A stretch of 64,000 nucleotides of DNA from Candidatus Sysuiplasmataceae archaeon. Its GTDB lineage: Archaea > Thermoplasmatota > Thermoplasmata > Sysuiplasmatales > Sysuiplasmataceae. Within the stretch, counting starts at the first letter, position 1. Every line of letters starts with the position of its first letter. Made by a program: the position numbers and the translations under genes. The notes beneath the pieces are model-generated. The model did not search any database. It was not told where the DNA came from and saw only the letters and a program-made list of their open reading frames with translations. Positions 1 through 64,000 of the stretch are shown piece after piece. The DNA is taken from NCBI GenBank assembly GCA_046706185.1, contig JBJKPR010000002.1, forward strand, positions 31,433-95,432, written 5' to 3'.

Positions 1-757
1 TAATGTCGGTGCTGGGATATGGGTCACAGGTGTGAGCGGCGGAACAGACGTGTGTACAGCCTTCCTTCTCGGCTGCCCACTGCTCCCAGTCAGGGCTGGA
101 GAACTGCAGTGCAGAGGGCTCGGAGCGAAGGTGGAGGCATATTCGGAAGACGGACGCAGCATCCTCAATGAGGTCGGAGAACTTGTGATCACTGAACCGA
201 TGCCCTCGATGCCGGTATGCTTCTGGAATGACCCGGGTGATACGCGGTACGTCGAAAGCTACTTCGGCATGTTTTCGGGTGTATGGAGGCACGGTGACTG
301 GGTAAAGCTTACTCCCTCCGGTGGAGCCGTCATATACGGAAGGTCCGACTCGACTTTGAAGAGGCACGGAATACGAATCGGCACGAGCGAGATTTACAGT
401 AGTGTCGAGGCGATGCCTGAAGTCAAGGACAGCCTTGTGATAGGAATAGAAAGAAAAGGCGGAGGATACTACCTTCCGCTCTTCGTGGTGCTGAGGAACG
501 AATTGAGGCTGGACGACAACCTGAGGCGGAAGATCAGGGAAAGAATCAGGCATGATCTTTCACCCAGGCACGTTCCGGATGAGATAATGCAGATCGCTGA
601 GGTGCCCAGGACGCTTAACGGGAAGAAACTTGAGGTGCCTGTCAAAAGAATACTTTCTGGAATCCCTGTCACTAAGGTCGTCAACATAGGGTCTGTCTCA
701 AATCCAGGTTCACTCAAGTTCTTTGAGATGCTGGCAGGCAGAATCGGAAAAGACTGA
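1..757 (+). CDS. AMP-dependent acyl-CoA synthetase, most like acetoacetyl-CoA synthetase; C-terminal part only, 5' end lies outside the window
   Basis: Reading frame open to the window edge. C-terminal AMP-binding motifs (GGTD..., PRTLNGKKLEVPVKRIL). Stop TGA at 755-757. Confidence 0.6.
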   Translation, partial: NVGAGIWVTGVSGGTDVCTAFLLGCPLLPVRAGELQCRGLGAKVEAYSEDGRSILNEVGELVITEPMPSMPVCFWNDPGDTRYVESYFGMFSGVWRHGDWVKLTPSGGAVIYGRSDSTLKRHGIRIGTSEIYSSVEAMPEVKDSLVIGIERKGGGYYLPLFVVLRNELRLDDNLRRKIRERIRHDLSPRHVPDEIMQIAEVPRTLNGKKLEVPVKRILSGIPVTKVVNIGSVSNPGSLKFFEMLAGRIGKD

Positions 758-826
758 TTTTTTTCAGGCGGCATGATGTGCTGCCGGCAACCGGTGTGGA
801 TGCAGAGATGAGCGGGACGAAGGGAT

Positions 827-1072
827 ATGCTGATTACCTGCATCTCTCTTGTGAGATTGTTGACAAAGGTCAAGGTGTGCGAACTCTGCGGTTCGGAGTT
901 TATTTGCAGAGGGCTTATGCATGCGGGAATATGCTGGTGCGCCGGCATCCGTGTATCCGGCGACTCCCTGAGGCGCCTCTCTGAGATGGCGGATGACTGT
1001 GTCTGTCCCGACTGCCTCCGGCGAATAAGCAGGGGTGCGGAAGAGAGCGGACAGGCTAAAAGCAAGGGTTAA
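827..1072 (+). CDS. small cysteine-rich protein (8 Cys in CxxC-like pairs), possibly metal-binding
   Basis: 81-aa ORF with CELCGSEF..CWC..CVCPDC. No confident family assignment. Confidence 0.25.
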   Translation: MLITCISLVRLLTKVKVCELCGSEFICRGLMHAGICWCAGIRVSGDSLRRLSEMADDCVCPDCLRRISRGAEESGQAKSKG

Positions 1073-1150
1073 TGCGAAGACTGAATATTCCTCCCTGCCT
1101 GCGATGAGCCGGCATCCGGCAACACGCAGGACGAACGGAGGCTGACCAGA

Positions 1151-2116
1151 GTGAAGAAGGTGACTGTTCATGCTGGCTTGAAGGACTTTGCATCCGTTAT
1201 AGAGGCATGCTCAGGGTTCGAATATCCGGCATTCAAGGATGAGGCTGCAAGGACGCTGACGATATACGTCCCGGACACGGGTCTTGAGAATTTTATTGAT
1301 GTGATAAAGAAGTCTATGAATTCGTACGACAGGGAGAACCTCATAGAAGTTAACAGCCCTGACTTTGTGATTTCCAGGGCCCTTGAAAAGCAGGAGGAGA
1401 AGGAGGCCGGGAAGGAGATCGAGCCAGTTGAGAAGCTGATGCAGGACACAAGGAGATATGCTGTGCTTGAATGGAGCAAGGTTTCGCTCACCACAATCGC
1501 AGCCTTGATCGCACTTTCCGGGCTGTTCCTCAACAATGTGGAAATTGTCGTCGGTGCAATGCTTCTCTCGCCGCTTCTCGGGCCAATCTACGGTTTTGCC
1601 ATAAGCCTTGGAGTCGGAAAGGTGAGGAACGCATTCAGGAGCATTGTCGTCCTGGTTGTTCTCCTGACCTTCTCAATCATCATGGTGTCAGCGCTCACAC
1701 TCATCACTGCAGAGCTTGTGCCCCTTCCCCTCACTGCACAGATCACGTCAAGAACAGTGCTCAGTCCTCTCTACATACCTATGGCGGTGCTGCTTGGTTT
1801 TGCCTCGATGCTTGCGATGACAAGGGGCATTCCTGAAATTGCAGCTGGCGTCGCGATCTCGGTGGCTCTCGTGCCTCCTGCGGCTGTGACAGGGATAATG
1901 CTTGTGCTCCAGCCGGGTGAGAGTATATACCCCGCAATAATAGTCGCACAGAACGTTCTCGGGCTCATGGCCGGGTCACTCATGTCGGTCATGGTTCTGA
2001 ACATAGGCCCCAGGCGGTACTACGAGAAGATCGTGGCCAGGAGACTTCTTGCAAGGACAGGCATTGCCGTCGCCTTCCTGATACTTCTGACACTTGTGCC
2101 GTTCTTTGTGCAGTGA
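1151..2116 (+). CDS. DUF389 (TIGR00341-like) integral membrane protein
   Basis: GTG start. Soluble N-terminal region followed by several hydrophobic helices, with the conserved GPIYG-type motif of DUF389. Confidence 0.5.
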   Translation: MKKVTVHAGLKDFASVIEACSGFEYPAFKDEAARTLTIYVPDTGLENFIDVIKKSMNSYDRENLIEVNSPDFVISRALEKQEEKEAGKEIEPVEKLMQDTRRYAVLEWSKVSLTTIAALIALSGLFLNNVEIVVGAMLLSPLLGPIYGFAISLGVGKVRNAFRSIVVLVVLLTFSIIMVSALTLITAELVPLPLTAQITSRTVLSPLYIPMAVLLGFASMLAMTRGIPEIAAGVAISVALVPPAAVTGIMLVLQPGESIYPAIIVAQNVLGLMAGSLMSVMVLNIGPRRYYEKIVARRLLARTGIAVAFLILLTLVPFFVQ

Positions 2117-2204
2117 GCGCCGTGTTGCCGACCATCAGCGATACTGTGGCGCCATGGTTTGCAGCATCTAACGAATTTCGTAATTCGAGTATCGAAATAG
2201 CAAT

Positions 2205-2215
2205 TGATATATATT
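2205..2215 (+). promoter_or_regulatory. putative archaeal TATA box for the dapA operon, probably giving a leaderless transcript
   Basis: tgatatatatt lies about 30 bp upstream of the dapA ATG at 2241. Preceded by the inverted repeat ATTTCG-N12-CGAAAT at 2175-2198. Confidence 0.3.
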
Positions 2216-2240
2216 CGTGCTCTTTACACGACCCGATACA

Positions 2241-3278
2241 ATGTTGGCTGGAACCTACACGGCGCTCATAACACCCTTCCGGCATGACGGCGGCCTGGAT
2301 ACTGTGGGCATGGAAAGGCTGGTGGGATATCAAATTGAAAACGGCATCGACGGACTCCTTGTCGCTGGAACAACAGGGGAGACGCCTGCGCTCAGCCACG
2401 GGGAGTATGAGAAGCTGATCACCAGCTTCGCTGCGCAGTGCAACGGGAATGTCAGGACAATGGCAAGCTGCGGCAAGAACAACTTCGAGGATGCGGTCAC
2501 ATACAGCAAACTTGCATCGGAGCTGGGATACAATTCAATCCTTCTTGTTGAACCATATTACAACGGTCCAAGTTCTCTGGAGATAAGGAAAGAGTACATC
2601 GAGCCTATAGCCGAAGAAGTGCATGGCATCACCATCGTGCCTTATGTCATACCAGGGAGGACGGGGACCCAGCTGCTTCCTCAGGATCTTGCGATACTGC
2701 ACGCCGACCATGAACATGTGGACACAGTAAAGGAGGCAACCGGCAACATAGAGAACATGAAGCTAACAAGGCAACTTTGCGGACAGGACTACTCCATAAT
2801 GTCCGGCGACGACTCGCTCACCCACAGAATGATGACAGATGCTGAAATAGCCGCAAACGGGGTTATCTCGGTTATGTCCAACGTCTTTCCAAAGCAAGTG
2901 TCCGCAATGGTCAGGGCACTCAGAACTGGCGAGAGGAACAGGGCAGACGGGCTTGCATCTGTTCTGGCGCCGTGGTTTGACCTTGTCACCATCAAGGTGT
3001 CGCAACTTGGAAGGTACGGTGAAACGGTTCAGAGGTTCCGCAACCCGCTTCCAGTCAAGACGATAATGAGCCTCTTCGGCATGCCGTCTGGCGGATGCAG
3101 GAGGCCGCTTGGAAAGGTGACCCGCTCAGGGCTGATGAAAATCGTTGAGACGACAAGAGCAACCATGGAGCACAGCCCGGAGCTGCTTTCACCCATCGAG
3201 GAGACGTTCGGTGTGGATATGGAAAAGAGGCTCGAAGACAGTGAACTTCTGAGAGGACTCTGCTATGCAGAGAATTGA
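2241..3278 (+). CDS. dapA: 4-hydroxy-tetrahydrodipicolinate synthase (DapA family)
   Basis: N-terminal TALITPF...DGLLVAGTTGE motifs of DHDPS/NAL-family aldolases. 3' end overlaps the dapB start by 14 nt. Confidence 0.85.
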   Translation: MLAGTYTALITPFRHDGGLDTVGMERLVGYQIENGIDGLLVAGTTGETPALSHGEYEKLITSFAAQCNGNVRTMASCGKNNFEDAVTYSKLASELGYNSILLVEPYYNGPSSLEIRKEYIEPIAEEVHGITIVPYVIPGRTGTQLLPQDLAILHADHEHVDTVKEATGNIENMKLTRQLCGQDYSIMSGDDSLTHRMMTDAEIAANGVISVMSNVFPKQVSAMVRALRTGERNRADGLASVLAPWFDLVTIKVSQLGRYGETVQRFRNPLPVKTIMSLFGMPSGGCRRPLGKVTRSGLMKIVETTRATMEHSPELLSPIEETFGVDMEKRLEDSELLRGLCYAEN

Positions 3279-4035
3279 GATAGTGATCGTCGGTCTGTCG
3301 GGGAGGCTAGGCTCAACGGTCGCGAGGAACCTTCCTGAAAACATGGAGGTCGTGGCTGGAGTTGTCTCGACTGATTTTCCCTCGGACAGTTTTGACCTGT
3401 CGGGAAGGGATGTCCGGCTCATTCACACGGATGAAGCAGGTTCACTCCTCCCCGGCAGAGTCGTGGTTGACTGTTCCGCGCCTGCGGCCACGGAGGCCGT
3501 GATAGGAAAGGCAGCTGCAGCCGGTTCGCCTGCAGTAATCGCAACAACTGGCCACAGTGAAGCGCAATTGGAGAAAATAGCAGAGGCAGCCAGAAGCATT
3601 CCAATTGTGATGGAAAGCAATTTCTCAGTCGGGATGGCAGTGCTCAGGAGGATCGTGAAATGCGCTTTTCCACTGCCGGGGCTCTTCGAACTCTCGATCA
3701 TGGAGAGACACAATTCATCCAAGAAGGATTCGCCTAGCGGGACTGCCAAGGATCTGGCTTCAAGAATCTCTGATCGCTACGGAGGTCTCAATGTCAAGCT
3801 CATTCCAGGGGCAAGGAAGGAGAGAGACCTGGAGATTGTAGCTGTCAGGGCAGGAAGGGGAGGCGGATCGGAGCACAGGATACTCGCGGAAGCGCCAAAC
3901 GAAGAAATAGAACTGAGACATACGACAACGGGCAGCCTTGCCTTCGTAGATGGAATAGTGCGATCCGTTGAATGGGTCGCCGACCATGCGAGGCAGAACG
4001 GACTGTATTCGCTGTCGGACGTGCTTGTCGACTGA
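3265..4035 (+). CDS. dapB: 4-hydroxy-tetrahydrodipicolinate reductase
   Basis: GxxGRxG N-terminus, ESNFSVGM and ERHNSSKKDSPSGTA motifs typical of DapB. Confidence 0.9.
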   Translation: MQRIEIVIVGLSGRLGSTVARNLPENMEVVAGVVSTDFPSDSFDLSGRDVRLIHTDEAGSLLPGRVVVDCSAPAATEAVIGKAAAAGSPAVIATTGHSEAQLEKIAEAARSIPIVMESNFSVGMAVLRRIVKCAFPLPGLFELSIMERHNSSKKDSPSGTAKDLASRISDRYGGLNVKLIPGARKERDLEIVAVRAGRGGGSEHRILAEAPNEEIELRHTTTGSLAFVDGIVRSVEWVADHARQNGLYSLSDVLVD

Positions 4036-4058
4036 AATATCGGCCTGGTGTTGCGCAC

Positions 4059-5357
4059 ATGATTGAGAGATTGGACTACGTAGAGAACAGAAACGGGGAA
4101 ATGTACATAGACGGTGTTTCGGCCCTGGAAATAGCTTCAAGGTTCGGCACACCTGTCTACGTCTATTCGGAGAAAAGGATAAGGGCAAACTACAGAAGAA
4201 TCCGCGATGCATTCAGAAGCAAGAGAAGCAAATTCAAGGCAAACTTCGCGGTGAAATCGAACAACAACCTGACAACGCTCAACATAATCAGGAGCGAGGG
4301 CGCAGGTGCGGACTGCTCCTGTCCGGCCGAGATAATGCTTGCCAGAATGGCTGGCTTCGAGAGCAGCCAGATTCTGTATTCAGGCAACTACAACACCGAC
4401 GAGGAACTGAGATACGGGCTTGATTCGGGGGCGATTATAAACCTCGACGACGGGCCTTTGCTCGAAAGGCTTCTAAAATACGGAAGGCCCGAAATACTCT
4501 CTTTCAGGATAAACCCCGGTCAGGGAAAAGGAAAGTACAAAGGGCTTGTCTTCGCAGGACCGGACGCCAAGTTTGGAATGATGGAGGAGGACGCCCTTCG
4601 TGCCTACAGGACAGCCAGGGATGCCGGCATAAAACGGTTCGGCCTGCATATGATGTCGGGATCCAACGTACTGGATCCGGATTACTTTCCTGCGATTACG
4701 GAGAGGCTGATGGATATCGCGGGCAGGATATCCGCGGAGCTGAAAATTGAATTTGATTTCATAGACATAGGCGGCGGCTTCGGGGTGCCTTACCAGGAAG
4801 ATGAAAACGAGCTGCCGATAAGTGAAGTTGCCGAGATGGTTGTTGCCAAGTTCGAGGAAAAGATTGCACTTTCAAAGACAATGGGTGATCCGACTCTGTT
4901 CATAGAGCCAGGCAGGTTCATCGTATGCGACGCAGGCATACTTCTTGCAACTGTCACGCACGTGAAGAAGGCGGGCAAGAATTTTGTCGGCTGCGACGCG
5001 GGCATGAATACACTGCTCAGGCCGGCGCTCTACGGCGCATATCATGCAATACTGCCCGCAAGCAGGCTGGGGGACTCCGGGACAATGACGGCCAACGTGA
5101 CAGGACAGATATGTGAGAATTCAGACATAATGGGGAAGGACAGGGTCCTTCCGGAGCTTGTTCAGGGTGACCTGCTTGCCTTCCTGAACTGCGGTGCGTA
5201 CGGCTATTCCATGGCAAGCAACTACAACACAAGAACGATGCCAGCAGAGTCGTTTGTTCTTGACGGAAAGGCGTACCTGACGAGGGAGAGGGAAACAATG
5301 ACAGATTTCGTGAGAAGACAGATCGTTCCTCCGGCAATCATGAGGGATGTGCAATGA
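4059..5357 (+). CDS. lysA: diaminopimelate decarboxylase
   Basis: Fold-III PLP decarboxylase motifs (FAVKSN, GGGFG, C-terminal EPGR...CGAYG). ATG at 4059 chosen because dapB ends at 4035. Overlaps dapL by 4 nt. Confidence 0.9.
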   Translation: MIERLDYVENRNGEMYIDGVSALEIASRFGTPVYVYSEKRIRANYRRIRDAFRSKRSKFKANFAVKSNNNLTTLNIIRSEGAGADCSCPAEIMLARMAGFESSQILYSGNYNTDEELRYGLDSGAIINLDDGPLLERLLKYGRPEILSFRINPGQGKGKYKGLVFAGPDAKFGMMEEDALRAYRTARDAGIKRFGLHMMSGSNVLDPDYFPAITERLMDIAGRISAELKIEFDFIDIGGGFGVPYQEDENELPISEVAEMVVAKFEEKIALSKTMGDPTLFIEPGRFIVCDAGILLATVTHVKKAGKNFVGCDAGMNTLLRPALYGAYHAILPASRLGDSGTMTANVTGQICENSDIMGKDRVLPELVQGDLLAFLNCGAYGYSMASNYNTRTMPAESFVLDGKAYLTRERETMTDFVRRQIVPPAIMRDVQ

Positions 5358-6523
5358 AAACAGCGAGCAGGGTTGAAACACTTCCGCCGTACATATTTGC
5401 CGACCTTGAAAAACTTGAGGAGCAGAAGAAGAAGGAGGGGATCGACGTCATATCGCTCGGCATAGGTGACCCTGACATAAGGCCCCCGTCATTCGTCATT
5501 TACGCTCTTGTCAAGGCGCTTGAAGGAGAGAGGGCACACCAGTATTCATCGAGCCACGGAGAACGCCATTTCAGGGAGGCGGTTGCAGACTGGTATGACA
5601 AGAGGTTCGGGGTGAAGCTAGACCCCGACAGGGAGGTATGCTCACTCATCGGTTCAAAAGAAGGACTTGCCAACTTCGCAAGGGCCTTTGTGGACCCGGG
5701 CGATCTGGTGGGTGTGCCGGATCCCGGCTATCCTGTTTATGCACAGGGGGCGGCACTGCTGTCCGATGGGAGACCGGTAACGCTCGAAATGAACGACAGC
5801 TTCCTTCCCGTCCTTCCGTTCGCAGGAGGAATGAAGATCATCTACCTGAATTATCCGAACAACCCTACTGCGGCCTTTGCCAGCCTGGACGATGTCAACA
5901 ACTTTGTCGATGCAGCTCACGGGGCAGGGTCGATCCTTTGCTACGACAACGCCTATTCGGAACAGTATTTTGGAACAGACATTCCCCCCTCGATCCTTCA
6001 GACGAAGCATTCCAGGGAAGGGATCGTGGAATTCCATTCCCTCAGCAAAACGTTCAACATGACAGGCTTCAGGATCGGCTTTGCAGCAGGGGATGAAAAC
6101 CTGATATCCGGCCTCAGGAAAGTGAAATCCCAGATAGACTCCGGCATACCGAAGTTCATACAGGCTGCTGGAACGGCAGCGCTCGGAAAATACACGGGAA
6201 GGGAGAGACCGCCAGAGCTCAGCAGGAACGCCGAAGAGCTTGAAAGAAGGATGAGATGCCTTGTCGACGGTTTGAACGGCATGGGCTTCGACGCAAAGAT
6301 GCCTGCTGGAACGTTCTATCTCTGGCTGCCCGTCAACGGAAGCGGCTCGGAAATGGTGAGGGCGATGATAGAGGCAGGCATAGTGGCCACCCCCGGGATT
6401 GCGTTCGGAAAGCGTGGCGAGAGGTTTGTGAGGTTCGCTGTCACGGAGCCTATTGAGAGAGTCCAGGAGGCGGTCAGAAGACTGGCCGGGACCGATGCAG
6501 TAGCGAAGTTTGCAGTCAGGTGA
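5354..6523 (+). CDS. dapL: LL-diaminopimelate aminotransferase (DapL-type PLP aminotransferase)
   Basis: ETLPPYIFA N-terminus and SLSKTFNMTGFRIG lysine motif. Last gene of the lysine-biosynthesis operon. Confidence 0.8.
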   Translation: MKTASRVETLPPYIFADLEKLEEQKKKEGIDVISLGIGDPDIRPPSFVIYALVKALEGERAHQYSSSHGERHFREAVADWYDKRFGVKLDPDREVCSLIGSKEGLANFARAFVDPGDLVGVPDPGYPVYAQGAALLSDGRPVTLEMNDSFLPVLPFAGGMKIIYLNYPNNPTAAFASLDDVNNFVDAAHGAGSILCYDNAYSEQYFGTDIPPSILQTKHSREGIVEFHSLSKTFNMTGFRIGFAAGDENLISGLRKVKSQIDSGIPKFIQAAGTAALGKYTGRERPPELSRNAEELERRMRCLVDGLNGMGFDAKMPAGTFYLWLPVNGSGSEMVRAMIEAGIVATPGIAFGKRGERFVRFAVTEPIERVQEAVRRLAGTDAVAKFAVR

Positions 6524-6537
6524 GTGCAGGGGTTTTC

Positions 6538-7056
6538 TCAGAGCAGTCTTTCCAGCTCTGTCCATCCATAGCTGACCTCCTCAAGGTCGGACAATCCTAT
6601 TGTAATCGCCCTTTCCCCTGTCAGCCTGCCACCGAGCTTTTCGTAGAACTTCCTTGCAGGATTATCTGCGAGGACCCATGTCATTGTGGAATTGAAACCG
6701 TCTGCAAGAAGCTGGCGCGCAGACAACCTGAGAAGCTCCCTCCCTATCCCCCTCTGCTGGCAGTTCTTCAGTATGTAAAGGGCATAGATTTCTGAAGTAA
6801 ACCGGGGATCCATGTCTCTTGCAGGCCCTGACCTGCAGAAACCTACAATCCGGCGGCCGGACTCGGCAACAATAATACTGGTCTTCTTTTCTGCTATCCA
6901 TTCCTTCCACCGCTCTGCCCTTGTATCGTACGAAAAGCTTGCAAGCACTTCCGGATCAACCATGCCTGCGTATGTAGCCCGCCAGCTGTCAATATGAACA
7001 ACCGCAATCTGCAGGGCATCCCCCGCTGAAGCATGACGGCAGCGCAGACATTCCAT
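6538..7056 (-). CDS. GNAT family N-acetyltransferase
   Basis: Q/RxxGxG/A acetyl-CoA binding motif (QQRGIGREL). Confidence 0.7.
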   Translation of the reverse strand: MECLRCRHASAGDALQIAVVHIDSWRATYAGMVDPEVLASFSYDTRAERWKEWIAEKKTSIIVAESGRRIVGFCRSGPARDMDPRFTSEIYALYILKNCQQRGIGRELLRLSARQLLADGFNSTMTWVLADNPARKFYEKLGGRLTGERAITIGLSDLEEVSYGWTELERLL

Positions 7057-7159
7057 GGGGGTCTGGATTGCATCATCCCGATAAAAGAAGTGTGAAGTGC
7101 AGCAGCGGCCCTACTTTATATACCAGGTAAAAAATCAAGACCAGATAAAGTGATTTGAG

Positions 7160-7558
7160 TTGAACGCGCAAACCGAGATCGACCAGAGCACCGTCAGGGA
7201 ATGTGCATTTGCGTCCAGCTTTTTCAACCAGCTGAGCAAGAAGTGGACAATGCCGGTGATACACGCCATAGGGCTTCGTCCGAGTGCCAGGTTCAACGAG
7301 CTCAAGCGAATGATCGAGGGAATAAGTGCCGCATGCCTTTCGGACAGGCTGGCCGAGCTTGAGAAGGCAGGGGTGATTGTCAGAAGGGTATATCCGGAGA
7401 CACCACCGAGGGTCGAATACAGCCTCACGGACAAGGGACTGGAGCTCAGGGCACTGCTTTCCGGTCTTGTGGACTGGGTGAGGAAAAACAGTTCGACGAA
7501 CGGCGACGGGATGAAGAAGAGGGAGAATCCTCTGTTCCACCCTCAGGGACCACGCTGA
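7160..7558 (+). CDS. HxlR-family winged-helix transcriptional regulator
   Basis: KKWTMPVIHAIG...RFNEL...ISAACLSDRLAELEKAGVIVRRVYPETPPRVEYSLTDKG pattern. TTG start. Confidence 0.7.
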   Translation: MNAQTEIDQSTVRECAFASSFFNQLSKKWTMPVIHAIGLRPSARFNELKRMIEGISAACLSDRLAELEKAGVIVRRVYPETPPRVEYSLTDKGLELRALLSGLVDWVRKNSSTNGDGMKKRENPLFHPQGPR

Positions 7559-7561
7559 CAT

Positions 7562-9454
7562 TCACTTCAGCTGTGGCGGATAGATCCCATCGTGGAACTC
7601 CTTTGCCTTCTGCGACTTGGATTTTGGCAATATGTATCCGACATGGGCGCCAGCTCCTCTGTGGGATACGTGTTCCTGCCTTTCCACGAACTCACTCTTG
7701 AGGGGTGGATAGGCACTGCCGTATGTGCCGGAACCTTTCGAGGCACGTCCGAACTCGACCTCTGAATGTTCCCTCATGGCAAAGGAAGAGTGCCTGCCAA
7801 GTGCATTGTAGTTTGCCTTCATCGAATGAAGCATGAAGAGGACATAGACCGCTATCGGGACAAGCGCCGCGGGTATGTATATGCTGGAAATCGCGACAAC
7901 AGCGACAGATGTAATCATAAGGCCTGAAACGAGCCTTATCACGAGGTTAAGGATTTCGGGAATTCCCTTGCTGTTCGGCACACCTATGTTTGCGTAATTG
8001 ATCAGGCTTATCGACGCGTTGAGATCCTTCTTCAGGACAAGAACAGCCATGTATGCGGACACGAGCGCCGCTCCCATTGGTATCGCCTTGTAAGGGAATG
8101 ACACGAAAACGGAGGCTGCGCACGAGACGATGAATGACCACAAGGGCAGCGTCGACCTCCTGGCGTTTCCGTATATGTTGAGCGCCTGGGGCATGACAAG
8201 CTTTGAGAAAGTCCTCGATATGAGGAGTGCACTAAAACGAACGTAGCGCGGGACGAACCTGGAGAGCTTCAAGACAAGCTTCGAGGAATTCTTGAGCACA
8301 GGCAGCGCTATAAGGTCCATGATAAGTGAGAAAGGGCCGGCTATTGCATAGAGCTGCTCTGCATATGATACGCCCAGAGAGCTTCCTCCCACGCTTGCAA
8401 ACAGCATCGATTCTGCCCCCCTGAAGGCTGAAGTGCTCCCCACGAAGAAGGCATGCCTGGAGGGGAAACCGATGAGCATTGCGACGCTTGTTGTTATTAT
8501 GAGGTCTGAAACAAGCATCAGCGGGACGGCTGCCGCAACCATTGGCAGGACCATGACGATCACGGCAGGGTTGATCATCATGCCGAAGTACACGAAGAAG
8601 ATGGCAACAAACGCATCCCTCATCGACATGAGTTTTGTCTTAAGTCGCTCTGTCATCTTCGTTTCGGCAAAAACCATGCCTATGAAGAATGCGCCTATGA
8701 GGGACTGGACGTACAGTGCGTCTGCAAGGGCGGCGGACACAAACACTATTCCGAGCGCGAAAAGGATGAACATCTCGTCACTCTTTATGACATCGAGATG
8801 CCTGACAACTCTTGGAATCACAAAGATTGCAAGCAGAATGAAGAACATGTAGAATATGCCTATGCCGGAGACAAGCTCCCAGATGTTTGCAGGTGCGCTC
8901 CCGGCAGTCATTGTCAGGCCGCCGGCGACTGTCAGAAGAAGCATCGCGATGAAATCTTCAACAACGCTCATTCCTATGATGAAATCTGTCTCAGGGGCAG
9001 TGAGCTTTCCTATCTCCATGAGTGTCTTCGCTGCAACTGCCGATGACCCTGTCCCTATTATGGCAGCGAGGAAAAACGAGTCCTCAAGGGGCCACCTCAT
9101 CAGTACTCCGAGGAGGATGCCCAGGAACATATCTATGCCGAAGTTGAAAATCGCAAGTATTGTGGCTGCTGTTCTTGTCTTCTTGAGCTTGCTTACAGAA
9201 AACTCGAGCCCGACGAAGAAAAGCAGCAGGATCAATCCCATCCTCGCGAAGTAGCTGACTATTTCCGTGTTCTGTATCAGGCCGTTGTAAGTGTGGCCCA
9301 TGAGCGTTATGCTGATGTACGGACCAATGAGGGCGCCTACCGCGATGTAACCGAGTATGACTGACTGCCCGAGCCTGGCCGCCAGACCGGCCCCTATGAA
9401 TGCAAGAAGCATCATTATACCGAACTGGAAGAACAGGGTTGAGTCCGTTATCAA
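7562..9454 (-). CDS. cation:proton antiporter (CPA family Na+/H+ exchanger), 630 aa with an extra C-terminal membrane region
   Basis: Highly hydrophobic, with Na_H_Exchanger-like N-terminal helices. The C-terminal 200 aa has further TM segments and no TrkA domain. Confidence 0.7.
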   Translation of the reverse strand: MITDSTLFFQFGIMMLLAFIGAGLAARLGQSVILGYIAVGALIGPYISITLMGHTYNGLIQNTEIVSYFARMGLILLLFFVGLEFSVSKLKKTRTAATILAIFNFGIDMFLGILLGVLMRWPLEDSFFLAAIIGTGSSAVAAKTLMEIGKLTAPETDFIIGMSVVEDFIAMLLLTVAGGLTMTAGSAPANIWELVSGIGIFYMFFILLAIFVIPRVVRHLDVIKSDEMFILFALGIVFVSAALADALYVQSLIGAFFIGMVFAETKMTERLKTKLMSMRDAFVAIFFVYFGMMINPAVIVMVLPMVAAAVPLMLVSDLIITTSVAMLIGFPSRHAFFVGSTSAFRGAESMLFASVGGSSLGVSYAEQLYAIAGPFSLIMDLIALPVLKNSSKLVLKLSRFVPRYVRFSALLISRTFSKLVMPQALNIYGNARRSTLPLWSFIVSCAASVFVSFPYKAIPMGAALVSAYMAVLVLKKDLNASISLINYANIGVPNSKGIPEILNLVIRLVSGLMITSVAVVAISSIYIPAALVPIAVYVLFMLHSMKANYNALGRHSSFAMREHSEVEFGRASKGSGTYGSAYPPLKSEFVERQEHVSHRGAGAHVGYILPKSKSQKAKEFHDGIYPPQLK

Positions 9455-9694
9455 GGGCAGCCGCCCCGGCAGTTGTTGGCGGACATGATGCGGCCGTCCG
9501 GTAGAGAATGTGACATACAGCGCAAGTGCATCCCATTTTCACTAATGCGGCAATCCTTACTTAAGTCTTATGTGGGTAGCTGACATTTGTCTGACATTGC
9601 TGTTGCACACACCAAGTAGCGCGGAACGGAGGGGAAGACTGGAACGTGTGAATGATTAAATGTTTTCCTGCGCTTCTAGCATGATGGTGCTCCA

Positions 9695-10330
9695 TTGAAA
9701 AGGCCAGACATCACGGTCAACTGCGCCGCTTCGATTGACGGAAAAATCTCCACAGCCCGAAGGAAGATGATCGGCATTTCGGACGAGGCAGACTTGAGAA
9801 GGGTGATGAAGCTAAGGGGGGAGCATAGTGCAATTGCGGTGGGCATCGGGACTATACTTGCTGACGATCCTTCTCTCACGCTCAGGGGAGAGGAAAGTGG
9901 AGGGCAGCAGCCAGCAAAAGTAGTGTTTGACTCAGACGGCAGAACACCGGCCACAGCGAGGGTGCTCAAAGGCGGTGCGACATACATAGTTACATCATCG
10001 TCGTGCAGGAAGCGCGTCGGGAGAGCCGTGATGCTCAGATGCGGAGCGAAAAAGGTGGACATCCCCCGTGCTCTGGAGATGCTCTACGACAGAGGGATAA
10101 GGTCAATGCTCGTAGAGGGGGGAGGAGAGATCATTTTCGAGCTTGCAAGGTTGCATATGATAGACAGGCTGTCGGTATATATTTCGCCCGTCATAATAGG
10201 TGGCAGAAGCGCTCCGACCATTGCAGACGGCAGGGGATTTGAGAGCGAGGCGGACTTTGCGAGGTTCAGGCTGCTTTCTGCGGGCGTGTTCGGTGATGGT
10301 GTTCTTGCCGAATATGAGAGGGCGGACTGA
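9695..10330 (+). CDS. 2,5-diamino-6-ribosylamino-4(3H)-pyrimidinone 5'-phosphate reductase (archaeal RibD-C / RibG-type reductase)
   Basis: DHFR-like RibD C-terminal domain (ITVNCAASIDGKI...LVEGGGEI). Confidence 0.7.
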   Translation: MKRPDITVNCAASIDGKISTARRKMIGISDEADLRRVMKLRGEHSAIAVGIGTILADDPSLTLRGEESGGQQPAKVVFDSDGRTPATARVLKGGATYIVTSSSCRKRVGRAVMLRCGAKKVDIPRALEMLYDRGIRSMLVEGGGEIIFELARLHMIDRLSVYISPVIIGGRSAPTIADGRGFESEADFARFRLLSAGVFGDGVLAEYERAD

Positions 10331-10342
10331 AAAGAGGGTGGC

Positions 10343-10831
10343 TTGCCAGTGACGACGGGCACGGAGGCTGAACAGGACAGGATCAGGTTCATTGCGGACA
10401 ATATGCTCGGCAGGCTCGCAAGATGGCTCAGGATAATGGGATACGACACGGTCTATGTCAGGTCTGGAGAGGACAGCGAGATAATACGCATCTCGGAATC
10501 TGAGAACAGGGTAATACTCACCAGGGACAGGCAGATGATGATGAGAAGGGGCGTCAATGCATTCTTCATCGAGGAGATACAGACTGAGAAACAGCTGGAT
10601 AGTGTTACAGCACGGTTCAACCTCCCTTTCAGGGAGGACGCCATGAGATGCAGCTTCTGCAACGGGCAGCTGCACCGGAGGGGAAAGGAGGAATTGAAGG
10701 ATATTGTCCCTGAGGGGGTGTTTGAAAGAAATGAACTCTTCTATCAGTGCACTTCGTGCATGAAGGTATACTGGCGCGGGTCACACTGGAAAAGGATAGA
10801 GCAGGTTATTGAGAGAGCCACGAGTCACTGA
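10343..10831 (+). CDS. Mut7-C RNase domain protein (DUF82, PIN-like) with C-terminal zinc ribbon
   Basis: RFIADNMLGRLARWLRIMGYDT signature of DUF82. Terminal CSFCNGQL...CTSC zinc ribbon. Confidence 0.65.
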   Translation: MPVTTGTEAEQDRIRFIADNMLGRLARWLRIMGYDTVYVRSGEDSEIIRISESENRVILTRDRQMMMRRGVNAFFIEEIQTEKQLDSVTARFNLPFREDAMRCSFCNGQLHRRGKEELKDIVPEGVFERNELFYQCTSCMKVYWRGSHWKRIEQVIERATSH

Positions 10832-10928
10832 AGCAAACGGCACCCAGGCCAAGAAAGGAGTGGTGAACAGTTTATGTGGTCAGGCCGTATGGGCTGACTG
10901 TCACTAGCTGACGGGGCAGAGACTGAAG

Positions 10929-11345
10929 ATGAGACGTGAAGCACTGAGGTACTTCGCCGTTGCCATGATGATCGCAGCGGCGGCGTTCATCGCTTTCGGT
11001 GTTGCAGACGGACGGCTTCACATCGGTTTCCTCCTGATCATACCAATCATATACGGAAGCGGTGCCGAAGCAGTCGCTCCAGCGCTTCTTGTCTTTCTTG
11101 CCTTTGTGCTCTTTGCCATTTCTTCAACAGGAGGCCAGGAGGGGGAAGCAGGGACGGGCTACAACCGGCAGCAGGACACGGTCCGGGAGACAGCAAAGAC
11201 GAGGAGGGCTTTTGGAGGGGTCATCTTCATTGGGCCGGTGCCCATCGTGTTCGGGAGCGACAGGAGAATAACAGGCTACATGATTGTGGCAGCCGTCGTG
11301 ATACTGATCCTGCTGCTGATCGCGTTCTTTGCCGGACTATTCTGA
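10929..11345 (+). CDS. small integral membrane protein (DUF131/TIGR00304-like)
   Basis: Two to three hydrophobic helices around a Gly-rich loop. Confidence 0.35.
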   Translation: MRREALRYFAVAMMIAAAAFIAFGVADGRLHIGFLLIIPIIYGSGAEAVAPALLVFLAFVLFAISSTGGQEGEAGTGYNRQQDTVRETAKTRRAFGGVIFIGPVPIVFGSDRRITGYMIVAAVVILILLLIAFFAGLF

Positions 11346-11549
11346 AATCAGCTCGCTGGCCGCTTCCTCGAGGGAGATGGACTTCTCCCTTGCCCTTTCC
11401 CTTATGGCACTCATTGCCTCGACATAGTCCGAAAAAGCAAGGTGCTTGCGCCGGACCGCCTTGCCGAAAGTCCTTTCGAATGTTTCATCATATCTCCTGT
11501 TCTTCAGTGCCATTTGAACGGCATCTGCTACTTCCTTCTTGATTTCCAC
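11337..11549 (-). CDS. hypothetical 70-aa helical protein
   Basis: ORF overlaps the 3' end of the GMP synthase subunit A gene by 22 nt, with charged helical composition. No family recognised. Confidence 0.25.
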   Translation of the reverse strand: MEIKKEVADAVQMALKNRRYDETFERTFGKAVRRKHLAFSDYVEAMSAIRERAREKSISLEEAASELISE

Positions 11550-12157
11550 TCGGCCACCTTCCGCAGGAAATTCCGGAAGATTTCAACACCGTGTTCTGTC
11601 TCATCGACTTCTGGATGAAACTGGAGGCTGAATATCGGTCTTGTTTCCGACATCATCGCCTCCACGGGGCAGTCTTCTGTGCCAGCAAGCACCTTGAAAC
11701 CAGGCGGGGCTTTCTTCACCTCGTCCCTGTGTGATTCCCATACCCTGAACCTGCCTGGCAGACCAGCAAGTACGCCCTCGCCGTGAAAGACCGTCAGGTT
11801 CGCCTTCCCGAATTCGGAGCTGCTGCCCCGGCCAGTAAGTCCGCCAAAGTGATGTGCTATGAAGTGATGGCCAACGCAAATACCAAGCACAGGCTTGTCC
11901 ATACTGTCAAGGTACTGCGAGGAGAGCCCCATCTTTTCTGGTTCCAGTCCCACACTTGGAGAGCCGCCGCTGAGCACCAGGCCGTCCGCATCTGCTATAT
12001 CTGCAACTGGAACGGTGTTCGGAACGATGCTGACGTGCGCACCAAGATCCCTTATTACGCGGTACTCCCTGTGAGTCCACTGCCCCCCATTGTCAATCAC
12101 ATAAATCTGAAGGCCCGAAAAATCATCTTCGACCATGTATGCCTTCGCATCCGCCAC
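11528..12157 (-). CDS. guaA: GMP synthase [glutamine-hydrolysing] subunit A (class I glutamine amidotransferase)
   Basis: GICVGHH catalytic Cys and HPE triad motif. 209 aa, the stand-alone GATase typical of the archaeal two-subunit enzyme. Confidence 0.85.
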   Translation of the reverse strand: MADAKAYMVEDDFSGLQIYVIDNGGQWTHREYRVIRDLGAHVSIVPNTVPVADIADADGLVLSGGSPSVGLEPEKMGLSSQYLDSMDKPVLGICVGHHFIAHHFGGLTGRGSSSEFGKANLTVFHGEGVLAGLPGRFRVWESHRDEVKKAPPGFKVLAGTEDCPVEAMMSETRPIFSLQFHPEVDETEHGVEIFRNFLRKVAEWKSRRK

Positions 12158-12281
12158 TGTGTTAATTAAGCTTCTCCCACCGGGAATGCAAGGGGGACTG
12201 CCCCAGCAGTCAGCGTAACCGGCAGGGGGAAGACTGAAGTATAAAGTATGTAGTGAGACAATTTACTCCGGTAGTGGTAAT

Positions 12282-12626
12282 TTGCCCGAAGACATTATTT
12301 CCAAGCTCACCAGAGAATCAGGCAGGCTCATCGACACCGAGGGGCTGTTCATACAGGCAATGCAGGACATAGTGAAGGACGAGATCAAGAAGAAGGTCTA
12401 CTCGAGAATAGACAGGGACCCCAAGATCAAGGAGCAGATCAGGATTGCAGTAGAGGATCTTGTGGAAGCAAGGATAAAGGAGACATACGCACTCATGAGG
12501 CTTGGAAAGATAGCCGCAAGGGTCGGGCTGGAGCTCATTCCGGGGGACCTGAAGGAAGACGTTGCAAAGGAGTTCACTTCAATACTCGAAAGGGAAATAA
12601 CCGAGATATTCCAGAAGATATCCTGA
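12282..12626 (+). CDS. hypothetical protein (helical, charged)
   Basis: TTG-start ORF with protein-like composition. No family recognised. Confidence 0.3.
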   Translation: MPEDIISKLTRESGRLIDTEGLFIQAMQDIVKDEIKKKVYSRIDRDPKIKEQIRIAVEDLVEARIKETYALMRLGKIAARVGLELIPGDLKEDVAKEFTSILEREITEIFQKIS

Positions 12627-12753
12627 GCCGGATGAAGAACTGATTTCATTCACAGGCAACACCCTCTCCCGTACTAGTGACTTCAGACATTATTTTATTG
12701 CCCGTCCACCATTGAAGAACCCTGAAGGACGAAAGGGATGTGACGGTGCTGTA

Positions 12754-13992
12754 ATGAACAAGGAACTGGCTGAAAAAGGAAAGAGAAGGATTGAATGGGC
12801 CAAGGCGCACATGAAGGTACTCGCCATCGCGGCCGAAGAACTCAGGAAAAAAGGAGACCTGAAGGGGCTGAAGATAGGGATGGCGTTGCATGTCGAGGCG
12901 AAGACTGCCTGCCTTGCGCTGGCCCTCAGGGATGCAGGAGCTGAAGTCAGGCTGGCGAGTTGCAACCCCCTGTCAACGGATGATTCTGTGAGCGAAGCAC
13001 TCAATTCTCTCTACGGCCTCCCCACCTTTGCAAGGAGAGGGGAGACGGGCGAGGAATACTACAGGAACCTTGGAAGTGTGCTCGAGATCAGACCGGACAT
13101 AGTGATAGATGACGGAGCAGACCTCATAACTCTTCTGCACCTCGAGAGAAAGGACCTGATTTCAGGAGTGATAGGAGGGAATGAGGAGACAACGACAGGT
13201 GTTGTGAGGCTCAGGGCGATGGAGGCGGACGGCAAGCTTGAGTTTCCTGTAATCGCGGTCAACGATGCATACATGAAATACCTGTTCGACAACAGATACG
13301 GAACAGGGCAGTCAACGCTTGACGGAATCATGTCTGCCACCAACCTTCTTCTTGCGGGCAAAAAGATTGTTGTTGCCGGATACGGCTGGTGCGGCAGGGG
13401 GATAGCCAACAAGGCACGTGGAATGGGCGGCGTTGTGACGGTGACAGAAGTCGACCCGGTCAAAGCCATAGAGGCTGTGATGGACGGCTTCACTGTCGGA
13501 AGGATGGATGATGTGATAGCGGATGCCGATTTTGTGATAACGGCCACCGGTGACAGGGACATAGTGACATATGAAAAAGCTCTGAAGGCCAAGGACGGAT
13601 GTGTGATGGCCAATTCAGGTCATTTCAATCTTGAGATAGATGTCGAGACAATAAGAGCAAAGTCCAAAGTCACCAACGCCAGGGAATATGTAGAGGAGTT
13701 CAGGCTCGACAACGGGAAGAAAATCTACATACTCGCTGACGGAAGGCTCGTGAACCTGGCAGCAGGTCAGGGGCACCCTGCAGAGATAATGGATATGAGC
13801 TTCACGATGCAGGCACTTGCAGCCGATTTCCTTGCCACAGAGGGAAAGAAGCTGAAACCAGGCGTCCACATTCTGCCGAGGAAGCTGGATACGGACATTG
13901 CGATGATGAAGCTAAGGACACTTGGCGTGAGAATAGATGAACTCACTGAAACGCAGAAGAAGTATCTTGCATCGTGGAATGAAGGCACATGA
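12754..13992 (+). CDS. ahcY: S-adenosyl-L-homocysteine hydrolase (adenosylhomocysteinase)
   Basis: LHVEAKTA, SCNPLSTDD and GYGWCGRG (NAD-binding) motifs. Archaeal-length enzyme (412 aa from the ATG at 12754). Confidence 0.9.
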   Translation: MNKELAEKGKRRIEWAKAHMKVLAIAAEELRKKGDLKGLKIGMALHVEAKTACLALALRDAGAEVRLASCNPLSTDDSVSEALNSLYGLPTFARRGETGEEYYRNLGSVLEIRPDIVIDDGADLITLLHLERKDLISGVIGGNEETTTGVVRLRAMEADGKLEFPVIAVNDAYMKYLFDNRYGTGQSTLDGIMSATNLLLAGKKIVVAGYGWCGRGIANKARGMGGVVTVTEVDPVKAIEAVMDGFTVGRMDDVIADADFVITATGDRDIVTYEKALKAKDGCVMANSGHFNLEIDVETIRAKSKVTNAREYVEEFRLDNGKKIYILADGRLVNLAAGQGHPAEIMDMSFTMQALAADFLATEGKKLKPGVHILPRKLDTDIAMMKLRTLGVRIDELTETQKKYLASWNEGT

Positions 13993-14927
13993 CAGAAGGC
14001 TGGAAACGGCTGACAGCAAGGCACAGGACCAGCAACTTCCTTACTGTGCTCGGCCACATAAATGTGGATGTAGTGTACGAGCTCAGCAGGTTCCCAGTCA
14101 AGGGGCAGTCCATAAACACCGGAACCGTCAGTGAGCACTTCGGTGGAACTGCGGGAAACATAGCGCTCCATGCATCTGCACTCGGGTTGAAAACGGCAAT
14201 TGGATGCTATGTCGGAGAAGATTTCAGTCCCGAGTTCAGGAAACTGCTATTAAGCTCCGGTGTTGACTGCTATGACGTTATAGTTGTGGAAAGGGAAAGA
14301 ACGCCCAGGTGCCATGTTTTCAATACGCCCGAAGGGGAGCAGACATACATCATTGAACAGGGAGCAATGGCAAGCAACAAGGAGCTGCCTCTCTGGGAAA
14401 AATCTGTAGACAGCTGCATAGTCGCGCATGTTGCTACCGGTGATCCTGACAGGTATCTCAGGGCCGTCCGGGGAAGGCGGTATTCCTTCGACCCGGGACA
14501 GGAGATAAACTACAGGTACACGCCAAGAAAGTTCAGAATGCTCCTCGAAGATGCTGAAACATTCTTCACCAATGCGGTTGAAATGAGGATGGCGCTTAAG
14601 CTCACGGGTGCAAAGAATGAAAAGGAAATTGTGAAGCACTGCGGCATGGTAATAAAGACGGAGGGAGAAAAGGGAACAGTTGTAATACAACGGGATGGCA
14701 GAACAACGGTCCCGCCATGCAAGGTGAGGAAGTATGTTGACACCATCGGTGCGGGAGATGCGTTCAGGGCCGGTTACTACGCTTCCCTGGAGAAGGGGCA
14801 TGGCTTGATTGAGTGTGTTGAATTCGGAAACGCTATGGCATCGATCGCAATAGAGGGCGCGGGCGGCACGGGTGCCAGAGCAACCTACAGGCAACTTGAA
14901 GAAAGGTGGAAGGAAAACTACCGCTGA
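13989..14927 (+). CDS. PfkB-family ribokinase-like kinase, likely adenosine/nucleoside kinase
   Basis: DTIGAGDAFRAG PfkB signature. Overlaps the ahcY stop (ATGA). The functional guess rests on the adenosine-producing neighbour. Confidence 0.65.
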   Translation: MTEGWKRLTARHRTSNFLTVLGHINVDVVYELSRFPVKGQSINTGTVSEHFGGTAGNIALHASALGLKTAIGCYVGEDFSPEFRKLLLSSGVDCYDVIVVERERTPRCHVFNTPEGEQTYIIEQGAMASNKELPLWEKSVDSCIVAHVATGDPDRYLRAVRGRRYSFDPGQEINYRYTPRKFRMLLEDAETFFTNAVEMRMALKLTGAKNEKEIVKHCGMVIKTEGEKGTVVIQRDGRTTVPPCKVRKYVDTIGAGDAFRAGYYASLEKGHGLIECVEFGNAMASIAIEGAGGTGARATYRQLEERWKENYR

Positions 14928-15031
14928 CACGTAACTAACAGTTTCTCATCCGCTCATTTCAAAAAACATCCAGCTGCCGCAGACACCGGTCTTCGTGATT
15001 GATTTGAAGCCGGTCCGCGACGGATGCCGGG

Positions 15032-16609
15032 TCAGAGAGAAAACTCCCGCCGGACGATGCAGCGGCCACCTGTTGTGTCGCTCACAGTTGCGGTGGCAAC
15101 GCACCTGCCCTTGAGTCCTGTCTTCAGCAATGCTGTTCCAGAGTGCATTTCAGCAAAGTCCGCCGCTGCCTTTTTTCTGGTTAGGCCGGGGAATTCCAGC
15201 TCTATGCGGGCAAGCATGAGAATGCCGCTGCCTGAAGAGTAAGCCCGCAGTGTCACTGTGGAGCAGCAGTTTGAAGAGGAGGCGTCCAGTGAGGCGACGG
15301 GCGGAAGAAGGAGCCTGAGGCACTTACCGGAGTGCCCGAAATCGTCAAATGGGGAGGACACGATTTCGGCAGGTATGTGATATGTGCATCCGTTGAACTT
15401 CAGGGTGTAGGCGGCTTTGCACGTGCCCTTACTCTGTCCAACGCCCGTGGGTACATCCGCTTTGTAAATACCTTCAAGTAAACTGCGACCGTCATTGCAG
15501 CTCTCCATCCCTGGCGATTCCGCGAGACCGAGCGCGGCGGAAGGGGTCGTGCGTGGTGCATTGCGCTCAGGCGAACCAATGCGACTGCCGGCTATGCATG
15601 CGGTGAGCAGCCTCGGTTCCACAAAATCCCTCGGGCACCTTTCCTTCTTCAAACGTTTCAAAGTTGTGTTTATTGCGACCTCATTGCTGTCCGCGGCAAC
15701 CCATTTCCTTCCGAGAGACGATGCAACCACCGCGGTTGTTCCGCTGCCGCAGAAGAAATCAGCAACAGTATCACCGTCTGAGGAGGAGGCTTTTATTATT
15801 GTCTCAAGCAGCCTGACAGGTTTCTGGGTTGGATATCCAACTCTCTCCTTCGCCTGGCTGTTGATGATCGGTATATCCCAGACATCTTCCCTGACCTTTC
15901 CAAGAGAATGCAGCTTCGTCCGTCTGCCAAACGACACTATCCCCCTTTCGCCCTGGCTGATTGTCCCTCTGCTGTATTCCATCCTCACGGCATCAACGTT
16001 GAACTTGTGTTTTCCTGTACTCTTTGCGTACAGGAGTATTGTGTCGTGCTTTTTCTTGAACCTGTCCCTTACTGTGCCGCCAGGGTCCCTGTAATGCCAA
16101 ATGACTTCATTCAGGAAGTTGCCGTAGCCGAATATGCTGTCAGCCAGTACCTTGACGTAGTGTGATGCATGCCAGTCAATATGAATGTAAATGCTGCCGC
16201 TGTCTTTCAGAAGCCGCCTCATCTCCATGAGCCTCGGCCTCAGCCAGGCAATGTAACCGTCCAGTCCGTCATACCATACATCGCTGAAAACAGGTTTTCC
16301 ATCCTCCCTGTAAAGATGATTGAATTCCCTGTTTGTGAAGAAGGGCGGATCTGCGTAGATTAGCTGAATGCAGCTGCCGGGAAGGGCCCGCATTGCGGCC
16401 AGGTTTTCGCCCCATATGAGCATGTTCGCGTCTCCAACCCCGCCACCAAACCTCTGTCCGTTTTCAAGCAGTGGTACGGAAGCAAAGGGCGAAACGTCCA
16501 GAGTATCCAGCGCGTTTCTTTCAGGAGCAGGGGCGGTTTTACGTGGCTTCACACTATAGCTTCCGCCCGACTGTTTCATCTGCAGCACCTTCTTTTCAAT
16601 GCACGGCAC
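15032..16609 (-). CDS. beta-class N6-adenine/N4-cytosine DNA methyltransferase with an uncharacterised ~180-aa C-terminal domain
   Basis: Motif IV DPPF (IYADPPFF) lies N-terminal to motif I FxGxG (FFCGSGTT). This is the permuted order of beta-class amino-MTases. No adjacent restriction endonuclease was found. Confidence 0.8.
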   Translation of the reverse strand: MPCIEKKVLQMKQSGGSYSVKPRKTAPAPERNALDTLDVSPFASVPLLENGQRFGGGVGDANMLIWGENLAAMRALPGSCIQLIYADPPFFTNREFNHLYREDGKPVFSDVWYDGLDGYIAWLRPRLMEMRRLLKDSGSIYIHIDWHASHYVKVLADSIFGYGNFLNEVIWHYRDPGGTVRDRFKKKHDTILLYAKSTGKHKFNVDAVRMEYSRGTISQGERGIVSFGRRTKLHSLGKVREDVWDIPIINSQAKERVGYPTQKPVRLLETIIKASSSDGDTVADFFCGSGTTAVVASSLGRKWVAADSNEVAINTTLKRLKKERCPRDFVEPRLLTACIAGSRIGSPERNAPRTTPSAALGLAESPGMESCNDGRSLLEGIYKADVPTGVGQSKGTCKAAYTLKFNGCTYHIPAEIVSSPFDDFGHSGKCLRLLLPPVASLDASSSNCCSTVTLRAYSSGSGILMLARIELEFPGLTRKKAAADFAEMHSGTALLKTGLKGRCVATATVSDTTGGRCIVRREFSL

Positions 16610-16759
16610 CCCGTAATCAATTCACTCCTCGCTACACACAACTGGCTCCGCTTATTTTCGTCTTTTGCGGGTTGGACCCCATCTCATATGTTGCGTGAAT
16701 TGAATAACAACGATATAATTAAGAACAGTACAACAGTTACACATCACGAGGCGAAGTTG

Positions 16760-16993
16760 ATGGCTGTCGGGTTCGTCCTTATAAGCACAGCGCCAGCGAA
16801 AGAACATGAAGTCTACAACGAATTGCTCAAAGTCAAGGAAATCGTTGAACTTCACCCTCTCTTCGGCGAATATGACCTAATAGCGAAGATTGAGGCAGAG
16901 GACTTCAACCTGCTCGGCCAGGTGGTTGTTGACAAGGTAAGGGCAGTCCCAGGTGTCATTGATACCAAGACGTTGACCGGGATAAAGTTTTAA
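16760..16993 (+). CDS. stand-alone Lrp/AsnC-type RAM (ligand-binding) domain protein
   Basis: About 77 aa with the beta-alpha-beta-beta-alpha-beta pattern (EVYNELLKVKEIVELHPLFGEYDLIAKIEA). No HTH present. Confidence 0.5.
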   Translation: MAVGFVLISTAPAKEHEVYNELLKVKEIVELHPLFGEYDLIAKIEAEDFNLLGQVVVDKVRAVPGVIDTKTLTGIKF

Positions 16994-17025
16994 GTATCAA
17001 TCTAATTTCAGGGGTTGGAAAGTAA

Positions 17026-17370
17026 ATGATGCTAGAAGGGATTTTTTTTCTTGCGCAGACAAATGCGATTCCGACTGAGAACGCGGGCAATTTCATAACA
17101 ATACTGCTGCTTACGTTCAGCATCTTCATGATACTTGCAGGCGCGTTTACTTCTTACTTCGGGACAGGCAAGAGCAGGGCGGTGGGTGCAGTGCTGCTTG
17201 TCGTCGGCATCATAGTGGCAGTTGCGTGGCTGTTTGTGGCCAACTATTACAGTTACACTACGCCGGGGCTGGCCGATGTCATATGGGGAGCCTTCCTCAG
17301 TATAGTCGCAGCCATAATAGGCGCAGTGATAGCGGTGCTCGTCTTCCTTCTTGCCATAATGAAGACATGA
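17026..17370 (+). CDS. small integral membrane protein
   Basis: Three predicted TM helices. Follows 32 bp after the RAM-domain gene. Confidence 0.4.
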   Translation: MMLEGIFFLAQTNAIPTENAGNFITILLLTFSIFMILAGAFTSYFGTGKSRAVGAVLLVVGIIVAVAWLFVANYYSYTTPGLADVIWGAFLSIVAAIIGAVIAVLVFLLAIMKT

Positions 17371-17439
17371 GGTACTTGTTGGAACCACCGACAGTTATTA
17401 GTCAGCCTACCTCTTCGAGTCTGCTGCCAGTGGTAGGAA

Positions 17440-18387
17440 ATGGACGCCCAGAAGTTCGTTGAAGGACAGAAAGGTGACATAGCCTCGAAGGTGAGGGGAA
17501 GGGCGATAGTTGCTCTTTCCGGAGGTGTTGACAGCACTGTAGCAGCCGTCATAGTCAATGAGGCGATAGGTGAAAGACTCCTGGCAGTCTATGTCGATAC
17601 GGGCTTCATGCGGAAGGGGGAAACCGAGAGCCTCTCCTCCATGTTTGAGAAACTGGGGCTGAACTTCAGGATCGTCCATGCGTCAGACCTTTTTTTTGCC
17701 GCGCTGGAAGGCATTGAGGACGCTGAAAGAAAGAGGGAGATCATAGGGAGGAAATTCATCGAGGTATTTGAAAAGGAAGCCCAGGACTTCGGGGCTGAAT
17801 ATCTCGTTCAGGGGACAATTGCTCCCGACTGGATTGAAAGTGGCGGATCGCTCAGGGACAGGATAAAGTCGCACCATAACGTTGCAGGTCTTCCACCTGA
17901 AATGAAGCTTGAGCTCGTTGAGCCATTGAGGGATCTTTACAAGGATGAAGTCAGAGCCGTGGCGAGATACCTCGGAGTCGCAGTGGCTGAGAGACAGCCA
18001 TTTCCCGGACCAGGGCTGGCTGTCAGGGTCCTCGGCAAGCTGACAAGAGAAGACGTGGAGATAGAGCGTGAAGCTTGCGCGATCGTCGAGGAAGAGATAG
18101 AGAGGTACCATGCGGAAGGTAAAATCGGAGCGCTTCCCTGGCAGTACTTTGCTGTCCTGGCACCGGTCAGGAGCGTGGGAGTCCAGGGGGACGTGAGGGC
18201 GTTCGGACGGACTATCGTGGTAAGGGCGGTAATGTCAAAGGATGCGATGACTGCAAGGTTCTCCGACCTCCCGCATGAGCTGCTGGAAAACATATCCACC
18301 AGGATCACCAACAGACTAGGCTCTTCAGTAACAAGGGTAGTCTACGACGTGACAAACAAGCCTCCTGCAACGATCGAATGGGAATAA
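17440..18387 (+). CDS. guaA: GMP synthase subunit B (ATP pyrophosphatase)
   Basis: PP-loop SGGVDSTV and C-terminal GMP-synthase dimerisation domain. Confidence 0.9.
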   Translation: MDAQKFVEGQKGDIASKVRGRAIVALSGGVDSTVAAVIVNEAIGERLLAVYVDTGFMRKGETESLSSMFEKLGLNFRIVHASDLFFAALEGIEDAERKREIIGRKFIEVFEKEAQDFGAEYLVQGTIAPDWIESGGSLRDRIKSHHNVAGLPPEMKLELVEPLRDLYKDEVRAVARYLGVAVAERQPFPGPGLAVRVLGKLTREDVEIEREACAIVEEEIERYHAEGKIGALPWQYFAVLAPVRSVGVQGDVRAFGRTIVVRAVMSKDAMTARFSDLPHELLENISTRITNRLGSSVTRVVYDVTNKPPATIEWE

Positions 18388-19086
18388 TCAGACATACCTT
18401 GTAATTTCTGAAAGGACCTTGTCGCATACAGCATTTGACGAACCCTGGTCATAGTCGTGCTCCGGCATGAATACGTTAGCAAAGCCGAGGCGGTTCAATA
18501 TATCCATCTCTCGGGGGATGCCTGTAAGGACGAGTGTTTCGGGCGCAGCCACTTCAAGGTTGCTGAGGGAATATCTGAAGGGACGTGCGTGCGGCCTGAC
18601 CATTCCATTTTCGGATGAAAATTGAGCATCGTCGATGTAGCCGCCCATACCTGACCTTTCAGTCACAACCCTGATGTGTTGAGGCGGTATTCCAACGGGT
18701 GCGTTGCACACCATTCCAACTTTAATTCCGGCTTCCTTGAAATTCTTCATCAGTTCGGAACATGAATGGACTGGCGAGAACTGAGCCATTCTGCTGACGG
18801 CCACAATCTCAACCATCGCGGAAATGAGCGTAGGTGCCTCGATTTCAAGCTCCTCGAGCACTTCAGCCACAACTGCGTCAAGGGTGGTTTCGACCCTTGT
18901 CCTGGCTATACGCTCAGCCCTTTTGTCCATGTGAGCATTGAAGAGATAGGATAACCTGGCGGTGCCCACATCGTGGCCCTCTGCCTCGAGCAACCTCGTG
19001 AGCGAGGAAATGTCAGCGGGCGGAATGGAGGAGTCTGTATGCGGCCCCCTGAACATGATTTCGTAACCGACGATCAGCCCTTTCAC
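18388..19086 (-). CDS. hypothetical protein (possible HAD-like fold; catalytic DxD not evident)
   Basis: 232-aa ORF with good coding composition. Convergent with the GMP synthase subunit B gene. Confidence 0.35.
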   Translation of the reverse strand: MKGLIVGYEIMFRGPHTDSSIPPADISSLTRLLEAEGHDVGTARLSYLFNAHMDKRAERIARTRVETTLDAVVAEVLEELEIEAPTLISAMVEIVAVSRMAQFSPVHSCSELMKNFKEAGIKVGMVCNAPVGIPPQHIRVVTERSGMGGYIDDAQFSSENGMVRPHARPFRYSLSNLEVAAPETLVLTGIPREMDILNRLGFANVFMPEHDYDQGSSNAVCDKVLSEITRYV

Positions 19087-19511
19087 GCGCCCAAATGTAT
19101 CTGGTTACTATTTCTCCTTTGTTCAGGTCGATGCTGATTGAGCAGGTGTCCTGCTTCGCACCCGGTTCGATTGGATGGTCCTTGGCATGTCAGTCTGAGC
19201 TCGGGTGCTTAACGCAGCTGCCCGGCACCCTTCGGCAATGCCAGCCTGCACCGCAACAGTGGCTGACCATGCGATACCGCTCGTCGCTCGCTCACCGCCA
19301 ATGTCAAAGGACCGGCGGGCATTGCCCGCAGGTCCAGTTTGAGTTCCAGGTCGGATAACGAAGGGTCAAAAATGTGAAAGAATCTTCCAGTGAATCACTG
19401 CGGCACACCCAGTGGCGAAGCAAGGGAATTTCGCCGATACTGGCGGAATAAAATCACAAGCTCGCAATTGAACGGGAATTTATATAAGAGAAAGTAAGGA
19501 AATGCACGCTG

Positions 19512-22500
19512 ATGAGTACCGACCGCAGAAGGACGCCTGGTTCCAGTGAAATTGATATCGCTGCGGGCATGGATCGGATAAGGGCAGCGGAGAATACATC
19601 CGCAATTGAGTCCGTGCTGAACGGGTTGAGGGAGACGTTCTCGTGCAGGTCGGCGACCATACACGTCGCTGCCGGTGCGGGTCTCATTAGCCTGCTGTCT
19701 GTTCCCGATGCATCTTCCTCCGGGGAGACCATCCCCTTTGAATCGGAACATCCGGTTGCTGCCTGCGCCAGAGTAAGGGATATTGTGTTCGTGCAGGGCT
19801 CACCTGAAAGCGGACCGTGGAGCGATATGTTCGCGCTGCCGCTTGTCAGTTCCGAAGCAACGATCGGTGTCCTGTCTCTCGAACGGCCATTGAGGGGCAG
19901 AGAGCAACTGGCCAGCCTTTCAAGAATCATTGCAATGGCCCTTACTCCGCTTCTGCGCGACGAAGGCGCACGAGCTGCCAGGAGGTTCAACACGCCCGAC
20001 GTGATCATGAAAACGGTCAGAAACAGTTCGCCGTACGAGTCCACCACGGAGAGGTTGAGAACGCTTACAACGACGCTCATGAACTCGTTTGCGCTCACTT
20101 CTGTAAGGCTGTATTCCGAAAGTGACGGCAGCCCTGAACTTCTCCTGTCTGCAGGCGATGACATTGCGGTTGAGGCGTATGTTGACATTGAGGGGCCTCT
20201 GAAAAAAGGGATCCATGCGGCAAGTTTGAGGCATGATCCTGACAGAAGATGCACCATGTCCAGGAACATTGTTCCGATTGATTCTCCTGACGAAGGAAGA
20301 ATTGTAGTTGTCTATGAGATGGACGCCGCGAGGCGAGATACGGATGGTGTCAGGGAGAATGTGTCTTGTGCCTATCTTGCCCTTCTTGCACTCGCAGGAA
20401 CGGAGAACACAGTATCGCTCAACTGGGTAAGAGCAATAGAAACGATGGAGAAGGTTGCGGACGATGTGTCAAGGAGTGGTGATGATTACCAGGGACTCGT
20501 TCTCGAAAGGTTTCTGGACAGGCTCAGTGAGATGGGTTTCATAGCCGGCTATGATATCCTGCCCGGAAGTGAAATCGCGGGAACCTCCACCCGTGGAGAC
20601 AGTGACGGCAATGGCCATCAGATCAACAGTGAACTTGCCATGCTGATGTCCGAGAGCAGTGAAACAAAGCAGCCATTGTTCGACAAGCATGCGAGCACAG
20701 TAGTCTTTCCGGTCAAGGATGATGCGAATGATACATGGGAAATTGCGCTCAGACTGACCGGAAGGCAGCTCCTGAGATCTGAAAGAAGGTTGTGGGAACG
20801 CCTTGGTTCTGCCTTCGGGCTTCTGGTGAGGGGGTTCATGCTTGAAGCGAAGAGCAGGAGACAGGCAGAAGAGACGAGAAAACTGAGGTCTTCTCTGTCT
20901 GCATTCCAGGGAGCGTCTGCTTCCATGGAGACTGCCGATACAGCTGGAAAAGTGGTAACGAGGCTCGCCGAAAGCCTGTCGACAATCACACTGGGGGAGG
21001 CGTTTGGCCTTGTGAAAGACGGGGATGCGTTCACACCTGTCTTGCCGGCAGACGACACTATCAGAATTGAAAGCGCGGTTGTAGAATCGATGCTCTCTTC
21101 ATCCATTGAGGTTGCAGGACATGTATACGACGTCCATCCTGATGCACTGCGCGGGAGGCTCCCGGAACTTGTAGGCAGTGAGGTATACCATGGTCTTTAT
21201 GCAGTCACCATAAGCTCGAGAGAGGGTGAGGCAAGGGGCCTTGTCCTCTGTCCTGGACAGAAAAGCAGGTTTCTGCCAGTCACGCGGGAGGGTGAGCTTT
21301 CGGGCCTCGCTTCGCTCGCTGACGTCAGGATGAGCTGCATTTCACTTGCCGAAGAGGCTTCACTCGAAAGAAAGAAGCTCAGGAAGTTCGAAGAGCTGAT
21401 ATCGAAGATATCTCTGTCGGAGGCCGACAGCCACATAATGGCCTCAATTGTGGAGGCTGCATCAGTAATCACGAATTCAGAGATGTCTGCGCTTGCGATA
21501 CTGGATGTCGAAAAAGGGAGACTTGTCTCTGCAAATTCAAACGGCTTCGACTTGACGGATGAGGTAAGGAAGAGATGGTCGAGCGGCGGAGTGACTGGAA
21601 GGATCCTGAGAACTCTTGAAGCTGAAATAATCAACGACTACGCCTTCGATCCTGACAGGGATAGCTATTCGATTGACAGTCTCAAAGTCAGGCAGCTTGC
21701 AGGAGTGCCGATAAGAATAGATGTCAAGCACAAGGGCTTCCTTGTTGTCATGAATACTGCAGACGGTATGTACAGCGTGGCGCACCTCCGGACGCTGGAG
21801 TTGCTCTCAAACATAGCGTCTTCGGCCATAAGAGCAGCAAATGCAAGGGATGAGAGGAGAAGGCTGGTGTCGGACTTTGACAAGCTGCAGTCAGCAGAGC
21901 TGAAGCTTTACTCATCCAGGAGTTTCAGCGAATTGATAGAACTCCTTGCGAATGAGGCGAGAGACATATTCCACGCCTCCGCCGTGCTCATCGCAACGGA
22001 TGTAAACAATGTTAAGAGGATCCTGTTCTCCACAACACAGGATGTGGCGGAAGGTGATGTGGTTTACAACAGCGGACCCATTGGCCTGCAGTTTGACGAG
22101 CAGCCACACACTGCAAGGATAGTCGAGAGGGCAACGCTCGAGGAAGAATGGGCAAAGGTGCTCGAGACAAACGAGCTTCTGCTCGTGAGGTCCGGACTCC
22201 CGCACAATTCGATTGTCGTGGCAACGGTAAACGCGGAAGGAAAGGCAAAGTATGCCACAGAGGACATAGACAATTTCAGCAAACTCTCCAAGATAGCATC
22301 AACAGCACTGGAGAAGACGGTTCTGCTCAGTGGTATAAACCAGAAACTCAAACACATCGAGATCATGCACACGATAGTTGATGCGCTAGTTTACGGAAAG
22401 AAGGAGTATGAGATTTACGATAGTGTTCTTCCCACACTCGTTGAGATGTGCAGGGCAGACTTGGGTCTTCTCTGGAAGTATGACAGGGAAGGGGAGAAAC

Positions 22501-22880
22501 TGAAAGTCTCGGCTGAATGGTACAGAAGCAGGGAAACGGAGCACCTGGTCGGCTACGAGGTCGGCGCGAACAAAGGAATTGTAGGAAGCGTTGTGATGAA
22601 CAAGATGCCTGTGCTCATTGCGAACGCAGCAATAGACAACAAGGCGGTTCACATAAGCGGAACCAACGTCGAGAAATTTGAAAGTGTCCTTGGAATGCCG
22701 TTAATAGTCAGCGGGAAACTGCTTGGTGTCCTGACGGTCTACAGGGACCAGCCGCCTCCGTTCACATCATCTGAACTTGACATGCTTTCAGGCGTTTCGA
22801 ATGACATTTCTCTTGTCATGGCGAGGCACAGCCTCGAGGCAGATGGAAAGAAGCACGCCGGCTTGCCCGGCACAGACTGA
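19512..22880 (+). CDS. large multi-GAF-domain protein (1122 aa) with no recognisable output domain
   Basis: Several GAF-like modules. The C-terminal module is a canonical GAF (LGLLWKYDREGEKL...GIVGSVVMNKMPVLI...LGMPLIVSGKLLGVLTVY). No His-kinase, HTH, GGDEF or EAL motifs were seen. Confidence 0.7.
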   Translation: MSTDRRRTPGSSEIDIAAGMDRIRAAENTSAIESVLNGLRETFSCRSATIHVAAGAGLISLLSVPDASSSGETIPFESEHPVAACARVRDIVFVQGSPESGPWSDMFALPLVSSEATIGVLSLERPLRGREQLASLSRIIAMALTPLLRDEGARAARRFNTPDVIMKTVRNSSPYESTTERLRTLTTTLMNSFALTSVRLYSESDGSPELLLSAGDDIAVEAYVDIEGPLKKGIHAASLRHDPDRRCTMSRNIVPIDSPDEGRIVVVYEMDAARRDTDGVRENVSCAYLALLALAGTENTVSLNWVRAIETMEKVADDVSRSGDDYQGLVLERFLDRLSEMGFIAGYDILPGSEIAGTSTRGDSDGNGHQINSELAMLMSESSETKQPLFDKHASTVVFPVKDDANDTWEIALRLTGRQLLRSERRLWERLGSAFGLLVRGFMLEAKSRRQAEETRKLRSSLSAFQGASASMETADTAGKVVTRLAESLSTITLGEAFGLVKDGDAFTPVLPADDTIRIESAVVESMLSSSIEVAGHVYDVHPDALRGRLPELVGSEVYHGLYAVTISSREGEARGLVLCPGQKSRFLPVTREGELSGLASLADVRMSCISLAEEASLERKKLRKFEELISKISLSEADSHIMASIVEAASVITNSEMSALAILDVEKGRLVSANSNGFDLTDEVRKRWSSGGVTGRILRTLEAEIINDYAFDPDRDSYSIDSLKVRQLAGVPIRIDVKHKGFLVVMNTADGMYSVAHLRTLELLSNIASSAIRAANARDERRRLVSDFDKLQSAELKLYSSRSFSELIELLANEARDIFHASAVLIATDVNNVKRILFSTTQDVAEGDVVYNSGPIGLQFDEQPHTARIVERATLEEEWAKVLETNELLLVRSGLPHNSIVVATVNAEGKAKYATEDIDNFSKLSKIASTALEKTVLLSGINQKLKHIEIMHTIVDALVYGKKEYEIYDSVLPTLVEMCRADLGLLWKYDREGEKLKVSAEWYRSRETEHLVGYEVGANKGIVGSVVMNKMPVLIANAAIDNKAVHISGTNVEKFESVLGMPLIVSGKLLGVLTVYRDQPPPFTSSELDMLSGVSNDISLVMARHSLEADGKKHAGLPGTD

Positions 22881-23084
22881 CTCCTCCGCCTGCCTGAAAA
22901 TGCACCGATCCCCCCTTATGCTGGGGAGCCGGGCCTTTCGTGTGTATGTTGCTGTTGGAGCACCGCTGGCAGCGGAGCAAGGCGACACATTCACTGCTTT
23001 GCCCGAATGCGCGGGACATACTGGAGAGCACTGGCATTGCAAAGATAATAAAAGATGCCGTGAATAACCTTAATCGAACTACAG

Positions 23085-24257
23085 ATGTCTAGCGGTGTAT
23101 TCAGGGATATATCAAAGCTTTCGTTCGACTACGTCCCGGAGAAGCTCCTCCACAGGGAGGAGCAGTGGAGAAAGCTTGAAGTGATGTTCGAGCCGGTTGC
23201 CCAGGGCGGGTACAGCCAGAACGTCCTTCTTGTGGGCAGCATTGGCACAGGAAAGACAGTTACTTCAAAGAGGTTCTGCACGGAGCTCTCACTGAACGCA
23301 AGAAAGTCGGGCAGAAGTATCGAATGGACCATAGTGAATTGCAGGCAGAGAAACAGCGAGGCGTCGACGCTCCTGAAGATGATTAACTACTTCGACCCGA
23401 ATTTCCCCGACAGGGGATTTTCAGCGCAGGAGCTAAGGAAGGTTCTCAGGAAACATATAGAAAAAAGGGGAGGTCACTGCATATTCGTCCTGGACGAGGT
23501 TGACGCGCTCTTCAGGAGCGGAGCAAGTGATCTGATATACTTCCTCAGCAGACTTCCAGAGGAATCTGATTCACTGAAGAACAGAGTGTCGCTGATTCTG
23601 ATATCGCAGAGGCACGTGTTCGAAATGCTCGACATGTCTGCCCTTTCCACATTCAAACGAACGAACGTGGTCGAGTTTGGCAAGTACACCAAGGAGCAGC
23701 TTTTCGACATAATATCAGCTAGGGCGGACCTGGCGCTTGTCAGCGGCAGTTATGATGATGAGATACTCGATATGATCGCAGACATTGCCAGCGAGTGGGG
23801 CGATGCAAGGTTTGCAATAGAGATGCTTGAAAAGTCAGGCATGATTGCAAACGAGAGAAGCAGCGACAGGATAAGCACGGAAGAAGTGAGGGCTGCGAAA
23901 GCGGCAACCTACGCGTTCGTGACTGAAGAACGGGTGACGGGGCTGAACAGGGACCAGTTGCTTATACTGCTCGCGACAGCCAGGATGTTGAGGAACAAGG
24001 CGTACACCGAGACGTCTGAAGTGGAGAAGAGCTACAGGATTGCGTGCGAAGAGCACAACACGAAGCCGAGGGCACACACGCAGTTCTATTCCCATGTAAA
24101 GGAGCTCGCCGGGCTGGGCCTGCTCGACATAAGGTCCAAGAAGGGAAGCGTTGCCGGAATGACGAACATGATCACGATGCTTGACGTCCCGGCTGATGTC
24201 ATGGTGCAGCAGATAGAACGCCTTCTGGGAGCCGGAAAGAAGCAGAAAATGCGCTGA
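23085..24257 (+). CDS. orc1: Orc1/Cdc6 replication initiation protein
   Basis: AAA+ Walker A GSIGTGKT, Walker B FVLDEVD, C-terminal winged helix. Confidence 0.9.
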   Translation: MSSGVFRDISKLSFDYVPEKLLHREEQWRKLEVMFEPVAQGGYSQNVLLVGSIGTGKTVTSKRFCTELSLNARKSGRSIEWTIVNCRQRNSEASTLLKMINYFDPNFPDRGFSAQELRKVLRKHIEKRGGHCIFVLDEVDALFRSGASDLIYFLSRLPEESDSLKNRVSLILISQRHVFEMLDMSALSTFKRTNVVEFGKYTKEQLFDIISARADLALVSGSYDDEILDMIADIASEWGDARFAIEMLEKSGMIANERSSDRISTEEVRAAKAATYAFVTEERVTGLNRDQLLILLATARMLRNKAYTETSEVEKSYRIACEEHNTKPRAHTQFYSHVKELAGLGLLDIRSKKGSVAGMTNMITMLDVPADVMVQQIERLLGAGKKQKMR

Positions 24258-24271
24258 AGGAGGATCGCAAA

Positions 24272-25378
24272 ATGCAGAATGCGCTGAAGCAAACACCTGT
24301 TTTTGAAGAGCATGTAAGACTCGGCGGGCACATGGTTGACTTCGCAGGATGGGAGATGCCGCTGCACTACGGGTCCATAATAGAGGAGCATATGGCTGTG
24401 AGGGAAAAGGTCGGGCTGTTCGACGTTTCGCATATGGGTGAGCTCCTTTTTTCTGGCAGGAACGCAGCGGCTGAGCTCGACAGGCTTTCGACAAACGGAA
24501 TTGCCGGCACTGATACAGGAGTGTGCACATACACACACCATCTGAACACCGAGGGAAGGATAATAGACGATACAATAGCCACGAGAATATCTGACGAGGA
24601 GTTCCTTACGGTCCCCAATGCTTCCAAGACGGAGGAGGTGCTCCGTTGGGTCGGAGGCAATGCAGGCTGCGAAGTCAGGGATGTGAGCGAAGAAGTATGT
24701 TGTTTTGCGCTGCAGGGACCGTCGGCAGTACATGTTATGCACAAGATCGCACCTGATGCCACTGAACTGAAGAGCTTCAGGGGAATGTTTGCCGGAAAAG
24801 GGAATGGAAGCTTCATCGAGAGGCTCAAGCAGGGAAACATATACATTTCAAGGACAGGCTACACTGGCGAGGATGGTTTTGAGTTCTTCCTGCACAGGAA
24901 CATCGGACCGCAGACGTGGAGAAGGCTGATGGAAGCCGGGGGAGAATACGGCATCAGGCCGGTAGGGCTCGGGGCAAGGGATTCTCTCAGGCTCGAGAAA
25001 TGCTATCTGCTGTCGGGGACTGACTTCGACGGCAAGCAGTCGACGCTTGAGACAGGTTACGGCTGGATTATCAACTGGGATCACGAGTTCATAGGAAAGG
25101 ACGCAATGCTCAGGCAGAAGAACGACGGGGGCTACGCCAGGCTGGCTAGCTTCATGACGGATGGCAAGGTGATACCAAGGCACGGGGACAAGGTGGAAGG
25201 AGAGGCTGGAGAGGGGTACATAACAAGCGGGGGCTATTCACCCGTGCTGGGAAAGGCAATAGCGATGGGCTACATGAGGCCATGGCCAAAGACAGGAGAC
25301 AGAATTGGAATCGGGGTGCGAGGCAGAAAAGTGGAGGGGACAGTTGTCAAGCCCCCGTTTGTCAGGGCAAGGAAATAG
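24272..25378 (+). CDS. gcvT: glycine cleavage system T protein (aminomethyltransferase)
   Basis: GWEMPLHYGS, LFDVSHMG, GYTGEDGFE motifs. Confidence 0.9.
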   Translation: MQNALKQTPVFEEHVRLGGHMVDFAGWEMPLHYGSIIEEHMAVREKVGLFDVSHMGELLFSGRNAAAELDRLSTNGIAGTDTGVCTYTHHLNTEGRIIDDTIATRISDEEFLTVPNASKTEEVLRWVGGNAGCEVRDVSEEVCCFALQGPSAVHVMHKIAPDATELKSFRGMFAGKGNGSFIERLKQGNIYISRTGYTGEDGFEFFLHRNIGPQTWRRLMEAGGEYGIRPVGLGARDSLRLEKCYLLSGTDFDGKQSTLETGYGWIINWDHEFIGKDAMLRQKNDGGYARLASFMTDGKVIPRHGDKVEGEAGEGYITSGGYSPVLGKAIAMGYMRPWPKTGDRIGIGVRGRKVEGTVVKPPFVRARK

Positions 25379-25381
25379 TGC

Positions 25382-26683
25382 TCAGGGGTATATCCTGGAG
25401 GGCGTCCTTGGAAAAGGAGTGGCGTCACGTATGTGCTCCAGCCTGCACAGCCATCTGAGGACCCTTTCGATTCCAAGTCCAAAGCCCGAATGGGGGACGG
25501 AACCGTATTTTCTCAGGTCTAGGTACCACCTGTATGGCTCGGTGGGAATATTCTGCGCCTCAAGTCTCTGGACAAGCTTGCTGAAGTCCGTTTCCCTTTC
25601 GCTTCCGCCTATTATCTCTCCGAAACCCTCAGGTGCAAGGAGGTCTGCACACTTGTATGTCCTCACATCCTCCTCGTTGTCCTTCATGTAGAATGCCTTA
25701 AGCATCTTCGGGTAGCTCGTGACGAAGAGTGGTTTCTCCAGCCCTTCTGTCAGCAAGCGCTCCTCCTCTGTTCCCAGGTCGTCCCCCCATGCAAGTTCCT
25801 TACCGCTGCCCTGCAGTGCCTCAATTGCCTTTGAGTAGGTCATTCGCTCGAAGGGCGGCTCAATGGCCCTGAGCGTGTCGGGTTTTCTTCCAAGCAGCTC
25901 TATTTCATCCTTCCTTCTTTCTGCGACGGCGGAAGCTATCGCGCTGACGAGCTCCTCCTGTATCTTCATGTTGCCGTCGTTGTCGACCCATGCCTCCTCG
26001 GCCTCCAGATGCCAGTATTCAGTAAGGTGTCTTGGCGTCCTGGATTTTTCTGCCCTGAATGAAGGGGTCACCGCGAATACCTTTTCGAGGGTTGCGGAAA
26101 TTGCTTCCAGATACATCTGGGCACTCTGGCTCAGGTAGGCTTCCTGGCCGAAGTACTTCAGCGAGAAAAGGGTGGTTCCACCCTCGCACGCGTTTGTTGT
26201 GAGTATCGGAGGAGTAACTTCAAAGAATTCATTCTGCCTGAACCATTCCCTCGCCCCCTGCAGGACCGTTTCCTTCACCTTCATCACTGCCGTCTGTTCC
26301 CTCGACCTTATCCAGAGGTGCCTGTTGTCCAGCAGAAATGGTTCGCTCTGATTTGCGGTAATGGGGAATGGTTCGGCGAAGGAGACGACGTGAAAACTTG
26401 TGGCCCTCAGTTCATACCCTCCGGGGGCCCTCTCGTCCTTCTTCAGCCTGCCCCTGCACTCGACGGAGGACTCTATAAGCGCCCTTCCGGCTTCGTCGAA
26501 CTCACTGCCCTGGACTTCCGACTTCTTGACAGTGCACTGCATTATGCCCGTCTGATCCCTGATCACTGCGAAGACTATGGAGCCGCTGCTCCTCGTCCTG
26601 TAGATCCATCCCCTAATCGAATACTCCGAGCCCTCCTGCCCGGAGCTGATTACTTCGGATATGTGCATTGGATCGCGTGCCAA
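25382..26683 (-). CDS. asnS: class IIb aminoacyl-tRNA synthetase, most likely asparaginyl-tRNA synthetase
   Basis: Motif 2 FRAEKSRTPRHLTEYWHLEAE, motif 3 GGSERE, and an N-terminal OB anticodon-binding domain. AsnRS fits the motif details better than AspRS. Confidence 0.65.
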   Translation of the reverse strand: MARDPMHISEVISSGQEGSEYSIRGWIYRTRSSGSIVFAVIRDQTGIMQCTVKKSEVQGSEFDEAGRALIESSVECRGRLKKDERAPGGYELRATSFHVVSFAEPFPITANQSEPFLLDNRHLWIRSREQTAVMKVKETVLQGAREWFRQNEFFEVTPPILTTNACEGGTTLFSLKYFGQEAYLSQSAQMYLEAISATLEKVFAVTPSFRAEKSRTPRHLTEYWHLEAEEAWVDNDGNMKIQEELVSAIASAVAERRKDEIELLGRKPDTLRAIEPPFERMTYSKAIEALQGSGKELAWGDDLGTEEERLLTEGLEKPLFVTSYPKMLKAFYMKDNEEDVRTYKCADLLAPEGFGEIIGGSERETDFSKLVQRLEAQNIPTEPYRWYLDLRKYGSVPHSGFGLGIERVLRWLCRLEHIRDATPFPRTPSRIYP

Positions 26684-26834
26684 GATCCTTCACTTCATGG
26701 TTTAGATGCAGTTCATATAATAAAAGGTGGGGTAAGGCCTTCTGTGAGTGCAGGCAGACTTCACTGACAGATTTTTGCAGTTGCTCCGTTTACATCGAGA
26801 AGCTTTATTAGCAGGATGATTTTAGACGGTCTCA

Positions 26835-27812
26835 ATGCAGGACGCGGGAGCCAGGAAGATGCACATTACGAAGTCCACAGCGGTGATAATAGTCCTGCTG
26901 ATTGTGGGGGCTGCGCTCGTCAGCTATTCTGCCTACGGGTATGTCACAGCCTCAAGGGCAACACCGCCCATGACGGTGCAGTCGGGCGATTCAGTATATG
27001 TCAACTACACCGGCCAGTACACCAACCATCTCATCTTCGATACCTCGGTCCTCTCAGTTGCAATGAACAACGCAACATATCCCAAAGCGCCTAGTTTCAC
27101 ATGGCGCGGTGCATCCGGCTACAAGCCGCTTCAGGTTTCGAGCGTAGGCAGCGGTCAGGTCGTCAGGGGGTTCGACCAGGCGCTTATAGGCATGACGGTC
27201 AACCAGACAAAGACCGTTGTAATACCGCCTGCCGACGGATATGGCCCGCTGAACAGCTCGCTGTTCAGCTATCTTCCCCTATACCAGAACGTGAGCATGC
27301 TTCACACTGTAACAATGGCGACATTCCAGTCGGACTTCGGAGAGGCTCCGTCACTGGGGCTGGTGGTTAGGGATCCATTCTGGGGCTGGAACCTGCAGGT
27401 CCTTGACACCGGGAACGGGACTGCCACTTACCAGTACCAGCCGACAGCGGGAATGGTCGTCTACCCATATACGCTGAATTCGACCACAATCTCGGGCATT
27501 ACAGGCTTTCCAGTCGAAGTCGTGTCAGTGAACAGCGCTGCGAACAACGGCACCGGGTGGATAGAATTGCATAACAATATTTCAGCTTCAATGGTGAAGA
27601 CGGTAGGCGGAAAGGACCCCTCCGGCTCCCACTTCATAATATGGGCAGTGAACCAGAACGGAACCGCCACCCTCAACTTCAATCAGCCAGTTGTCGGACG
27701 TTATCTTATTTTCACCATCACGGTAACATACATAAGCAACCCGGCGACAGGCGCGAAGACGGGAATACCAGGGTATGCTGTTTACGCACTGGAGTCCAGG
27801 ACGGCCCGGTAG
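26835..27812 (+). CDS. membrane-anchored extracellular FKBP-type peptidyl-prolyl isomerase with a sequon-rich C-terminal domain
   Basis: N-terminal TM anchor and FKBP core (GDSVYVNYTGQ...VVRGFDQALIGMTVNQ). About 10 N-x-S/T sequons in the C-terminal 170 aa. An alternative ATG at 26859 has a GGGAG upstream. Confidence 0.65.
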   Translation: MQDAGARKMHITKSTAVIIVLLIVGAALVSYSAYGYVTASRATPPMTVQSGDSVYVNYTGQYTNHLIFDTSVLSVAMNNATYPKAPSFTWRGASGYKPLQVSSVGSGQVVRGFDQALIGMTVNQTKTVVIPPADGYGPLNSSLFSYLPLYQNVSMLHTVTMATFQSDFGEAPSLGLVVRDPFWGWNLQVLDTGNGTATYQYQPTAGMVVYPYTLNSTTISGITGFPVEVVSVNSAANNGTGWIELHNNISASMVKTVGGKDPSGSHFIIWAVNQNGTATLNFNQPVVGRYLIFTITVTYISNPATGAKTGIPGYAVYALESRTAR

Positions 27813-28843
27813 ACAGACTCTATCCTGCCTACCACGCTTTCCCACGAGAATTCAGCTGCCCTCTTTCTTGCAGCCGCACCCCTGCTTGCAACCATACCAT
27901 CGTCTTTCCAGTAGGCACTCATTGCATCTGCAAGCCCACTTGCATCACCCCTCCTGACCACGGTCCCGCCGTCACCGATCACTTCAGGAAGACCGCCGGC
28001 ATCCGTTGATATCACTGGTTTTGAGTGGCTCATCGCCTCGAGGGCCACCAGCCCGAATGCCTCATGGACGGAGGGAACTACCATGAACGTGCATGAAGCG
28101 AGCAGCCTTTCCTTTTCATCCTCATCCACCCGGCCAAGGACCTCGAGCTTTCCTTTCGCTTCCCTCCTTTTCAGCCATTCAATCATCGGCCCGTTGCCCG
28201 CAACCTTCAGCGGGATACCTGCCAGAGCCGATGCTTTCACCAGGGATGCAACCCCCTTTGTAGGAACAAGCCGCCCCAGGAATAGTGCGAACCGTTCATC
28301 GGTGGTCCTGCAGTTATGCATATCGATGCCGTTGTAGCACGTGGACGTCCTGGAAGGACTGATGCCTTTTCTCTCCAGCTGTCCTTTTACGAAGTTCGAA
28401 ACAGCCAGAACATGGTCAATGTTTCTGAGCTTCCTTACATAGAAGGCATCGTTGAGAATACTCAGAAAGTGGAGTGCACCCGTGCCCTCTCCGTAGAGGT
28501 TGTGGAATGTCATGACCCTGGGCTTTCTTGAACCGAAGAAAGCCCTGTTGTAACTGTTCGACCACCTGTAGTGGTAGTCCACCACATCAGGGTCAGCCGA
28601 CTCGATGGCCTCCTCTATCCCGCTGCTGTTGACAAAGGGGGGGTTGTATTTTGAGAAATACCTGCTCGGAAGCCTCACCACCCTCGCTCCGTGAATTGTT
28701 TCCTCCTCCTCAGTTCCAGGCAGCCTGGAAGTGATGACAGTAATGCTGTGCTTCCCGGAAAGTCGAGAGGATACCGCGGCTATTCTCTTCTCAATCCCTC
28801 CGTTGTACGGCAGATAGAACGGGTTCAGTTCAAGAATCTTCAC
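27782..28843 (-). CDS. GT4-family glycosyltransferase
   Basis: C-terminal E-x7-E GT4 motif region (FMVVPSVHEAFGLVALEAMSHSKPVISTDAGG). Start set at GTG 28843, preceded by a strong SD (GGAGGTGA), rather than at the longer ORF. Confidence 0.8.
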   Translation of the reverse strand: MKILELNPFYLPYNGGIEKRIAAVSSRLSGKHSITVITSRLPGTEEEETIHGARVVRLPSRYFSKYNPPFVNSSGIEEAIESADPDVVDYHYRWSNSYNRAFFGSRKPRVMTFHNLYGEGTGALHFLSILNDAFYVRKLRNIDHVLAVSNFVKGQLERKGISPSRTSTCYNGIDMHNCRTTDERFALFLGRLVPTKGVASLVKASALAGIPLKVAGNGPMIEWLKRREAKGKLEVLGRVDEDEKERLLASCTFMVVPSVHEAFGLVALEAMSHSKPVISTDAGGLPEVIGDGGTVVRRGDASGLADAMSAYWKDDGMVASRGAAARKRAAEFSWESVVGRIESVYRAVLDSSA

Positions 28844-29442
28844 CTTCTCACCTCCCCCGGTGGCACTGGCCTCATTCTCCTTTTCCTGTATGCAGACATG
28901 AGGTAGCTTGCACAAATCAGGGCAAGGACAGTGATGATCGTGACTATCTCTGCAAGCATCTCATTTGAAAAAAGCGAGAGAAGATAAGATGCCATGATGA
29001 TAATGAGGCCGTACTTCACCGCGCCACCTGCAAAATTGTAGACAACGCTTCTGCCGTAAGGCCAGTCGCAGGTCGCCATGAAGGCACCGAGAAATGGTAT
29101 GATTGGCGCCACCCTGTTGACAAGTATGACCTTCTCATCCCTTACAATCAGGAACTTGGAGTAGTCTACGATCCTCCTCCGCATCCACTGGGGAAGCGCG
29201 TACCTTCTGACAAGGAGGTAGAGAGTTGTCACACCGCAGAACTCGGCGGCGCTCAGTGTTGCCACCATGAGCACACCGAAGAGGGGGACAGGGTGTGCCA
29301 GGAAGATGATGACAGTGAAAAGCTCAGGAAGCGTGGGAAGAACGGTCGCATCAAAATAGAATATTATGAAGAGTGCTGCCAGAAGACCGAATATGCCAAG
29401 AGGGCCGAAAATGCCGTAAACAAGTGAGCCTATCGAAAGCAT
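28840..29442 (-). CDS. DedA / VTT-domain (SNARE-associated) membrane protein
   Basis: Polytopic membrane protein with DedA-like re-entrant pattern. Sits between two GT4 genes in a tight operon. Confidence 0.5.
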   Translation of the reverse strand: MLSIGSLVYGIFGPLGIFGLLAALFIIFYFDATVLPTLPELFTVIIFLAHPVPLFGVLMVATLSAAEFCGVTTLYLLVRRYALPQWMRRRIVDYSKFLIVRDEKVILVNRVAPIIPFLGAFMATCDWPYGRSVVYNFAGGAVKYGLIIIMASYLLSLFSNEMLAEIVTIITVLALICASYLMSAYRKRRMRPVPPGEVRR

Positions 29443-29443
29443 G

Positions 29444-30604
29444 TCATTGCCCGTTGATGTGCATGTCCGTTATCCTTGAATATAGCTCGCTGAGTGACCT
29501 GGCTGTCCTCTCCTTGGAGTAGCGCTCCGCGGTCATGCGTGCATTCTTCCTTATACGGGTGTCCGAAGAAAGTGCCCTGTCTATTGTTTCCGCCATGTTA
29601 TCCTGGAACTCGTTGAAAAGGAAGCCGTTCTCCCCGTCAACTATGAAGTCTGTGATCGCCCTGTAGTTTATGCTCACAACGGGTTTGCCGCACGACATTG
29701 CCTCCAGCATGGAGAGCCCCTGCGTTTCGAACTTCGAGGCGCTGATGAATGCGTCCGCAGCTGCGTAGTAGTCGACAAGCCGGCTGTCCGGAACAAAGCC
29801 TGTGAAGATGACCCTTTCCTGCAGCCCGAGGGAATGGACAAGCTGTTCCAGGTGCTTCCTCGCGGGTCCTTCGCCAACAATCATGAACCTGGCAGACCTG
29901 TCCCCGACCCTGCTGAGGTTACGTATAATCGAATCTATATTCTTCTCAAAGGCAACCCTTCCCACATAGAGTATCAGCGGAGAACTCCCTATTCCGTATC
30001 TTTCCCTGATGGCCGTGTCGCTGCTGACGGGCCTGAAACGGTTTGTGTCAACACCCGTGGGGATCACCGCTGTGTACGGCATTCTGGGCGCCATCCTGAC
30101 CAGCTCCTCGAGTATGGGGCGGGTCGGGACAACGACAGCATCCAGCCTGTTCAGAAAGAACCGCATATACCGAAGAGTAAGATTGACCAGCGTATTTGTT
30201 GGAAGGGGAAAGGGATTGTAGAAGTCTGCGGCCTCATGCATCATTGTGTGATATGTGGTGGCCACGGGCACGCCGAAGTGTCTTCCGGCTGAAAGACCCT
30301 TCATGCCCATGAATGTCATGCCGTGTGTGTGAATCAGGTCGACACCAAGCTTCCTCAATATCCTGTTCTTGTTGGATGGCAGGAAGGCATTCCTGTACTG
30401 GGGGTAGTGCCTGAACCTGAAGGACCTGAAATAGAATGTGCCGCCCTTGGTGATGTCCTGCACCCTCTCACCCTTGGAGGGTTCGGGCGCGAATATGAAC
30501 ACTTCATGGCCTATGCGCTCCAGCTCTCTGGAAACAGTCGAAAGAGAGGTGACGACACCATCTACAGCTGGGTAGTAGGAGTCGGTGAACATTGCTATCT
30601 TCAT
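29444..30604 (-). CDS. GT4-family glycosyltransferase
   Basis: N-terminal GT4 fold (MKIAMFTDSYYPAVDG) and C-terminal FISASKFETQGLSMLEAMSCGKPVV motif. Confidence 0.8.
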   Translation of the reverse strand: MKIAMFTDSYYPAVDGVVTSLSTVSRELERIGHEVFIFAPEPSKGERVQDITKGGTFYFRSFRFRHYPQYRNAFLPSNKNRILRKLGVDLIHTHGMTFMGMKGLSAGRHFGVPVATTYHTMMHEAADFYNPFPLPTNTLVNLTLRYMRFFLNRLDAVVVPTRPILEELVRMAPRMPYTAVIPTGVDTNRFRPVSSDTAIRERYGIGSSPLILYVGRVAFEKNIDSIIRNLSRVGDRSARFMIVGEGPARKHLEQLVHSLGLQERVIFTGFVPDSRLVDYYAAADAFISASKFETQGLSMLEAMSCGKPVVSINYRAITDFIVDGENGFLFNEFQDNMAETIDRALSSDTRIRKNARMTAERYSKERTARSLSELYSRITDMHINGQ

Positions 30605-31002
30605 TTAACCACTTCGTGCCACTATTATGACCTGGCGCAGTGAGAAATCGTGGCGGGGCTCCGCGGGAAGTTCATTGGCTGACGTGGAACAGGCAGCACG
30701 TAGGGATTATACCCGGTACGAGCATCTGGAGCCGCAACAGGGCCACGGGCTACTGCCATGAGGCATTCCTCAACGTGACACGACAGTCGCCGGCACGTGC
30801 ATCTTTTCCTGTAATCAGGACGTTTGACGATGGTATCCACAATAAGGGCATGCTGCCATTCATTGCGCAAACCGCAGGCGAGAAGATTTGGGCCGGCGTA
30901 TTTTAAGCTGTCGCTCTTACAGTTACAGGAGAGAGTGCCATTTGCATGCAACTGCATAGCACGCGCATGAGCGCCAGGCAGCGCCGATGCCCTTCCACGA
31001 TA

Positions 31003-31013
31003 GGGGGGGGGGG
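31003..31013. repeat. G11 homopolymer tract in a divergent intergenic region
   Basis: Eleven consecutive G residues, read directly from the sequence. Confidence 0.9.
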
Positions 31014-31125
31014 TGCGCATGCCGCAAGAAGATGTCGTGGAACGAAACAATATCGCATGAAATGCGAGGGCCAGTCGCATGGCGGCAACGAAGATATTAA
31101 ATCGAAAGGATGAATAACTCGTTTC

Positions 31126-31494
31126 GTGAAGGCTGAAGTGGGCCATATTGTGTTCGCATCCGGCTTCAGATACAGAGCATTGAAGGATGTTTTTCCCGAA
31201 CTGATGACAACCTTTCTACAGGAAACAGACCAGATGCCAGAGGAGAGGGAGATACTTGATATGTTCATTGAATTGAACATGCGTGATATCAGGTCAAACA
31301 GAAAGCCGGAGGGGTACAACAGGAGGGGAAGAATGCGCCTCATGTTCCCGATTGGTCGGAAGGAGATGTTCCTGGCAGGAAATTCCTCCAGCACGGAGGT
31401 TGTCAGGGTGACTGAAAAGATAAGCAAGTTGCTTCAGAAGAAAGGGATCAAGAACAGTCTGGAATGGGATGATGGGAGTTCGCCGAGGGTCTAA
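31126..31494 (+). CDS. hypothetical protein
   Basis: GTG-start 122-aa ORF with protein-like composition. 3' end overlaps the ligT stop by 4 nt on the opposite strand. Confidence 0.3.
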   Translation: MKAEVGHIVFASGFRYRALKDVFPELMTTFLQETDQMPEEREILDMFIELNMRDIRSNRKPEGYNRRGRMRLMFPIGRKEMFLAGNSSSTEVVRVTEKISKLLQKKGIKNSLEWDDGSSPRV

Positions 31495-32042
31495 GTCCTG
31501 AGCCTGGACACGTGCAGAGGTGTATGTATGGCTCCCCGGGGAGTGAGTTCGCTCTTCTTCAGGATGACCTCGTGCACTTCCTGACGCCCAAAACTGAAGT
31601 CGCCCCATTCATCAAAGAGCCTATCCAGCTTCCCCTGCTCGATCCTGCATTTTACCCTTGCAAGCGTCACATGGGGATGGAATACCCTTCTCTCGACCTC
31701 CATGCCAATCTTCGACAGCCTTTCCGAAAGCAGTGCGTTCAGCCTTGATGTCTCTCCGCCGTCTGCCACCCCAACCCAGATCACGGAGGGTCTGTGAGCG
31801 GAGGGGAATGCTCCCACCCCCCTGAACTCCACACTGAACCTTTCCATCAATGAGGCCACCTGGTCCATCTCCAAGGCGATCTTCTGGTTCAATGAAGGTT
31901 CCACCTCGCCGAGGAAATTGAGCGTGAGGTGCATCTCACCATGGCCAGCGCACCTGACGCACCTGTCTGAGAAGACATCGTGTCGAAGCAGCTCATGTAC
32001 AATGGAGCTGTCATCCATGTCAAAGGCGATGAATTCACGCAT
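31491..32042 (-). CDS. RNA 2',3'-cyclic phosphodiesterase (LigT/ThpR 2H phosphoesterase)
   Basis: Two HxT/Sx motifs (HLTLNFLGE and HVTLAR). Confidence 0.8.
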   Translation of the reverse strand: MREFIAFDMDDSSIVHELLRHDVFSDRCVRCAGHGEMHLTLNFLGEVEPSLNQKIALEMDQVASLMERFSVEFRGVGAFPSAHRPSVIWVGVADGGETSRLNALLSERLSKIGMEVERRVFHPHVTLARVKCRIEQGKLDRLFDEWGDFSFGRQEVHEVILKKSELTPRGAIHTPLHVSRLRT

Positions 32043-32204
32043 CGGGGCGGCAATTGGCCCGCCGTTGTATTAATCCAGCGGTCTATCGAGACGTTCTCAG
32101 GCTGTATTGCCCGGTCAAAGTCATGTATGAGGGGGCATCCTGTCCAAAAAAGGGCGCTAAACGACAAATAAGCACGAAATAAGTAAAATTTGTAAACTTA
32201 AAGT

Positions 32205-32236
32205 ATTGTTATATGACAAAAATATTAAATATAGCA
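32205..32236 (+). promoter_or_regulatory. AT-rich putative BRE/TATA region upstream of tfb
   Basis: ttgttatatgacaaaaatattaaatatag, the only strongly AT-rich block before tfb. It lies about 170 nt upstream of the GTG start. Confidence 0.25.
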
Positions 32237-32405
32237 AAAAATGATCAAAACCACAACCAAAGACAGCATATGGCGGTTGTCCGCTGCAGAGCTATATTCT
32301 GCGGGTGGACGGCTTTGATTGCAGGTTCAACGCCATGTCCCCGCAGTCGTTCGTGTATAGCGCAAGTCGAGCAGCCACCGTACACTGCCTCACGGACGTG
32401 AGAAA

Positions 32406-33353
32406 GTGGTCACACTAAACAAAACAAGAGAGAAGGTGGAGGTCGATGACATTGAATACTGCCCCGAGTGCAACAGCTCCCACCTGCAGGAGGACTATGA
32501 AAGGGGAGAGCTGGTTTGCGCTGACTGTGGACTTGTGGTGAGCGAGAACCTCATTGACCCCGGACAGGAGTGGAGGGGGTTCGACTCGGAGCAGAACGAA
32601 AGGAGGGCAAGAACTGGCGCTCCCGCCACATATACGGTCCACGACAAGGGCCTTTCCACCGAGATCTCCTGGAAGAATGTTGATATTTACGGCAAGAGTG
32701 TTCCAGCCAGGAACAAGCCGCAGCTCTACAGGATGAGAAAGTGGCAGAAGAGGCTCAGGGCTGCCAATGCAATTGAAAGGAACCTGATGGTGGCACTTGC
32801 CTCTATAGAAAGGATAAGCTCAAACATGGCATTGCCGAAGAACGCAAGGGAGGAGGCAGCCGTGATATACAGAAAAGCTGCAGCCAAGGACCTGATCAGG
32901 GGAAGGAGCATAGAAGGGGTCGTAGCTGCATCCATCTACGCAGCATCAAGGCAGCTGAACTTCCCGAGGGCGATAGAGGAGATCGCGAGGGCAAGCAGGG
33001 TGGGCAGGAAGGAGATCGGAAGGAACTACAGAACACTTGTAAGGGAGCTGAAGCTCTCCCTTCTACCGACCACGCCGCAGAATTACATATCGAGGTTCTG
33101 CAGTGAACTCAATCTCGGCACTGAAGTCGAGGCAAAGGCGCTTGATATACTCAAGGAGGTAGAGGAAAACTCCTCGACCGTGGGCAAGGGACCTACAGGC
33201 ATAGCTGCCGCAGCAATCTATATCGCGGCAATACTCAACGGCAAGAAGAGAACGCAGGAGGAGATTGCCAACATATCCGGCGTGACAGAGGTCACGCTGA
33301 GGAACAGGTTCAAGGACATAACCAACACGCTGCACCTCGGCACTGAGCTGTAG
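32406..33353 (+). CDS. tfb: transcription initiation factor IIB (TFB)
   Basis: N-terminal zinc ribbon CPEC...CADCG, B-finger, two cyclin-fold repeats, C-terminal HTH. Confidence 0.9.
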   Translation: MVTLNKTREKVEVDDIEYCPECNSSHLQEDYERGELVCADCGLVVSENLIDPGQEWRGFDSEQNERRARTGAPATYTVHDKGLSTEISWKNVDIYGKSVPARNKPQLYRMRKWQKRLRAANAIERNLMVALASIERISSNMALPKNAREEAAVIYRKAAAKDLIRGRSIEGVVAASIYAASRQLNFPRAIEEIARASRVGRKEIGRNYRTLVRELKLSLLPTTPQNYISRFCSELNLGTEVEAKALDILKEVEENSSTVGKGPTGIAAAAIYIAAILNGKKRTQEEIANISGVTEVTLRNRFKDITNTLHLGTEL

Positions 33354-33377
33354 GGAGGCAGATTGAAGGAGCAGCCC

Positions 33378-34295
33378 TCAGTGTGCTGCTCTCCGCCGGA
33401 GTGCTTCTGTAGCGTGAATACTGGCGAACCTGAGACGTTCGCCTGCTTCCTGGGAGCGAAGGATTGAATATGCATAGGCTGCAGTCCAGATGTCACCGGC
33501 TCCGGTCGTGGACGGGAGGCTGAGTGCTTTAGGGTGCACGGTGACGACACTGCCTTCGGCTGCTTCCATGCAAAGGGCAGCCGAATGGACACCCACCCTG
33601 GGCCCCATACCCGCGATGGCAAGGGCAGAACCTCTGATACTGGAATGCTCTTTTCCAAGCAGGCGGGAGGCGCTCATCACCTCGACTGGGCTTCCTGTCA
33701 CTATATCGCTCATTTCTATCGACCTCCTGAGACCTTCCGCATCCCTGAAATCCGATGCCGGGTCCGGGAGGTCCATCAGCCTCATTCCCCTGACAGAGGT
33801 AAATGCATGGATTGCGAGCTGCGGGCCGAGCCTGTTGTTGCTGAAATTGAAGACTGAAACAATGTCGAACTTCTTATTGTTCAGGGCGAGTGGAAAGTCA
33901 GCGCTTCCGAATTCTAGCAGCCTGCCTGGTGAGTTGATGTTCAAAGCGCTGTTCCACCGTGTTCCTGAAAATTCAAGAGCGACTGTCAGCGAAGGGTCAT
34001 GGCCCGTTTCCACGAAATCTGTTGAGAAGTCCAGGCCCCCGGTCTCCTTCCTCACCATATCAAGAAGAAGAGTGCTTGTCTTCGACACAAGCGTGACTGA
34101 GCAGCCAAGCCTTGCCATCTCGGACCCGAAGTTGTAAGCATTGCCGCCGGCAGACAGCCATTGACGGGCACGCATCCTCGTCCCCTTTGACATGGTTCTC
34201 CTCACCGAACGAATGAATGATTCGGGTTCATCGGACTGTACGGTATGATCCAGAAAGATATCTGGCATCGCAAGTACCCTGAATGTCTCACTCAT
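33378..34295 (-). CDS. PfkB-family carbohydrate/nucleoside kinase
   Basis: TTGAGDIWTAAY anion-hole/DTxGAGD motif. Start taken at MSETFRV. Confidence 0.6.
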   Translation of the reverse strand: MSETFRVLAMPDIFLDHTVQSDEPESFIRSVRRTMSKGTRMRARQWLSAGGNAYNFGSEMARLGCSVTLVSKTSTLLLDMVRKETGGLDFSTDFVETGHDPSLTVALEFSGTRWNSALNINSPGRLLEFGSADFPLALNNKKFDIVSVFNFSNNRLGPQLAIHAFTSVRGMRLMDLPDPASDFRDAEGLRRSIEMSDIVTGSPVEVMSASRLLGKEHSSIRGSALAIAGMGPRVGVHSAALCMEAAEGSVVTVHPKALSLPSTTGAGDIWTAAYAYSILRSQEAGERLRFASIHATEALRRRAAH

Positions 34296-34436
34296 GAGAG
34301 TTCCAGCCGCGCACTGCAATGGCAATCCCGTTCTCATCAAATAAGCCTTCAGCAGGACCGGATGCGATTATCTCACGCCTTTTCCCCGCAAAAGAATTTA
34401 AAATGATGCACACTAACCTCAGGCTGGTGCTGCAAA

Positions 34437-34877
34437 TTGAGGCTCCTATTCATTCACGCGGACAAGATGTCCTATGAAGTCAAATCAAAAACGAAGGCCG
34501 CAGAGGACATACAAGACAGCGAGAGAAAAGGTTCGATGGATGAGGTGCTTGTATGCTTTACCGCCGTCGAGAAGGGGGACGCAGCAAAAGGGAAGCCGCT
34601 GATTGAGAAGGCCATGGAAAACATAAGGGAAGTCGCCAGCACAGTAAAGGCAGAGAACCTGATGATTTACCCTTACGCCCACCTTTCATCCTCCCTTGCC
34701 CCTCCTGCCGAGGCGGTCGGAGTTCTCAAGGATATCGAGAAGCTGGCGGCAGAGGAGTTCCACACGAAGAGGTCTCCATTCGGATGGTACAAGGCATTCA
34801 CAATCACCTGCAAGGGCCACCCGCTTTCAGAGCTGTCGAGACAGGTCGTTGTCGAAGGGCAGGAGGGGATGAAGTAA
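34437..34877 (+). CDS. thrS: threonyl-tRNA synthetase N-terminal editing domain (archaeal D-Tyr-tRNA deacylase-like), ending at an in-frame TAA
   Basis: Archaeal ThrRS editing-domain features (MRLLFIHAD..., FHTKRSPFGWYKAF). Same frame as the downstream catalytic ORF, with a single TAA between them. Confidence 0.7.
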   Translation: MRLLFIHADKMSYEVKSKTKAAEDIQDSERKGSMDEVLVCFTAVEKGDAAKGKPLIEKAMENIREVASTVKAENLMIYPYAHLSSSLAPPAEAVGVLKDIEKLAAEEFHTKRSPFGWYKAFTITCKGHPLSELSRQVVVEGQEGMK

Positions 34878-34964
34878 GGGGAGGACTGGGACTTCGTCCT
34901 GACTAGGGAGGAGAGGTTTGTCAGGCCGGAGGACTACAGGCCCGAAAGCAAATGTTTTGAATCC

Positions 34965-36278
34965 ATGCTCAGGAAGGAGGCTCTCAAGGAGCAGGTAGGA
35001 AGCAGCGAGGCTCCTGAATACCTCAAACTGTGCAGGAAATTCGGTATCTCATGGGAGAGGATGAGCGACATAGGGCACGAGGTGTACCACCCTGCCGCTG
35101 CGTTGATATTCGACCTAAGCGCCGACTATGCAAAACAGGTTGTCACAAGCTTCGGTCTCTCTGTTTTCTCAGTCAAGGGCACCAACATGTTCAATCTCTC
35201 TGAACCTGCTGTGAGAGAGCATGCAGAGCTGTTCGGTGACAGGCTCTATACAATTGAGTCTGACAACAGGGACTTTGTCCTCAGATATGCGGCCTGCCAC
35301 CAGCAGTTCTCGATGATGAGCGGCTGGAACATCAGCTACAGACAGATGCCTGTTTCCGCCTTCGAGATAGCTGATGCATACAGGTACGAGCAGTCTGGCG
35401 AGACAATGCTTCTCTTCAGGCTAAGGCGGCTCAACATGCCTGACCTGCATGTGCTGTGCAGAGACATAAAGGAGGCGTACCGGTGGTTTACGACCATTCA
35501 CAGGCAGGTGTACAGCGAAGTTACGAAGATCGGCACAGACTATGAGATGCTGATCAATGTCAGCTCGGGCAGGGCATTTGAGGAAAACAGGCAATTCATA
35601 CTCTCGCTCCTGAATGAAAGGAACAAAGACTGCCTGATACATGTCTACCCTGAGGGTGCCAATTTCTACTGGACAGTAAACATAGAATATCATCTCCTTG
35701 ACCAGATGGGAAGGGCGAGGGAGGTGGGCACGGTCCAGATCGACGTCGGGAATGCAAAGCGTTTCAATATCACCTATGCCGACGAGCAGGGAAAAAAGCA
35801 ATATCCGATCATACTGCACACTGCGATTGTCGGTACTATCGAGAGGTTCATGTACGCCCTGTTCGACCAGGCCCTCCAGAGGGCTGAAAAGACAGGGAAG
35901 CCTGGATACCTTCCCTACTGGATATCCCCCGAACAGGTGAGGCTTCTGCCAATAACGGACAGGCATCTCACGAGAGCGAAGGAGATTGCCTCGGAGATGA
36001 CAAAGCACAAAGTAAGGGCTGGCATAGATGACAGGCCGCTGACGATCTCGAAAAAGGTACGGGAGGCCAAGCAGGACTGGGTCAGCTACGTGATCGTTAT
36101 TGGTGACAGGGAACTCGAAGGTAATGCAATCAAAGTATACGACAGGGAAAGTGACAGCAACAGGGACATGACGGTCCAGGAGCTCCTTTCGGAGTGCGGC
36201 GCAAGGCAGGATGACTACCCTTTCAAGCCGCTCTACCTGCCCGCGGAGCTGTCGAAGAGAGTTGATTTCTCCCTGTAA
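34965..36278 (+). CDS. thrS: threonyl-tRNA synthetase catalytic and anticodon-binding domains
   Basis: Class II motifs (FRLRRLNMPDLH and HTAIVGTIERFM) and a C-terminal anticodon-binding domain. In frame with the upstream editing-domain ORF. Confidence 0.85.
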   Translation: MLRKEALKEQVGSSEAPEYLKLCRKFGISWERMSDIGHEVYHPAAALIFDLSADYAKQVVTSFGLSVFSVKGTNMFNLSEPAVREHAELFGDRLYTIESDNRDFVLRYAACHQQFSMMSGWNISYRQMPVSAFEIADAYRYEQSGETMLLFRLRRLNMPDLHVLCRDIKEAYRWFTTIHRQVYSEVTKIGTDYEMLINVSSGRAFEENRQFILSLLNERNKDCLIHVYPEGANFYWTVNIEYHLLDQMGRAREVGTVQIDVGNAKRFNITYADEQGKKQYPIILHTAIVGTIERFMYALFDQALQRAEKTGKPGYLPYWISPEQVRLLPITDRHLTRAKEIASEMTKHKVRAGIDDRPLTISKKVREAKQDWVSYVIVIGDRELEGNAIKVYDRESDSNRDMTVQELLSECGARQDDYPFKPLYLPAELSKRVDFSL

Positions 36279-37028
36279 TCAGAAGAGGAACGAGCCGCCC
36301 GATACGCTCACCGTCGAGCCGTTTACGTATGATGCCTCTTCAGAGGCAAGGAAAAGGACGGCTGACGCAACATCCTCCGGCTCGCCAATCCTCCTCGAAG
36401 GAATCTGGGAGGCGATTTCAGCCAGCTGTTCTTCGGTGTAGTTGTCCAGTATCCTTGTCCTGATTGATCCGGGGGCAACCATGTTCACTGTGATGCCGAA
36501 GGGCCCGAGCTCCAGTGCAAGGGATCTGGTGAAACCTATCATGCCGGCCTTCGATGCAGCATAATGGGCGCCGTGCCTGGAGCCTTTGAATGCAAGTTGT
36601 GATGTTATGTTGATTATCCTGCCGTAATGCTGCTCCTTCATGAGAGGGACAGCCTCGCTTGTGCAAAGGAAGACGCTGTCAAGGTTGTTGGACAGAGTTC
36701 TCCTCCAGCTTCCGAAGTCTATTGCACCGAACTGGCTCCTTTCATAGATGCCAGCGTTGTTCACAAGAACATCTAGCCTCCCCCACCTCTCCCTTATGCT
36801 GGAAATCATGCTTCTGACGCTCTCCTGGTCGGAGACGTCCGCCCTGTAGAGAAACACGCTTGACTCATCGGTGCCTTCGTCACGGATCGAGCTCAGGAGA
36901 GAGTTCGCTCCACTTTCGTTTCCAAGATAGTTGATGCAAATAGAGAAACCGGCTGAGGAAAGGCTGTGGGCTATCGCTCTTCCGATTCCCCTGGAAGCAC
37001 CGGTAACAAGTGCTGTCCTGTTCACCAT
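36279..37028 (-). CDS. SDR-family oxidoreductase (3-oxoacyl-ACP reductase-like)
   Basis: TGASRGIG cofactor motif, NNAG, YxxxK catalytic (YAASKAG). Confidence 0.85.
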   Translation of the reverse strand: MVNRTALVTGASRGIGRAIAHSLSSAGFSICINYLGNESGANSLLSSIRDEGTDESSVFLYRADVSDQESVRSMISSIRERWGRLDVLVNNAGIYERSQFGAIDFGSWRRTLSNNLDSVFLCTSEAVPLMKEQHYGRIINITSQLAFKGSRHGAHYAASKAGMIGFTRSLALELGPFGITVNMVAPGSIRTRILDNYTEEQLAEIASQIPSRRIGEPEDVASAVLFLASEEASYVNGSTVSVSGGSFLF

Positions 37029-37054
37029 GCCTCAAAATAACCCTGATGGCGTAA

Positions 37055-37798
37055 TTAGATTTGTGCACGGGCGGTAACGGATCTCACTGGTGTCTCCCCG
37101 GCTGAATAGGAGACGACCTCCCTGCCGCCGACTGCGGCTTCAACCAGGGAAGGGAGGTCGAATTTGCCCTCCTCGGCTTCGACCTTCCCCACCTCCGTAT
37201 GGGTGGAGGGGTTGCCAATTGAGAAGAGGGTGCAGCAGTCTTCATGCGGCCTGATTGATATTTCGAATGTCCCTATTGCCTTCGCTATGTCGATGATCTC
37301 CGTTTTGTCGAAGCCGATAAGAGGCCTGAGCAACGGCATTGAAACAGACTGCTCGACTGTGGAAATGTTTGAGAGCGTCTGAGAGGAGACCTGGCCAAGG
37401 CTGTCTCCTGTCACTATGAAGGAGGCGCCGCTCTCCTCGGCTATCTTTTCCGCGATCATTGCCATCGCACGCCTGTACATGACAATTCTCAGATTATTGG
37501 CAGTGTTCCTGAATATGCTCTCCTGTATGTCGAGGAACGGAACAAGATGCAGCCGGCCCCCTCCCTGCAGTGGCAGAAGCACTGCTGCAAGTTCCCTGGC
37601 CTTTTCGATCGCTGAGCTGCACGAGAAAGGATAGCTGTGAAAATGGACGAGTTCGACCCTGAGGCCGGACCTCATGCTCATCCATGTGGCAACTGGCGAA
37701 TCGATACCGCCCGAAAGCAGGCAAACAGCACCCGGGCCACTCCCGGGATGGACGGGCTTAACAGCAGATGATGTCTGGACCTCGATGAAATGCTTCAT
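37055..37798 (-). CDS. ThiI-like PP-loop ATP pyrophosphatase (tRNA 4-thiouridine/thiamine sulfur-transfer family), short form without THUMP domain
   Basis: SGGIDSPVA PP-loop and conserved ThiI C-terminal region. Only about 180 bp of noncoding DNA lies upstream, so no THUMP domain is encoded. Confidence 0.65.
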   Translation of the reverse strand: MKHFIEVQTSSAVKPVHPGSGPGAVCLLSGGIDSPVATWMSMRSGLRVELVHFHSYPFSCSSAIEKARELAAVLLPLQGGGRLHLVPFLDIQESIFRNTANNLRIVMYRRAMAMIAEKIAEESGASFIVTGDSLGQVSSQTLSNISTVEQSVSMPLLRPLIGFDKTEIIDIAKAIGTFEISIRPHEDCCTLFSIGNPSTHTEVGKVEAEEGKFDLPSLVEAAVGGREVVSYSAGETPVRSVTARAQI

Positions 37799-37977
37799 CC
37801 TGTGCGGGAGTTAGCGTGCGGGGATGATTAACTTTTCGGTGGGGAATACCCAGCAACATGACGCTGGCGGGCGCCTGGAACTGTCAGACAATTGGCGTAC
37901 AAAAACAGCATTTCCGCCTCAAAATGTAGAAAGATTTATAACTTCATCCTGAGTTAAGGGTTTTCAGGGATGCACTT

Positions 37978-39153
37978 ATGCCAAATTCTCTTGTAAAGGA
38001 TGCGCTAGGCCCTGATTTCAGGGTGCCCGCGGAGCAGGTTTCGTACATGCCCCCTGCATCGCAGGCGGGACAGATGAGCAAGGATGACGAGGAGCTCGCA
38101 AGGATTGCGTCGGCACTCGATGTCTGTATAAAGATCATCGGATGCGGAGGCGGCGGGACGAACACAATAACAAGATGTCATGATTCTCAGATACAGGGCG
38201 CCCAGATGTGCGCCGTCAACACGGACGCAAAGCATCTGCTTTCCGTTCATTCACAGAGGAAGATACTGATTGGCAAAAGGCTGACGCAGGGACTGGGCGC
38301 AGGTGCAATACCGGAGGTTGGAGAGGAGGCGGCAAGGGAGGCCGACCCGGAGATAAGGTCATTCCTTCAGGGCTCGCAGATAGTATTCGTCACGGCAGGG
38401 ATGGGGGGTGGAACAGGAACTGGCTCTGCCCACTACGTTGCAAGGCTGGCGAAGGAGATGAAGGCGCTGACAATCGGCGTTGTCACGCTTCCCTTCAAGG
38501 CAGAGGGCGAACTCAGGATGGAGAATGCAATGGCCGGGCTCGAGAAGCTCAGGCGCATTTGCGATACAACGATAGTGATACCAAACGACAAGCTGCTCGA
38601 CCTCGTTCCAAAACTGCCAATAGAGGCTGCGTTCAAGGTGGCCGACGAAGTGCTGATGCAGACACTGAAAGGGCTCACTGAAATAGTCACAAAGCCAGGT
38701 CTTGTCAACCTTGATTACGCGGACATCATGACCGTCATGAACGAGGGAGGAGTGGCCTTCGTCGGTATAGGTGAGAGCGATTCGGATGACAGGCGCATAG
38801 AGGAGGCTGTCAGCGAAGCTCTGAACTCGCCGCTTCTTGGAGAAATCAACCTTGCGGATGCCGCGGGTTGCCTGATAAGGGTCACAGGCGGGCACGACCT
38901 GACAATATCGGAGGCGCAGAAGGCGGCCGAAATAGTCAGCTCGACAATAAGCAGGAATGCGCGCATAATATGGGGCTGCTCTGTGGATGACAGTTCAGAG
39001 GGGACCGTCAAAGTGCTCCTGATAGTCACGGGTGCAAGGTCGAAGTACATGCTCGCGAAGGAAGATTCGATACAGACCGTTCCCGAAGTCGGAAGAGCGG
39101 CCGCGACTGCTGTGACCCAGGACTTCGATGACGGTATAGACATCATAAGGTGA
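37978..39153 (+). CDS. ftsZ: cell division GTPase FtsZ
   Basis: GGGTGTG tubulin signature, IGCGGGG N-terminal, T7 loop NLDYAD. Confidence 0.9.
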   Translation: MPNSLVKDALGPDFRVPAEQVSYMPPASQAGQMSKDDEELARIASALDVCIKIIGCGGGGTNTITRCHDSQIQGAQMCAVNTDAKHLLSVHSQRKILIGKRLTQGLGAGAIPEVGEEAAREADPEIRSFLQGSQIVFVTAGMGGGTGTGSAHYVARLAKEMKALTIGVVTLPFKAEGELRMENAMAGLEKLRRICDTTIVIPNDKLLDLVPKLPIEAAFKVADEVLMQTLKGLTEIVTKPGLVNLDYADIMTVMNEGGVAFVGIGESDSDDRRIEEAVSEALNSPLLGEINLADAAGCLIRVTGGHDLTISEAQKAAEIVSSTISRNARIIWGCSVDDSSEGTVKVLLIVTGARSKYMLAKEDSIQTVPEVGRAAATAVTQDFDDGIDIIR

Positions 39154-39247
39154 GCACACAGCAGCAGAAGCTGAACAAACGCCTTACACAAACAATTTAA
39201 TCCGTTCTGTTTTCAGCAGAGTGTTGGCCCAGAAGCAATGCTTACTT

Positions 39248-40108
39248 TCACGACACGTCAATGTTGCCATTCTGTGTAGTGGCGTGGAGTGTTGCCGAAC
39301 CTGTTCCATGGATACCGTAGAATGACTTCTGTGTCGAGATGACTGAAGTAAAAGTGAGCCCCGTAACGCTGACCGTACCCGTGGATGTGGCCACAGCGAC
39401 TACGACGCTCACCGCAGGGTTCAGGCCTATTGCCACGTTGCCGTTGTTCGTCGAAATATCAGTTGTGCCGGACGTGACGCTGCTGCCGAGTACCTCGAAG
39501 TTGATGTTGCCGTTCTGAGTGGATGCGGTCATATTCATAATTCCGCCGGTAGCGATGTTTATGTTGCCGTTGTCGCTGAGAAGATGGATGCTGCCGCTTT
39601 TGCCTGCAGTAAACATGATGTTGCCGTTCGTAGTCTGAAAGTAAAGCCTGTCAGAGTCGCCCGGGGCGGAGACTGCCATGTTGCCGTTGGATAAGGTTGC
39701 GCTCACAGACCCTGCTCTGGGTATGAGAGGCAGGTAGAGGACGGCAGTAGAACGAATGACTCCTGTGCGTGGAATCGTCGCCGTAAGGTTGACCGAGTTA
39801 TGTGCATACTGTGACGTCAGGTTCATCGGTGGGCCGGCCCCTATCGGAAAGTACACCACGCTGACAGTCAGATAAACAGTGCCGTTAGGGCTGTTGACCA
39901 CGTTCAGGTTAGTGTTGTCAGCCACAAACTCAACCGCATATCCGTCTGTGACATGATAGGCTGCGCTGTTTCTAGAAACCGTCGCACCGGCGAAAGGCAG
40001 GCCGACTGCATATAAAAGGATAAGAAAAGAGGACGCGATCACGATGGCCGCTATCACCACGGCTATGACAACGATGATGATCGGGGGGAGCCTCTTCCTT
40101 TCGCTCAT
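39248..40108 (-). CDS. membrane-anchored beta-helix repeat protein (DUF4097 / putative adhesin-like), N-glycosylation sequons
   Basis: N-terminal TM helix. At least five tandem NGNI-containing repeats of about 18-20 aa (TTNGNIMF, SDNGNINI, STQNGNINF, STNNGNVAI, TTQNGNIDV). Confidence 0.5.
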   Translation of the reverse strand: MSERKRLPPIIIVVIAVVIAAIVIASSFLILLYAVGLPFAGATVSRNSAAYHVTDGYAVEFVADNTNLNVVNSPNGTVYLTVSVVYFPIGAGPPMNLTSQYAHNSVNLTATIPRTGVIRSTAVLYLPLIPRAGSVSATLSNGNMAVSAPGDSDRLYFQTTNGNIMFTAGKSGSIHLLSDNGNINIATGGIMNMTASTQNGNINFEVLGSSVTSGTTDISTNNGNVAIGLNPAVSVVVAVATSTGTVSVTGLTFTSVISTQKSFYGIHGTGSATLHATTQNGNIDVS

Positions 40109-40173
40109 TCCATCGTGCCGTCCTCAATGCCCTGGTTTTCGCACAGCGGTTGCAAAAATCAGACCAGCCGTGC

Positions 40174-40482
40174 CTACCCTCTGGACACCTCTTTCACTAT
40201 TCCCTCCGGGCTGAGAAGTATCTTGAAGTCCTTCAGCGTGTAATATCGAAGTGCCCTTGCGCTATCCCGTCCGGCAAGCCTGATCTTGCTCGAAACAAAG
40301 CCCGAATCCTCGAGTTTCTTCATGTGTATCTTGCACAGTCCCCTAGAAAGCCGCGTCTTCTTGGCAATCTCGGAGAGATACATCTCCCTCCCCTGGTTCT
40401 GTTTCAGAACAGAGATTATTCTAAGCCGATGGATGTGAGCCAGCCCGTCAATTCTCTTTGCGAAATCTCTTGCTTTGGCCAT
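40174..40482 (-). CDS. ArsR/PadR-like winged-helix transcriptional regulator
   Basis: HTH pattern (LAHIHRLRIISVLKQNQGREMYLSEIAKKTRLSRGLCKIHMKKLEDSGFV). Confidence 0.6.
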   Translation of the reverse strand: MAKARDFAKRIDGLAHIHRLRIISVLKQNQGREMYLSEIAKKTRLSRGLCKIHMKKLEDSGFVSSKIRLAGRDSARALRYYTLKDFKILLSPEGIVKEVSRG

Positions 40483-41281
40483 GTTGCGTCATAAAATCAA
40501 TACGTATTATTTAGGTATATAGGAGTCGTATTTACTATACTTATTGTCAGATGGCCGGAATTTGCACGTAAAGTGGACTTCCGGCCGGTGGAGGAGCGTA
40601 GCGAAGCCTGACAGGCAGCACGCGGACGTGACACGGACAGTGCTCTTTTCGAGAAGAGGAGTGTGATTGCACGAGCCTGGCAGCAGGCTGTACGGTAATG
40701 ACCCATGAAACTGTGAAGGCAATGTGCTGCCCTGTTACGGTCGGAGAGCCACTATGGTGCCGGAGATATTCCCTCTCCCGGTTCTGCCATATCATGGTTT
40801 CTGATCGGGCCAAGGGAAAGCCGATCATGCCTGTGTTCCATCTCGACCAGCCCTGCAGGCGGGAGGAAGGTACGAAGCTTTATGATGCCCATCTCTAGCC
40901 AGGGCAGAAAAAAATCACGACAAGAACAGGTGGATAACGAGCTGCGGCTGCCCCAGAGTCCTGACATAAGGCACGGTGCGGCAGATGCGGCGGCGTTTTC
41001 TGATATCTGGAGGGGAATCGCACGAGCCGCGCCTTCAGGACGTTGAAGTAACCGCGGAGACAGGACTGATGCGTGGCAGGCGAAGGGAAATGGCAGACGC
41101 GTGATCAAGCAGGCTCATTGAGTCCACTCGTGAATGGCCTGCAGGGCCTGCGCCAGGGACATCGGTGAAGTTCAATGTGCTCCCGGCGACAAGAAAGCAC
41201 CGAAACTCGCCTCCTGGAAGCGGATAAATGATATGCAACGCTGCACAGGTGCAGGGAGCAGGCCCCAGTTGGAGTGAAGGT

Positions 41282-41788
41282 CTACTTCGTCTGCTCTATC
41301 TGCACATAGCACGGCGACGGCAGCTTGACAGATGCCCTGTGAAGTGCATCCTTGGCTGCATCCACGTGCTGCGGGTTCACCATGACTGTAAGAACTACCT
41401 GATCCCTCTTGACCCTGGCAGCGGTGCCAATAGCCTTTCCGAACGCAGCACGCATGCCGTCCGACACACGGTCAGCACCCGCACCTGTTGCGAGCTTGTT
41501 CTCCCTCAGCACATTGTGGGGGTAAACCCTCACCTTCATGCGGAAACCCGAAGCACCTGCCTTCTTGGACAGTGACCTGTTTGCCGAAATCCTTGCCGCC
41601 TCAAGCGCGGTGTGCCTTATCTGGCACTCCTCCTTGACGTGGAGTTTCAGCGTGACTGGGAAAGTGGACCTGAGGTCGCCCTGATCGAACTGGCCTATCC
41701 TGGGAGCTGGCACACCGCCCATGTACTCCTTCCTGGCATAGGCCTGCCCTCTGATCCTCGTATACATCCTTGCTGGTTTTCTGGCCAT
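41282..41788 (-). CDS. rpl10e: 50S ribosomal protein L10e (uL16)
   Basis: [10 protein letters not shown]-terminus and conserved L10e core. Confidence 0.85.
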
Positions 41789-42035
41789 ATGAACACCGAA
41801 TCGAAGTATTTTCGACTAACATGGTTGATTATTTAACTGTTTTGCGATGTTTCTATAGCCTGAAGTCCCTGACAAGGGGCACAAACTGGGAGCGTGGATG
41901 GCTTCGCCACATCAGTTACATTATTAAGTTTGTGCGTTCCTGTAGAAACACAGCTTCGGCGAACCAGTGACTGCAGCCCTGCTGATCGGAAGGTGGCGGG
42001 GCGCGGGTGAAGGTTCGACTGCAGGTGATCGGAAT

Positions 42036-43055
42036 ATGACCGCGAGAATCGCAGTTAACGGATTTGGAACAATTGGCAAGAGGGTCGCTCGGGCGGTGAT
42101 GCTCCAGGATGATATGGAACTCATGGGTGTTACCAAAACGAAGCCCACATACGAGGCAAGGATCGCCAACAGGGAGGGTATGCCCCTCTACACGATAGAT
42201 GAGAAGCAACTGGGAGCATTCAAGGAACAGGGCCTGAAGGTGGAAGGAGTCCTGAATGAGCTCCTGACGAAGGTGGATCTGGTGGTTGACTGCACACCGA
42301 ACGGCGTGGGTGAACAGAACAAGAAACTCTACGAGGAGGCGGGCGTACGTGCCATCTTCCAGGGAGGGGAGGGACATGAGCTTACAGGGCTGTCGTTCAA
42401 CGCCTTTTCGACATACGATGAGGCTCAGGGAAAGAAGTGGGCAAGGGTAGTTAGCTGCAATACAACTGGCCTTATCAGGACTCTGTATCCGCTCGACAGA
42501 ATGTTCAAGATAGAGAACACGTTTGCCGCAATAATCAGGAGGGGTGCAGACCCAGCTGAATCGAAGGGCAGCGCTCTCAACGCTGTCGAACCCTCCCTTC
42601 ACGTACCGACCCACCATGGCGTGGATGTGAAGACCGTACTGCCGTGGCTGAACATAAGCACCATGGCCGTCAAGGTGCCGACAACGAACATGCATGTCCA
42701 CTGCATACATGTAAAGCTCAGGAAGAAGGGGGTCAAAACCTCAGACGTTCTGTCGCTGTGGGACCAGATGCCCAGAATCAGATTTGTGAGCGGAAAGCAC
42801 GGCATCAAGACAAGCGGACAGATAATGGAGATAGCGAGGGATCTTGGAAGACATAGCGGTGACTTTGCTGAAACGGTGATATGGGAAGATGGAACACATG
42901 TTTCAGACGACTCGCTCTACTACTACCAGGCGGTGCACCAGGAAAGTGATGTCATACCCGAGAACATAGACTGCATAAGGTCGATGATGCAGCTCGAGAA
43001 GGATGCCACCCGCAGCATAAGGAAAACAGACAAATCTCTTGGCATTGCAAAGTGA
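42036..43055 (+). CDS. gap: glyceraldehyde-3-phosphate dehydrogenase, archaeal type II
   Basis: VNGFGTIGKRV Rossmann motif and catalytic SCNTTGL. Start at the ATG giving MTARIAVNG. Confidence 0.9.
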   Translation: MTARIAVNGFGTIGKRVARAVMLQDDMELMGVTKTKPTYEARIANREGMPLYTIDEKQLGAFKEQGLKVEGVLNELLTKVDLVVDCTPNGVGEQNKKLYEEAGVRAIFQGGEGHELTGLSFNAFSTYDEAQGKKWARVVSCNTTGLIRTLYPLDRMFKIENTFAAIIRRGADPAESKGSALNAVEPSLHVPTHHGVDVKTVLPWLNISTMAVKVPTTNMHVHCIHVKLRKKGVKTSDVLSLWDQMPRIRFVSGKHGIKTSGQIMEIARDLGRHSGDFAETVIWEDGTHVSDDSLYYYQAVHQESDVIPENIDCIRSMMQLEKDATRSIRKTDKSLGIAK

Positions 43056-43059
43056 TGAC

Positions 43060-44298
43060 ATGTTGCTTGAAGGAATAAGGACAATAGATTCCTTCGACCC
43101 CGGGAGCAAGAAGGTACTGCTCAGGGTAGACCTTAATTCTCCAGTAGACAGGGACACGCTTGCGATAGAAAACGCATCAAAGGTGGAGGCGGCAACCATC
43201 ACGCTGAAGGAACTCCTTTCGAAGGGAGCCTCGGTCGTCATGCTTGCACACCAGGGAAGACCGGGGGATTATGATTTCATCTCGCTGGAGAAACACTGTG
43301 AAATCATGAGGAAGACGGTTCCCGGGCTGAGGTTTGTCGACGACGTCTGCGGTGCGAGGGCGATAGAGGCAGTAAAGGGCATGAAGCAGGGCGATTCGGT
43401 TCTTCTTGAGAACGTCAGGCGACTTGATTACGAGCAGAAGAAGGCGACGGCAGAAGAACATTCGAAGACAGAGCTGGTGAAGAACCTCTCACCCCTGTTC
43501 GACTATTTTGTGAACGATGCATTTGCGGCCGTGCACAGGCCACACTGTTCGATGGTGGGCTTCACCGTCACCCTCCCATCAACCGTCGGCAGGCTGATGG
43601 AGAATGAGCTGAAGCATCTGTCGCCGCTAATCGACGAACCGAAGAGACCGGCTGTATACGTTTTCGGCGGCAAGAAGTTTGGCGACTTCCTTCCCACCCT
43701 GAAGTCAGTGGTCGACAACGGCCACGTCGACAGGGTGCTGCTCACAGGCTATCTTGCGATTGCGTTTCTCGTGTCCAGCGGCATTCGCGTAGACGACGCA
43801 ACCCGTGCTGCAATCAGCAGTGAGGCGGACGAAGCGTTCTTCGACCAGGCAAGAGAACTGATTGGCAGGGGTCCGAAGATAGTCCTACCGTCTGACATGG
43901 GATTTGAGGCAGATGGTGTAAGGTCTGATCGTAAAGTGGGGGAGTGGCCCGCGGTAGGGAAGGCGCTTGACATAGGGCAGAATACAATGAATGAATATTC
44001 CAGCATCCTGTCAGGAGCTGGTACTGTGTTTATCTCGGGACCAGCCGGAGTCTACGAGAAGAAAGGGTTCGAGCAGGGCACCAGGAGTGTATTCGAGGCA
44101 GCAACCAGATCAGGCATATACAGCGTAATAGGCGGCGGGCATACTTCAGCAGCCGCGCAGAAACTCGGTTTTGACCGCAAGGTTTCGTACGTGAGCACAG
44201 GAGGAGGTGCGCTCGAGGCACTGATATCAGGCAAGAAGCTTGCGGTGCTGGAGTACCTCAGGGAAAGCGCCACGAAATTCTCTGGCAGGTTCATCTGA
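43060..44298 (+). CDS. pgk: phosphoglycerate kinase
   Basis: RVDLNSP N-terminal motif and GGGHT...STGGGA C-terminal motifs. Immediately follows gap. Confidence 0.9.
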   Translation: MLLEGIRTIDSFDPGSKKVLLRVDLNSPVDRDTLAIENASKVEAATITLKELLSKGASVVMLAHQGRPGDYDFISLEKHCEIMRKTVPGLRFVDDVCGARAIEAVKGMKQGDSVLLENVRRLDYEQKKATAEEHSKTELVKNLSPLFDYFVNDAFAAVHRPHCSMVGFTVTLPSTVGRLMENELKHLSPLIDEPKRPAVYVFGGKKFGDFLPTLKSVVDNGHVDRVLLTGYLAIAFLVSSGIRVDDATRAAISSEADEAFFDQARELIGRGPKIVLPSDMGFEADGVRSDRKVGEWPAVGKALDIGQNTMNEYSSILSGAGTVFISGPAGVYEKKGFEQGTRSVFEAATRSGIYSVIGGGHTSAAAQKLGFDRKVSYVSTGGGALEALISGKKLAVLEYLRESATKFSGRFI

Positions 44299-44301
44299 GG
44301 A

Positions 44302-45054
44302 TCAGTCCTGCCTTTCCTCCTTCTCCTGAACGACTACGGTCCAGGTGTTTTCTATGCGTCTGATCATGCCGAGCATTTCAAGCCTGACGAGGGTCCGGTC
44401 CAGCCTTCCCTCAGTCATCATAATGCCGTGGTTTTTCCGCAGATAAGAGCCAATATCCCATGCTGAAAGGGGCTTTTCAAGGAGTATCTCCCTGACGAAC
44501 GTCCCCATATCCTCGTAGTAGTTCCACGGAAACACAAACCACGTCCACTTCTCCTTGTCGACCTCCTTTGCATAGAAATCAGGTACAAAATCAGAGTGTG
44601 TTATGTGCAGCATTGTTGCCGTTTTCACAGAGCCGGGCAAGAGAGACTTCGCGTGATCGAATGCGAGCTTCAGGCTTTCACCCGTGTCTGTTATGTCATC
44701 GACCACGAGGACGTTCTTGCCGCCGATCTCCTCCTGTATGCCTCCGACGAGCCTCGCCTTTCCGTCCTTCGACGCAGTGACGCCCCAGTGCTGTGTCTTC
44801 AGCGAGACAAGGTTCCTGGAAAGAAGCTCATCGCAAACAAGTCTGGCGGGGATCCATCCGCCTCTGGCCATGCCAATGACAACATCGGGCCTGTAGCCGC
44901 TGTCAACAATCATCCTTCCAAGTTCACCGCACCATTCAGCGATTTCGTCCCAGGTCACTAGTTTTGCCGGTATTGACCTCATGCTTACAGCTCCAGAGCC
45001 GTGAAATACAAGAGTGAAACACTCACTTAAAACATCTTCTGAAGCAATGTTCAC
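44302..45054 (-). CDS. type I phosphoribosyltransferase domain protein (purine PRTase-like) fused to a C-terminal winged-helix domain
   Basis: PRPP-binding motif VLVVDDITDTGESL. C-terminal about 80 aa resembles a winged helix (SAWDIGSYLRKNHGIMMTEGRLDRTLVRLEMLGMIRRI). Confidence 0.65.
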   Translation of the reverse strand: MNIASEDVLSECFTLVFHGSGAVSMRSIPAKLVTWDEIAEWCGELGRMIVDSGYRPDVVIGMARGGWIPARLVCDELLSRNLVSLKTQHWGVTASKDGKARLVGGIQEEIGGKNVLVVDDITDTGESLKLAFDHAKSLLPGSVKTATMLHITHSDFVPDFYAKEVDKEKWTWFVFPWNYYEDMGTFVREILLEKPLSAWDIGSYLRKNHGIMMTEGRLDRTLVRLEMLGMIRRIENTWTVVVQEKEERQD

Positions 45055-45211
45055 TGCAACTGTCCGGCAGAGGGGGCATGCACCGACATGGAGAGGTCAA
45101 ATGAAAAACGGCCTGGCGCCTGCCGGCAACACTCGGTCCAGCGGATCGCGACACTATTAAATATGGTCCCGGGGCTATTGCCCCAGGAAGGCTTTCAGAG
45201 AGGATAGCCAA

Positions 45212-45460
45212 ATGGATTCGACAAGGAAGTTCATAACCGAGCTGAAAGGGAAGACGGTGATGACAGAGGATGGGCAGATACTCGGTCTGATAGACAATTT
45301 CATAATCGAGACTGCGACAGGGGAGATAGAAAATGTTCTGGTCATTCCTGCGGAGGAAATAGAACCGAGGCTCTTCAGGACGGATGATCAGGGAAGGCTT
45401 GTCCTGCCATTCAGTGAAATGAGAGCTGTAAAGGACGTCGTCGTAATGAACATGAAGTGA
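45212..45460 (+). CDS. PRC-barrel domain protein
   Basis: 82 aa. GKTVMTEDGQILGLIDNFIIETATGEIENVLV matches the PRC-barrel pattern. Confidence 0.55.
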   Translation: MDSTRKFITELKGKTVMTEDGQILGLIDNFIIETATGEIENVLVIPAEEIEPRLFRTDDQGRLVLPFSEMRAVKDVVVMNMK

Positions 45461-45464
45461 TGCT

Positions 45465-46097
45465 TCACACAGTTGTCGCGGCGCCGTTCGTTCCGAAGAC
45501 TGCGACCACGGTCCTTTCACCCTTGAAGCCTGATATTCTTTTGAAATCTGCAGCCTGAAACAGTCTGTTGGCCGACTTGTCCAGAGGATTGTTTATTGTG
45601 AAGGAGCCATCCGAAACGCCGGTGACCACGACCCAGTGCGGCGCCTCGTCGTCTTCAAGCTCCTTTGCATCGGTCAGCATGATAGGCACTCCACCCCTTT
45701 CGATTATTGACTCCACATTCGCCAGTGTTATGTCCTGCACGCGCTGCTCTCGGAGACCAAGCGCGATCGCCCTTTCCTTTCTTTCGTAATATATGTTCCT
45801 GAAGTGCTCCATCTGCCTCTCGTTCAACCTGGACTCAATCCTGTGAACGAAGTCGATGTCCTCACAGTTGGTCAGCACCTCCACATTGAACCCCCTCCTG
45901 AGAAAAGGAAAAGAGACGCCGTATCTGCCCATGCCCAGCACTATTACCGATGTTCCCTCCCTCCAGACATCGATCTCAGCTTTCCTGTCGAGGGGAAAGC
46001 TCCTGTCGAAGTGGGAGAGTGTCATTACGATGCAGGCAGCGCCGCATGTGAAATCCAGCGTCTGACTGTAGAATGGGACTTCCAGAGATGCCATCAC
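45465..46097 (-). CDS. papain-like cysteine peptidase, C39-like (Peptidase_C39_2 / BtrH-N-like) domain protein
   Basis: VPFYSQTLDFTCGAACIVM catalytic-Cys motif and a downstream conserved His (APHWVVVTG). No signal peptide. Confidence 0.5.
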   Translation of the reverse strand: MMASLEVPFYSQTLDFTCGAACIVMTLSHFDRSFPLDRKAEIDVWREGTSVIVLGMGRYGVSFPFLRRGFNVEVLTNCEDIDFVHRIESRLNERQMEHFRNIYYERKERAIALGLREQRVQDITLANVESIIERGGVPIMLTDAKELEDDEAPHWVVVTGVSDGSFTINNPLDKSANRLFQAADFKRISGFKGERTVVAVFGTNGAATTV

Positions 46098-46144
46098 AGA
46101 ATGCTAATCTGCAACTCACTGATAAGCATTGGGAATGGAGCGTG

Positions 46145-47152
46145 TCAGGTAATCGCTTTTCCGGAGAGATCCTCAGCAAAGTGACAGGCGACAGTATGCC
46201 CGTCGCCCACGCTTCGCAGCACCGGTTCCTCTTTCCTGCACAATTCCTGGACAAACGGGCACCTGCCTGCAAACCTGCAGCCTGGCGGGGGCGAGACAAG
46301 CGTCGGAATTTCGCCCTCTATCCTGAACCTGAACTTCCGCCTGGAGGGATCAGGAACAGGGACTGAAACAAGAAGCGCCTTCGTGTATGGATGCATGGGC
46401 TTCTCCATCACGTCCTTTACGCTTCCCACCTCCATTACCTTGCCAAGGTACATAATCGCAACGTTGTCAGAAATGTATCTCACGGCACCTATGTTGTGAG
46501 ATATGAAGAGGTATGTCAGGTTCCTCTCCTTCTGCAGCTCTATCAGTCTGTTCAATATCTGTGCCTGTACCGCCACATCAAGTGCACTGGTCGGTTCGTC
46601 AAGGACAAGCATCTCAGGGTCGAGTATCAGCGACCTTGCGAGTGATATCCTCTGCCTTCCTCCCCCGCTGAACTCGTGCGGGAAGAGATCCACGCTTCTT
46701 TCGGGAAGGCCCACATCCAGCAGCACCTGCTCCACCTTCGAGATTATCTGGCTTCTTTCCCTGACCCCGGCTGCCATAAGGGGCTCGCCGACGATCCTCC
46801 ACACCTTCAGCCTTGGATTGAGGGACGTGATTGGGTCCTGGAAAACAATCTGCACGTGGTGCCTCCATCTTCTGAGCTCCTCGCCCCCTAGCATTGTCAC
46901 ATCCATGCCGTCGTACGTCAGCGATCCCGATGTCGGAGCAAGCAGTTTGGCAGCAACCCAACCGAATGTAGTCTTCCCGGAACCGCTCTCGCCGATCAGC
47001 CCCATTACCCTGCCCTTCCTGATATCCAGGGACACATCGTCAACTGCATGGACCTTCTTGACAGCGCTTCTCCTGAATGTTTCAGACACTTTTCTCTGCA
47101 ATACGAAGTGCTTCACAACGTGGCTAGAAGAGAAAAGGATGCCGTCATCCAT
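46145..47152 (-). CDS. ABC transporter ATP-binding protein, Opp/Dpp F-type (with C-terminal OppD/F extension)
   Basis: Walker A GESGSGKT, signature FSGGGRQR, Walker B LVLDEPTSALD, oligopeptide-family C-terminal domain. Confidence 0.85.
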   Translation of the reverse strand: MDDGILFSSSHVVKHFVLQRKVSETFRRSAVKKVHAVDDVSLDIRKGRVMGLIGESGSGKTTFGWVAAKLLAPTSGSLTYDGMDVTMLGGEELRRWRHHVQIVFQDPITSLNPRLKVWRIVGEPLMAAGVRERSQIISKVEQVLLDVGLPERSVDLFPHEFSGGGRQRISLARSLILDPEMLVLDEPTSALDVAVQAQILNRLIELQKERNLTYLFISHNIGAVRYISDNVAIMYLGKVMEVGSVKDVMEKPMHPYTKALLVSVPVPDPSRRKFRFRIEGEIPTLVSPPPGCRFAGRCPFVQELCRKEEPVLRSVGDGHTVACHFAEDLSGKAIT

Positions 47153-48295
47153 TCAGGCCACTCCTCTGCCGTGGTGGTAGCACGCGACCATGTGTCCGTT
47201 GCCCAGGTCGACCGTTCCAGGCATTTCAGCAGCGCATACGTCGGTGGCCGCTTCACACCGCAATCTGAAGGGACAGCCGGATGGCAGCCTCATCAAGTTG
47301 GGAACCGAGCCCCTAAGGGTAGGAAGCCTCCCCTCCGTCTTGTACCCGTGAGGAAACGACCTGAGCAGGGACTGCGTGTACGGATGGTGAGGCTCGTTGA
47401 AGACTGCCTCGGCCGGTCCTATCTCAACCAGGTTTCCCGCGTACATCACACCTATCCTGTCGGCTATCTCAGCAATAACACCGAGGTCATGGCTTATGAA
47501 CAATATCGATGTCCTGACCTCATCTATCAGATCCTTCATGAGCGAGAGAACCTGCGCCTGAATTGTCACGTCAAGGGCACTCGTCGGTTCATCTGCAATC
47601 ATCAGCTTAGGTTTTTCCGAAAGGGCCATTGCAATCATAATGCGCTGCCTCATCCCTCCGGATAGTTCGTGCGGGTAAAGGCGCAGTATGTGCTCAGGGT
47701 CGTTAATCCTGACCATGGAAAGGAAGGCTATTGCCTCATCGCGAAGCTCCTTCCTGTTGAATTCAACATCGCCGAACCTGTTCCTCCTGGTCGTGGCTGT
47801 TATCTCCCTGAGGGGATGGGAAATTACACGTCCTGGTTCTTCGTAGCTGTGTGGCTCCACAACCATCTGGGCATCCATGCCCGCCTCTCTTGTCTTTCTG
47901 ATCTTGATTGCCTCGATGACCTGGTCAAATATCCTGTACGCAGGGTTAAGGGAGTTAATCGGCTCCTGGAATATCATAGCTATGCCAGTGCCCCTGTACT
48001 TCGGTGCCTCCTTCTTCGGAACGGAGAGAATGTTGACCCCGTCGAATACAACCTCGCCGCCGACGACCTCTGCCGGAGGCTCTGGAAGCAACCTGGGAAT
48101 TGAGTGGGCAAGTGTGCTCTTTCCGCAACCTGTTTCCCCCACTATGCCAACGACTTCTCCTTTGGATATGCTGAGATCGACATGGTTCACCGCCCTTACG
48201 ATGCCCGCAGGAGTCTTGTAGCATATCTGGAGGTCCCTGACAGAAAGCAAAGTGTCTACACTGGATTCCATGTGCTTTTCCTGCGCTGAAGTCAA
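47153..48295 (-). CDS. ABC transporter ATP-binding protein, Opp/Dpp D-type, with a ~50-aa insertion in the helical subdomain
   Basis: Walker A GETGCGKS, signature LSGGMRQR, Walker B MIADEPTSALD. An extra segment lies between the Q-loop and the signature motif. Confidence 0.85.
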   Translation of the reverse strand: MTSAQEKHMESSVDTLLSVRDLQICYKTPAGIVRAVNHVDLSISKGEVVGIVGETGCGKSTLAHSIPRLLPEPPAEVVGGEVVFDGVNILSVPKKEAPKYRGTGIAMIFQEPINSLNPAYRIFDQVIEAIKIRKTREAGMDAQMVVEPHSYEEPGRVISHPLREITATTRRNRFGDVEFNRKELRDEAIAFLSMVRINDPEHILRLYPHELSGGMRQRIMIAMALSEKPKLMIADEPTSALDVTIQAQVLSLMKDLIDEVRTSILFISHDLGVIAEIADRIGVMYAGNLVEIGPAEAVFNEPHHPYTQSLLRSFPHGYKTEGRLPTLRGSVPNLMRLPSGCPFRLRCEAATDVCAAEMPGTVDLGNGHMVACYHHGRGVA

Positions 48296-48449
48296 CCCTA
48301 TTCCAGTATTAATCGTATTCCCAGCATGCAGTCAAGCAAGGGGCTTGAAATCAGGAGGTGGGGAACTGACCATACAGTCATTGGGGCCGCAGCGGGTAGG
48401 TGCGCATGGATTTTATTATTTATAAGAGCCAATCGCATGCCGGGGATGG

Positions 48450-49226
48450 ATGAACGGCAGGACCGTAGACTTCGACACACTCTCCGGCAACTATGACGCG
48501 CTGCGTGGAAGGTCAAGAGAGAGACTTCTCCCCTGGATAGTTGAAACAGTGAAGTATGCAGGCATCAGAACTGATGGCAGCGTGCTTGACATAGGTTGCG
48601 GTACAGGAAGATACACGGAGCTTTTTGCAGAATTCTCAGGCTGCGTGGTCGGGACAGACATATCCTCCGGTATGCTCTCCGAGGCAATGAACGAAGGCGG
48701 CAGGCGCGTCTCATATGTCAGGTCTAACGCCCTCTCCCTTCCTTTCTGCAACGAAAGCTTCGACTGCGCAGTAATGTTCATGGCTGTGCACCATTTCAGT
48801 TCAGGCGAAATGTGTGCACTGTTCCAGGAGGTCTCAAGAATTCTGAGAAAGGGAGGGCGGTTCGTAATACTCACTGAATCGCATGCCAGGATCAGAAGGT
48901 CTCAGTGGAGACTGTTTCCAGGCCTCCTGAAGATAGACCTTGCGAGGTTCCCGAACCTCGGGTCGCTTTCGGCAGCACTGAAGCATGCTGGTTTTGAGAC
49001 TGGTCACAAGTCTGTGAAAATTAACTTCGGACAGGTTCCCACGGAGGAATACATCAGAAAGGTGGCCGGGAAATTCATCTCCACCTTTGCCCTCATGAGC
49101 GAGAAGGAGTTTGAGGAAGGGCTATCGGTGTTTTCGCGCAGGCTGCGGATACTGTTTCCTGAGATGATGCCGGACGAACAGGACTTCATGCTCGTGAAGG
49201 GGACAAAGCCGGACCCGAGCAGTTGA
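48450..49226 (+). CDS. class I SAM-dependent methyltransferase (type 11)
   Basis: Motif I VLDIGCGTGRYT and motif post-I GTDIS. Confidence 0.7.
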   Translation: MNGRTVDFDTLSGNYDALRGRSRERLLPWIVETVKYAGIRTDGSVLDIGCGTGRYTELFAEFSGCVVGTDISSGMLSEAMNEGGRRVSYVRSNALSLPFCNESFDCAVMFMAVHHFSSGEMCALFQEVSRILRKGGRFVILTESHARIRRSQWRLFPGLLKIDLARFPNLGSLSAALKHAGFETGHKSVKINFGQVPTEEYIRKVAGKFISTFALMSEKEFEEGLSVFSRRLRILFPEMMPDEQDFMLVKGTKPDPSS

Positions 49227-49242
49227 GAGGCAGACGGCTCGC

Positions 49243-51450
49243 TTACCTGTAGTAGCCGAAGCCTGCGCTCTCGCCCTTTCTTACCAGCGCAGAACGCAGA
49301 TCCTGCCTGAAACGCTCGTAGAAACGCATCGTCTCCTCGTTGGTGGATGGATAGACAACTGTAAGCGCCTTTTCAAAATCGGACATCTTGACCTCCAATG
49401 CATCGGGGTTGAGCCTGAGGGCATTCAGCGCTGCCTCCTTGCAGAGCGCCTCCAGGTCCGCGCCAACAAACCCGTCTGTCCTCTCTGCAAGATCGTCTAT
49501 ATCCACACCCTTCAGCGGCATCGCTGAAGTGTGGACTTTCAGTATTTCCAGCCTCGTGTCCCTGTCCGGCACAGGTACGAGTACTATCTTGTCGAACCTG
49601 CCAGGACGCAGGAGGGCTTTGTCCACTATATCTGGTCTGTTGGTTGCAGCGATGACGGTGACGGAGCCGAGAGATTCCAGGCCGTCGAGAGATGTGAGTA
49701 TCTGGTCCACAACACGCTCACTTGCACCTGAATCATAGCCCATGCCGCGCTGCGGCGCTATTGCGTCCAGCTCATCAAGGAAGATGATGCTTGGCGCCAC
49801 CTGCTTTGCCTTCTTGAATATCAGTCGTATGGCCCTCTCACTCTCCCCGACCCACTTACTCATTATCTCTGGACCCTTGATGGCGATGAAGTTTGCCTTC
49901 GATTCGTTGGCAAGCGCCTTTGCCACGAGCGTCTTCCCTGTCCCGGGCGGGCCGTAGAGCAGAATTCCCCTCGGAGGAGAAATGCCGAGCCTCTTCAGCG
50001 AATCAGGATCGCGGAGCGGCAGTTCGACTGCTTCGAACAGCTGTCTCTTTATCTGCTCCAGCCCCCCGACATCCTTCCATGTGACGTCCGGTATTTCGAC
50101 CTGGACCTCCCTCATAGCGCTTGGCTCTATCTCCTTCAGCGCGTTCACAAAGTCAGCTTCGGTGACCTTCATCCTTTCCAGTATGTCTGCCGGAATGGGT
50201 TTGTCAAGGTCTATCTCAGGTATGTACCGGACAAGAGTCTTCATGGCTGCCTCCCTGGCCAGGGAGGCAAGGTCTGCACCCACGAAACCGTACGTGAAGT
50301 CGACAAACCTGTCGAGGTCGAACCCCTCCTCCAGAGGCATTCTCCTGGTGTGAATGAGAAGTATCTCCTTCCTGCCGGCCCTTGTCGGCACGCCAATCTC
50401 TATCTCCCGGTCGAACCTTCCGGGCCTGCGGAGTGCAGGGTCTATGGCATCTTCCCTGTTGGTGGCGCCTATCACTATCACATGGCCCCTCTTGCTAAGG
50501 CCGTCCATGAGAGTGAGCAGTTGTGCGACCACCCTTCTCTCAACCTCACCCTGGACATCCTCCCTTTTCGGAGCAATCGAATCGAGTTCGTCAATGAAAA
50601 TGATGGACGGCGCGTTTTTTTCGGCATCCTCGAACTTTTCCCTGAGCTTCTCCTCACTCTGGCCGTAATACTTGCTCATTATCTCAGGACCCTGGATGGA
50701 GTAGAAACTCGCGCCCGCCTCATTAGCCACCGCCCTGGCAATCAGCGTCTTGCCTGTCCCCGGAGGACCGTAGAGGAGAACGCCTTTGGGCGGGTCAATT
50801 CCGAGCCTCTCGAAGAGTTCCGGATGTTTGAGCGGAAGCTCGATCATCTCCCTCACCCTCTGGAGCTCGTTGTCGAGGCCGCCTATATCGTCGTATGTTA
50901 TTGTGGATGCTGAGACATCGACAACCTCCACAGCCTCAGTCTTGACGACAAGTTCAGATGATTCTGCGACCAGGACCACGCCGGATGGCGAAGTGGAAAT
51001 GACAACAAACGGAAGGAAATCACCTATGAGCGCTATGTTTGGTATTATTATTTCATCGCCCTTGACCAGGGGCCTGTTCATGAGCCCTTTCTTGAAAAGG
51101 TCCTCAACCCCCTGACCGAATTTGACCTTCTTGCCCTGAGGTATCTTGGGGGCGACAACTATCTTGGTCGCCTTCTGCGCATCTGACTTCTTGGCCACAA
51201 TCTTCTCGCCTATGCTCACGCCCGCGTTGCCGCGTATCATGCCGTCTATCCTGATAATGCCCTTGCCCTCATCCTCGTGAGACGCACGGAACACCTTGGC
51301 GGCAGTCCTGCGTTTGCCAATTATCTCTATTATGTCCCCCACTTCGACGCCGAGTTCCTTTCTTGTAGTTGTGTCTACCCTTGCTCGCCCGAGGCCGACT
51401 TCTGACTGGTGGTGCGCCCTTGCGACTTTGAGTGAGAGTCCATCGCTCAT
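49243..51450 (-). CDS. cdc48: CDC48/VCP-like AAA+ ATPase (two AAA domains plus N domain)
   Basis: Two Walker A (GPPGTGKT), two Walker B (DELD) and two SRH regions. N-terminal double-psi barrel domain. Confidence 0.9.
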
Positions 51451-51984
51451 TGCATTCTATTTGTACATTAAATTACTATTAGAAACTATGTCCATGCGTT
51501 CTGTTTTCAGAGTCCCGGCAGCATTGGAGCAGAACCTGTTTTCGAACGGTGAAATGGCTCAAGCGAATGAAGCGCAGCCGGCATGCTGCCAGGACGGTAC
51601 GGGTCTAATTCCCTGGAAAACCGAATGCTGCTGCCACAATTCTGTTCAGGGCGGAAGCAGAAGGGAGGCGACGAGGTCGGCTCAATGTAATTCGGGCCGA
51701 CATGCAGCTGTATGATCAGGAGAGCGTGGCACGTATTTTTTTCGGCTGAGGGAAAATTGTCTGGCAATGGAAAAAGAAACATGTCGAACTGATACCATTA
51801 TATGATATATCGAATAATATTATGAAAACTCCAGATGAAGGAGAAATCGAACGTCATACAAATCCAAGACATTGTCATGCAATCGTCAGACATTTTTTAT
51901 ACTTGAAAAGCATTTCATCCTCTGGAATAGGAAATCATGCGATTTCCACAAAGGCCCTCATCGGGGGCCGGAGAGGATGGGAAA

Positions 51985-52455
51985 ATGTTCGACAGACTAA
52001 GAAGTGTGTTTGGAAGAAAGAAGAACCATGCGACACCGACCGCAGCCGCAACAAGTGTCGCTGTGCCAATCGTTGAGTCTGAACCGCAGGGGCTCACTGC
52101 CGAGGACGAGATAGTGAATGCACTCGCGAGCGCATCGCAACTCCCTTCGGACAGCATAGATCGCGAAACAAATGAGGCAATAGAAAGGATAGCCTCACTC
52201 CTTGCAGAGGAGCCGCCGAAGCTGAAGAGGGGAAACCCTGGCGGTCAGGAATACACAGTCAGACTGACATACAACCAGAAGGAATGGATAGACCATGCTT
52301 ACGAAGGGTATGTAAGCAGCCACTCGTTTGCGCCTTTCCAGAGGGTCATGCAGGCGTTCGTGGAGAACTACATCAGGGCGGTCGAGGAAAGGGTCACCCC
52401 GCCTGCTTCAGAAATAACACAGACTGAATACGAGAGCGCATCAACTGAGGCATAA
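51985..52455 (+). CDS. hypothetical protein
   Basis: ORF divergent from cdc48 with acidic, protein-like composition. No family recognised. Confidence 0.3.
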   Translation: MFDRLRSVFGRKKNHATPTAAATSVAVPIVESEPQGLTAEDEIVNALASASQLPSDSIDRETNEAIERIASLLAEEPPKLKRGNPGGQEYTVRLTYNQKEWIDHAYEGYVSSHSFAPFQRVMQAFVENYIRAVEERVTPPASEITQTEYESASTEA

Positions 52456-52569
52456 ACCAGAACAACATGGGCTCCTTTTTCTTGAAAACGGGGGCCCATG
52501 ACAAAAACACCTCATGAGAAGGCGGGCCGTATACTCTACAACTGTTTATTGACTCTGGGAATTGGCCCG

Positions 52570-52905
52570 TTACTTGGTTCCTTTCGGGCTCGCTCCCGCT
52601 ACTGCCCTGTCCTTCTTCCGGGGCCTGCTGCATATTGCATATTCGTCACCGTCAAAGAAAACATCCAGGTCAGGGTGACTGGACTGTATCTCCCGTATCG
52701 TCTTCAGCACATCCTTTAGTGTAAGCTTGCTGTTCTTGTCGATCTTTATATGTATCTGCTTTTCGCCTTTTGTCACGGCCTCATCAACACTCGTGGTCTG
52801 TGCTTCGCTGTCTAATCGATGAGTCAAGATATTAATCCTTTGATGCCCGAAGGCTCCTTGTTGGCGCTGTGCACAGTCATTTATTCCCGAAAATGCCAGC
52901 TTCAA
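52570..52905 (-). CDS. hypothetical small protein
   Basis: ORF overlaps the 3' end of gmhA by 29 nt. Start uncertain and no family recognised. Confidence 0.2.
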   Translation of the reverse strand: MKLAFSGINDCAQRQQGAFGHQRINILTHRLDSEAQTTSVDEAVTKGEKQIHIKIDKNSKLTLKDVLKTIREIQSSHPDLDVFFDGDEYAICSRPRKKDRAVAGASPKGTK

Positions 52906-53455
52906 TCAGTCCCGAGAGTATGTGGCCAATGAGAATGTGACATTCCTGAATCCTCTGAGTGCTGCTGGAGGGCACCTTTATCTGCACATCTGCAACACCG
53001 TCTGGAAAGCCATTGAGGCCTGTCATGCCTATAGTGCCTACCCCCATTCTTTTCGCAGTCTCGAAGGCCCTGATGACGTTTCTCGACCTGCCGCTTGTTG
53101 ATATCCCTATGGCCACGTCTCCCTCCACACACTGTGCCTCTACCTGTCTGGCGAAAACCATGTCGTAGGAGTAGTCGTTGGCTATTGCGCTCAGCACCGA
53201 TGTATTGACGGTCAGGGAAAGAGCAGGAAGTGCCTTTCTTTCCATCTTGAACCTTCCCACAAGCTCGCCCGCTATGTGCTGCGCATCTGCGGCGCTGCCA
53301 CCGTTGCCGAATATCACCATCTTCCTGCCCTTGCCGTATGCAGCCAGAAGCATCTCTGCCGCAACACCGATCGCGTCAATGACGCTTCCCAGCTCCCTGT
53401 GTACCGAAATAGACTCCTCAATCTCCGACCTTATGACGTCAGCATTGGAAGACAT
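52877..53455 (-). CDS. gmhA: SIS-domain sedoheptulose-7-phosphate isomerase (phosphoheptose isomerase)
   Basis: FGNGGSAADAQH and GISTSGRSRNV SIS motifs, about 190 aa. Confidence 0.75.
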   Translation of the reverse strand: MSSNADVIRSEIEESISVHRELGSVIDAIGVAAEMLLAAYGKGRKMVIFGNGGSAADAQHIAGELVGRFKMERKALPALSLTVNTSVLSAIANDYSYDMVFARQVEAQCVEGDVAIGISTSGRSRNVIRAFETAKRMGVGTIGMTGLNGFPDGVADVQIKVPSSSTQRIQECHILIGHILSGLIEAGIFGNK

Positions 53456-53672
53456 TCACGAGTCACCAGCCCAGCTATTTGTAAGCACTTACATGTATAA
53501 AGTTGAACCCCAGGCAGCGGATTTAGGGCATCTGTAACCTGCAGAGCAGTGCCTGTCTTCTCTCACAGCGAACCGCACAAATCGTCGTGCCCTTGCAGTA
53601 AATATTATAATTAGCTGTAAATATAACGAAAAATTTATCTACGGAAGACATTTCTCAAGGTAATTCAAGCTG

Positions 53673-54914
53673 GTGTTCAATACGGCGACTACAATCATAT
53701 TCGGAGCTGACGGCTACATCGGATGGCCCCTTGCCCTTCATCTCGGTGCCAGGGACAACGACAAGATTATACTTGTAGACAATCTGTCAACAAGAAAACT
53801 GGTTAAGTCTGTTAAATCTGATACGCTGATTCCAATACTCTCGATGAAGGAGAGGATGAACGCCTATACAAGGGAAACCGGGAAGAAGAACCTGGTTTTC
53901 ATTGAAGCGGATATCCAGGATCCGAAGTCGGTGGACAGGATTATTGCGAAGTACAAGCCTGACAACCTTGTCCATCTGGCGCAGCAGAGATCGGCTCCCT
54001 TCAGCATGGTTGACCAGGAGCATATACTCTACACGGAACTAAACAACATATCGACAAACATCAACATACTTTTCTCAATGATACGGCACGTCCCGCATGC
54101 GCATCTGCTCAAGATGGGCAGCATGGGCGAATACGGCACCCCAGGCATAGAGATTACCGAGGGGGATGTCGAAATAACAAGGAAGGGCAAGAGCGCAAAA
54201 GTCATGTTCCCGAGGATGGGGCAGAGCTGGTATCACCTCAGCAAGATATTCGACACGTATAACGTTGCGATGGCCAACAGGGTATACAACATAGCCGCAA
54301 CCGACGTGATGCAGGGCGTGGTCTACGGGACAAGGATCGATGAAATCACGAATGACGCCTTTGCCACCAGGTTTGACTTCGATTCCATCTGGGGGACGGT
54401 TATAAACAAGTACGTTGTCCAGTCGGTGCTGCTCAACAAGCTGCTTATCTACGGCAAGGGAAGGCAGACAAGGGGCTTCCTTTCACTTTATGACAGTGTC
54501 AACTGCCTTACGCTGTTGCACGACAATCCTGCCGAGACGGGACAGTACAGGGTCGTGAACCAGCTTGATGAGATTTACGACACTGTGCAGCTGGCTGAAA
54601 AGGTGCAGAAGATAGGGCGTGAGTTTGGCATTGAGGCAGAAATGGAGTTTGTGGAAAACCCGAGGGTGGAAAAAGAAGAGCACGACTACGAGGTTGAGCA
54701 CAATATACTTCCCTCCCTGGGGTTCAGGCAGGAAAAGACGATGGAGACAGTCCTTAGGGAAATGTTTGAGGACGTGCTCAAGAACAAGAAGAGGGCTGCA
54801 GCGATGAAGAAACTCATCTACCCCACTGTCTACTGGAGAACTGCCACTGCCATGAAGGTAAAGGATTTCGCGATGCCCCGCAGCCTCATGAACACAAAAA
54901 TAGACAAGAAATGA
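53673..54914 (+). CDS. SQD1-like NAD-dependent sugar-nucleotide epimerase/dehydratase (UDP-sulfoquinovose synthase family; Agl3-like)
   Basis: GADGYIGWPLALHL N-terminal motif with long insertion loops and YxxxK (YHLSK), characteristic of SQD1/SqdB rather than ordinary SDR epimerases. About 410 aa. Confidence 0.7.
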   Translation: MFNTATTIIFGADGYIGWPLALHLGARDNDKIILVDNLSTRKLVKSVKSDTLIPILSMKERMNAYTRETGKKNLVFIEADIQDPKSVDRIIAKYKPDNLVHLAQQRSAPFSMVDQEHILYTELNNISTNINILFSMIRHVPHAHLLKMGSMGEYGTPGIEITEGDVEITRKGKSAKVMFPRMGQSWYHLSKIFDTYNVAMANRVYNIAATDVMQGVVYGTRIDEITNDAFATRFDFDSIWGTVINKYVVQSVLLNKLLIYGKGRQTRGFLSLYDSVNCLTLLHDNPAETGQYRVVNQLDEIYDTVQLAEKVQKIGREFGIEAEMEFVENPRVEKEEHDYEVEHNILPSLGFRQEKTMETVLREMFEDVLKNKKRAAAMKKLIYPTVYWRTATAMKVKDFAMPRSLMNTKIDKK

Positions 54915-55000
54915 GGTTCTGGGCAAACCATTTCATACTTGAAATTCTCTCAGCAACGGTTAAATACCCACTGGCGCGGTAATTTCAGGGTGGGTGTTAA

Positions 55001-56626
55001 TTGCAGGAAGAGAGAACCGAGGCCCGGGAGGAGAGGTGCTCCATATGCGACGGGGCACTAGACCCGCAAGGCGTTTGCCTTCTCTGCGGTCATGACAACA
55101 GCATGAAGCTGGTTGACCATGAGGAGGGGCAGTCGGGGGACAACGACGGGCTCCGGGAGGGGAATTCGCCTGCCGATAAAGACATAGAGTCGATTGTCAG
55201 GTGGCTCTCGGGAAGCGAGGAGGGCGGTATCTCTTTTCTGGATATGGAGGAACCCCAGATCGCTGTTGCTGAAGAGAAGGCGGTGGAACAGGAACAACCT
55301 GCTGTCGCAATGCTGCCCGAAGGCGAGGCAGGGCACCTGGCCGGAGAGATAGCTGAACTGAAGATCAAACTTATGGAAGCCAATGCCACAATAGAGAAGC
55401 TCAGGGTGGAGCTCAAGACAATGGAGACGGTTGCCTCCGTTTCGGCCCCTTCAGACATGGCCGAGAGGCTATCAATGACTGTCAAGGCTCACCTTGAGCT
55501 TGAAGCGGCGATCAAGCAGAAGGACAGGCATATCGACGAGTTGAGGAACGAACTCAAGGTCAAGGAAGACAGCCTCAGCAACCTGATGGAAAAGACGAGG
55601 TTCAAGGAGGAGGAGTTCAACAACAGGGAGATCAGCCTGCAGCACAGGGAGGAGCTCCTCAAGGAAGAGCTTCGGAAAATTGAGATGAATAAAGCGCAGA
55701 TGGGCTCGATGAAGGAGATAGAGCTCAAGAAATCACTTGAGGATCTTCGTGAGCAGATAAAAGCAAAGGAGGAGAAGGTCAAGTCTCTTGAAAAATACCT
55801 TTCCCAGAAGGAGGAAGAGCTTGACAGGAGAGAGAAGGCGCTTATCGGAAAAGAGGTCGAAGTCATGGAGGAGCTGACAATAGCCGAGCTCAAACAGGAG
55901 AAGGTCAAATCAGGCACTCCAAGGCTGGACGACCTTCTTTTCGGCGGAATACCGGTCGGCGCACAGGTGGCGATATACGGACCGCCGTTTGTGGGAAAGG
56001 AGGTCGTCATGAATGCCTTCGCGGCCGAGGGTCTGAGGAAGGGCATACCTGTCATTTGGGTAACAACGGACCACACAATCAGGGAAATCAGGGAGGAGAT
56101 GTCATATGTCCTCAACGGCTTCGAGGAGTATGAGAAGCTTGGGCTGATGTATTACATTGATGCCTACTCGAGAAGCATAGGGGACAACTCAAGGGTCGAA
56201 AATGCGGCGTACATAGAGGATTTCAGCGACATAGAGAACATAGACGCCCTGGTCGAAAAGAGGCTTGATGCAGTAAGGGACATAGTGGAGAAGAAGAGCT
56301 ACAGGGTCATATTCAAGTCAATATCGAGCCTGACAGCGGTATACGAGACAAAGAACATATTCAAGCTTCTGAGGCCGTTTGTAGCCAAGAGGAAGAGGGA
56401 CAAGTGCACAGCCATGTATTGCGTTGAAAAGGGGATTGTGAGCGATCAGGACGTTCAGATAATAGGCTCGATCATGGACGGGATAATAGAGTTTGAAACC
56501 GACGGCCAGAGCAATTTCATAGAGATCAGGGGAATATGCGAAACGCAGACAAGGGACAGGGTGAAGTACACGGCAAGCAAGAGCGCCCTGTCGATTGGGT
56601 CATTCAGCCTCGGGCATATTAAGTGA
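55001..56626 (+). CDS. zinc-ribbon / long coiled-coil / C-terminal KaiC-like (RecA-superfamily) domain protein with a degenerate Walker A
   Basis: N-terminal CSICDG...CLLCGH. About 250 aa of heptad-rich E/K/L sequence. C-terminal LDDLLFGGIPVGAQVAIYGPPFVGKE (KaiC/RadA-like P-loop with GKE instead of GKS/T). Confidence 0.55.
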   Translation: MQEERTEAREERCSICDGALDPQGVCLLCGHDNSMKLVDHEEGQSGDNDGLREGNSPADKDIESIVRWLSGSEEGGISFLDMEEPQIAVAEEKAVEQEQPAVAMLPEGEAGHLAGEIAELKIKLMEANATIEKLRVELKTMETVASVSAPSDMAERLSMTVKAHLELEAAIKQKDRHIDELRNELKVKEDSLSNLMEKTRFKEEEFNNREISLQHREELLKEELRKIEMNKAQMGSMKEIELKKSLEDLREQIKAKEEKVKSLEKYLSQKEEELDRREKALIGKEVEVMEELTIAELKQEKVKSGTPRLDDLLFGGIPVGAQVAIYGPPFVGKEVVMNAFAAEGLRKGIPVIWVTTDHTIREIREEMSYVLNGFEEYEKLGLMYYIDAYSRSIGDNSRVENAAYIEDFSDIENIDALVEKRLDAVRDIVEKKSYRVIFKSISSLTAVYETKNIFKLLRPFVAKRKRDKCTAMYCVEKGIVSDQDVQIIGSIMDGIIEFETDGQSNFIEIRGICETQTRDRVKYTASKSALSIGSFSLGHIK

Positions 56627-57064
56627 TCAGGCCACTTCCATGCCCTTTGGCGATTCACCCTTCTTCTGCTGGGACATGTCCACCTGCGGGAGCGGCACTG
56701 GCGGCGGGAGCTGTATGTCCCTCGTCACGATTGTTGCAGTTATTATGCAGTTGGATATCACTGCGTTGTGAACTATGTTCGCAAGCTCGGGCGGCATGTT
56801 GTTCGTGCTGCCCCATTCCCTCGCGATGGTATCAGGGCTCCTGGTGTCGTCAGCCACCACAATCTTCCCGTCCATCCTTACGAACCCGATGCCGGAGTAA
56901 TTGGCCGTAAACCTGAATTCGATCGACAGGTCCGTCTGGTTAAGCGGCACGACAGACGTGACTGTGTTGTTGTGGTCGATACGGACGTTCATCAGCTTCT
57001 CGCCTACCTTCGAGAAACGCTTCGCCTCTATCGAGCTGAGTTCCCATCCTTTGATTGCTATCAT
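56627..57064 (-). CDS. hypothetical protein
   Basis: 145-aa ORF convergent with and abutting the KaiC-like gene. No family recognised. Confidence 0.3.
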   Translation of the reverse strand: MIAIKGWELSSIEAKRFSKVGEKLMNVRIDHNNTVTSVVPLNQTDLSIEFRFTANYSGIGFVRMDGKIVVADDTRSPDTIAREWGSTNNMPPELANIVHNAVISNCIITATIVTRDIQLPPPVPLPQVDMSQQKKGESPKGMEVA

Positions 57065-57274
57065 TGAAACCAGTCCCGGTGGATCAGTGGACGACCACTA
57101 TTAAGAGGTTCGTTGAAATTAACACCAGCGGGACTGTATGTGACAGTGTATAACAAAGTCTGTCACGTCAAACCCCTTCGCACAGCCATAAGCGATACTT
57201 TATATACACAGGCGAATAGTTGGAGTTTAGTCTTCAATGAATGAAGACGAACAGACACACAAGGAAGAATATAG

Positions 57275-57730
57275 ATGGAATCGACAAACAAGGAACTGAC
57301 AAAGATAGCGGATCTGACGCCCGAGTCAAAGAGCGTCAATGTGATAGCAAAAGTCTTATCTGTCGGAGAAGCAAAGGAAATCCCTTCCAGGTTCGGACCT
57401 TCAAGGAAGGTCGCGGAAGTGCCCATAGCGGATGACACAGGAACTGTTGTCCTGAGCCTCTGGCAGGACCAGATCGGGACTGTCGGCGAGGGAGAAACAA
57501 TCCAGATTGAAAATGGATACGTTTCACTTGTTAAGGGTCACATAAGGGTCAATGTCGGAAAATACGGCAAAATAGCCAAGAGCGAGGTTGACGTAAGCGA
57601 GCCGAACACAGGCACCAATGTCAGCGACAAGGAATACGAGATGCCCGAGAGGCGCCCGTACCGTGGCGGTGGCGGAGACAGGGACAGGAGAAGGTCGTTC
57701 GGCGGACGCGGTGGCGACAGAAGGTTCTGA
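57275..57730 (+). CDS. ssb: single-stranded DNA-binding protein (single OB fold, RGG/RD-rich C-terminal tail)
   Basis: OB-fold region (VNVIAKVLSVGE...GTVVLSLWQDQ) and flexible tail RRPYRGGGGDRDRRRSFGGRGGDRRF, as in crenarchaeal and Thermoplasma-type SSBs. Confidence 0.7.
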   Translation: MESTNKELTKIADLTPESKSVNVIAKVLSVGEAKEIPSRFGPSRKVAEVPIADDTGTVVLSLWQDQIGTVGEGETIQIENGYVSLVKGHIRVNVGKYGKIAKSEVDVSEPNTGTNVSDKEYEMPERRPYRGGGGDRDRRRSFGGRGGDRRF

Positions 57731-57875
57731 AGTACCGCGAAGAAGACTGGCTCCCAAACCACTTACCATCGCAGTCCTTTCGGCCTGCGATTGTTTTAAA
57801 TTTTGCCCGCGGTCGTTATGTTTTTACAGTCACAAAGTGCATGTTAAATATCAGTAAAGTTTACTGGGAAAATGC

Positions 57876-57964
57876 GCCGCAGTAACTCAGACTGGGAGAG
57901 TGTGAGACTGAAGTGTTTACTCACGGATATCTCAAAGTCGCCGGTTCAAATCCGGTCTGCGGCA
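57876..57964 (+). tRNA. tRNA-Phe (anticodon GAA) with a 15-nt intron between positions 37 and 38
   Basis: Manual fold: acceptor GCCGCAG/CUGCGGC, D arm ACUC-AGACUGGGA-GAGU, anticodon stem UGAGA/UCUCA with loop CUGAAG..A, T arm GCCGG-UUCAAAU-CCGGU, discriminator A. CCA is not encoded. Confidence 0.85.
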
Positions 57965-57986
57965 TTGCCATGGAGGGCAACTCTGT

Positions 57987-58472
57987 TCAGCTCTCGTCAA
58001 GGTGCCTTCCGTAGACACTGACCAGGTTTCTGTAGCCAAGACCCTTGTAGAAGCCGAGTGCTATCAGATTTGATGACGGGAATTCTGCGGAGACCATGGT
58101 GATGTTCCTTTTCCTCAGCTCCCTGTAGAGCTCGGTTATGAGCTTTCTCCCGAGCATCTTTCTCCTGAATTCGGGCATTACGTAGAATTCGGTGATCCTC
58201 GCCTCCTGCCTCGGAAGGTAGTATATCCTGTCGTGCACATCCGCCTTCACTATCCCCACTGCTTTTCCATCTGCCTCCGCGACGAGGAGAATGTGTTTCT
58301 TCTCCTGTTTTATCGCTTCGTTAAGGGAATCCCTCACCTCTTCGGCAGGAGGATCTGCAACCTGGAAAGTAGGATCAAATTCCTGGTTAAGCCTCTTGAG
58401 CCTGCGTATCATGTCGATGACCAGTGTCACGTCGCTTTCCTTCATCTTTCTGACTTCAGTTTCCTCATTCAT
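57987..58472 (-). CDS. GNAT family N-acetyltransferase
   Basis: RRKMLGRKL acetyl-CoA binding motif and GNAT fold length. Confidence 0.7.
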   Translation of the reverse strand: MNEETEVRKMKESDVTLVIDMIRRLKRLNQEFDPTFQVADPPAEEVRDSLNEAIKQEKKHILLVAEADGKAVGIVKADVHDRIYYLPRQEARITEFYVMPEFRRKMLGRKLITELYRELRKRNITMVSAEFPSSNLIALGFYKGLGYRNLVSVYGRHLDES

Positions 58473-59832
58473 TTTCCCCGCCTCCCGGCAAATCTTTTAT
58501 GTACTTCTCCTCAAGCATCCGCCTGTACATGTTCCTGTTCTCATCTATTATCTCGAAGGCTGTCTTGTAGAAACTCTCCTTTGAGCCGGTCTTCCTGGCC
58601 ATTCCCAGTTCGGATGCTTTGGCGGCAACCGCTGAGGCGACGCTTGGGTACAGTTCCCACTCCTCCATCGTCGGGACTATCCTCTCGGGACCCGGCTCCT
58701 TGACGAAGTTGGCTATCTCGGCCGACGCCGCTATCATTATGTCGATGCTTACACCGGTCGCCCTGGCATCAAGCGCCCCCCTGAAGACGCCCGGAAAGAC
58801 GAGACTGTTGTTAATCTGGTTGGGGAAATCACTTCTGCCGGTTGCCACGACGGCAGCCCCCGCCTCAAGGGCGAGCCTGGGCCATATTTCAGGCACAGGG
58901 TTTGCAAGCGCGAATATCACTCCCTTGCTGTTCATTGACTTCACCCATTCCTCCTTGATGGTTCCGGGCCCCTGTTTGGAGGCGGAGAGCACAACGTCGG
59001 CGCCATTGAATGCTTTGCTTGCATCCCCCTTCACCCTTTCGGCATTTGTTGAAAGTGCAAGCTCGTACTTCCAAGGATTGTTGATCATCATGCTGTCCAG
59101 GTCACTTCTCTCGTTGTCGATTATTCCCTTCGAATCGACCATTATCACATTACCGGACTTTGCTCCTGCCGCGATTATGAGCTTTGCAGTGGCTATGTTG
59201 GCGGCACCGGAGCCCATCAGCACTACCCTGGCGTCGGACATCTTCTTCCCAACCACCCTGAGCGCGTTCATCATGCCTGCAAGCGTTATGCATGCTGTGC
59301 CCAGCTGATCGTCGTGCCAGGCAGGTATGCTCAGAGACTGCTGAAGCTTCTCCTGTATGTAGAAGCATTTTGGCGATTCAATATCCTCGAGATTGAACCC
59401 GCCAAACGAGGGCTCAAGCGCCATTGCAACCGATATGAACTGTTCCCTGTCCTCGACTCTAACAGGTATCGGTATTGCATTCACTGCTCCAAGGTAGTTG
59501 AATATGAGCGCTTTCCCCTCCATGACTGCCATCGCTGCCTCGGGGCCCACATTTCCAAGGCCAAGGACGCGCGTGCCATCCGTGAGTATTGCTATGCTGT
59601 TCCATCTTCCAGTGAGCTCGAAGGAAAGGTCCCTCTCCTTTGCGATCTCTGTCGAAACAGCAGCGACTCCTGGTGTATACCAGATGGAGAAATCATTGAG
59701 CTTTCTGACAGGCACCTTCGGAAATGTATTTACCTTTCCCTTGTAGAAACGGGAGTACTTCAACGCCAGTTCCTTGAACCTCTCTGTCCTCTGTGATTCG
59801 CTATCCTTGCCGTCTTTATCGTGTTCGAGCAT
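58465..59832 (-). CDS. NAD(P)-dependent malic enzyme
   Basis: Malic-enzyme motifs (FNDDQ-like HDDQLGTA, GSGAANIA NAD-binding) and N-terminal dimerisation domain. Confidence 0.85.
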   Translation of the reverse strand: MLEHDKDGKDSESQRTERFKELALKYSRFYKGKVNTFPKVPVRKLNDFSIWYTPGVAAVSTEIAKERDLSFELTGRWNSIAILTDGTRVLGLGNVGPEAAMAVMEGKALIFNYLGAVNAIPIPVRVEDREQFISVAMALEPSFGGFNLEDIESPKCFYIQEKLQQSLSIPAWHDDQLGTACITLAGMMNALRVVGKKMSDARVVLMGSGAANIATAKLIIAAGAKSGNVIMVDSKGIIDNERSDLDSMMINNPWKYELALSTNAERVKGDASKAFNGADVVLSASKQGPGTIKEEWVKSMNSKGVIFALANPVPEIWPRLALEAGAAVVATGRSDFPNQINNSLVFPGVFRGALDARATGVSIDIMIAASAEIANFVKEPGPERIVPTMEEWELYPSVASAVAAKASELGMARKTGSKESFYKTAFEIIDENRNMYRRMLEEKYIKDLPGGGENE

Positions 59833-59919
59833 TTCTCATCACCAAGCTTAATGCACTGACGGACACCGGCAGGCGTCCGTCGTGTAATCGAAAAAGGAAG
59901 GGGAAGTGAAGCATTGCCG

Positions 59920-60498
59920 TCACCCGAAGAGAAGCTCCTTGATATTGCATGTCACCGATTCCCAGTAACTTTCAGCAAGCGACTCAAGCGTGTAATCCAG
60001 AAGCACAGTTCCGTCGCCAGATTCCGCAATAAGGCCCCCCGAGGCGTGAAGGTCAGCAACAACTTTGAACCCTGGAATTGAGAGTGCAGCGGATGTGTCC
60101 TCCTTCCTGACATGCAGTATTCCCACGCCGAGGTCTGAGACGGCGCCTTCTATGAGCATGGACGCCCATTCCCTTTTCCTGTCGTCGTCCGAATTTTTTA
60201 CCATTGAGATGAACTTCTCCTTGAGGAGAGAGAGGCTCTCCGTATGAACTTTTTCCAATTCAGCCGCCTCCGCCATGTCCGTCTTTATCTCCGAGGCCTT
60301 CCTCATCCGCTCTATCTCCTCATAGAGTTTGCGGCCGTATTCGGCCCTCATTCTTTCAATATACGCTGCAGCAGATGCTTCTATCGCCTGGCCCTCTGCA
60401 TTTGCCTCCATGACGATCCTGCCCGCTGCCTCGGATGCTTTTTCTGCTATCTCGTCAACCTTTCTCTTCGGTGGAACACCGATTTGCGGGCTCTTCAA
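59920..60498 (-). CDS. atpE: A/V-type ATP synthase subunit E-like protein
   Basis: Coiled N-terminal half and C-terminal globular domain GGLIAESGDGTVLLDYTLESL...IKELLFG, matching the subunit E family terminus. Confidence 0.65.
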   Translation of the reverse strand: MKSPQIGVPPKRKVDEIAEKASEAAGRIVMEANAEGQAIEASAAAYIERMRAEYGRKLYEEIERMRKASEIKTDMAEAAELEKVHTESLSLLKEKFISMVKNSDDDRKREWASMLIEGAVSDLGVGILHVRKEDTSAALSIPGFKVVADLHASGGLIAESGDGTVLLDYTLESLAESYWESVTCNIKELLFG

Positions 60499-60510
60499 CG
60501 GCGATACACC

Positions 60511-60867
60511 TCAGGAAACGACGATTGCCTTGTGTTGAGAGAGTGCTGCCAAAAACCTGTCAAAACCGCCATTCAGATAGGTGGCGGCACCATCCATCCT
60601 GCCTGTTGCCCTGTCGTGCATCTCTCTTGATTTCCTCCTCAGTTCAGCAGTTTCCCTTTGACTGCAGAGGGAGAGTTCGTCCCTTATCCCGGCGAGTAGC
60701 TGATGATTTGATTCCATGATCTCCTTTCTTGCTTCCCTGATCCTGCGTGCGGCCTCGTTCTTTGAGTTCTGCCTTATCCTCATTGCCTCGAGCTCTGCAG
60801 CCCCTATAAGCAGTGCCGCCTTTGCCCTTGCCTCACGTATGGTGGAGCCGGGAGCCTCTATCAGCAT
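60511..60867 (-). CDS. A/V-type ATP synthase subunit H/G-like coiled-coil protein (tentative)
   Basis: About 118 aa, Ala/Arg/Glu-rich helical repeats (EARAKAALLIGAAELEAMRIR...EARKEI) like the peripheral-stalk H subunit. Lies directly upstream of the E-like gene. Confidence 0.3.
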   Translation of the reverse strand: MLIEAPGSTIREARAKAALLIGAAELEAMRIRQNSKNEAARRIREARKEIMESNHQLLAGIRDELSLCSQRETAELRRKSREMHDRATGRMDGAATYLNGGFDRFLAALSQHKAIVVS

Positions 60868-60981
60868 TGATATCGGTTTTATTGATAGGATGGAAATTAC
60901 AAGAATAGACAGCTTCACATGTGAAGTGTGCGCTTTTTAAACATCCGGGTGTGGGAAGCATGTGCCGGACAGCCCTGTTGA

Positions 60982-61728
60982 TTACCGCGCAAGCTTCATT
61001 ACAAACTGTCTTGCCTGTTCGTACTCTGGCATTGCAAGAACCTCGGGCCTTTCATATTCAACTATCCTGCCGTTGTACAGCAGCTCTATGGAGTCTGATA
61101 CCCTGTTTGCCTGGTCAATGTCGTGAGTGACGAGCACGACGGTGTACTCATCCCTGAGCCTCAGCATGAGTTCCTCTATCTTCGACTTGGCAACAGGATC
61201 CAGGGAGGACGTGGGCTCATCCATCATCAGCACCTCCGGCTGGACAGCAAGCGCCCTCGCTATGCAGAGCCGCTGCTGCTGACCCCCTGAGAGTTCAAGT
61301 GCATTCTTGTCCAGGTTCCCGCTTACCTCGTTGTAGAGTCCTGCATGCCTGAGGCTCTCCTCCACTACCGAGTCGAGTTCGGCCTTGTTCAGGGTAAGGT
61401 GCAATTTCGGACCAAATGCGACGTTATCGTAGACTGACATCGGAAAAGGGTTCGGTTTCTGGAAGACAAGCCCGACTTTTCGCCTGAGTTCCATCACATT
61501 GTAGTCACGGACGCTCTTGTCATGGAAGAGCACTTCACCGTTCGTCTTCAATTTGGGATAGAGGTCTGTCAACCTGTTGAATGTTCTTATCAACGTACTC
61601 TTTCCGCTTCCCGAAGGTCCGACGATTGTGTTTATGGCGTTTTCGGTGATCGCCAGACTTACACTGCTGAGTATCCGCTGACTGCCTGAAGTCACATTCA
61701 GATTCCTTGCTTCAATTATGCCTGCCAA
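60982..61728 (-). CDS. pstB: phosphate ABC transporter ATP-binding protein
   Basis: Walker A GPSGSGKST, signature LSGGQQQR, and PstB-specific N-terminal region. Confidence 0.9.
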   Translation of the reverse strand: MAGIIEARNLNVTSGSQRILSSVSLAITENAINTIVGPSGSGKSTLIRTFNRLTDLYPKLKTNGEVLFHDKSVRDYNVMELRRKVGLVFQKPNPFPMSVYDNVAFGPKLHLTLNKAELDSVVEESLRHAGLYNEVSGNLDKNALELSGGQQQRLCIARALAVQPEVLMMDEPTSSLDPVAKSKIEELMLRLRDEYTVVLVTHDIDQANRVSDSIELLYNGRIVEYERPEVLAMPEYEQARQFVMKLAR

Positions 61729-61733
61729 TTAAT

Positions 61734-62615
61734 TCACCTGCTTTTTCCGATGTATTTTGAAAGGAGCAATAGGAAGAATATCGATGCCACGAGTATCAGG
61801 GCTGCCGAGTAGGCAAGCGCATGCGCATACGCGGTTGGCTGGTTGAGGCTGTACCATACGACATATGTCAGGTAGGCCACCGGCTGCTGTGTGAAGGAAG
61901 TGGTATAGCCGTTATTGAACAACGCTGTGTAAAGCAACTGTGCGGTCTCGCCCGCCGCAATGCTGACGGCCAGGAGGACAGCAGTCAGTATACCGGTCTT
62001 TGCCTGCCTCAGCAGCAGCCTGAATGATACCTGCATGCTGTCTGCACCCAGGGCGAACGCGGCCTCCCTTGTCTCCCGTGGAATGTTCGTGTATGAAATC
62101 TCAGAGATGCGCATTATATATGGTATCATCATCACGCCGAGGGTAATGCCGCCCGCAAGGAGGGAGTATCCCATGTTCAGCTCAATGACAAGCACGAGAT
62201 AGCCAAACAGGCCAAGCACGATCGAGGGTATGCTTGTGAGGACATCGACGAAGAGTCTCAGGACACCGCCCGTGTTTCTAGTGCTGTACTCGGAAAGGTA
62301 GAGGGCTCCAAAAACACCAACGGGAAGGGCGATGAGCAGGCCCATCCCGACAAGCTCCCATGTGCCTGCTATGGCGTTTGCAAGCCCGCCCGAAGACGTG
62401 TTGCCAACAGTCACAAACATGTTGAATGATATGCTGCCAAGGCCCTGAACGGCAACATCGCCGACAATGAGTAGCAGAAGACCTACCATGAATGCAAGAA
62501 CGGCATAGCCCACTATCCGCACGATAAAGTCTGAAATCGCCCTCCTGCGGTATTTAGATTCCATCATCTCGTTCATCCTGAGGGCAGTTGCATTTCGTGT
62601 TTCAGTCATTCTCAT
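61734..62615 (-). CDS. pstA: phosphate ABC transporter permease PstA
   Basis: Six TM helices with EAA-loop-like motif (EAAFALGAD). Confidence 0.85.
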   Translation of the reverse strand: MRMTETRNATALRMNEMMESKYRRRAISDFIVRIVGYAVLAFMVGLLLLIVGDVAVQGLGSISFNMFVTVGNTSSGGLANAIAGTWELVGMGLLIALPVGVFGALYLSEYSTRNTGGVLRLFVDVLTSIPSIVLGLFGYLVLVIELNMGYSLLAGGITLGVMMIPYIMRISEISYTNIPRETREAAFALGADSMQVSFRLLLRQAKTGILTAVLLAVSIAAGETAQLLYTALFNNGYTTSFTQQPVAYLTYVVWYSLNQPTAYAHALAYSAALILVASIFFLLLLSKYIGKSR

Positions 62616-63603
62616 ACCCCCTCAGTGCCGCCCTGCCGACTATCGCCCTTCCTGTAAGGTTGGCTATGAGTGAAATAACAACAAGGACGACACCGAGTTC
62701 GACAAGGGCGGAAATGTTCATCCTGGTGGCATCGATGAATGCGCTGTCAAGCGCAGCTGCAATCTGGGCGGACATCGTGTTTGTAAGAGAGAATATGCTT
62801 GTGGGCAGCACGTTCACAATTGCGCCGCTGACCATGAGCACTGCCATTGTCTCTCCCAGTGCCCTCCCTGTCCCAAGCAGCGTTCCTCCGACAATCTGCC
62901 TCTTCGTGTTCCTCAGCAGGACACTCTTCCCGACTTCCCACTTTGTCCCCCCGAGGGCATAAACGCCTTCCTTCAACTCCTTTGACTGGGAGGCCATTGA
63001 CTCAGATATCACTGCAGTCACTATCGGTATGATCATGATGCTGAGAATCAGACCCGCTGCCATGATCCCCGCGCCTGAGAAAATCTCGCCTGAGAAGCCG
63101 GGTAAGAAGGAAAGGCTGGATTTCATCCATGGCTCAATGTTGTGCAGCAGGATGGGTTCAAGGACGATGATGCCCCAGAGGCCGTAGACCACGCTTGGTA
63201 TTCCCGCAAACAGCTCTACCAGAACAGAGAAGGGCTTTCTGAGTCTCTGAGGTGTGTAAAGGTTCAGCGCAAGTGACAGGAAAATGCTTACCGGGAATGC
63301 AATGACAAGCGCAAAGGCAGTCGTGATCATTGTCCCGAGGAAGAAGCTCAGCATGCCGAATGATGATTTGTACGGGGCCAGGACCCCGTGGACAACCACG
63401 GGGTCCTGATAGAGCATGCCCGGGTTCCAAATATAGGATGTGAAGAAGCTGAAACCCGAATATCTTATTGAAGGAATTGCGTTGTAGATGAGAAATGAGA
63501 ATAAAATCACCATGATGGCAAGAGGAACGATGGCCATCGCTAATGTAAACAGAAAGAAGAGGTTTTCCAAAGGTTTTCTTTCCTTCCAGCTCAAGGCAAT
63601 CAA
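62602..63603 (-). CDS. pstC: phosphate ABC transporter permease PstC
   Basis: Polytopic permease with EAA-like loop (AAALDSAF...GTLLGTGRALGETMAV). Overlaps pstA by 14 nt. Confidence 0.85.
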   Translation of the reverse strand: MIALSWKERKPLENLFFLFTLAMAIVPLAIMVILFSFLIYNAIPSIRYSGFSFFTSYIWNPGMLYQDPVVVHGVLAPYKSSFGMLSFFLGTMITTAFALVIAFPVSIFLSLALNLYTPQRLRKPFSVLVELFAGIPSVVYGLWGIIVLEPILLHNIEPWMKSSLSFLPGFSGEIFSGAGIMAAGLILSIMIIPIVTAVISESMASQSKELKEGVYALGGTKWEVGKSVLLRNTKRQIVGGTLLGTGRALGETMAVLMVSGAIVNVLPTSIFSLTNTMSAQIAAALDSAFIDATRMNISALVELGVVLVVISLIANLTGRAIVGRAALRGYEND

Positions 63604-64000
63604 CCTGATATCTTGTTTATCAGCGGCGTGACTATCTGGGTGACGACCGCGGACGGCAGAGGCGCCAGGTTCAGTGACGAGAGATACTTGCTCTGGCTAC
63701 CGCCGGAGGTTGAGTCTACCGCCCATTTCAGGAAGCTGACGAGTGCAGTTGCTGTGGCCGTGTCTGGCTGCACCTGTTTGACGATCAGGTACTCGAGGTC
63801 CACAATCGGGTAGGATGTGTTGCCCGGAGCGAACTGTATTGCAAGCCTTCCATCGGCAGGTATCTGGCTAAGGTACTGATTTGCAGCCGCCATTACAGTT
63901 GACTGGCTCATCGTCACGAATTTGCCTGCCTGGTTCTGCAGTGCAGCTATTCCAAAGCCTGCGGAGTGTATCTGTGCCTCGTATGTGGTCGCTATGTAAC
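63600..64000 (-). CDS. pstS: phosphate-binding protein PstS, C-terminal part (5' end outside window)
   Basis: ORF runs to the window edge and its stop overlaps the pstC start. Operon context. The weak motif YLIVKQ resembles the PstS C-terminus. Confidence 0.55.
   Translation of the reverse strand, partial: YIATTYEAQIHSAGFGIAALQNQAGKFVTMSQSTVMAAANQYLSQIPADGRLAIQFAPGNTSYPIVDLEYLIVKQVQPDTATATALVSFLKWAVDSTSGGSQSKYLSSLNLAPLPSAVVTQIVTPLINKISG

Follow-up and report, generated by a model that had tools for sequence, protein, structure and literature searches.

The 64-kb window, by which we mean the whole stretch of DNA analysed, carries a complete methyltransferase gene on its reverse strand. It was noted that a PfkB-family kinase gene lies on one side of it and a RAM-domain gene on the other, as the sequence-only reading of this DNA had described. 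The features of the methylase and of the adjoining genes, the latter being neighbours and not part of the methylase, are as follows.

12712-13992, + strand: AhcY, overlapping the PfkB gene by 4 bp; methylase neighbour
13989-14927, + strand: PfkB-family nucleoside-kinase-like gene, convergent with the methylase; neighbour only
15032..16609, - strand: complete methyltransferase open reading frame, 525 aa counted from GTG
15035..15415, - strand: C-terminal predicted Ig-like (FN3/PKD-type) beta-sandwich, residues 399-525
15416..15634, - strand: linker, residues 326-398 (about 70 aa), G/P/S-rich and mostly of low model confidence
15635..16426, - strand: beta-class N6_N4 catalytic core, residues 62-325
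15737..15757, - strand: motif I, FFCGSGT (AdoMet binding), residues 285-291
15824..16024, - strand: internal target-recognition region (TRD), residues 196-262, in the beta-class position between motifs VIII and X
16340..16351, - strand: motif IV, DPPF (catalytic), residues 87-90
16427..16609, - strand: N-terminal leader, residues 1-61
16688-16993, + strand: RAM-only gene (AsnC/Lrp ligand domain), transcribed divergently with respect to the methylase; neighbour only

The identical NCBI protein P0001 (515 aa) is called from an ATG 10 codons after the GTG of the open reading frame, at residue 11 (window position 16579). The RAM gene probably starts at its residue 25, which gives the 77 aa annotated in relatives. 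Since alignments to orthologues that are 49-58% identical take in 86-96% of the methylase and reach across the whole protein, a truncated or chimeric gene, raised as a possibility in the sequence-only reading, is excluded.

Catalytic core, target-recognition region and C-terminal tail

The assignment of the protein to the beta class of amino-DNA methyltransferases was upheld. The Pfam model PF01555 (N6_N4_Mtase) matched residues 81-315 with an E-value of 2.6e-53 (181.7 bits, the curated cut-off being 26.7), and the motifs follow the beta-class permutation, with motif IV at residues 87-90, the TRD-position segment at 196-262 and motif I at 285-291. D87, P88 and P89 were invariant among 60 sequences, and the core matches the fold of solved beta-class enzymes. 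By sequence and fold together, the closest solved relatives are M.BceJIV (listed value 28.6), M.RsrI (28.0), M.MboIIA (27.4) and CcrM (23.7), along with the Type III Mods EcoP15I (25.6), 6K0W (24.9) and Mbo45V (23.0). The D-P-P-[FY] form of motif IV is typical of N6-adenine enzymes, and the best NCBIfam matches were adenine-specific models, every one of them below its curated cut-off. Because both the DPPF motif and these best matches favour it, the modified base would most likely be N6-adenine. In the leader, residues 1-34 are predicted to be disordered and lack conservation, and residues ~41-61 are packed onto the core in an AlphaFold2 model with a pLDDT of ~90.

Beyond the core lie about 200 extra C-terminal residues (326-525), which carry moderately more Cys (4.5%, as against 1.1% in the core), Ser (10.5% and 7.2%) and Gly (10.0% and 8.0%), in keeping with the composition first reported for them. 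It had also been proposed that they form a novel domain without a recognisable fold, a claim that the structural models do not bear out. No Pfam or NCBIfam model, the Pfam PKD families included, matched residues 326-525 even at E <= 1. In the full-length AlphaFold2 model, built on a 60-sequence alignment (mean pLDDT 82.6, pTM 0.85), residues 399-525 appeared as a confident ten-strand all-beta domain, which was reproduced when residues 326-525 were modelled separately, and both fold searches with the tail returned Ig-like sandwiches exclusively. A nuclease or a known TRD, the folds that the sequence-only reading took, together with a cognate partner nearby, as signs of an ordinary restriction-modification (R-M) component, is ruled out for the tail by these searches.

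As modelled, the tail is a short degenerate linker followed by an ordinary Ig-like domain, and not a new fold. The linker residues 370-395 have a pLDDT below 50 and are predicted to be disordered; the linker stands where the sister subclade, like the bacterial Type III-like Mods, still has a middle alpha/beta subdomain. The sandwich ends in a conserved strand motif, V-x-D-x-x-G-G, which includes D511 and G514. When the tail profile was searched as an HMM against 1.84 billion representative proteins, the full-length module was recovered in 8 clusters, all of them methylases of this clade. Matches outside these methylases cover the sandwich part of the profile only, and the 8 that were scanned against Pfam proved to be Ig-like, Big_ or PKD repeat proteins. 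For annotation, the lesson is that a missing Pfam match on the tail of a methyltransferase may conceal a plain Ig-like domain.

We then compared the conservation of the different parts of the protein. Across the Thermoplasmata clade the TRD segment is 63-81% identical, equal to the catalytic segments and with many invariant residues, in contrast to 10-23% for the linker and 12-43% for the beta-sandwich, which makes the tail the fastest-evolving part of the protein. The dN/dS values, based on three non-saturated pairs among three closely related sequences with few substitutions, were 0.04-0.10 in the core, as compared with 0.21-0.37 in the beta domain and 0.24-0.70 in the linker. The C-terminal extension is under weaker yet purifying selection, and not in neutral decay. 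Target recognition had been suggested as a possible function of the C-terminal domain; because a canonical internal TRD is present and is as conserved as the catalytic motifs, the tail is probably not the specificity determinant.

A broader form of that suggestion is that the C-terminal region serves as a lineage-specific module, either by determining or tuning the choice of target or by adding a new activity. The confinement of the full-length tail profile to this clade would fit such a role, as would the persistence of purifying selection in a region diverging far faster than the core, and the full-length pTM of 0.85 suggests a defined packing of the tail against the core. Against this, the domain is a generic Ig-like sandwich that shows neither catalytic features nor any known for the reading of DNA, the enzyme has an intact and conserved canonical TRD, the linker is predicted to be disordered, and the near-invariant tail residues are limited to P436, D511 and G514, the last two of which fall within the final-strand motif. 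We regard a role of this kind as unlikely.

Synteny, inheritance and the AhcY-PfkB neighbours

Full-length homologues at 49-58% identity were found in the proteins P0002-P0010, and a second tier of Thermoplasmata proteins of ~500 aa (P0008, P0011-P0018) aligned by BLAST over the catalytic half only. Syntenic loci were taken from the contigs of these homologues and from a GTDB species scan anchored on the PfkB gene. The methylase occupies the same slot of a ~17-kb syntenic block in L001-L011 and L014, which are all the relatives recovered with the methylase, and the genomes with this block include that of Candidatus Sysuiplasma superficiale. The block runs from GCV_T through Cdc6/Orc1, a 1,100-aa GAF protein, HAD, GuaA-C, a 114-aa membrane protein and RAM to the methylase, and continues with PfkB, AhcY, GuaA-GATase, DUF131, Mut7-C, RibD_C and a Na/H exchanger. 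Its Cdc6/Orc1 gene lies ~6.5 kb from the methylase.

Identities to the window proteins were 64-78% for the methylase core, compared with 68-85% for AhcY and 52-74% for PfkB. Because the slot is fixed and the core diverges like its housekeeping neighbours, the methylase appears, from these sequence comparisons, to be vertically inherited in Candidatus Sysuiplasma-like Thermoplasmata, as a conserved chromosomal gene and not as a mobile R-M fragment. These are a small group of acid-loving archaea known from MAGs and metagenomes only. An insertion by a mobile element was also considered and is unsupported, flanking inverted repeats not being notable and GC being uniform across the window.

The sequence-only reading had further grouped the methylase with AhcY and PfkB in a block themed on the SAM cycle, and this part of it did not survive. 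AhcY and PfkB probably form an operon, and the pair is flanked by both GMP-synthase subunits; the arrangement suggests a genuine two-gene unit with a purine or SAH salvage theme that is independent of the methylase. A functional coupling to the methylase would mean that local removal of SAH aids methylation and that regulation is shared. The methylase does adjoin the PfkB-AhcY pair in the window and in L001-L011, the two genes of the pair overlap by 4 bp, and a nucleoside derived from SAH could plausibly be recycled by them. However, as the whole 17-kb region is syntenic, adjacency to AhcY-PfkB carries no specific functional signal, and since the methylase is convergent with PfkB it is not co-transcribed with the pair. 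In L013, a more distant relative whose PfkB is 47% identical, the order AhcY-PfkB-RAM-TM114-GuaA is retained with the methylase absent and a PfkB-RAM gap of only ~160 bp. A gene for a 580-aa TPP-dependent enzyme separates PfkB from the methylase in L014, and the methylase is inverted in place in L004, L005 and L011. AhcY, moreover, serves all the SAM-dependent methyltransferases of the cell. A SAM-cycle operon is ruled out by the convergence, the locus without the methylase, the insertion and the inversions, and functional coupling in any looser sense is highly improbable; the adjacency to AhcY is here an artefact of synteny. The promoter and terminator scan was of the bacterial type and is not informative for an archaeal host.

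Solitary status and probable Type III-like ancestry

The search for a restriction partner covered the 64-kb window and +/-8-10 kb of the MAG contigs. Within ~8-10 kb of the methylase, neither the window nor the syntenic loci contain a restriction endonuclease, specificity or Res-type gene, in agreement with the earlier observation that none is adjacent. Searches by tblastn with five Res/nuclease proteins against the 64-kb window and L001-L014 returned noise only, and a Pfam survey of the syntenic loci revealed housekeeping neighbours only. Persistent orphan methyltransferases have been documented in archaea, and a fixed slot, divergence at the rate of housekeeping genes and presence throughout a lineage are their signature, unlike that of mobile R-M systems (PMC10609329). 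With no nearby restriction partner, a constrained core and a fixed slot, the gene is best read, on its sequence and context, as a persistent orphan methyltransferase, and the regulatory or orphan methylase proposed at the outset stands as the best reading.

The methylase might instead be the Mod of a working R-M system whose partner is encoded elsewhere, and so an ordinary component of defence. Its nearest relatives outside the Thermoplasmata are indeed Mod subunits of Type III-like systems, and the purifying selection on the Ig-like tail (dN/dS 0.21-0.37) would be expected if docking to a partner persisted. However, all five of the cousins examined have a same-strand Res gene no more than 5 kb away, and nothing Res-like occurs within 8-10 kb in at least ten syntenic Thermoplasmata loci. 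The fixed slot, the housekeeping-rate divergence and the presence of the gene in all recovered members also carry the persistent-orphan signature (PMC10609329), and a working system of this kind seems improbable to us.

Outside the Thermoplasmata, the closest kin of the methylase are long proteins that resemble Type III Mods. In a neighbor-joining (NJ) tree of the core alone, which is rough, being midpoint-rooted and without bootstrap support, the Thermoplasmata proteins formed one clade, and 32 of the 35 proteins in the sister group were of 561-720 aa with C-terminal extensions of 232-333 aa. The cousins with a Res gene within 5 kb are such long proteins, and the gene in question encodes a ResIII helicase; in three of the five it comes directly after the methylase and is accompanied by a TnsA-like PD-(D/E)xK nuclease, either as a fusion or as a following gene. 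A Mod with a ResIII helicase and a PD-(D/E)xK nuclease is the architecture of Type III R-M. An adjacent co-oriented Res gene of this make-up (SF2 helicase and PD-(D/E)xK nuclease) is absent from the window and from all syntenic loci.

One such cousin, P0024 of Aliarcobacter cryaerophilus, which adjoins a 967-aa Res, matched the PADLOC Type III MTase model PDLC03633 from end to end (E 6e-85). In the window protein the match to this model was confined to the core, residues 62-321 aligning with positions 78-354 of a profile of 616. Mods of the PDLC03633 type share the beta-class core subfamily with the window protein at ~50-60% identity, and both carry a C-terminal PKD/Ig-like sandwich that ends in V-x-D-x-x-G-G. 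The terminal domain of the cousins matches Pfam PKD with E-values down to 2.5e-7, PKD and PKD_4 being found in 5-6 bacterial cousins. The window protein differs from these Mods in having no Res gene, in a tail of 200 aa as against 232-333 aa, and in its middle subdomain, which in the window's own subclade has shrunk to the ~70-aa low-confidence linker.

Whether the two kinds of tail are homologous was assessed by profile-profile alignment. The terminal beta domains aligned in hhalign over 96 columns with a score of 27.7 (E 2.3e-4), and none of 20 column-shuffled controls scored above 11.9; the middle subdomain of the sister subclade aligned with its bacterial counterpart at a probability of 62% (E 7.5e-5, 125 columns). 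Tail alignments in this range of E-values had probabilities of 44-62%. Overall, the hhalign probabilities for homology of the tails ranged from 12 to 62%, which are weak profile-profile scores. Direct sequence-profile searches of the tail against bacterial Mods gave sub-threshold collinear matches only, and the search of the tail HMM against the 1.84 billion representative proteins retrieved no bacterial Mod at E <= 1e-3. Homology to the tail of a Type III-like Mod has moderate support from the profile-profile scores together with position and fold.

We also considered a descent of the methylase from a short Type II-like enzyme, with a separate gain of the Ig-like tail within the Thermoplasmata lineage. 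Short MTase_II models are the best PADLOC matches of the window protein, Ig-like domains are quite easily acquired independently, and both the modest hhalign probabilities and the failure of the library-wide tail search to retrieve bacterial Mods would be in line with such an origin. Nevertheless, long-tailed proteins make up 32 of the 35 sister sequences in the tree of the core, and the two tails are collinear: the middle subdomain comes first, 'PP..V' follows, and the sandwich with its closing V-x-D-x-x-G-G stands last. The actual hhalign score is also well above those of the shuffled controls. An independent origin of the tail is quite unlikely on this evidence, and the enzyme most likely descends from a Type III-like Mod that lost its Res partner.

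Comparison with known orphan methylases and proposed role

Several characterised systems resemble the window methylase in part. CcrM of Caulobacter (PDB 6PBD), a beta-class orphan that makes m6A as predicted for the window protein, likewise extends past its catalytic core in an additional C-terminal domain, and is a conserved, lineage-wide regulator, as the window methylase may be. M.BceJIV of Burkholderia cenocepacia (PDB 8URK/9C3U), which recognises GTWWAC, is without a C-terminal extension, unlike the window protein, and its identity to it (33%) is too low for a transfer of specificity. M.BceJIV is an orphan regulatory m6A enzyme (PMC11380664). Several groups of persistent orphans are described in archaea by Anton et al. 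2023 (PMC10609329), the halobacterial CTAG m4C enzyme among them. With these the window methylase shares its solitary state, the lack of a nuclease partner, conservation within a taxon, vertical inheritance and evolution at a housekeeping rate. It differs from them in its Sysuiplasma-like lineage, in probably making m6A and not m4C, and in its 200-aa Ig-like tail.

The reading that we favour, with a probability of roughly 0.6, is that of a solitary and likely m6A methylase which is vertically inherited, descends from a Type III-like Mod, modifies one motif genome-wide and keeps its Ig-like tail as a scaffold. The ancestor would have been a Type III-like Mod made up of the methylase core, the middle subdomain and the PKD-type domain. 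Its Res helicase-nuclease partner would have been lost, the solitary methylase would then have become fixed in the ancestor of the lineage, and the accessory C-terminal module may have been eroding ever since. The enzyme would methylate a single fixed short motif throughout the genome. By analogy with the archaeal persistent orphans (PMC10609329) and M.BceJIV (PMC11380664), the methyl mark may have a housekeeping or epigenetic role, in replication, repair or transcription, or may serve in protective self-marking. The Ig-like tail would be a leftover scaffold, possibly engaged in dimerisation, protein-protein contact or non-specific contact with DNA, and we infer that it is neither a specificity determinant nor a second enzyme. 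Word counts in the 64 kb gave values of 0.39 for CTAG, 0.68 for GANTC, 0.74 for GGCC and 0.75 for GATC, all of them moderately depleted and none decisive.

A more speculative version, which we consider very unlikely, would make the tail a fast co-evolving adaptor to a lineage-specific partner, and the enzyme a CcrM-like, replication-coupled regulator domesticated from a Type III Mod. A replication or chromatin protein would be the candidate class of partner for such an adaptor, the Cdc6/Orc1 gene of the conserved block being only ~6.5 kb off.

Neither the persistent orphan methyltransferase nor the Mod gene that works without a restriction function is a new concept, and what is new here is a member in an uncultured archaeal order. 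The solitary methylase lengthens the short archaeal list of orphan methyltransferases by one that is vertically inherited at the level of an order, in a lineage known from metagenomes only. The history of domestication is plausible and fairly well documented, and the gene offers a fairly clean example of the possible domestication of a Mod, in which Res disappears, core and TRD remain constant and the C-terminal module erodes stepwise.

The conserved block around the methylase

The conserved block that encloses the beta-class methylase was found to include the following genes of the window:
16688-16993, + strand, stand-alone RAM protein (AsnC/Lrp ligand-binding domain), lacking HTH
17026-17370, + strand, 114-aa predicted membrane protein
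19512-22880, + strand, 1,122-aa multi-GAF-domain protein
23085-24257, + strand, Cdc6/Orc1 gene (Pfam Cdc6_lid, Cdc6_C and AAA)

Conservation in the block was highest for the RAM protein (89-95% identity) and the membrane protein (76-96%), with far lower values among their neighbors. It was noted that the GAF protein has kept its synteny while its sequence evolves fast (29-55% identity), and no output domain was recognizable in the Pfam tables of its orthologues. Because the Cdc6/Orc1 gene lies ~6.5 kb from the methylase, a putative replication origin may be close by.

Bacterial cousins and word statistics

The Res (restriction) genes of the bacterial Type III-like systems, whose methylases are cousins of this one, were located as follows:
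L016, 7798-10168, Res
L019, 2202-4557, Res
L018, 7889-10792, Res

Among these three loci, Res was encountered in two forms, either as a single 967-aa protein or as a ~670-aa ResIII helicase with a separate, overlapping gene for a 115-124-aa TnsA-like nuclease.

Word counts were taken over window positions 1-64000 against a maximal-order Markov expectation. In this exploratory analysis, observed/expected ratios of 0.39 (CTAG), 0.68 (GANTC), 0.74 (GGCC) and 0.75 (GATC) were obtained, and no other NNnNN palindrome was as strongly depleted as GANTC (z -4.8).

The slot between PfkB and RAM

In the window, the methylase lies between RAM and a gene pair:
12712-14927, + strand, AhcY and PfkB-family kinase, 4-bp overlap

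We found that in the WH2.bin25-type lineage the methylase is flipped in place compared to every other relative:
L004, 8001-9554, inverted methylase
L005, 8001-9554, inverted methylase
L011, ~11.4-12.9 kb, inverted methylase

In all three loci it shares the strand of PfkB and RAM, follows PfkB after a gap of ~680 bp, and has no detectable flanking inverted repeats.

In DRTY-7 bin 31, a MAG that carries the label Methanomassiliicoccales (L013, 1-3500), the AhcY-PfkB-RAM-membrane protein-GuaA block was present with the methylase missing from between PfkB (end at 1002) and RAM (start at ~1158). Methylase gain or loss thus took place in this slot. In DBS2-5.bin48 (L014, 455-2197), a gene for a 580-aa TPP-dependent enzyme, resembling pyruvate oxidase or acetolactate synthase in sequence, sits between PfkB and the methylase. 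Insertions seem to be tolerated in this intergenic slot.

A possible salvage neighborhood

AhcY-PfkB is flanked in the window by both subunits of a split GMP synthase:
11528-12157, - strand, GMP-synthase subunit
17440-18387, + strand, GMP-synthase subunit

Among NCBIfam models, the kinase matched best that of the Thermoplasmatales nucleoside kinase, scoring 170 bits where the cut-off is 450. The flanking position of the two subunits suggests a conserved neighborhood for SAH and purine-nucleoside salvage that does not depend on the methylase.

Follow-up and report, generated by a model that had tools for sequence, protein, structure and literature searches.

Organization of the locus

The window (the whole stretch of DNA analysed, 64,000 nucleotides) contains an ATG-to-stop open reading frame at 19512..22880 (+), which encodes a protein of 1122 amino acids referred to here as the giant protein. 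It is followed by orc1/cdc6 at 23085..24257 (+), recognized by TIGR02928 (271 bits) and by its Cdc6 lid and winged-helix domains, and by the aminomethyltransferase gene gcvT at 24272..25378 (+). The gene order described in an earlier note on this DNA was confirmed, with 204 nt between the end of the reading frame and orc1. This spacer (22881..23084) contains no oligo-T tract, and such a tract is missing from nine of the 11 giant-orc1 spacers. In relatives its length lies between 28 and 678 nt, and in some loci it harbours an inserted GNAT pseudogene or small ORF. On the other side of the giant gene, a fast-evolving HAD-IA-like hydrolase gene is situated at 18388..19086 (-) in divergent orientation and is always paired with the giant gene.

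The giant gene and orc1 each possess their own conserved promoter-like box. A BRE/TATA-like box, GGGAATTTATATAAG, was read in the sequence at 19474..19488 (+), ~25-35 nt upstream of the ATG of the giant gene. It is conserved in the window and in the related loci L001, L002, L004 and L005, with a TATA-like counterpart in L003 and L013. From the spacing between this box and the ATG, the giant mRNA is predicted to be leaderless or to have a very short leader. The orc1 box, AAAGATAATAAAAG at 23041..23054 (+), is near-invariant in the alignment of the loci. A search for a replication origin beside orc1, covering ORB-like repeats, an AT-rich unwinding element and the mini-ORB-like TTCCAGTG motif, gave nothing above chance. 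A role in a defence system was rejected, as PADLOC matched nothing.

The giant gene is a real gene encoding a real archaeal protein, as shown by intact orthologues of 988-1124 aa in 12 lineages, by a dN/dS of 0.205 in the unsaturated pair L001/L005 and by the conserved TATA-like box. The reading frames remain intact and full-length even between lineages at 20-30% identity, and a pseudogene or chance ORF was ruled out by dN/dS together with conservation. The selective constraint is unevenly distributed, with a dN/dS of 0.27 in the N-terminal half and 0.095 in the C-terminal half, compared with 0.04 for orc1.

Module architecture of the giant protein

An AF2 model was built on the family alignment, composed of the window protein and P0014-P0021; a single-sequence AF2 run gave a pLDDT of only 34. 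In the family-based model, which has a pLDDT of 78.6, the chain folds into seven alpha/beta modules separated by helices of 29-52 residues, and each repeat follows the pattern alpha-bb-alpha-b-bb plus a linker helix, while the arrangement of the domains relative to one another is unreliable (pTM 0.39). The linker helices show a hydrophobic bias and a heptad-like pattern. A long hydrophobic segment was looked for in the giant protein and was not found. The top 50 Foldseek matches are tandem GAF or PAS-GAF-PHY arrays.

The modules differ widely in the support they receive from sequence, which is clear for modules 5 and 7, weak for module 1 and marginal for module 6. Pfam GAF families PF13185, PF01590 and PF13492 were considered, and the gathering threshold of GAF_2 is 28.6 bits. 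Module 7 (aa 965-1078; 22404..22745, +) is a canonical GAF and the most conserved part of the protein, with a GAF_2 match of 60.4 bits at aa 967-1103, similarity to the PtsP GAF 3ci6 and an hhalign probability of 99.8%. Its scores resemble those of bona fide ligand-binding GAFs such as PtsP, NifA and DosS. Module 5 (aa 639-748; 21426..21755, +) matches GAF_2 with 57.1 bits at aa ~642-773 and the GAF region of NifA, with an hhalign probability of 98.6%. As modules 5 and 7 score above the gathering threshold, the giant protein belongs to the GAF superfamily. They were also the only pair linked when segments were compared with each other by hhalign on a 6-sequence alignment. Module 1 (aa 31-124; 19602..19883, +) has the expected topology, a sub-threshold GAF_2 match of 18.2 bits at aa 32-144 and an hhalign match to a generic GAF profile (83% probability, E 9e-6). 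Module 6 (aa 805-908; 21924..22235, +) is degenerate and GAF-like in the model but highly conserved, with an invariant EEEW at aa 877-880; it aligns colinearly with GAF in hhalign at an E of only 2.5e-3. A weak Rid/L-PSP match at aa 842-928 (E ~0.01) was rejected, since this region models GAF-like and aligns colinearly with GAF.

Pfam GAF profiles matched nothing in modules 2, 3, 4 and 6, and for modules 2-4 the sequence methods give no GAF similarity, their assignment being one of predicted topology alone. Module 2 (aa 178-271; 20043..20324, +) is modelled as GAF/PAS-like alpha-bb-alpha-bbb-alpha with a pLDDT of ~79, module 3 (aa 327-414; 20490..20753, +) as a reduced GAF/PAS-like fold whose loop at aa 359-370 is disordered, and module 4 (aa 478-581; 20943..21254, +) as a GAF-like six-strand alpha/beta fold with a pLDDT of ~82. 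These three modules may instead be related to PAS or have a purely structural role. The canonical nature of the C-terminal GAF claimed in the earlier note was borne out; its description of a protein built entirely of tandem GAF-like modules agrees with the seven modules of the model, but modules 2-4 carry no sequence signal for it. If the seven-module reading is right, sequence profiles can miss over half of a 'GAF-only' protein, and structure prediction alone recovers the missed part.

Output domains and ligand signatures

Pfam and NCBIfam searches of 14 family members returned GAF families only, with a standard output domain in none of them, and fold searches found no such domain in the giant protein either, in agreement with the earlier motif inspection. 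HisKA/HATPase is absent from all 14 members at E<=0.1, so that they do not qualify as sensor histidine kinases. The C-terminal helix of the model (aa 1086-1114; 22767..22853, +) is followed by no DHp or transmitter, and the protein ends 8 residues past this last predicted helix. No kinase core, REC or STAS partner gene was found near the giant gene. The top NCBIfam match is TIGR01817 (NifA), whose score of 48.5 bits falls below the cut-off of 528.85, and it covers profile positions 10-177, the GAF region alone. The sigma-54 AAA+ and C-terminal HTH of a NifA/NorR-type enhancer-binding protein are not in the giant protein.

Known ligand signatures were looked for in the same 14 members. The NKFDE signature, as the regular expression N-K-x(5-24)-F-x(3)-D-E, was unmatched in 14/14, which rules out a cNMP sensor. 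Phytochromes are among the Foldseek matches at 8-12% identity; a bilin sensor of the phytochrome/cyanobacteriochrome type was ruled out, as the invariant attachment Cys is missing. There is no invariant Cys column at all, the best being C980 in the first helix of module 7, present in 11 of the 14 members. The single-GAF free methionine-R-sulfoxide reductase (fRMsr) family is defined by conserved catalytic Cys residues, and an fRMsr role was ruled out on the missing Cys motif.

Distribution and divergence of the family

The giant protein belongs to a small family of output-less multi-GAF proteins restricted to one Thermoplasmata lineage. An exhaustive HMMER search detected only eight other clusters at 50% identity, and all named members come from Sysuiplasmatales-like Thermoplasmata. 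An indexed search of proteins, queried first with the giant protein alone and then with the family alignment, returned the query as the sole family member, and scanning metagenomes yielded no more than two further loci, from a lineage already represented in both cases. The conserved core of the protein is formed by the C-terminal three modules. Mean pairwise identity in the family is ~0.2 over aa 1-640 and 0.45-0.57 over aa 760-1080. Modules 5-7 are rich in invariant Gly, Pro, Trp and charged residues, while the N-terminal half evolves fast and accumulates indels.

Conservation of the neighbourhood

The block HAD-giant-orc1-gcvT is present in every locus of sufficient length, and in one lineage the whole block is inverted. 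The adjacency to orc1 raised in the earlier note is conserved accordingly, but the link to replication which it might suggest for the giant protein is weak. The housekeeping genes around the giant gene are just as syntenic over more than 20 kb; the outgroup locus L006 possesses orc1-gcvT...asnS with the giant gene absent; the spacer tolerates large changes of length and inserted genes; the two genes have separate conserved promoter-like boxes; and the giant protein evolves 5-10x faster than Orc1 (dN/dS 0.21 vs 0.04). On comparison of the loci, the adjacency is best explained as an inherited gene order in Sysuiplasmatales-like Thermoplasmata.

Possible function of the giant protein

The best explanation, to which we give roughly even chances, is that the giant protein is a soluble cytoplasmic array of seven GAF-type modules without an output domain, in which modules 5-7 form the core and act by protein contact, and which has come to stand beside orc1 by inheritance. 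The seven tandem alpha/beta modules would be strung on long helices, with enzymatic and DNA-binding output absent, and by analogy with solved tandem-GAF proteins the chain is probably an elongated parallel homodimer. The functional core would be modules 5-7 (aa ~640-1110), most likely binding a partner protein, a small ligand or both. That a ligand is bound is an assumption drawn from how well these modules are conserved, as the known ligand signatures are absent. Information would be passed on from the core by protein-protein contact and not by catalysis, which is the most likely mode of action of the protein as a whole. The four N-terminal modules, fast-evolving and degenerate in sequence, may be spacers or scaffold. 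Transcription of the giant gene may read through into orc1, since most spacers have no oligo-T terminator. The suggestion of the earlier note that the protein is a scaffold or acts through a partner appears to be its best reading.

It is less probable, and on the whole unlikely, that the giant protein is a purely structural scaffold, an elongated architectural protein assembled from GAF folds that sense no ligand, like the GAF of flagellar radial spoke protein 2. The loss of recognizable GAF sequence in four of the seven modules, the quickly evolving, indel-bearing N-terminal half and the missing ligand motifs fit such a role. The strong conservation of modules 5-7, in which many Gly, Pro, Trp and charged positions are invariant, and the scores of module 7, on par with those of the ligand-binding GAFs of PtsP, NifA and DosS, speak against it.

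It is more doubtful still that the divergent HAD(-)/giant(+) pair is one functional unit, with the HAD-type phosphatase regulated by, or sharing a pathway with, the giant protein and the GAFs sensing the substrate or product of the phosphatase. The two genes stand side by side in divergent orientation at every locus, the inverted lineage included; both occur in the same clade and neither in the outgroup locus L006; and no other gene of the block evolves as fast. However, the matches of the HAD protein to nucleotidases/phosphatases are weak and below cut-off, a DNA-binding domain by which the giant protein could regulate HAD transcription is absent, and a single inversion event does not separate HAD-giant from giant-orc1 linkage.

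A trans-acting sensory role for Orc1, in which the GAF array binds the AAA+/winged-helix initiator and makes replication initiation or the expression of orc1 responsive to a metabolite, is very unlikely. Across the 12 lineages the giant gene and orc1 keep their adjacency and relative orientation in all informative loci, through one inversion, co-transcription is plausible given the nine of 11 spacers without an oligo-T terminator, and the top NCBIfam match is the GAF region of NifA. Against this stand the equally syntenic neighbourhood as a whole, the near-invariant box which belongs to orc1 itself, the spacer of 28-678 nt with its tolerated insertions, the divergence between lineages (Orc1 69-92% identical, the giant protein 29-55%), the outgroup Orc1 which manages without a giant protein, and the lack of origin-like repeats or an AT-rich element nearby. 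In its most specific form, the giant protein would be a trans metabolite sensor of Orc1/Cdc6, a split version of the NifA/NorR GAF-AAA+-DNA-binding logic tying replication initiation, or orc1 expression via read-through, to a small molecule in Sysuiplasmatales, and this is slightly more improbable again. To our knowledge, no archaeal replication initiator has been described as being under ligand-gated control, and if the C-terminal GAF block did contact Orc1, the significance would be far greater.

The most improbable reading, by which the giant protein is what remains of a multi-GAF histidine kinase in decay, with its transmitter lost and little or no function left, would fit the closest non-family relatives, which are multi-GAF histidine kinases at ~21-25% identity, the relaxed constraint in the N-terminal half and the scarcity of two-component proteins in Thermoplasmata, found to be very few per genome in an earlier census (PMC5847659), but is contradicted by full-length, intact ORFs across lineages diverged to 20-30% identity, by dN/dS values of 0.1-0.27, well below 1, and by the conserved promoter of the giant gene.

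Comparison with known systems

The cyclic-nucleotide phosphodiesterases PDE2A/5/6, with their tandem GAF-A/B segments, and the cyanobacterial adenylyl cyclase CyaB2 have two GAFs ahead of a catalytic domain and bear the NKFDE cNMP-binding signature. The giant protein has seven modules, neither catalytic domain nor NKFDE, and only 10-14% identity with them. In NifA, NorR and FhlA, GAF, AAA+ and HTH are joined in one chain, whereas the giant chain has no sigma-54 AAA+ or HTH; a GAF-AAA+ coupling, here purely hypothetical, would have to operate in trans. Outside the family, the closest relatives by sequence are multi-GAF histidine kinases, which carry 5-15 GAF_2-type domains in an array and match aa ~565-1116 of the giant protein at 21-27% identity. 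Their chains finish with HisKA-HATPase, in some cases plus REC, whereas the giant family stops after the last GAF helix.

Output-less sensor arrays have precedents, and as a sensor-only protein the giant protein is less unusual than the earlier note held. The archaeal output-less REC-(PAS/GAF)n and 'HisKA, no HATPase' proteins are presumed to signal via protein-protein contacts and are experimentally uncharacterised (Galperin et al. 2018, PMC5847659). Like them, the giant protein is cytoplasmic and composed of sensor/interaction domains only, but they retain a REC or HisKA tie to two-component signalling which it does not share. Complete GAF-only proteins are found elsewhere: P0089, a metagenome protein of ~1100 aa, has six Pfam GAF domains, and P0100, of similar length (~1100 aa) and also with six GAFs, is directly followed by separate HisKA-HATPase and REC genes. 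The modules of P0089 and P0100 are all canonical GAFs, whereas the giant protein has four cryptic modules and orc1 as its downstream gene. If the mainstream reading is true, the giant family would be a small, lineage-restricted addition to the poorly studied output-less sensor-domain proteins of archaea.

Gene and promoter of the giant protein

The giant multi-GAF protein is encoded by an exact ATG-to-stop frame at 19512-22880 on the forward strand, which gives 1122 aa as reported in the earlier note. It is a real gene, because five Thermoplasmata MAG loci carry an intact orthologue (988-1124 aa) at this position, an exhaustive HMMER search through 1.84 billion cluster representatives brought up eight full-length relatives (1010-1122 aa), the dN/dS is 0.205 in L001/L005, the only unsaturated pair of loci, and a TATA-like box is conserved. 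This box, GGGAATTTATATAAG (19474-19488, forward strand), is situated ~25-35 nt ahead of the start codon, which supports the start as annotated. Judged by the distance between TATA box and start that is usual in archaea, the mRNA would be leaderless or near-leaderless.

The intergenic region between the giant gene and the divergent HAD hydrolase gene is 425 nt long in the window and clearly shorter in the related loci L001, L002, L004 and L005. The surplus of ~280 nt (19130-19400) is GC-rich (67% GC at 19200-19299) and may represent what is left of a small insertion, or else an RNA that lacks annotation. The region contains an imperfect 30-nt inverted repeat (19234-19263 / 19297-19326, 70% complementary) and no Rfam match. 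The sole tRNA of the window, tRNA-Phe (GAA) at 57876-57964, probably carries an archaeal intron, since it spans 89 nt while all 71 Rfam model positions were matched.

Domain composition and predicted structure

GAF families were the only Pfam detections in the giant. The canonical C-terminal GAF claimed earlier was recovered at aa 967-1103 (GAF_2, 60 bits; cut-off 28.6 bits), along with a second GAF at aa ~642-773 (57 bits). A third match, at aa 32-144 (18 bits), stayed under the threshold, and aa ~170-640 and ~790-950 had no Pfam match. NCBIfam matches were confined to the GAF parts of NifA, PtsP and NorR and were far under the cut-offs. PDB sequence searches with the protein and the family profile returned GAF domains only, including those of PtsP (3ci6/3trc), Lcd1 (5w10) and an HD-GYP protein (4mcw), and a PADLOC search gave no match. 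When 14 family members were scanned individually, all possessed GAF, GAF_2 and GAF_3 and none possessed HisKA, HATPase, REC, HTH, cyclase, GGDEF/EAL or HD domains, in agreement with the earlier note, where motif inspection had shown no output domain.

An AF2 model built on a nine-sequence family alignment had a mean pLDDT of 78.6 and a pTM of 0.39, so that the single domains are credible and their mutual arrangement is not. The predicted secondary structure is a seven-fold repeat of a helix, two strands, one or more helices and three to four strands, with a connecting helix of 29-52 residues after every repeat. The modules are located at aa 31-124 (M1), 178-271 (M2), 327-414 (M3), 478-581 (M4), 639-748 (M5), 805-908 (M6) and 965-1078 (M7), followed by a final helix at aa 1086-1114, 8 residues before the protein end. 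Only aa 1-29, 359-370, 1043-1046 and 1108-1122 were of low confidence, and the model contains no leftover globular segment able to hide a cryptic output domain. The linker helices show a heptad-like hydrophobic bias, and no transmembrane-like hydrophobic stretch was found in the protein. The giant is a soluble protein of seven GAF-type modules, M2-M4 by predicted topology, with no effector domain.

Profiles of each module, made from the 14-member alignment, were compared with a set of 142 unrelated multi-GAF proteins and with a generic GAF profile of 180 domains from them. Reversed-sequence controls gave E values of at least 0.04. M7 (523 significant domain matches, hhalign 99.8%) and M5 (152 matches, 98.6%) are unambiguous, and through them the giant is a member of the GAF superfamily. 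M1 is weak yet full-length and colinear (hhalign 83%, E 9e-6; E<0.01 in 4 of 13 members). M6 is marginal, being colinear over its full length (E 2.5e-3) with HMM scores no better than shuffled controls, and M2-M4 gave no sequence signal for GAF. Structural matches included the GAFs of Nlh2, DosS and NifA, the GAF-like autoinducer-binding domains of LuxR type (RhlR/QscR) and the structural GAF of radial spoke protein 2. These searches used the whole chain with aligned residues unreported, so the GAF rather than PAS-like assignment of M2-M4 is a matter of AF2 topology alone. The description of the protein as built entirely of GAF-like modules stands to differing degrees among the modules.

Histidine kinase, enhancer-binding protein, phytochrome, cNMP-type GAF protein and fRMsr were tried as identities, and their defining features were not found. 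The family lacks the NKFDE motif and any invariant cysteine, which argues against chemistry of the cNMP, bilin or fRMsr type. Its near-invariant features are concentrated in M6 and M7: EEEW at aa 877-880, many Gly, Pro and Trp residues at aa 983-1084, and His948 of the M6-M7 linker. His948 (nt 22353-22355) lies in the long linking helix within the motif KLKH[IL]E and is kept in 13 of 14 members; a second His at aa 953 is present in 11 of 14. The His948 region is unlike a HisKA H-box and gave no HisKA profile match.

Distribution, divergence and proposed function of the family

The eight family representatives scored E values of 1e-93 to 1e-291. Below them the score dropped abruptly to generic multi-GAF giants (E 1e-42), which aligned to aa ~565-1116 only. 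The family is undescribed and bears automatic names only, 'GAF domain-containing protein' or 'hypothetical protein'. Its named sources are Candidatus Sysuiplasma superficiale and unclassified Thermoplasmata / Thermoplasmatota MAGs, and a metagenome scan added only two further loci, both from a lineage already represented. Literature searches on GAF with Orc1 in archaea and on Sysuiplasma found nothing relevant.

Pairwise identity within the family is 20-54%, averaging ~0.2 over aa 1-640 versus 0.45-0.57 over aa 760-1080, with dN/dS values of 0.27 (N half) and 0.095 (C half), compared with 0.04 for orc1. Across syntenic loci, the outgroup locus L006 excluded, identity to the window protein is 69-92% for Orc1, 69-84% for GuaA, 71-85% for AsnS, 55-76% for GcvT, 34-54% for HAD and 29-55% for the giant. 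Purifying selection on the giant is concentrated in the C-terminal three modules, and its phylogenetic range is narrow.

The giant would form an elongated parallel homodimer, to judge by analogy with tandem-GAF proteins of solved structure (such as PDE2A, PDE5/6 and CyaB2) and by its connecting helices, which are long and amphipathic. M5-M7 may bind a ligand and/or a partner, the output would be protein-protein interaction and M1-M4 would serve as scaffold or spacer, evolving rapidly. This reading as a whole may well be right and may equally be wrong. A purely architectural role for the protein is rather unlikely.

Gene order and the relation with orc1

Upstream of the giant are guaA, for the GMP-synthase C-terminal subunit (17440-18387, +), and the HAD-IA-like hydrolase gene (18388-19086, -). 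Downstream, as the earlier note had stated, come orc1/cdc6 (23085-24257, +; TIGR02928 271 bits, with Cdc6 lid and winged-helix domains) and gcvT (24272-25378, +), then asnS (25382-26683, -). This order was retained in every sufficiently long locus except the P0019 lineage, and adjacency to orc1, suggested earlier as a check, in all of them; L014 and L018 stop within about 140 nt of the giant stop codon. A 525-aa N6/N4 adenine DNA methyltransferase (CcrM/PRK11524-like; 15032-16609, -), three genes upstream, has the same place in L007, L014 and L017 and is missing from L011 and L013, and is thus a variable element inside an otherwise conserved block.

The HAD hydrolase evolves nearly as fast as the giant. 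It reached the cut-off of none of the HAD subfamily models, and its likeness to pyrimidine nucleotidases and sugar-phosphate phosphatases is weak. A functional unit of the giant with this divergent phosphatase is improbable.

The giant could also be a trans-acting sensor for Orc1, in a split version of the NifA-like GAF/AAA+/DNA-binding logic. In the P0019 lineage (L011, L012, L015, L016), guaA and asnS are on exchanged sides through an exact inversion of HAD-giant-orc1-gcvT that left the four-gene core intact (e.g. L011 7211-13784). Apart from background synteny, linkage is evidenced by this inversion only, which is one event and does not specify which two of the four genes are the relevant pair. 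Transcription could plausibly read through from the giant into orc1, as a run of at least 4 T is absent from 9 of 11 spacers and archaeal termination generally needs oligo-T tracts. However, the ordinary housekeeping genes that surround the block over more than 20 kb (including RibD_C, GATase, AdoHcyase, PfkB, FKBP, GT4 and TFIIB) are likewise collinear when the window is compared with its most distant relatives. The outgroup L006 (Orc1 51% identical) has rpl1-rpl10-[1.1 kb]-orc1-gcvT...asnS with both giant and HAD missing, so the orc1-gcvT-asnS linkage is not tied to the giant. The spacer is also variable (28, 51, 60, 63, 81, 83, 139, 204, 502 and 678 nt) and encloses a 52-aa ORF in L011 and a frameshifted GNAT remnant, judged by eye, in L017. 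Moreover, a near-invariant box that belongs to orc1 itself, AAAGATAATAAAAG (23041-23054, +), precedes the orc1 ATG by ~30-45 nt; in L013 this box falls within the giant gene, at its 3' end. Control of the replication initiator by a ligand would be the only reading of high interest; its positive evidence is gene order alone, and it is very improbable.

The L017 remnant (9428-9786, -; P0015 lineage, 678-nt spacer) consists of two adjoining ORF fragments which read like halves of a GNAT-type acetyltransferase. The 502-nt spacer of the P0019 lineage has 41% GC and T-rich tracts, with its 52-aa ORF on the minus strand; a nearby replication origin would fit the orc1-centred inversion there. In the window, neither ORB-like repeats nor an AT-rich unwinding element turned up next to orc1, and none obvious elsewhere. 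The lowest-GC 200-nt stretches of the 64 kb, 51741-51940 (35%) and 32081-32280 (37%), are away from orc1, and the origin may not be adjacent to it.

Comparison with known systems

That the giant is the remnant of a decaying kinase is scarcely credible. On the unrelated metagenome contig L020 (1-7438), a 72-aa REC fragment is interspersed with a pair of large multi-GAF ORFs, one of at least 1364 aa and one of 1119 aa; separate 225-aa HisKA-HATPase and 121-aa REC genes come next. The arrangement represents either a naturally split or a frameshifted multi-GAF kinase. A survey of 11 Thermoplasmata genomes found few two-component proteins, namely 3 histidine kinases and 4 response regulators (PMC5847659). 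The view that a sensor-only giant is unusual was upheld in part. Its seven modules, four of them cryptic in sequence, and its conserved place upstream of orc1 are unusual, but GAF-only proteins have precedents outside the family. P0089 is a complete six-GAF-only protein, and P0100, also complete with six GAFs, receives its output in trans from separate HisKA-HATPase and REC genes that follow it. In its working, the giant would most resemble output-less sensor-domain proteins, such as the archaeal REC-(PAS/GAF)n proteins, which are presumed to act through protein-protein contacts and were never studied (Galperin et al., PMC5847659).

Follow-up and report, generated by a model that had tools for sequence, protein, structure and literature searches.

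Crenarchaea divide aminoacylation and the proofreading of Ser-tRNA(Thr) between two proteins, ThrRS-cat and the trans-acting ThrRS-ed (Korencic et al. 2004, summarised in PMC3592468 and PMC7373986), and a naturally split aminoacyl-tRNA synthetase gene is also known for the AlaRS of Nanoarchaeum equitans (PMC8887476). The module responsible for proofreading, i.e. the archaeal ThrRS editing domain, is reported to remove Ser from tRNA(Thr) (PMC3845328). In the canonical fused archaeal ThrRS (NF003068/PRK03991), all domains are carried by one polypeptide of ~613 aa. The locus described here, from a Thermoplasmata archaeon, departs from this arrangement: in the window, i.e. the whole 64-kb stretch of DNA that was analysed, an archaeal-type thrS is interrupted by one in-frame TAA at 34875-34877 (codon 147), between the editing and the catalytic modules, so that its domains are not encoded as a single polypeptide.

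Organisation of the thrS locus

The locus comprises the following features (positions in the window).

34396..34403, + strand: AT-rich TATA-like element ATTTAAAA, read from the sequence, ~35 nt before the TTG of ORF1; candidate promoter for a thrS transcript that would carry both ORFs
34437..34877, + strand: ORF1 (thrS-ed), TTG start, 146 aa, complete archaeal ThrRS editing domain with a D-aminoacyl-tRNA-deacylase-like fold
34875..34877, + strand: in-frame TAA, codon 147, read from the codons
34878..34964, + strand: spacer of 29 stop-free codons (87 nt) with no in-frame start codon
34887..34892, + strand: codons 151-152, TGG GAC (Trp-Asp); relatives have AGG/AGT/AAG followed by TAC/TAT/CAC
34965..36278, + strand: ORF2 (thrS-cat), 437 aa, with the ATG of the conserved Met177 as start and TAA as stop; class II catalytic core and anticodon-binding domain

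ORF1 and ORF2 share one frame, which is open from 34878 to 36278, and the first ATG, GTG or TTG beyond the TAA is the ATG at 34965. A tblastn search with the closest full-length homologue yielded a single 613-residue alignment that spans the TAA at 84% identity; thus, the two ORFs are not chance neighbours. The total length of 613 codons, counting the TAA, matches that of the canonical fused enzyme, and the public annotation of the same contig likewise lists separate proteins of 146 aa and 437 aa. Both the shared frame and the domain matches agree with a preliminary description of this DNA, which had placed a single in-frame TAA between an editing and a catalytic ORF at these coordinates. Its count of 29 spacer codons with no further stops is correct as well, whereas the 32-residue peptide quoted for the spacer includes the first three residues of ORF2.

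Gene order around the locus (TFB-PfkB-thrS-SDR-ThiI(-FtsZ)) is conserved, and the relatives' single thrS is its syntenic orthologue. The search for a second thrS that had been proposed was run on the 64-kb window, where tblastn detected none. Coding density of the window is 91%, and the neighbouring genes show no excess of private changes. Other adjacent ORF pairs in the same frame were considered as possible split genes, and all those tested proved to be independent genes (RibD_C/Mut7-C, an Na/H exchanger and its neighbour, two ABC ATPases, and the ATP synthase E subunit and its neighbour).

The ORF1 and ORF2 products were each found once only, on one NCBI contig. Searches for a second sequence of the species were negative throughout: the protein database contains nothing between 84% and 100% identity to the thrS products, only distant relatives came from the GTDB representative genomes and from the JGI metagenomes, and an exact look-up of the ORF2 protein matched no contig. 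With only one assembly, a sequencing error has to be reckoned with, and the single assembly, with no second sequence of the species, counts against reading the TAA as a real fission.

Position of the in-frame stop and usage of TAA

Every relative has a single 613-aa thrS gene with Lys, Gln or Glu at the site of the TAA. Across 119 homologues, the site is occupied by Lys in 63 and by Glu, Arg, Gln or others in the remainder, and by a stop in none (0/119); in the DNA of seven close relatives, the codon is AAG, AAA or CAG. A comparison with related genomes, which the preliminary description had suggested, accordingly returned a sense codon in all of them. In an AlphaFold2 model of the sister protein from the nearest relative (P0001), the TAA falls in the sole inter-domain segment with pLDDT below 50 (residues 141-147). 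From the last residue of the editing domain to Met177, there are ~36 of the 613 codons (141-176), a stretch that a randomly placed error would rarely hit.

The TAA codon ends thrS exactly at the C-terminus of all relatives and, in a crude ORF set, terminates 12 of the 67 long ORFs. Given these observations and the lack of any other split gene in the window, genome-wide reassignment of TAA is rejected, in line with the earlier judgement that codon reassignment was unlikely.

Domain content and conservation of the two ORFs

ORF1 matches the profile of the archaeal ThrRS editing domain over its entire length (PF08915, positions 1-137 of 137, E = 1.5e-50) and covers positions 1-142 of the 613 in NF003068. 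None of its invariant columns is altered (0/40), its TTG start is common to all relatives, and its boundaries coincide with those of editing domains that were crystallised on their own, as constructs of 136-151 aa (4RRF, 2HL1, 1Y2Q and 4RR6). When compared with NF011500 (crenarchaeal ThrRS-ed, Ser-tRNA(Thr) hydrolase), ORF1 aligned with positions 1-134 of 387 at 151 bits, below the cut-off of 362. The anticodon-binding domain that crenarchaeal ThrRS-ed retains is missing from ORF1, and the absence of this tRNA anchor is a point against fission.

ORF2 matches PF00587 and PF03129 and, taken alone, scores 524 bits on NF003068 (positions 183-612 of 613; equivalog cut-off 484). Among its 217 invariant columns, none is altered, and only 1 of its 437 residues is a singleton, compared to a mean of 3.1 in the other sequences. 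In both ORFs together, none of the 257 columns that are invariant in 17 relatives has changed, which contradicts a decayed pseudogene. Of the 119 homologues, 106 have Met and 13 have Val at residue 177, the first of ORF2. In alignment coordinates, ORF2 starts ~18 residues upstream of the position that matches the chain start of 1EVK, a truncated E. coli ThrRS, and contains the whole region present in 1EVK. It also aligns end to end with natural catalytic-only archaeal-type ThrRS of 447-495 aa and, like these, consists of the catalytic core and the anticodon-binding domain, with no editing domain. However, the N-terminal hairpin segment (defined as aromatic-x-V/I-L/I-T-P-D-G ... P-E-x-F/Y, ahead of a conserved K-E-A helix) is kept by 8 of the 10 aligned catalytic-only enzymes, whereas ORF2 from Met177 begins after it. 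That ORF2 would lack a hairpin kept by most natural catalytic-only enzymes weighs against fission.

Neither a Shine-Dalgarno-like motif nor a promoter-like element was seen before the ATG at 34965; such Shine-Dalgarno-like motifs are rare ahead of genes in this window. The 21 nt ahead of this ATG are AT-rich (14/21), a value equalled by 3.8% of the 21-mers in the gene, which is a weak hint of a start signal for ORF2. The lack of a visible signal for translation of ORF2 is a further argument against fission.

The spacer and its unusual codons

The preliminary description had taken the spacer for a protein-like linker. Instead, it is homologous to the structured hairpin and helix at the N-terminus of the catalytic module (consensus G-E-x-x-[YF]-[FLI]-V-L-T-P-D-G...P-E-x-[YF]...C-F-x-x-M), a segment that is conserved, is kept by most catalytic-only enzymes and, in the model of the sister protein, has pLDDT of 91-96, with a strand at 151-155 and a helix at 172-181. 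The majority of the conserved spacer residues are intact. Nevertheless, 5 of the 29 spacer residues are never seen in the 119 homologues, the highest count among the 120 sequences (mean of the others 0.42, maximum 3), and across the whole protein, no other 29-codon stretch is as dense in such residues; the atypicality score of the spacer ranks first of 120 (z = 2.6). Position 152 is Phe, Tyr or His in 119 of 119 fused homologues and Tyr, Phe or Trp in all 8 catalytic-only enzymes that have the segment, but Asp here. Trp151 occurs once in the 119 homologues.

Other measures give a less distinct picture. The ratio of spacer to ORF2 atypicality is 2.36, not the top value (maximum 2.60). At the nucleotide level, the spacer has 3/27 private changes compared to 0-4/28 in the relatives and is no outlier, in a count that, being made against only 7 relatives, has low power for timing; the signal of spacer drift at this level is weak. 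Synonymous sites are saturated (dS above 1.4 or undefined vs every relative), and dN/dS gives no timing.

The odd changes (34875, 34887, 34890 and 34917) are packed within ~43-45 nt, and all are A>T or T>G transversions in first codon positions. Other private changes are mostly GC>AT transitions; none of the 20 in the thrS ORFs is A>T, and of the 35 in the neighbouring genes, 3 are. The A>T/T>G cluster is as compatible with a local artefact or with one complex event as it is with drift.

Proposed gene fission and alternative explanations

The best explanation, to which we assign a probability of roughly 0.45, is a real and evolutionarily young fission of thrS that left an editing domain acting in trans and a synthetase shortened at its N-terminus, with Met177 as the first residue. 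A Lys codon (AAR) in the disordered hinge that follows the editing domain would have mutated to the nonsense codon TAA, and the single 613-aa gene of this lineage of Thermoplasmata, which is related to 'Sysuiplasma', would thereby have become two cistrons of a common transcript. The 146-aa product of ORF1 would act as a free-standing editing domain that hydrolyses Ser-tRNA(Thr) in trans. Translation of ORF2 would begin at the pre-existing, conserved Met177, either by internal initiation or by re-initiation 87 nt past the TAA, and the resulting 437-aa synthetase would charge tRNA(Thr) without proofreading, whereas the 29 spacer codons would be untranslated and would have begun to drift. The anatomy of the locus, its orthology, the domain boundaries, the intact state of both ORFs and the odd spacer are observed directly, whereas a genuine base call, translation of ORF2 and activity of the two products are inferred.

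Several lines of evidence favour fission: the TAA lies in the only disordered inter-domain segment; ORF1 and ORF2 match autonomous modules, and both look selected, with no invariant column changed in either and a single singleton in ORF2; the spacer is an outlier, with Asp152 at a universally aromatic site; the locus is orthologous and holds the sole thrS of the window, in which no general quality problem is apparent; and there is the precedent of crenarchaeal ThrRS-cat and ThrRS-ed.

A sequencing or assembly artefact, which we consider rather unlikely, is the main rival, given that the odd changes, with their A>T transversions, crowd into ~45 nt. Under this explanation, the organism would have an intact 613-aa thrS, and the TAA, probably Trp151/Asp152 and possibly Phe161 would be wrong calls in a ~45-nt stretch of a metagenome-assembled genome that is poorly covered or misassembled at this place. 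Consistent with such errors, a span of 43 nt contains the TAA together with the three most unusual codon changes, and all of these, being A>T or T>G, are unlike the other private changes, in a gene that is otherwise perfectly conserved; furthermore, the sequence is carried by one assembly only, related metagenome-assembled genomes of similar studies have low coverage (cov 1.5-10 in contig names), and broken thrS genes confined to single assemblies occur elsewhere (L021, L022 and L024). However, a random error would rarely be placed in the 141-147 hinge, and clusters of substitutions are not typical of short-read consensus error. Neither the flanking genes nor the rest of thrS show an excess of private changes, and no other gene in the window is broken. 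If the TAA alone were wrong, the intact enzyme would have Asp where 127 of 127 sequences have an aromatic residue.

Less probable still is a real but non-adaptive nonsense allele, i.e. a fresh, undecayed pseudogene that arose very recently, perhaps in one complex event, and that either is unfixed or is backed by another ThrRS elsewhere. The pristine ORFs are what a brand-new lesion would look like, the cluster of changes, if it was one event, says nothing of elapsed time, no translation signal was seen for ORF2, and the genome was inspected over 64 kb only. Conversely, the locus is the syntenic orthologue of the only thrS of the relatives, the window holds no second copy, and the TAA is found precisely where a split is most tolerable, which is not expected of a random disabling mutation.

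Programmed readthrough or recoding of the TAA, with the full-length 613-aa enzyme still the main product, is very improbable: although no other stop interrupts the frame before or after the TAA and the hairpin beyond it retains most of its conserved residues, the stop is not conserved (0/119 homologues; 0/7 close relatives at the DNA level, with a sense codon in 7/7), predicted RNA folds downstream of the TAA, examined as a possible aid to readthrough or to coupling of the ORFs, are no more stable than those of shuffled controls (z = +0.26 and −0.38), the window contains no suppressor tRNA, TAA terminates thrS itself at the conserved C-terminus, and Asp152 at a universally aromatic site argues against selection on the hairpin. 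The lack of a stable predicted fold would not, taken alone, preclude readthrough. Among the four alternatives listed in the preliminary description, readthrough finds no support, and a real split and an artefact remain candidates.

Implications of a possible fission at the hinge

Fission at the hinge might, more speculatively, be a recurrent and viable event in archaeal ThrRS. The window would then capture its earliest stage, with a bare 146-aa trans editing domain devoid of a tRNA anchor and a hairpin-less synthetase that starts at Met177, i.e. a living intermediate on the way to the crenarchaeal two-gene arrangement; we regard this extension as doubtful.

Breaks in the same linker were observed in other assemblies, namely an in-frame TAA in L024 and frameshifts in L021 and L022, each in one assembly; if real, these breaks would fit recurrent fission at the hinge. 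Other candidates for free-standing or broken relatives were rejected: P0131 (L025) and P0178 (L023, Bathyarchaeota) are artefacts of runs of N, and the members of the P0180 cluster (24 members) are contig-end fragments.

If the stop is real, the locus offers a natural test of how an essential translation enzyme with several domains can be taken apart. It would show that a single point mutation in a disordered hinge can suffice to convert proofreading in cis into proofreading in trans, that an internal Met codon, already present and conserved, can take over as the start, and that the catalytic module can do without its N-terminal hairpin. It would also provide a testable model for the origin of crenarchaeal ThrRS-cat and ThrRS-ed as well as a natural minimal trans-editing factor. 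If the stop is an artefact, what is left is a warning that the reads have to be checked before a broken essential gene in a metagenome-assembled genome is accepted.

Comparison with known systems

Apart from the TAA at codon 147 and the hairpin with Trp151/Asp152, the locus resembles the canonical fused archaeal ThrRS (NF003068/PRK03991, ~613 aa) in domain order, length, genomic location and TTG start, with 84% identity to the nearest homologue. With the crenarchaeal pair, it shares the distribution of functions over two polypeptides and an editing protein with the same deacylase-like domain (PF08915). However, the ORFs in the window are adjacent and in the same frame, parted by one stop and 29 formerly coding codons; ORF1 is a bare 146-aa domain without the core remnant and the anticodon-binding domain of crenarchaeal ThrRS-ed; ORF2 from Met177, unlike most natural catalytic-only enzymes, lacks the N-terminal hairpin; and the host is a member of the Thermoplasmata, the relatives of which all have the fused gene.

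The boundaries of ORF1 match those of the engineered editing-domain constructs of P. abyssi, M. jannaschii and A. pernix (1Y2Q, 2HL1, 4RRF and 4RR6), and ORF2, in alignment coordinates, spans the whole chain of the N-terminally truncated E. coli ThrRS (1EVK/1EVL). The truncated E. coli enzyme retains charging activity, and ORF2 may do likewise. These engineered modules are laboratory truncations, whereas the truncation in the window is encoded in the genome. As in the case of N. equitans AlaRS, an essential synthetase is encoded as two polypeptides; the enzyme is a different one, however, and the split in the window parts an accessory proofreading module from a self-sufficient core.

Structure of the interrupted thrS locus

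The threonyl-tRNA synthetase (ThrRS) gene thrS is interrupted by an in-frame TAA, and reading of the window sequence bore out the frame and coordinates that the preliminary description had assigned to the split gene.

Features of the interrupted thrS gene
34437-34877, + strand: ORF1, TTG start, 146 aa, ends in TAA
34875-34877, + strand: in-frame stop TAA that terminates ORF1, codon 147
34965-36278, + strand: ORF2, ATG start, 437 aa, terminated by TAA

After the TAA, the frame of ORF1 is stop-free as far as 36278, and 29 codons pass before the first canonical start, the ATG at 34965. In the Pfam analysis, the archaea-specific ThrRS editing domain PF08915 matches ORF1 over the whole profile (1-137, E = 1.5e-50), and ORF2 consists of the class II core (PF00587) and the anticodon-binding domain (PF03129). 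Aligned with the 613 positions of the NCBIfam archaeal ThrRS model NF003068, ORF1 spans 1-142 and ORF2 spans 183-612; ORF2 on its own scores 524 bits (cut-off 484). In the public annotation, the same contig (97 kb) already has separate entries for the 146-aa and 437-aa products, each known from just that one contig. The TTG start of thrS in the window (34437) is shared by 7/7 relatives examined (loci L001, L003, L004 and L017-L020); residue 11 is a conserved second Met codon, taken as the start by some gene callers.

Each of the nearest homologues, found in the Thermoplasmata metagenome-assembled genomes YP4.bin116, YF1.bin95 and TL1-5.bin102 and then in 'Candidatus Sysuiplasma' and Methanomassiliicoccales, is one polypeptide of 602-619 aa with all three domains and at most 84% identity. 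Because the window and the relatives share the arrangement TFB - PfkB kinase - thrS - short-chain dehydrogenase - ThiI (- FtsZ), the split thrS is the orthologous locus and not a spare copy.

Position of the stop codon and nature of the spacer

Homologues carry Lys at the stop position in 63/119 cases and Glu, Arg, Gln or others in the remainder, and the codon there is AAG, AAA or CAG in each of the seven closest relatives; a stop at this position is found in no relative (119 homologues, the seven closest at the codon level). In an AlphaFold2 model of the closest full-length homologue (mean pLDDT 86), the sole low-confidence inter-domain segment comprises residues 141-147 (pLDDT <50) and includes the stop position, residue 147, whereas order is predicted with confidence for residues 148-180 (pLDDT 91-96), where a strand (151-155) is followed by a helix (172-181). 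The TAA thus sits at the natural boundary between the editing and catalytic modules. ORF2 starts at Met177, where homologues have Met (106/119) or Val (13/119).

The 29 codons between the ORFs are stop-free, as had been noted earlier, but they are not a linker. The segment is ordered in the model, and of ten natural catalytic-only archaeal-type ThrRS aligned, eight keep a counterpart of codons 148-176 at the N-terminus; the spacer thus corresponds to the hairpin with which the catalytic module begins. Five of these 29 codons encode residues unique among 120 sequences (mean 0.42, maximum 3 in the others), making the spacer the densest 29-codon stretch of unique residues in a whole-protein scan, and its atypicality score is the highest of the 120 (z = 2.6). 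Asp152 is the clearest example: all 119 fused enzymes have Phe, Tyr or His there, and each of the eight catalytic-only enzymes that retain the segment has an aromatic residue. Among columns invariant in 17 relatives, none is altered in ORF1 (0/40) or ORF2 (0/217), and ORF2 carries one residue unique among the 120 sequences (mean 3.1 in the others). This pattern would be expected of an untranslated spacer between two ORFs that are still translated. Most of the conserved hairpin residues are still intact in the spacer, and it is no outlier in a DNA-level comparison limited to seven relatives; synonymous sites are saturated and give no estimate of the age of the stop.

The stop and the most unusual codon changes fall within 43 nt, at codons 147, 151, 152 and 161; each affects a first codon position, and they comprise three A>T changes (34875, 34887, 34917) and one T>G change (34890). 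Private changes elsewhere in the window are mainly GC>AT transitions, and A>T accounts for 0/20 of those in the thrS ORFs and about 3/35 in three neighbouring genes (same-strand orientation). One complex mutation, or a sequencing or assembly fault confined to this stretch, would fit the cluster as well as drift does, which weakens the argument from spacer drift.

Competing explanations

The best explanation of the interruption, to which we assign a probability of about 0.45, is a real, young fission, which would yield a minimal editing domain acting in trans (ORF1) and a synthetase without the hairpin, made from Met177 (ORF2).

A local sequencing or assembly artefact, with which the clustered changes are compatible, is the main rival explanation of the stop, though less likely than fission. 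The assembly is not generally poor, given that neighbouring genes show no excess of private changes, coding density of the window is 91% and none of the other same-frame ORF pairs in the window is a split gene. Breaks in the same linker do turn up in other assemblies, real or otherwise, and three were found, on one contig apiece; these cases were picked by the search itself and give no measure of linker enrichment.

Other thrS genes broken in the linker
L024, 2501-3559: ENA ERZ27302838, contig k141_296915; AT-rich (37% GC), in-frame TAA at codon 153
L021, 3001-4751: AT-rich, linker frameshift near A-runs; editing ORF 151 aa, catalytic ORF 432 aa
L022, 3001-4844: AT-rich, linker frameshift near A-runs; editing ORF 151 aa, catalytic ORF 436 aa

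The stop in L024, a locus with Methanobrevibacter fragments among its closest listed relatives, lies in the linker that follows the editing domain, directly ahead of the hairpin strand (...ERKPS*WQILEGD...), and the counterpart of Met177 is the called start of the ORF that follows. The frameshifts in L021, which has a stop/start overlap TTGA, and L022 come from one assembly each and could equally be homopolymer errors or real splits. A 2.2-kb Logan contig encoding 185-aa and 447-aa proteins, in the 90% identity cluster of protein P0283 together with the 633-aa Nanoarchaeum equitans ThrRS, apparently represents another broken thrS. The ORF1 search also returned many short PF08915-only proteins, mostly contig-end fragments; two such cases (L023, CP070773.1, Bathyarchaeota; L025, DAHVBB010000001.1) were rejected as N runs inside thrS, not mutations, a caution when stand-alone editing domains are counted from protein databases.

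A fresh nonsense allele, either non-adaptive or backed up by another gene, is improbable; no second thrS occurs within the 64-kb window. Programmed readthrough is very improbable, given that the stop position is not conserved, predicted RNA folds around it are no more stable than those of shuffled sequence and tRNA-Phe is the only tRNA in the window. Reassignment of TAA, already considered unlikely in the preliminary description, is excluded, as TAA terminates thrS itself at the conserved C-terminus and 12/67 long ORFs.

The tRNA-Phe(GAA) gene (57876-57964) is, at 89 nt, longer than a standard tRNA, which suggests an intron. On the minus strand at 9676-10740, open segments of 95, 122 and 135 codons follow one another with only TAG stops between them; they have no Pfam match and lie antisense to the well-supported plus-strand RibD_C (9695-10330) and Mut7-C (10343-10831), and are most likely a by-product of opposite-strand coding, not a pyrrolysine gene.

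Neither a Shine-Dalgarno-like motif, rare across the window, nor an AT-rich promoter-like box at a suitable distance was found ahead of the ATG at 34965. The 21 nt upstream are AT-rich, albeit statistically unremarkable, with four consecutive minor A/T-ending codons upstream of the ATG versus G/C-ending ones in relatives.

The two products and known split synthetases

ORF2 starts, in alignment coordinates, about 18 residues ahead of the position matching the start of 1EVK, a truncated E. coli ThrRS that reportedly retains tRNA charging and has lost editing. Catalytic-only archaeal-type ThrRS (P0282-P0313, 447-495 aa, without the editing domain) are widespread outside Crenarchaeota, in Nitrososphaerales, candidate-phyla-radiation bacteria (Dojkabacteria) and unnamed lineages; that of Methanocella/Methanooceanicella is a paralogue annotated 'aminoacyl-tRNA ligase-related protein'. 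The boundaries of ORF1 equal those of crystallised editing-domain constructs (136-151 aa) from P. abyssi, M. jannaschii and A. pernix, and removal of Ser from tRNA(Thr) is ascribed to this domain (PMC3845328).

In Crenarchaea, ThrRS-cat and a ThrRS-ed that acts in trans share the two functions (PMC3592468, PMC7373986). ORF1 falls outside the crenarchaeal ThrRS-ed family: its match to model NF011500 is confined to positions 1-134 of 387 (151 bits, cut-off 362), and it thus, unlike that model, lacks an anticodon-binding domain. If real, the split thrS would be a variant of this known system, a split ThrRS with editing in trans.

Follow-up and report, generated by a model that had tools for sequence, protein, structure and literature searches.

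Few P-loop proteins of archaea are as abundant, and as poorly understood, as the KaiC-like proteins. The superfamily captured by PF06745 and COG0467 ('KaiC/GvpD/RAD55 family') is that of the stand-alone archaeal KaiC-like ATPases of the PH0284 (2dr3) and SSO2452 (2w0m) type, in which the canonical GxxGxGKT is present together with the Walker B Asp and an EE pair. RecA folds also occur as pseudo-ATPase scaffolds, namely in Elongator Elp4/5/6, in the Rad51 paralogues XRCC2, XRCC3, and RAD51D, and in Psy3-Csm2. SecB is not generally known from archaea. ArlH/FlaH of the archaellum motor is built with neither a stalk nor a zinc ribbon. ArlH is reported to depend on an ATP site that is intact (bioRxiv 10.1101/2021.03.19.436134). 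KaiC-family proteins have been proposed as archaeal regulators, often encoded near type IV pilus loci (PMC4858521). Here, we describe a gene pair from a 64-kb window (the whole stretch of archaeal DNA that was analysed, 64,000 nucleotides) that is real, conserved across Thermoplasmatota, and uncharacterised. Its larger product belongs to a KaiC-fold family in which the ATP motifs of PH0284 and SSO2452 are altered and to which a zinc ribbon, WL motifs, a stalk of ~190-450 residues, and a SecB-fold partner have been added, all of which those two proteins lack.

The larger gene (55001..56626, + strand) runs from a TTG start to a TGA stop and encodes 541 aa, while the smaller one (56627..57064, − strand) encodes 145 aa and converges on it. 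Both open reading frames were found in the ORF list exactly as the first-pass annotation had described them, and the coordinates confirmed the claimed 0-bp convergence, the stop codons TGA and TCA (the latter read on the + strand) directly abutting. The TTG start is supported by an NCBI record (P0001) of a 541-aa protein identical to that of the window, and by the zinc ribbon, which precedes the first internal Met and is kept in homologues; the full-length homologues share 40-82% identity with the protein. As annotated before, the locus sits between a UDP-sulfoquinovose-synthase-like (SQD1-like) gene (53673-54914) and ssb (57275-57730), but these neighbours are clade-specific (~5-6 of 84 loci) and carry little information, and we rejected them as clues to function.

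The 541-aa protein begins with a C4 zinc ribbon (C13-x2-C16-x9-C26-x2-C29; 55037..55087, + strand), read from the translation CSICDGALDPQGVCLLC. Its cysteines are conserved in the homologue alignment, AF2 placed the ribbon at a pLDDT of ~87, and one homologue gave a weak match to Pfam Zn_ribbon_3, so that this element of the first-pass annotation holds. The ribbon is followed by a mostly disordered linker (residues 36-109) which contains a short amphipathic helix with a [RK]WL[AS]GE[ED] motif (55175..55219, + strand), modelled by AF2 over residues 59-69 with flanks of pLDDT <50. W68, L69, and G71 of this motif are at least 90% conserved, and homologues carry between one and three copies of it. 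The next element is an E/K/L-rich, partly heptad-like α-helical stalk of ~190 residues (110-298; 55328..55894, + strand), which AF2 builds as two helices (110-148 and 151-298) interrupted at 149-150, pLDDT dipping near 230-240. Heptad scoring found clear patterns solely around residues 101-135 and 241-275, a global 3.5-residue periodicity of the stalk was not significant, and the stalk gave weak matches to SMC coiled-coil models. Hence, the helical character that had been noted stands, whereas the claimed length and continuity (about 250 aa of uninterrupted coiled coil) do not, as ~75 mostly disordered residues precede a helix that is broken and only locally heptad-patterned. The KaiC-proximal half of the stalk is strongly conserved, with E184, K202, R216, E217, K256, E257, and E258 among its invariant residues.

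The stalk leads into a single KaiC/RecA-fold domain (residues 300-541; 55898..56623, + strand) which ends in a conserved GSFSL[GD]HI[KR]. The RecA-superfamily, KaiC-like assignment made earlier was borne out by a PF06745 match of 69.6 bits (cutoff 26.6) over residues 302-502, and the RecA-type α/β core superimposes on solved KaiC-like structures, the closest being the active KaiC-like ATPases PH0284, SSO2452, KaiC, and FlaH. The models of characterised families, by contrast, scored far below their cutoffs: ArlH/FlaH (NF052589, ArlH, 20.2 vs 215; NF004723, FlaH, 37.7 vs 194; NF006320, 15 vs 215), circadian KaiC (NF006799, 34.9 vs 408; TIGR02655, 15.1 vs 546), from which the protein also differs in having one domain rather than a tandem, and the recombinases RadB (21.4 vs 278 and 16.1 vs 172), RadA/Sms (17.7 vs 403), and RecA (16.1 vs 325). 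The window protein scored 26.2 against DUF7504 (PF24336), just under the cutoff of 27, while two orthologues matched this model over its full length (P0043, 67.4 bits; P0070, 34.5 bits), a further orthologue scored 32.8 bits, and UniRef names the Aciduliprofundum orthologue a 'DUF7504 family protein', public names being generic. DUF7504, like DUF7090 (PF23365), is an uncharacterised archaeal family whose label conveys no function, and its model excludes the stalk, the zinc ribbon, and the partner. The earlier statement that no described family fits survives for characterised families but needs correction at the level of superfamily (PF06745) or DUF, where the protein can be placed, relatives passing DUF7504. 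In the literature we found no prior description of either of the two families, only general surveys of KaiC and of type IV pili. The first-pass annotation had weighed its reading against a characterised family with an intact site and against loss of the pair in relatives; no such family was matched, and the pair is not absent from relatives.

We found the ATP site of this domain to be remodelled throughout the family. The counts of motif states that follow come from a set of 84 relatives, with the P-loop counted in the 80 that cover the site. The Walker A segment reads GPPFVGKE (residues 327-334; 55979..56002, + strand) where PH0284 has GGPGTGKT, departing from the canonical GxxxxGK[ST] in that the Ser/Thr that coordinates Mg has become a Glu; K333 was present in 79/80 relatives and E334 in 80/80, meaning that the degenerate P-loop noticed in the single sequence is fixed across the family. 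The suggestion to inspect Walker B and the catalytic Glu gave a split answer. The Walker B-equivalent strand YRVIFKSIS (56300..56326, + strand), aligned to RVVVDSVTT of PH0284, has a Lys in place of the Asp, a residue gone in all relatives: at position 439 we counted R in 69, K in 5 (the window protein has K), and a hydrophobic residue in 9, but never D/E. An acidic residue at the catalytic-Glu site is retained, where T-D-H (356-358; 56066..56074, + strand) matches L-E-E in the PH0284 alignment: T356 hardly varies, an acidic residue always occupies position 357 (D in 42 relatives, E in 39), and the second catalytic-Glu position, 358, is replaced usually by K, otherwise by H or R. Separately, a G332K substitution accompanies the loss of R439 in 5 of 6 cases, all in one clade, and we gave little weight to charge compensation there.

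RecA-fold proteins direct the Ser/Thr of Walker A and the Asp of Walker B towards the Mg ion, and therefore the new Glu334 and Arg/Lys439 most likely pair with one another and fill that site. Canonical ATP hydrolysis by the domain has probably been lost, and, given that the whole family lacks both canonical Mg-facing residues, the initial reading as a pseudo-ATPase or non-canonical nucleotide sensor is a reasonable one. As the P-loop Lys and the acidic catalytic-position residue are retained, nucleotide binding or an unconventional activity would still be compatible with the site. The domain may also be imagined as an active but unconventional NTP-binding switch, in which K333 binds phosphate, the metal is either coordinated directly by Glu334 or substituted by Arg439, and Asp/Glu357 serves as base, with nucleotide or autophosphorylation cycling of the KaiC/ArlH kind signalled through the stalk. 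Conservation of the P-loop Lys and of the acidic 357, the active ATPases among the nearest structures, and the archaeal KaiC-family regulators already proposed all speak for such a switch; nevertheless, we regard it as unlikely, with both Mg-positioning residues replaced in all members, one of them by a cationic residue, and with every characterised equivalog score far below cutoff. No characterised RecA-fold enzyme is known to combine Glu and Arg/Lys in this way. The better comparison may be with the pseudo-ATPase scaffolds Elp4/5/6, the Rad51 paralogues, and Psy3-Csm2, to which the window family has no detectable specific sequence relation and from which it differs in taxa and domain contexts, in keeping the P-loop Lys, and in that the altered Glu334 and Arg/Lys439 are themselves invariant (439 being hydrophobic in 9 relatives).

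The 145-aa partner, previously listed as a gene of unknown function, adopts a SecB fold, which lay beyond the reach of the first-pass annotation. It shares this fold with SecB and with the SecB-like toxin-antitoxin-chaperone (TAC) protein Rv1957, but has no sequence similarity to them and is missing the second SecB helix. Membership at the sequence level was rejected: the partner gave no significant match in Pfam or NCBIfam, a PDB profile search was empty, and hhalign returned a probability of 0.2% against a manually entered E. coli SecB sequence. Also unlike SecB and Rv1957, it is archaeal, lacks toxin or antitoxin genes nearby, and carries two motifs of its own. Where the final helix of its SecB-fold core is over, an invariant proline-rich LPPPVPLP follows (56687..56710, − strand; P121, P122, P124, and P126 invariant; motif LPPPxPLP), kept even in distant relatives. 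Its C-terminus is a G-M-E-V-A tail (56630..56644, − strand), which closes a basic linker that is disordered (pLDDT <50 over residues 133-145) and is a candidate docking peptide; E143, V144, and A145 are invariant or at least 90% conserved, and the tail is specific to the paired branch, distant relatives outside it carrying other tails. The SecB-fold family comprises 1085 representatives and has no Pfam model. Some of its members are tandem-fused proteins of 262-272 aa, the sole hint of a dimer-of-dimers assembly like that with which SecB binds unfolded client segments. We rejected a defence or TAC reading of the partner, with no toxin or antitoxin neighbours in any locus, no matches in PADLOC, and a phylum-wide, vertical distribution.

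Upon surveying relatives, we found the 541-aa family in at least 312 species-level genomes, all of those listed being Thermoplasmatota, in a phylum-wide and vertical distribution. The 145-aa partner adjoins the KaiC-fold gene in 64/80 species-level genomes, with 3' gaps of 0-60 nt, which answers in the affirmative the question of whether the two are conserved together, and the pairing persists in these genomes while all other neighbours change. A KaiC-fold gene without an adjacent SecB-fold gene occurs in DHVE2, in a clade with proteins of ~730 aa, and among second paralogues. Taking the SecA zinc finger and SecB as a model, we considered the zinc ribbon as the receptor of the SecB-fold protein, a role that is not supported, as some relatives (P0105, locus L008) lack the ribbon yet have the partner, whereas DHVE2 has the ribbon and no adjacent partner; neither the ribbon nor the WL motif tracks partner presence across homologues.

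Adjacency of convergent genes alone does not imply a complex, and the pair, being convergent, is not an operon and is not co-transcribed. Conceivably, the SecB-fold protein has a role of its own, as a chaperone-like factor of general use in archaea, and the tail-to-tail order is kept by regulation (overlapping 3' ends, antisense) or by chance inheritance. The SecB-fold family does extend far beyond the pairing: it occurs in Thermoplasmatales and other archaea without a nearby KaiC-fold gene, its genes in other archaea adjoin Cdc48, SepRS, reverse gyrase, and TFS, and the transcripts of convergent genes only 0-60 nt apart would probably overlap at their 3' ends. Still, the survival of the arrangement despite neighbour turnover and the restriction of the invariant GMEVA tail to the paired branch argue against adjacency without a complex, for which we see a minor chance.

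Somewhat more doubtful is a role as a recombination or repair mediator or chromosome-associated scaffold of the RadA-paralogue type, in which the zinc ribbon and a helix-hairpin-helix would bind DNA and the pseudo-ATPase core, in the manner of Rad51 paralogues, would serve as a cap or modulator of RadA filaments. A helix-hairpin-helix is found in most relatives, limited to long homologues (for example HHH_5 at 57.5 bits in P0043), and a RadA-type N-terminal one is absent from the window protein in Pfam. Least probable is that the protein belongs, in an accessory or regulatory capacity, to a machine resembling a type IV pilus or an archaellum, comparable to ArlH docking on the ArlI ATPase: although ~25-28 of 84 loci adjoin a pilin-like gene, a T2SSE ATPase, and two T2SSF genes (an operon from which the SecB-fold gene is divergent), in keeping with the documented link of KaiC-family proteins to such loci, this adjacency occurs within a single sub-lineage and may reflect inherited synteny, tblastn detected no T2SSE, T2SSF, or pilin-like gene in the 64-kb window, where archaellum genes, including an operon with ArlI and ArlJ, are likewise missing and the flanks are unrelated, and the window protein has neither the intact ATP-binding motifs that ArlH requires nor a score near the ArlH equivalog.

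Our preferred explanation, which we advance tentatively and to which as a whole we would give a little less than an even chance, is a vertically inherited Thermoplasmatota module composed of a non-catalytic, stalked KaiC-fold scaffold and a SecB-fold partner that binds it. Under this proposal, the two genes would form one module inherited vertically across the phylum. The large protein would present its zinc ribbon and at least one short WLxGE motif on a flexible linker at one end of the long helical stalk, and at the other end a KaiC/RecA-fold domain whose Mg-ATP chemistry has been rebuilt with the P-loop Lys and an acidic catalytic-site residue kept. We suggest that this domain may be an oligomerising scaffold without catalytic activity, comparable to Elp4/5/6 or XRCC2, and that it possibly senses phosphate or nucleotide. 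The SecB-fold protein could attach to the KaiC-fold/stalk part of the large protein through its GMEVA tail and its proline-rich segment or, alternatively, hold an extended segment of the large protein, as SecB-like chaperones hold their clients; in either binding mode it would control the stability or assembly of the large protein. What we observed comprises the protein architecture, the fixed motif states, the two folds, the taxonomic spread, and the conserved tail-to-tail pairing; the loss of hydrolysis, the Glu-Arg pairing, the physical interaction, and the oligomeric state are what we infer. The presence of the family in the cultured Aciduliprofundum sp. MAR08-339 makes biochemistry feasible.

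Overall, a whole phylum keeps a KaiC-like protein in which both Mg-positioning residues have been swapped, one for Glu and the other for Arg/Lys, and which has acquired a long stalk and a linked SecB-fold gene. A bolder extension, which we consider improbable, is that the pair forms a hitherto undescribed, phylum-specific ring or rod scaffold without enzymatic activity, which the chaperone-like subunit would assemble or gate and which would organise a core process (for example chromosome handling, cell-surface machinery, or the architecture of these often wall-less archaea) and would be distinct from the signalling roles assumed for KaiC-like proteins. Should the two proteins form a complex, archaeal cell biology would gain a pseudo-enzyme scaffold that has a chaperone-like subunit of its own, and the wider archaeal SecB-fold family would have its first functional anchor.

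The two genes meet exactly, as the first-pass annotation had described. An ORF scan placed the large-protein gene at 55001-56626 (+), encoding 541 aa from a TTG start, and the partner gene at 56627-57064 (-), encoding 145 aa, and in the window sequence their stop codons (TGA/TCA) are contiguous, with 0 bases between them. The joined stop codons form a palindrome, TGATCA (window 56621-56632). As no intergenic bases are available and no obvious oligo-T tract was present near these stops, the transcript 3' ends probably overlap each other's coding regions. The TTG start appears credible, because the N-terminal CxxC…CxxC that homologues keep precedes the first internal Met, and an NCBI record (P0001) holds an identical 541-aa protein. 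The SQD1-like and ssb neighbours named earlier are both present: the former (53673-54914, +) scored 498 bits against NF041015 (UDP-sulfoquinovose synthase equivalog, cutoff 575), and since this is under the cutoff, the assignment is only probable; the latter is a crenarchaeal-type ssb. A Cdc48/VAT-type double-AAA+ ATPase of 735 aa (49243-51450, -) is encoded 3.5 kb upstream of the pair, and such a gene also lies upstream in the Sysuiplasma locus L001. Two ORFs had no Pfam match: 52570-52905 (-), whose product carries ...L(T/S)L(K/R)(D/E)VL(K/D)(T/K)I(R/K)E(I/L)Q..HP(D/E)... and has small-protein kin near the pair in 11 loci, and 51937-52455 (+), with kin near the pair in 6 loci.

A full-length AlphaFold2 model of the large protein, built with 55 homologues as input, was confident for the two terminal domains that had been claimed, a zinc ribbon at residues ~9-35 and a RecA-like domain at 300-541, the latter matching the Pfam KaiC domain PF06745 at residues 302-502 (69.6 bits, cutoff 26.6). 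Between them, residues 36-56 and 71-109 were disordered, flanking a short helix (59-69) that bears a WLSG motif. The coiled coil of about 250 aa proposed earlier holds as a long helical stretch, but its length was overstated: the modeled helices span 110-148 and 151-298, giving a stalk of ~190 residues, in which heptad patterns are clear solely around residues 101-135 and 241-275. A global periodicity test on the stalk was not significant, and the central part, rich in E and K, could be a single alpha-helix.

We found the nucleotide site to be remodelled throughout the family. Upon alignment with PH0284, a stand-alone archaeal KaiC-like ATPase, the segments GGPGTGKT, YVALEE and RVVVDSVT corresponded to GPPFVGKE, WVTTDH and RVIFKSIS in the window protein. 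Of 84 family members from public genomes, 80 cover the P-loop: 79 of them keep its Lys (position 333), whereas the Walker A Ser/Thr (334) is E in all 80. At the Walker B Asp position (439), 69 members have R, 5 have K, 9 have a hydrophobic residue and none has an acidic one; the catalytic Glu (357) is D in 42 and E in 39, and the second Glu of the pair (358) is K in 71. Judged from these sequences, the degenerate site is a trait fixed and selected throughout the family rather than decay in a single genome, which bears out and extends the initial interpretation of a KaiC-like protein with a degenerate Walker A, for which a check of Walker B and the catalytic Glu had been proposed. Since the hydroxyl of Walker A and the carboxylate of Walker B both point towards the Mg ion in RecA-fold proteins, Glu334 and Arg/Lys439 are predicted to neutralise each other within the Mg site. 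That a site of this composition serves an active but unconventional nucleotide switch seems unlikely.

The 145-aa partner had no match in Pfam or NCBIfam. Its family is nonetheless well conserved: a search with the single sequence recovered 62 proteins and a profile search 684, the named ones all from Thermoplasmatota. The family alignment shows NVRIDHN, FRFTANY, W84, H99 and C106 as invariant or near-invariant, followed by an invariant LPPPxPLP, a basic linker that varies, and G-M-E-V-A as an invariant C-terminus. The AlphaFold2 model (pLDDT 85.6) has four strands and then two helices, with the final ~20 residues disordered, and all 22 top Foldseek matches were SecB or SecB-like. The model thus assigns the partner a predicted SecB fold; as we looked for a sequence-level relation to SecB and found none, we claim the fold and not homology. 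A toxin-antitoxin-chaperone or defence reading was rejected, given no PADLOC hits and a vertical, phylum-wide distribution. Tandem-duplicated metagenomic SecB-fold proteins of 262-272 aa (P0183, P0184, P0185, P0283 and P0304) suggest that the functional unit may be a dimer; in P0184, the one inspected, copy 1 is degenerate and copy 2 retains a ...QEVA tail.

Running HMMs of both families over all fetched loci, we found, in 64 of 80 species-level genome loci, the SecB-fold gene downstream and in opposite orientation, separated by 0-62 nt in 61 loci and by 454-754 nt in the other 3, so that the partner, whose conservation the first-pass annotation had left to be checked, does accompany the large protein. 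When all flanking ORFs were clustered, it was the sole near-universal neighbour, while the surrounding genes vary from lineage to lineage (ssb is adjacent in only ~5 loci). An alternative in which the adjacency is conserved but the two proteins form no complex seems unlikely. The 16 loci that miss the partner form clear groups: DHVE2/Aciduliprofundum with a related ~595-aa subtype, in the order LSM, KaiC-fold, Kae1-Bud32; a ~730-aa clade; three divergent second paralogues; one locus (L068) with none within 1.5 kb downstream; and two or three contigs with scant downstream sequence. In the DHVE2/Aciduliprofundum loci (L099 8134-11730; L006 5780-9387), a Kae1-Bud32 fusion gene follows the KaiC-fold gene by 5-10 nt, and in L099 the latter overlaps the end of the Sm-like (LSM) gene by 4 nt. 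The arrangement resembles an operon whose genes are RNA-related; the sequence available to each side of the KaiC-fold gene, ~2-8 kb, contains no SecB-fold gene. The second paralogues come from Sysuiplasma-like MAGs (L022, from the same MAG as L010; L051, from the same MAG as L014; and L063), measure 634-715 aa and score 430-476 by HMM vs ~750; a regex found neither zinc ribbon nor WL motif in them, and they have no SecB-fold neighbour.

Beyond the pair, an exhaustive profile search (E ≤ 0.001) returned 1085 representative clusters of the SecB-fold family, which has no Pfam model. Distant members (L090 5001-5414; L092 3118-3552; L095 4001-4429; L096 5001-5396) retain the core and the LPPP segment, with lineage-specific tails (…YIR, …DYR, …DYH, …GYA, …KK) and other contexts: upstream of Cdc48 (immediately so in L090), ahead of SepRS, or in convergent orientation to a TFS/RPB9-type zinc-ribbon gene. 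Among the convergent cases is a Thermoplasmatales MAG that lacks a KaiC-fold gene in the vicinity. Because their tails and contexts differ, KaiC-fold pairing and the GMEVA tail are traits of one SecB-fold branch, and GMEVA fits a candidate branch-specific docking peptide. This limitation to one branch shows that the SecB-fold protein can function without the KaiC-fold protein.

Homology search with the large protein gave >250 proteins (the best 120 at 36-100% identity), the named ones all from Thermoplasmata, Methanomassiliicoccales, Sysuiplasma or "Methanobacteriota" MAGs. Scanning one genome per species detected a relative in at least 312 genomes; among the 80 listed, all lineage-titled ones are Thermoplasmatota, including DHVE2/Aciduliprofundum. 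Nearly all members share the zinc ribbon, the remodelled site, 1-3 copies of [RK]WL[AS]GE[ED], the stalk, with strong conservation close to the KaiC domain, and a C-terminal GSFSL[GD]HI[KR]. The names given in databases are generic ("KaiC/GvpD/RAD55 family RecA-like ATPase", "ATPase domain-containing protein", "recombinase RecA" and, in the cultured Aciduliprofundum sp. MAR08-339, "DUF7504 family protein"); long relatives pass the Pfam DUF7504 model (67.4 bits), whereas the window protein, at 26.2, falls just short of the cutoff of 27. A literature search, with a 2017 KaiC-hub survey outside its reach, found no description of the family. A DNA mediator resembling RadA paralogues is suggested by a match to SSO2452, another stand-alone archaeal KaiC-like ATPase, and by an (HhH)2 module between zinc ribbon and stalk in many members of 700-860 aa. 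The shorter proteins of the window's clade (540-548 aa) and of DHVE2 (~595 aa) lack the module, however, and models of ArlH, FlaH, KaiC, RadB, RadA/Sms and RecA scored just 15-38 bits against cutoffs of 172-546, which makes such a mediator distinctly improbable and agrees with the earlier view that the protein fits no described family. A role as a type IV pilus accessory is highly improbable: a pilus-like block (pilin-like gene, T2SSE, two T2SSF) stands beside the pair in ~25-28 loci of one sub-lineage and is absent from the 64-kb window. In this large sub-lineage (L004 9212-14424, L008 8893-13953 and about 25 further loci), the block is divergent from the SecB-fold gene and runs from a pilin-like gene with a weak DUF7289 match through the T2SSE ATPase and two T2SSF genes to a second PilB3-type ATPase.

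We tentatively favor, at somewhat less than even chances, a combined reading in which the large protein would be a non-hydrolysing, possibly ligand-sensing, oligomerising scaffold that holds the zinc ribbon and the WL peptide motifs at the far end of a long stalk and would work with the SecB-fold protein, either through docking of the latter's tail or by catching an extended segment much as a chaperone would. The KaiC/RecA superfamily is known to be very diverse. The large proteins constitute an uncharacterised family in which a fixed remodelled site is combined with an unusual architecture, set on a stalk, and with a SecB-fold partner, and both the fixed Glu/Arg swap and the presence of such a partner in archaea should surprise specialists.
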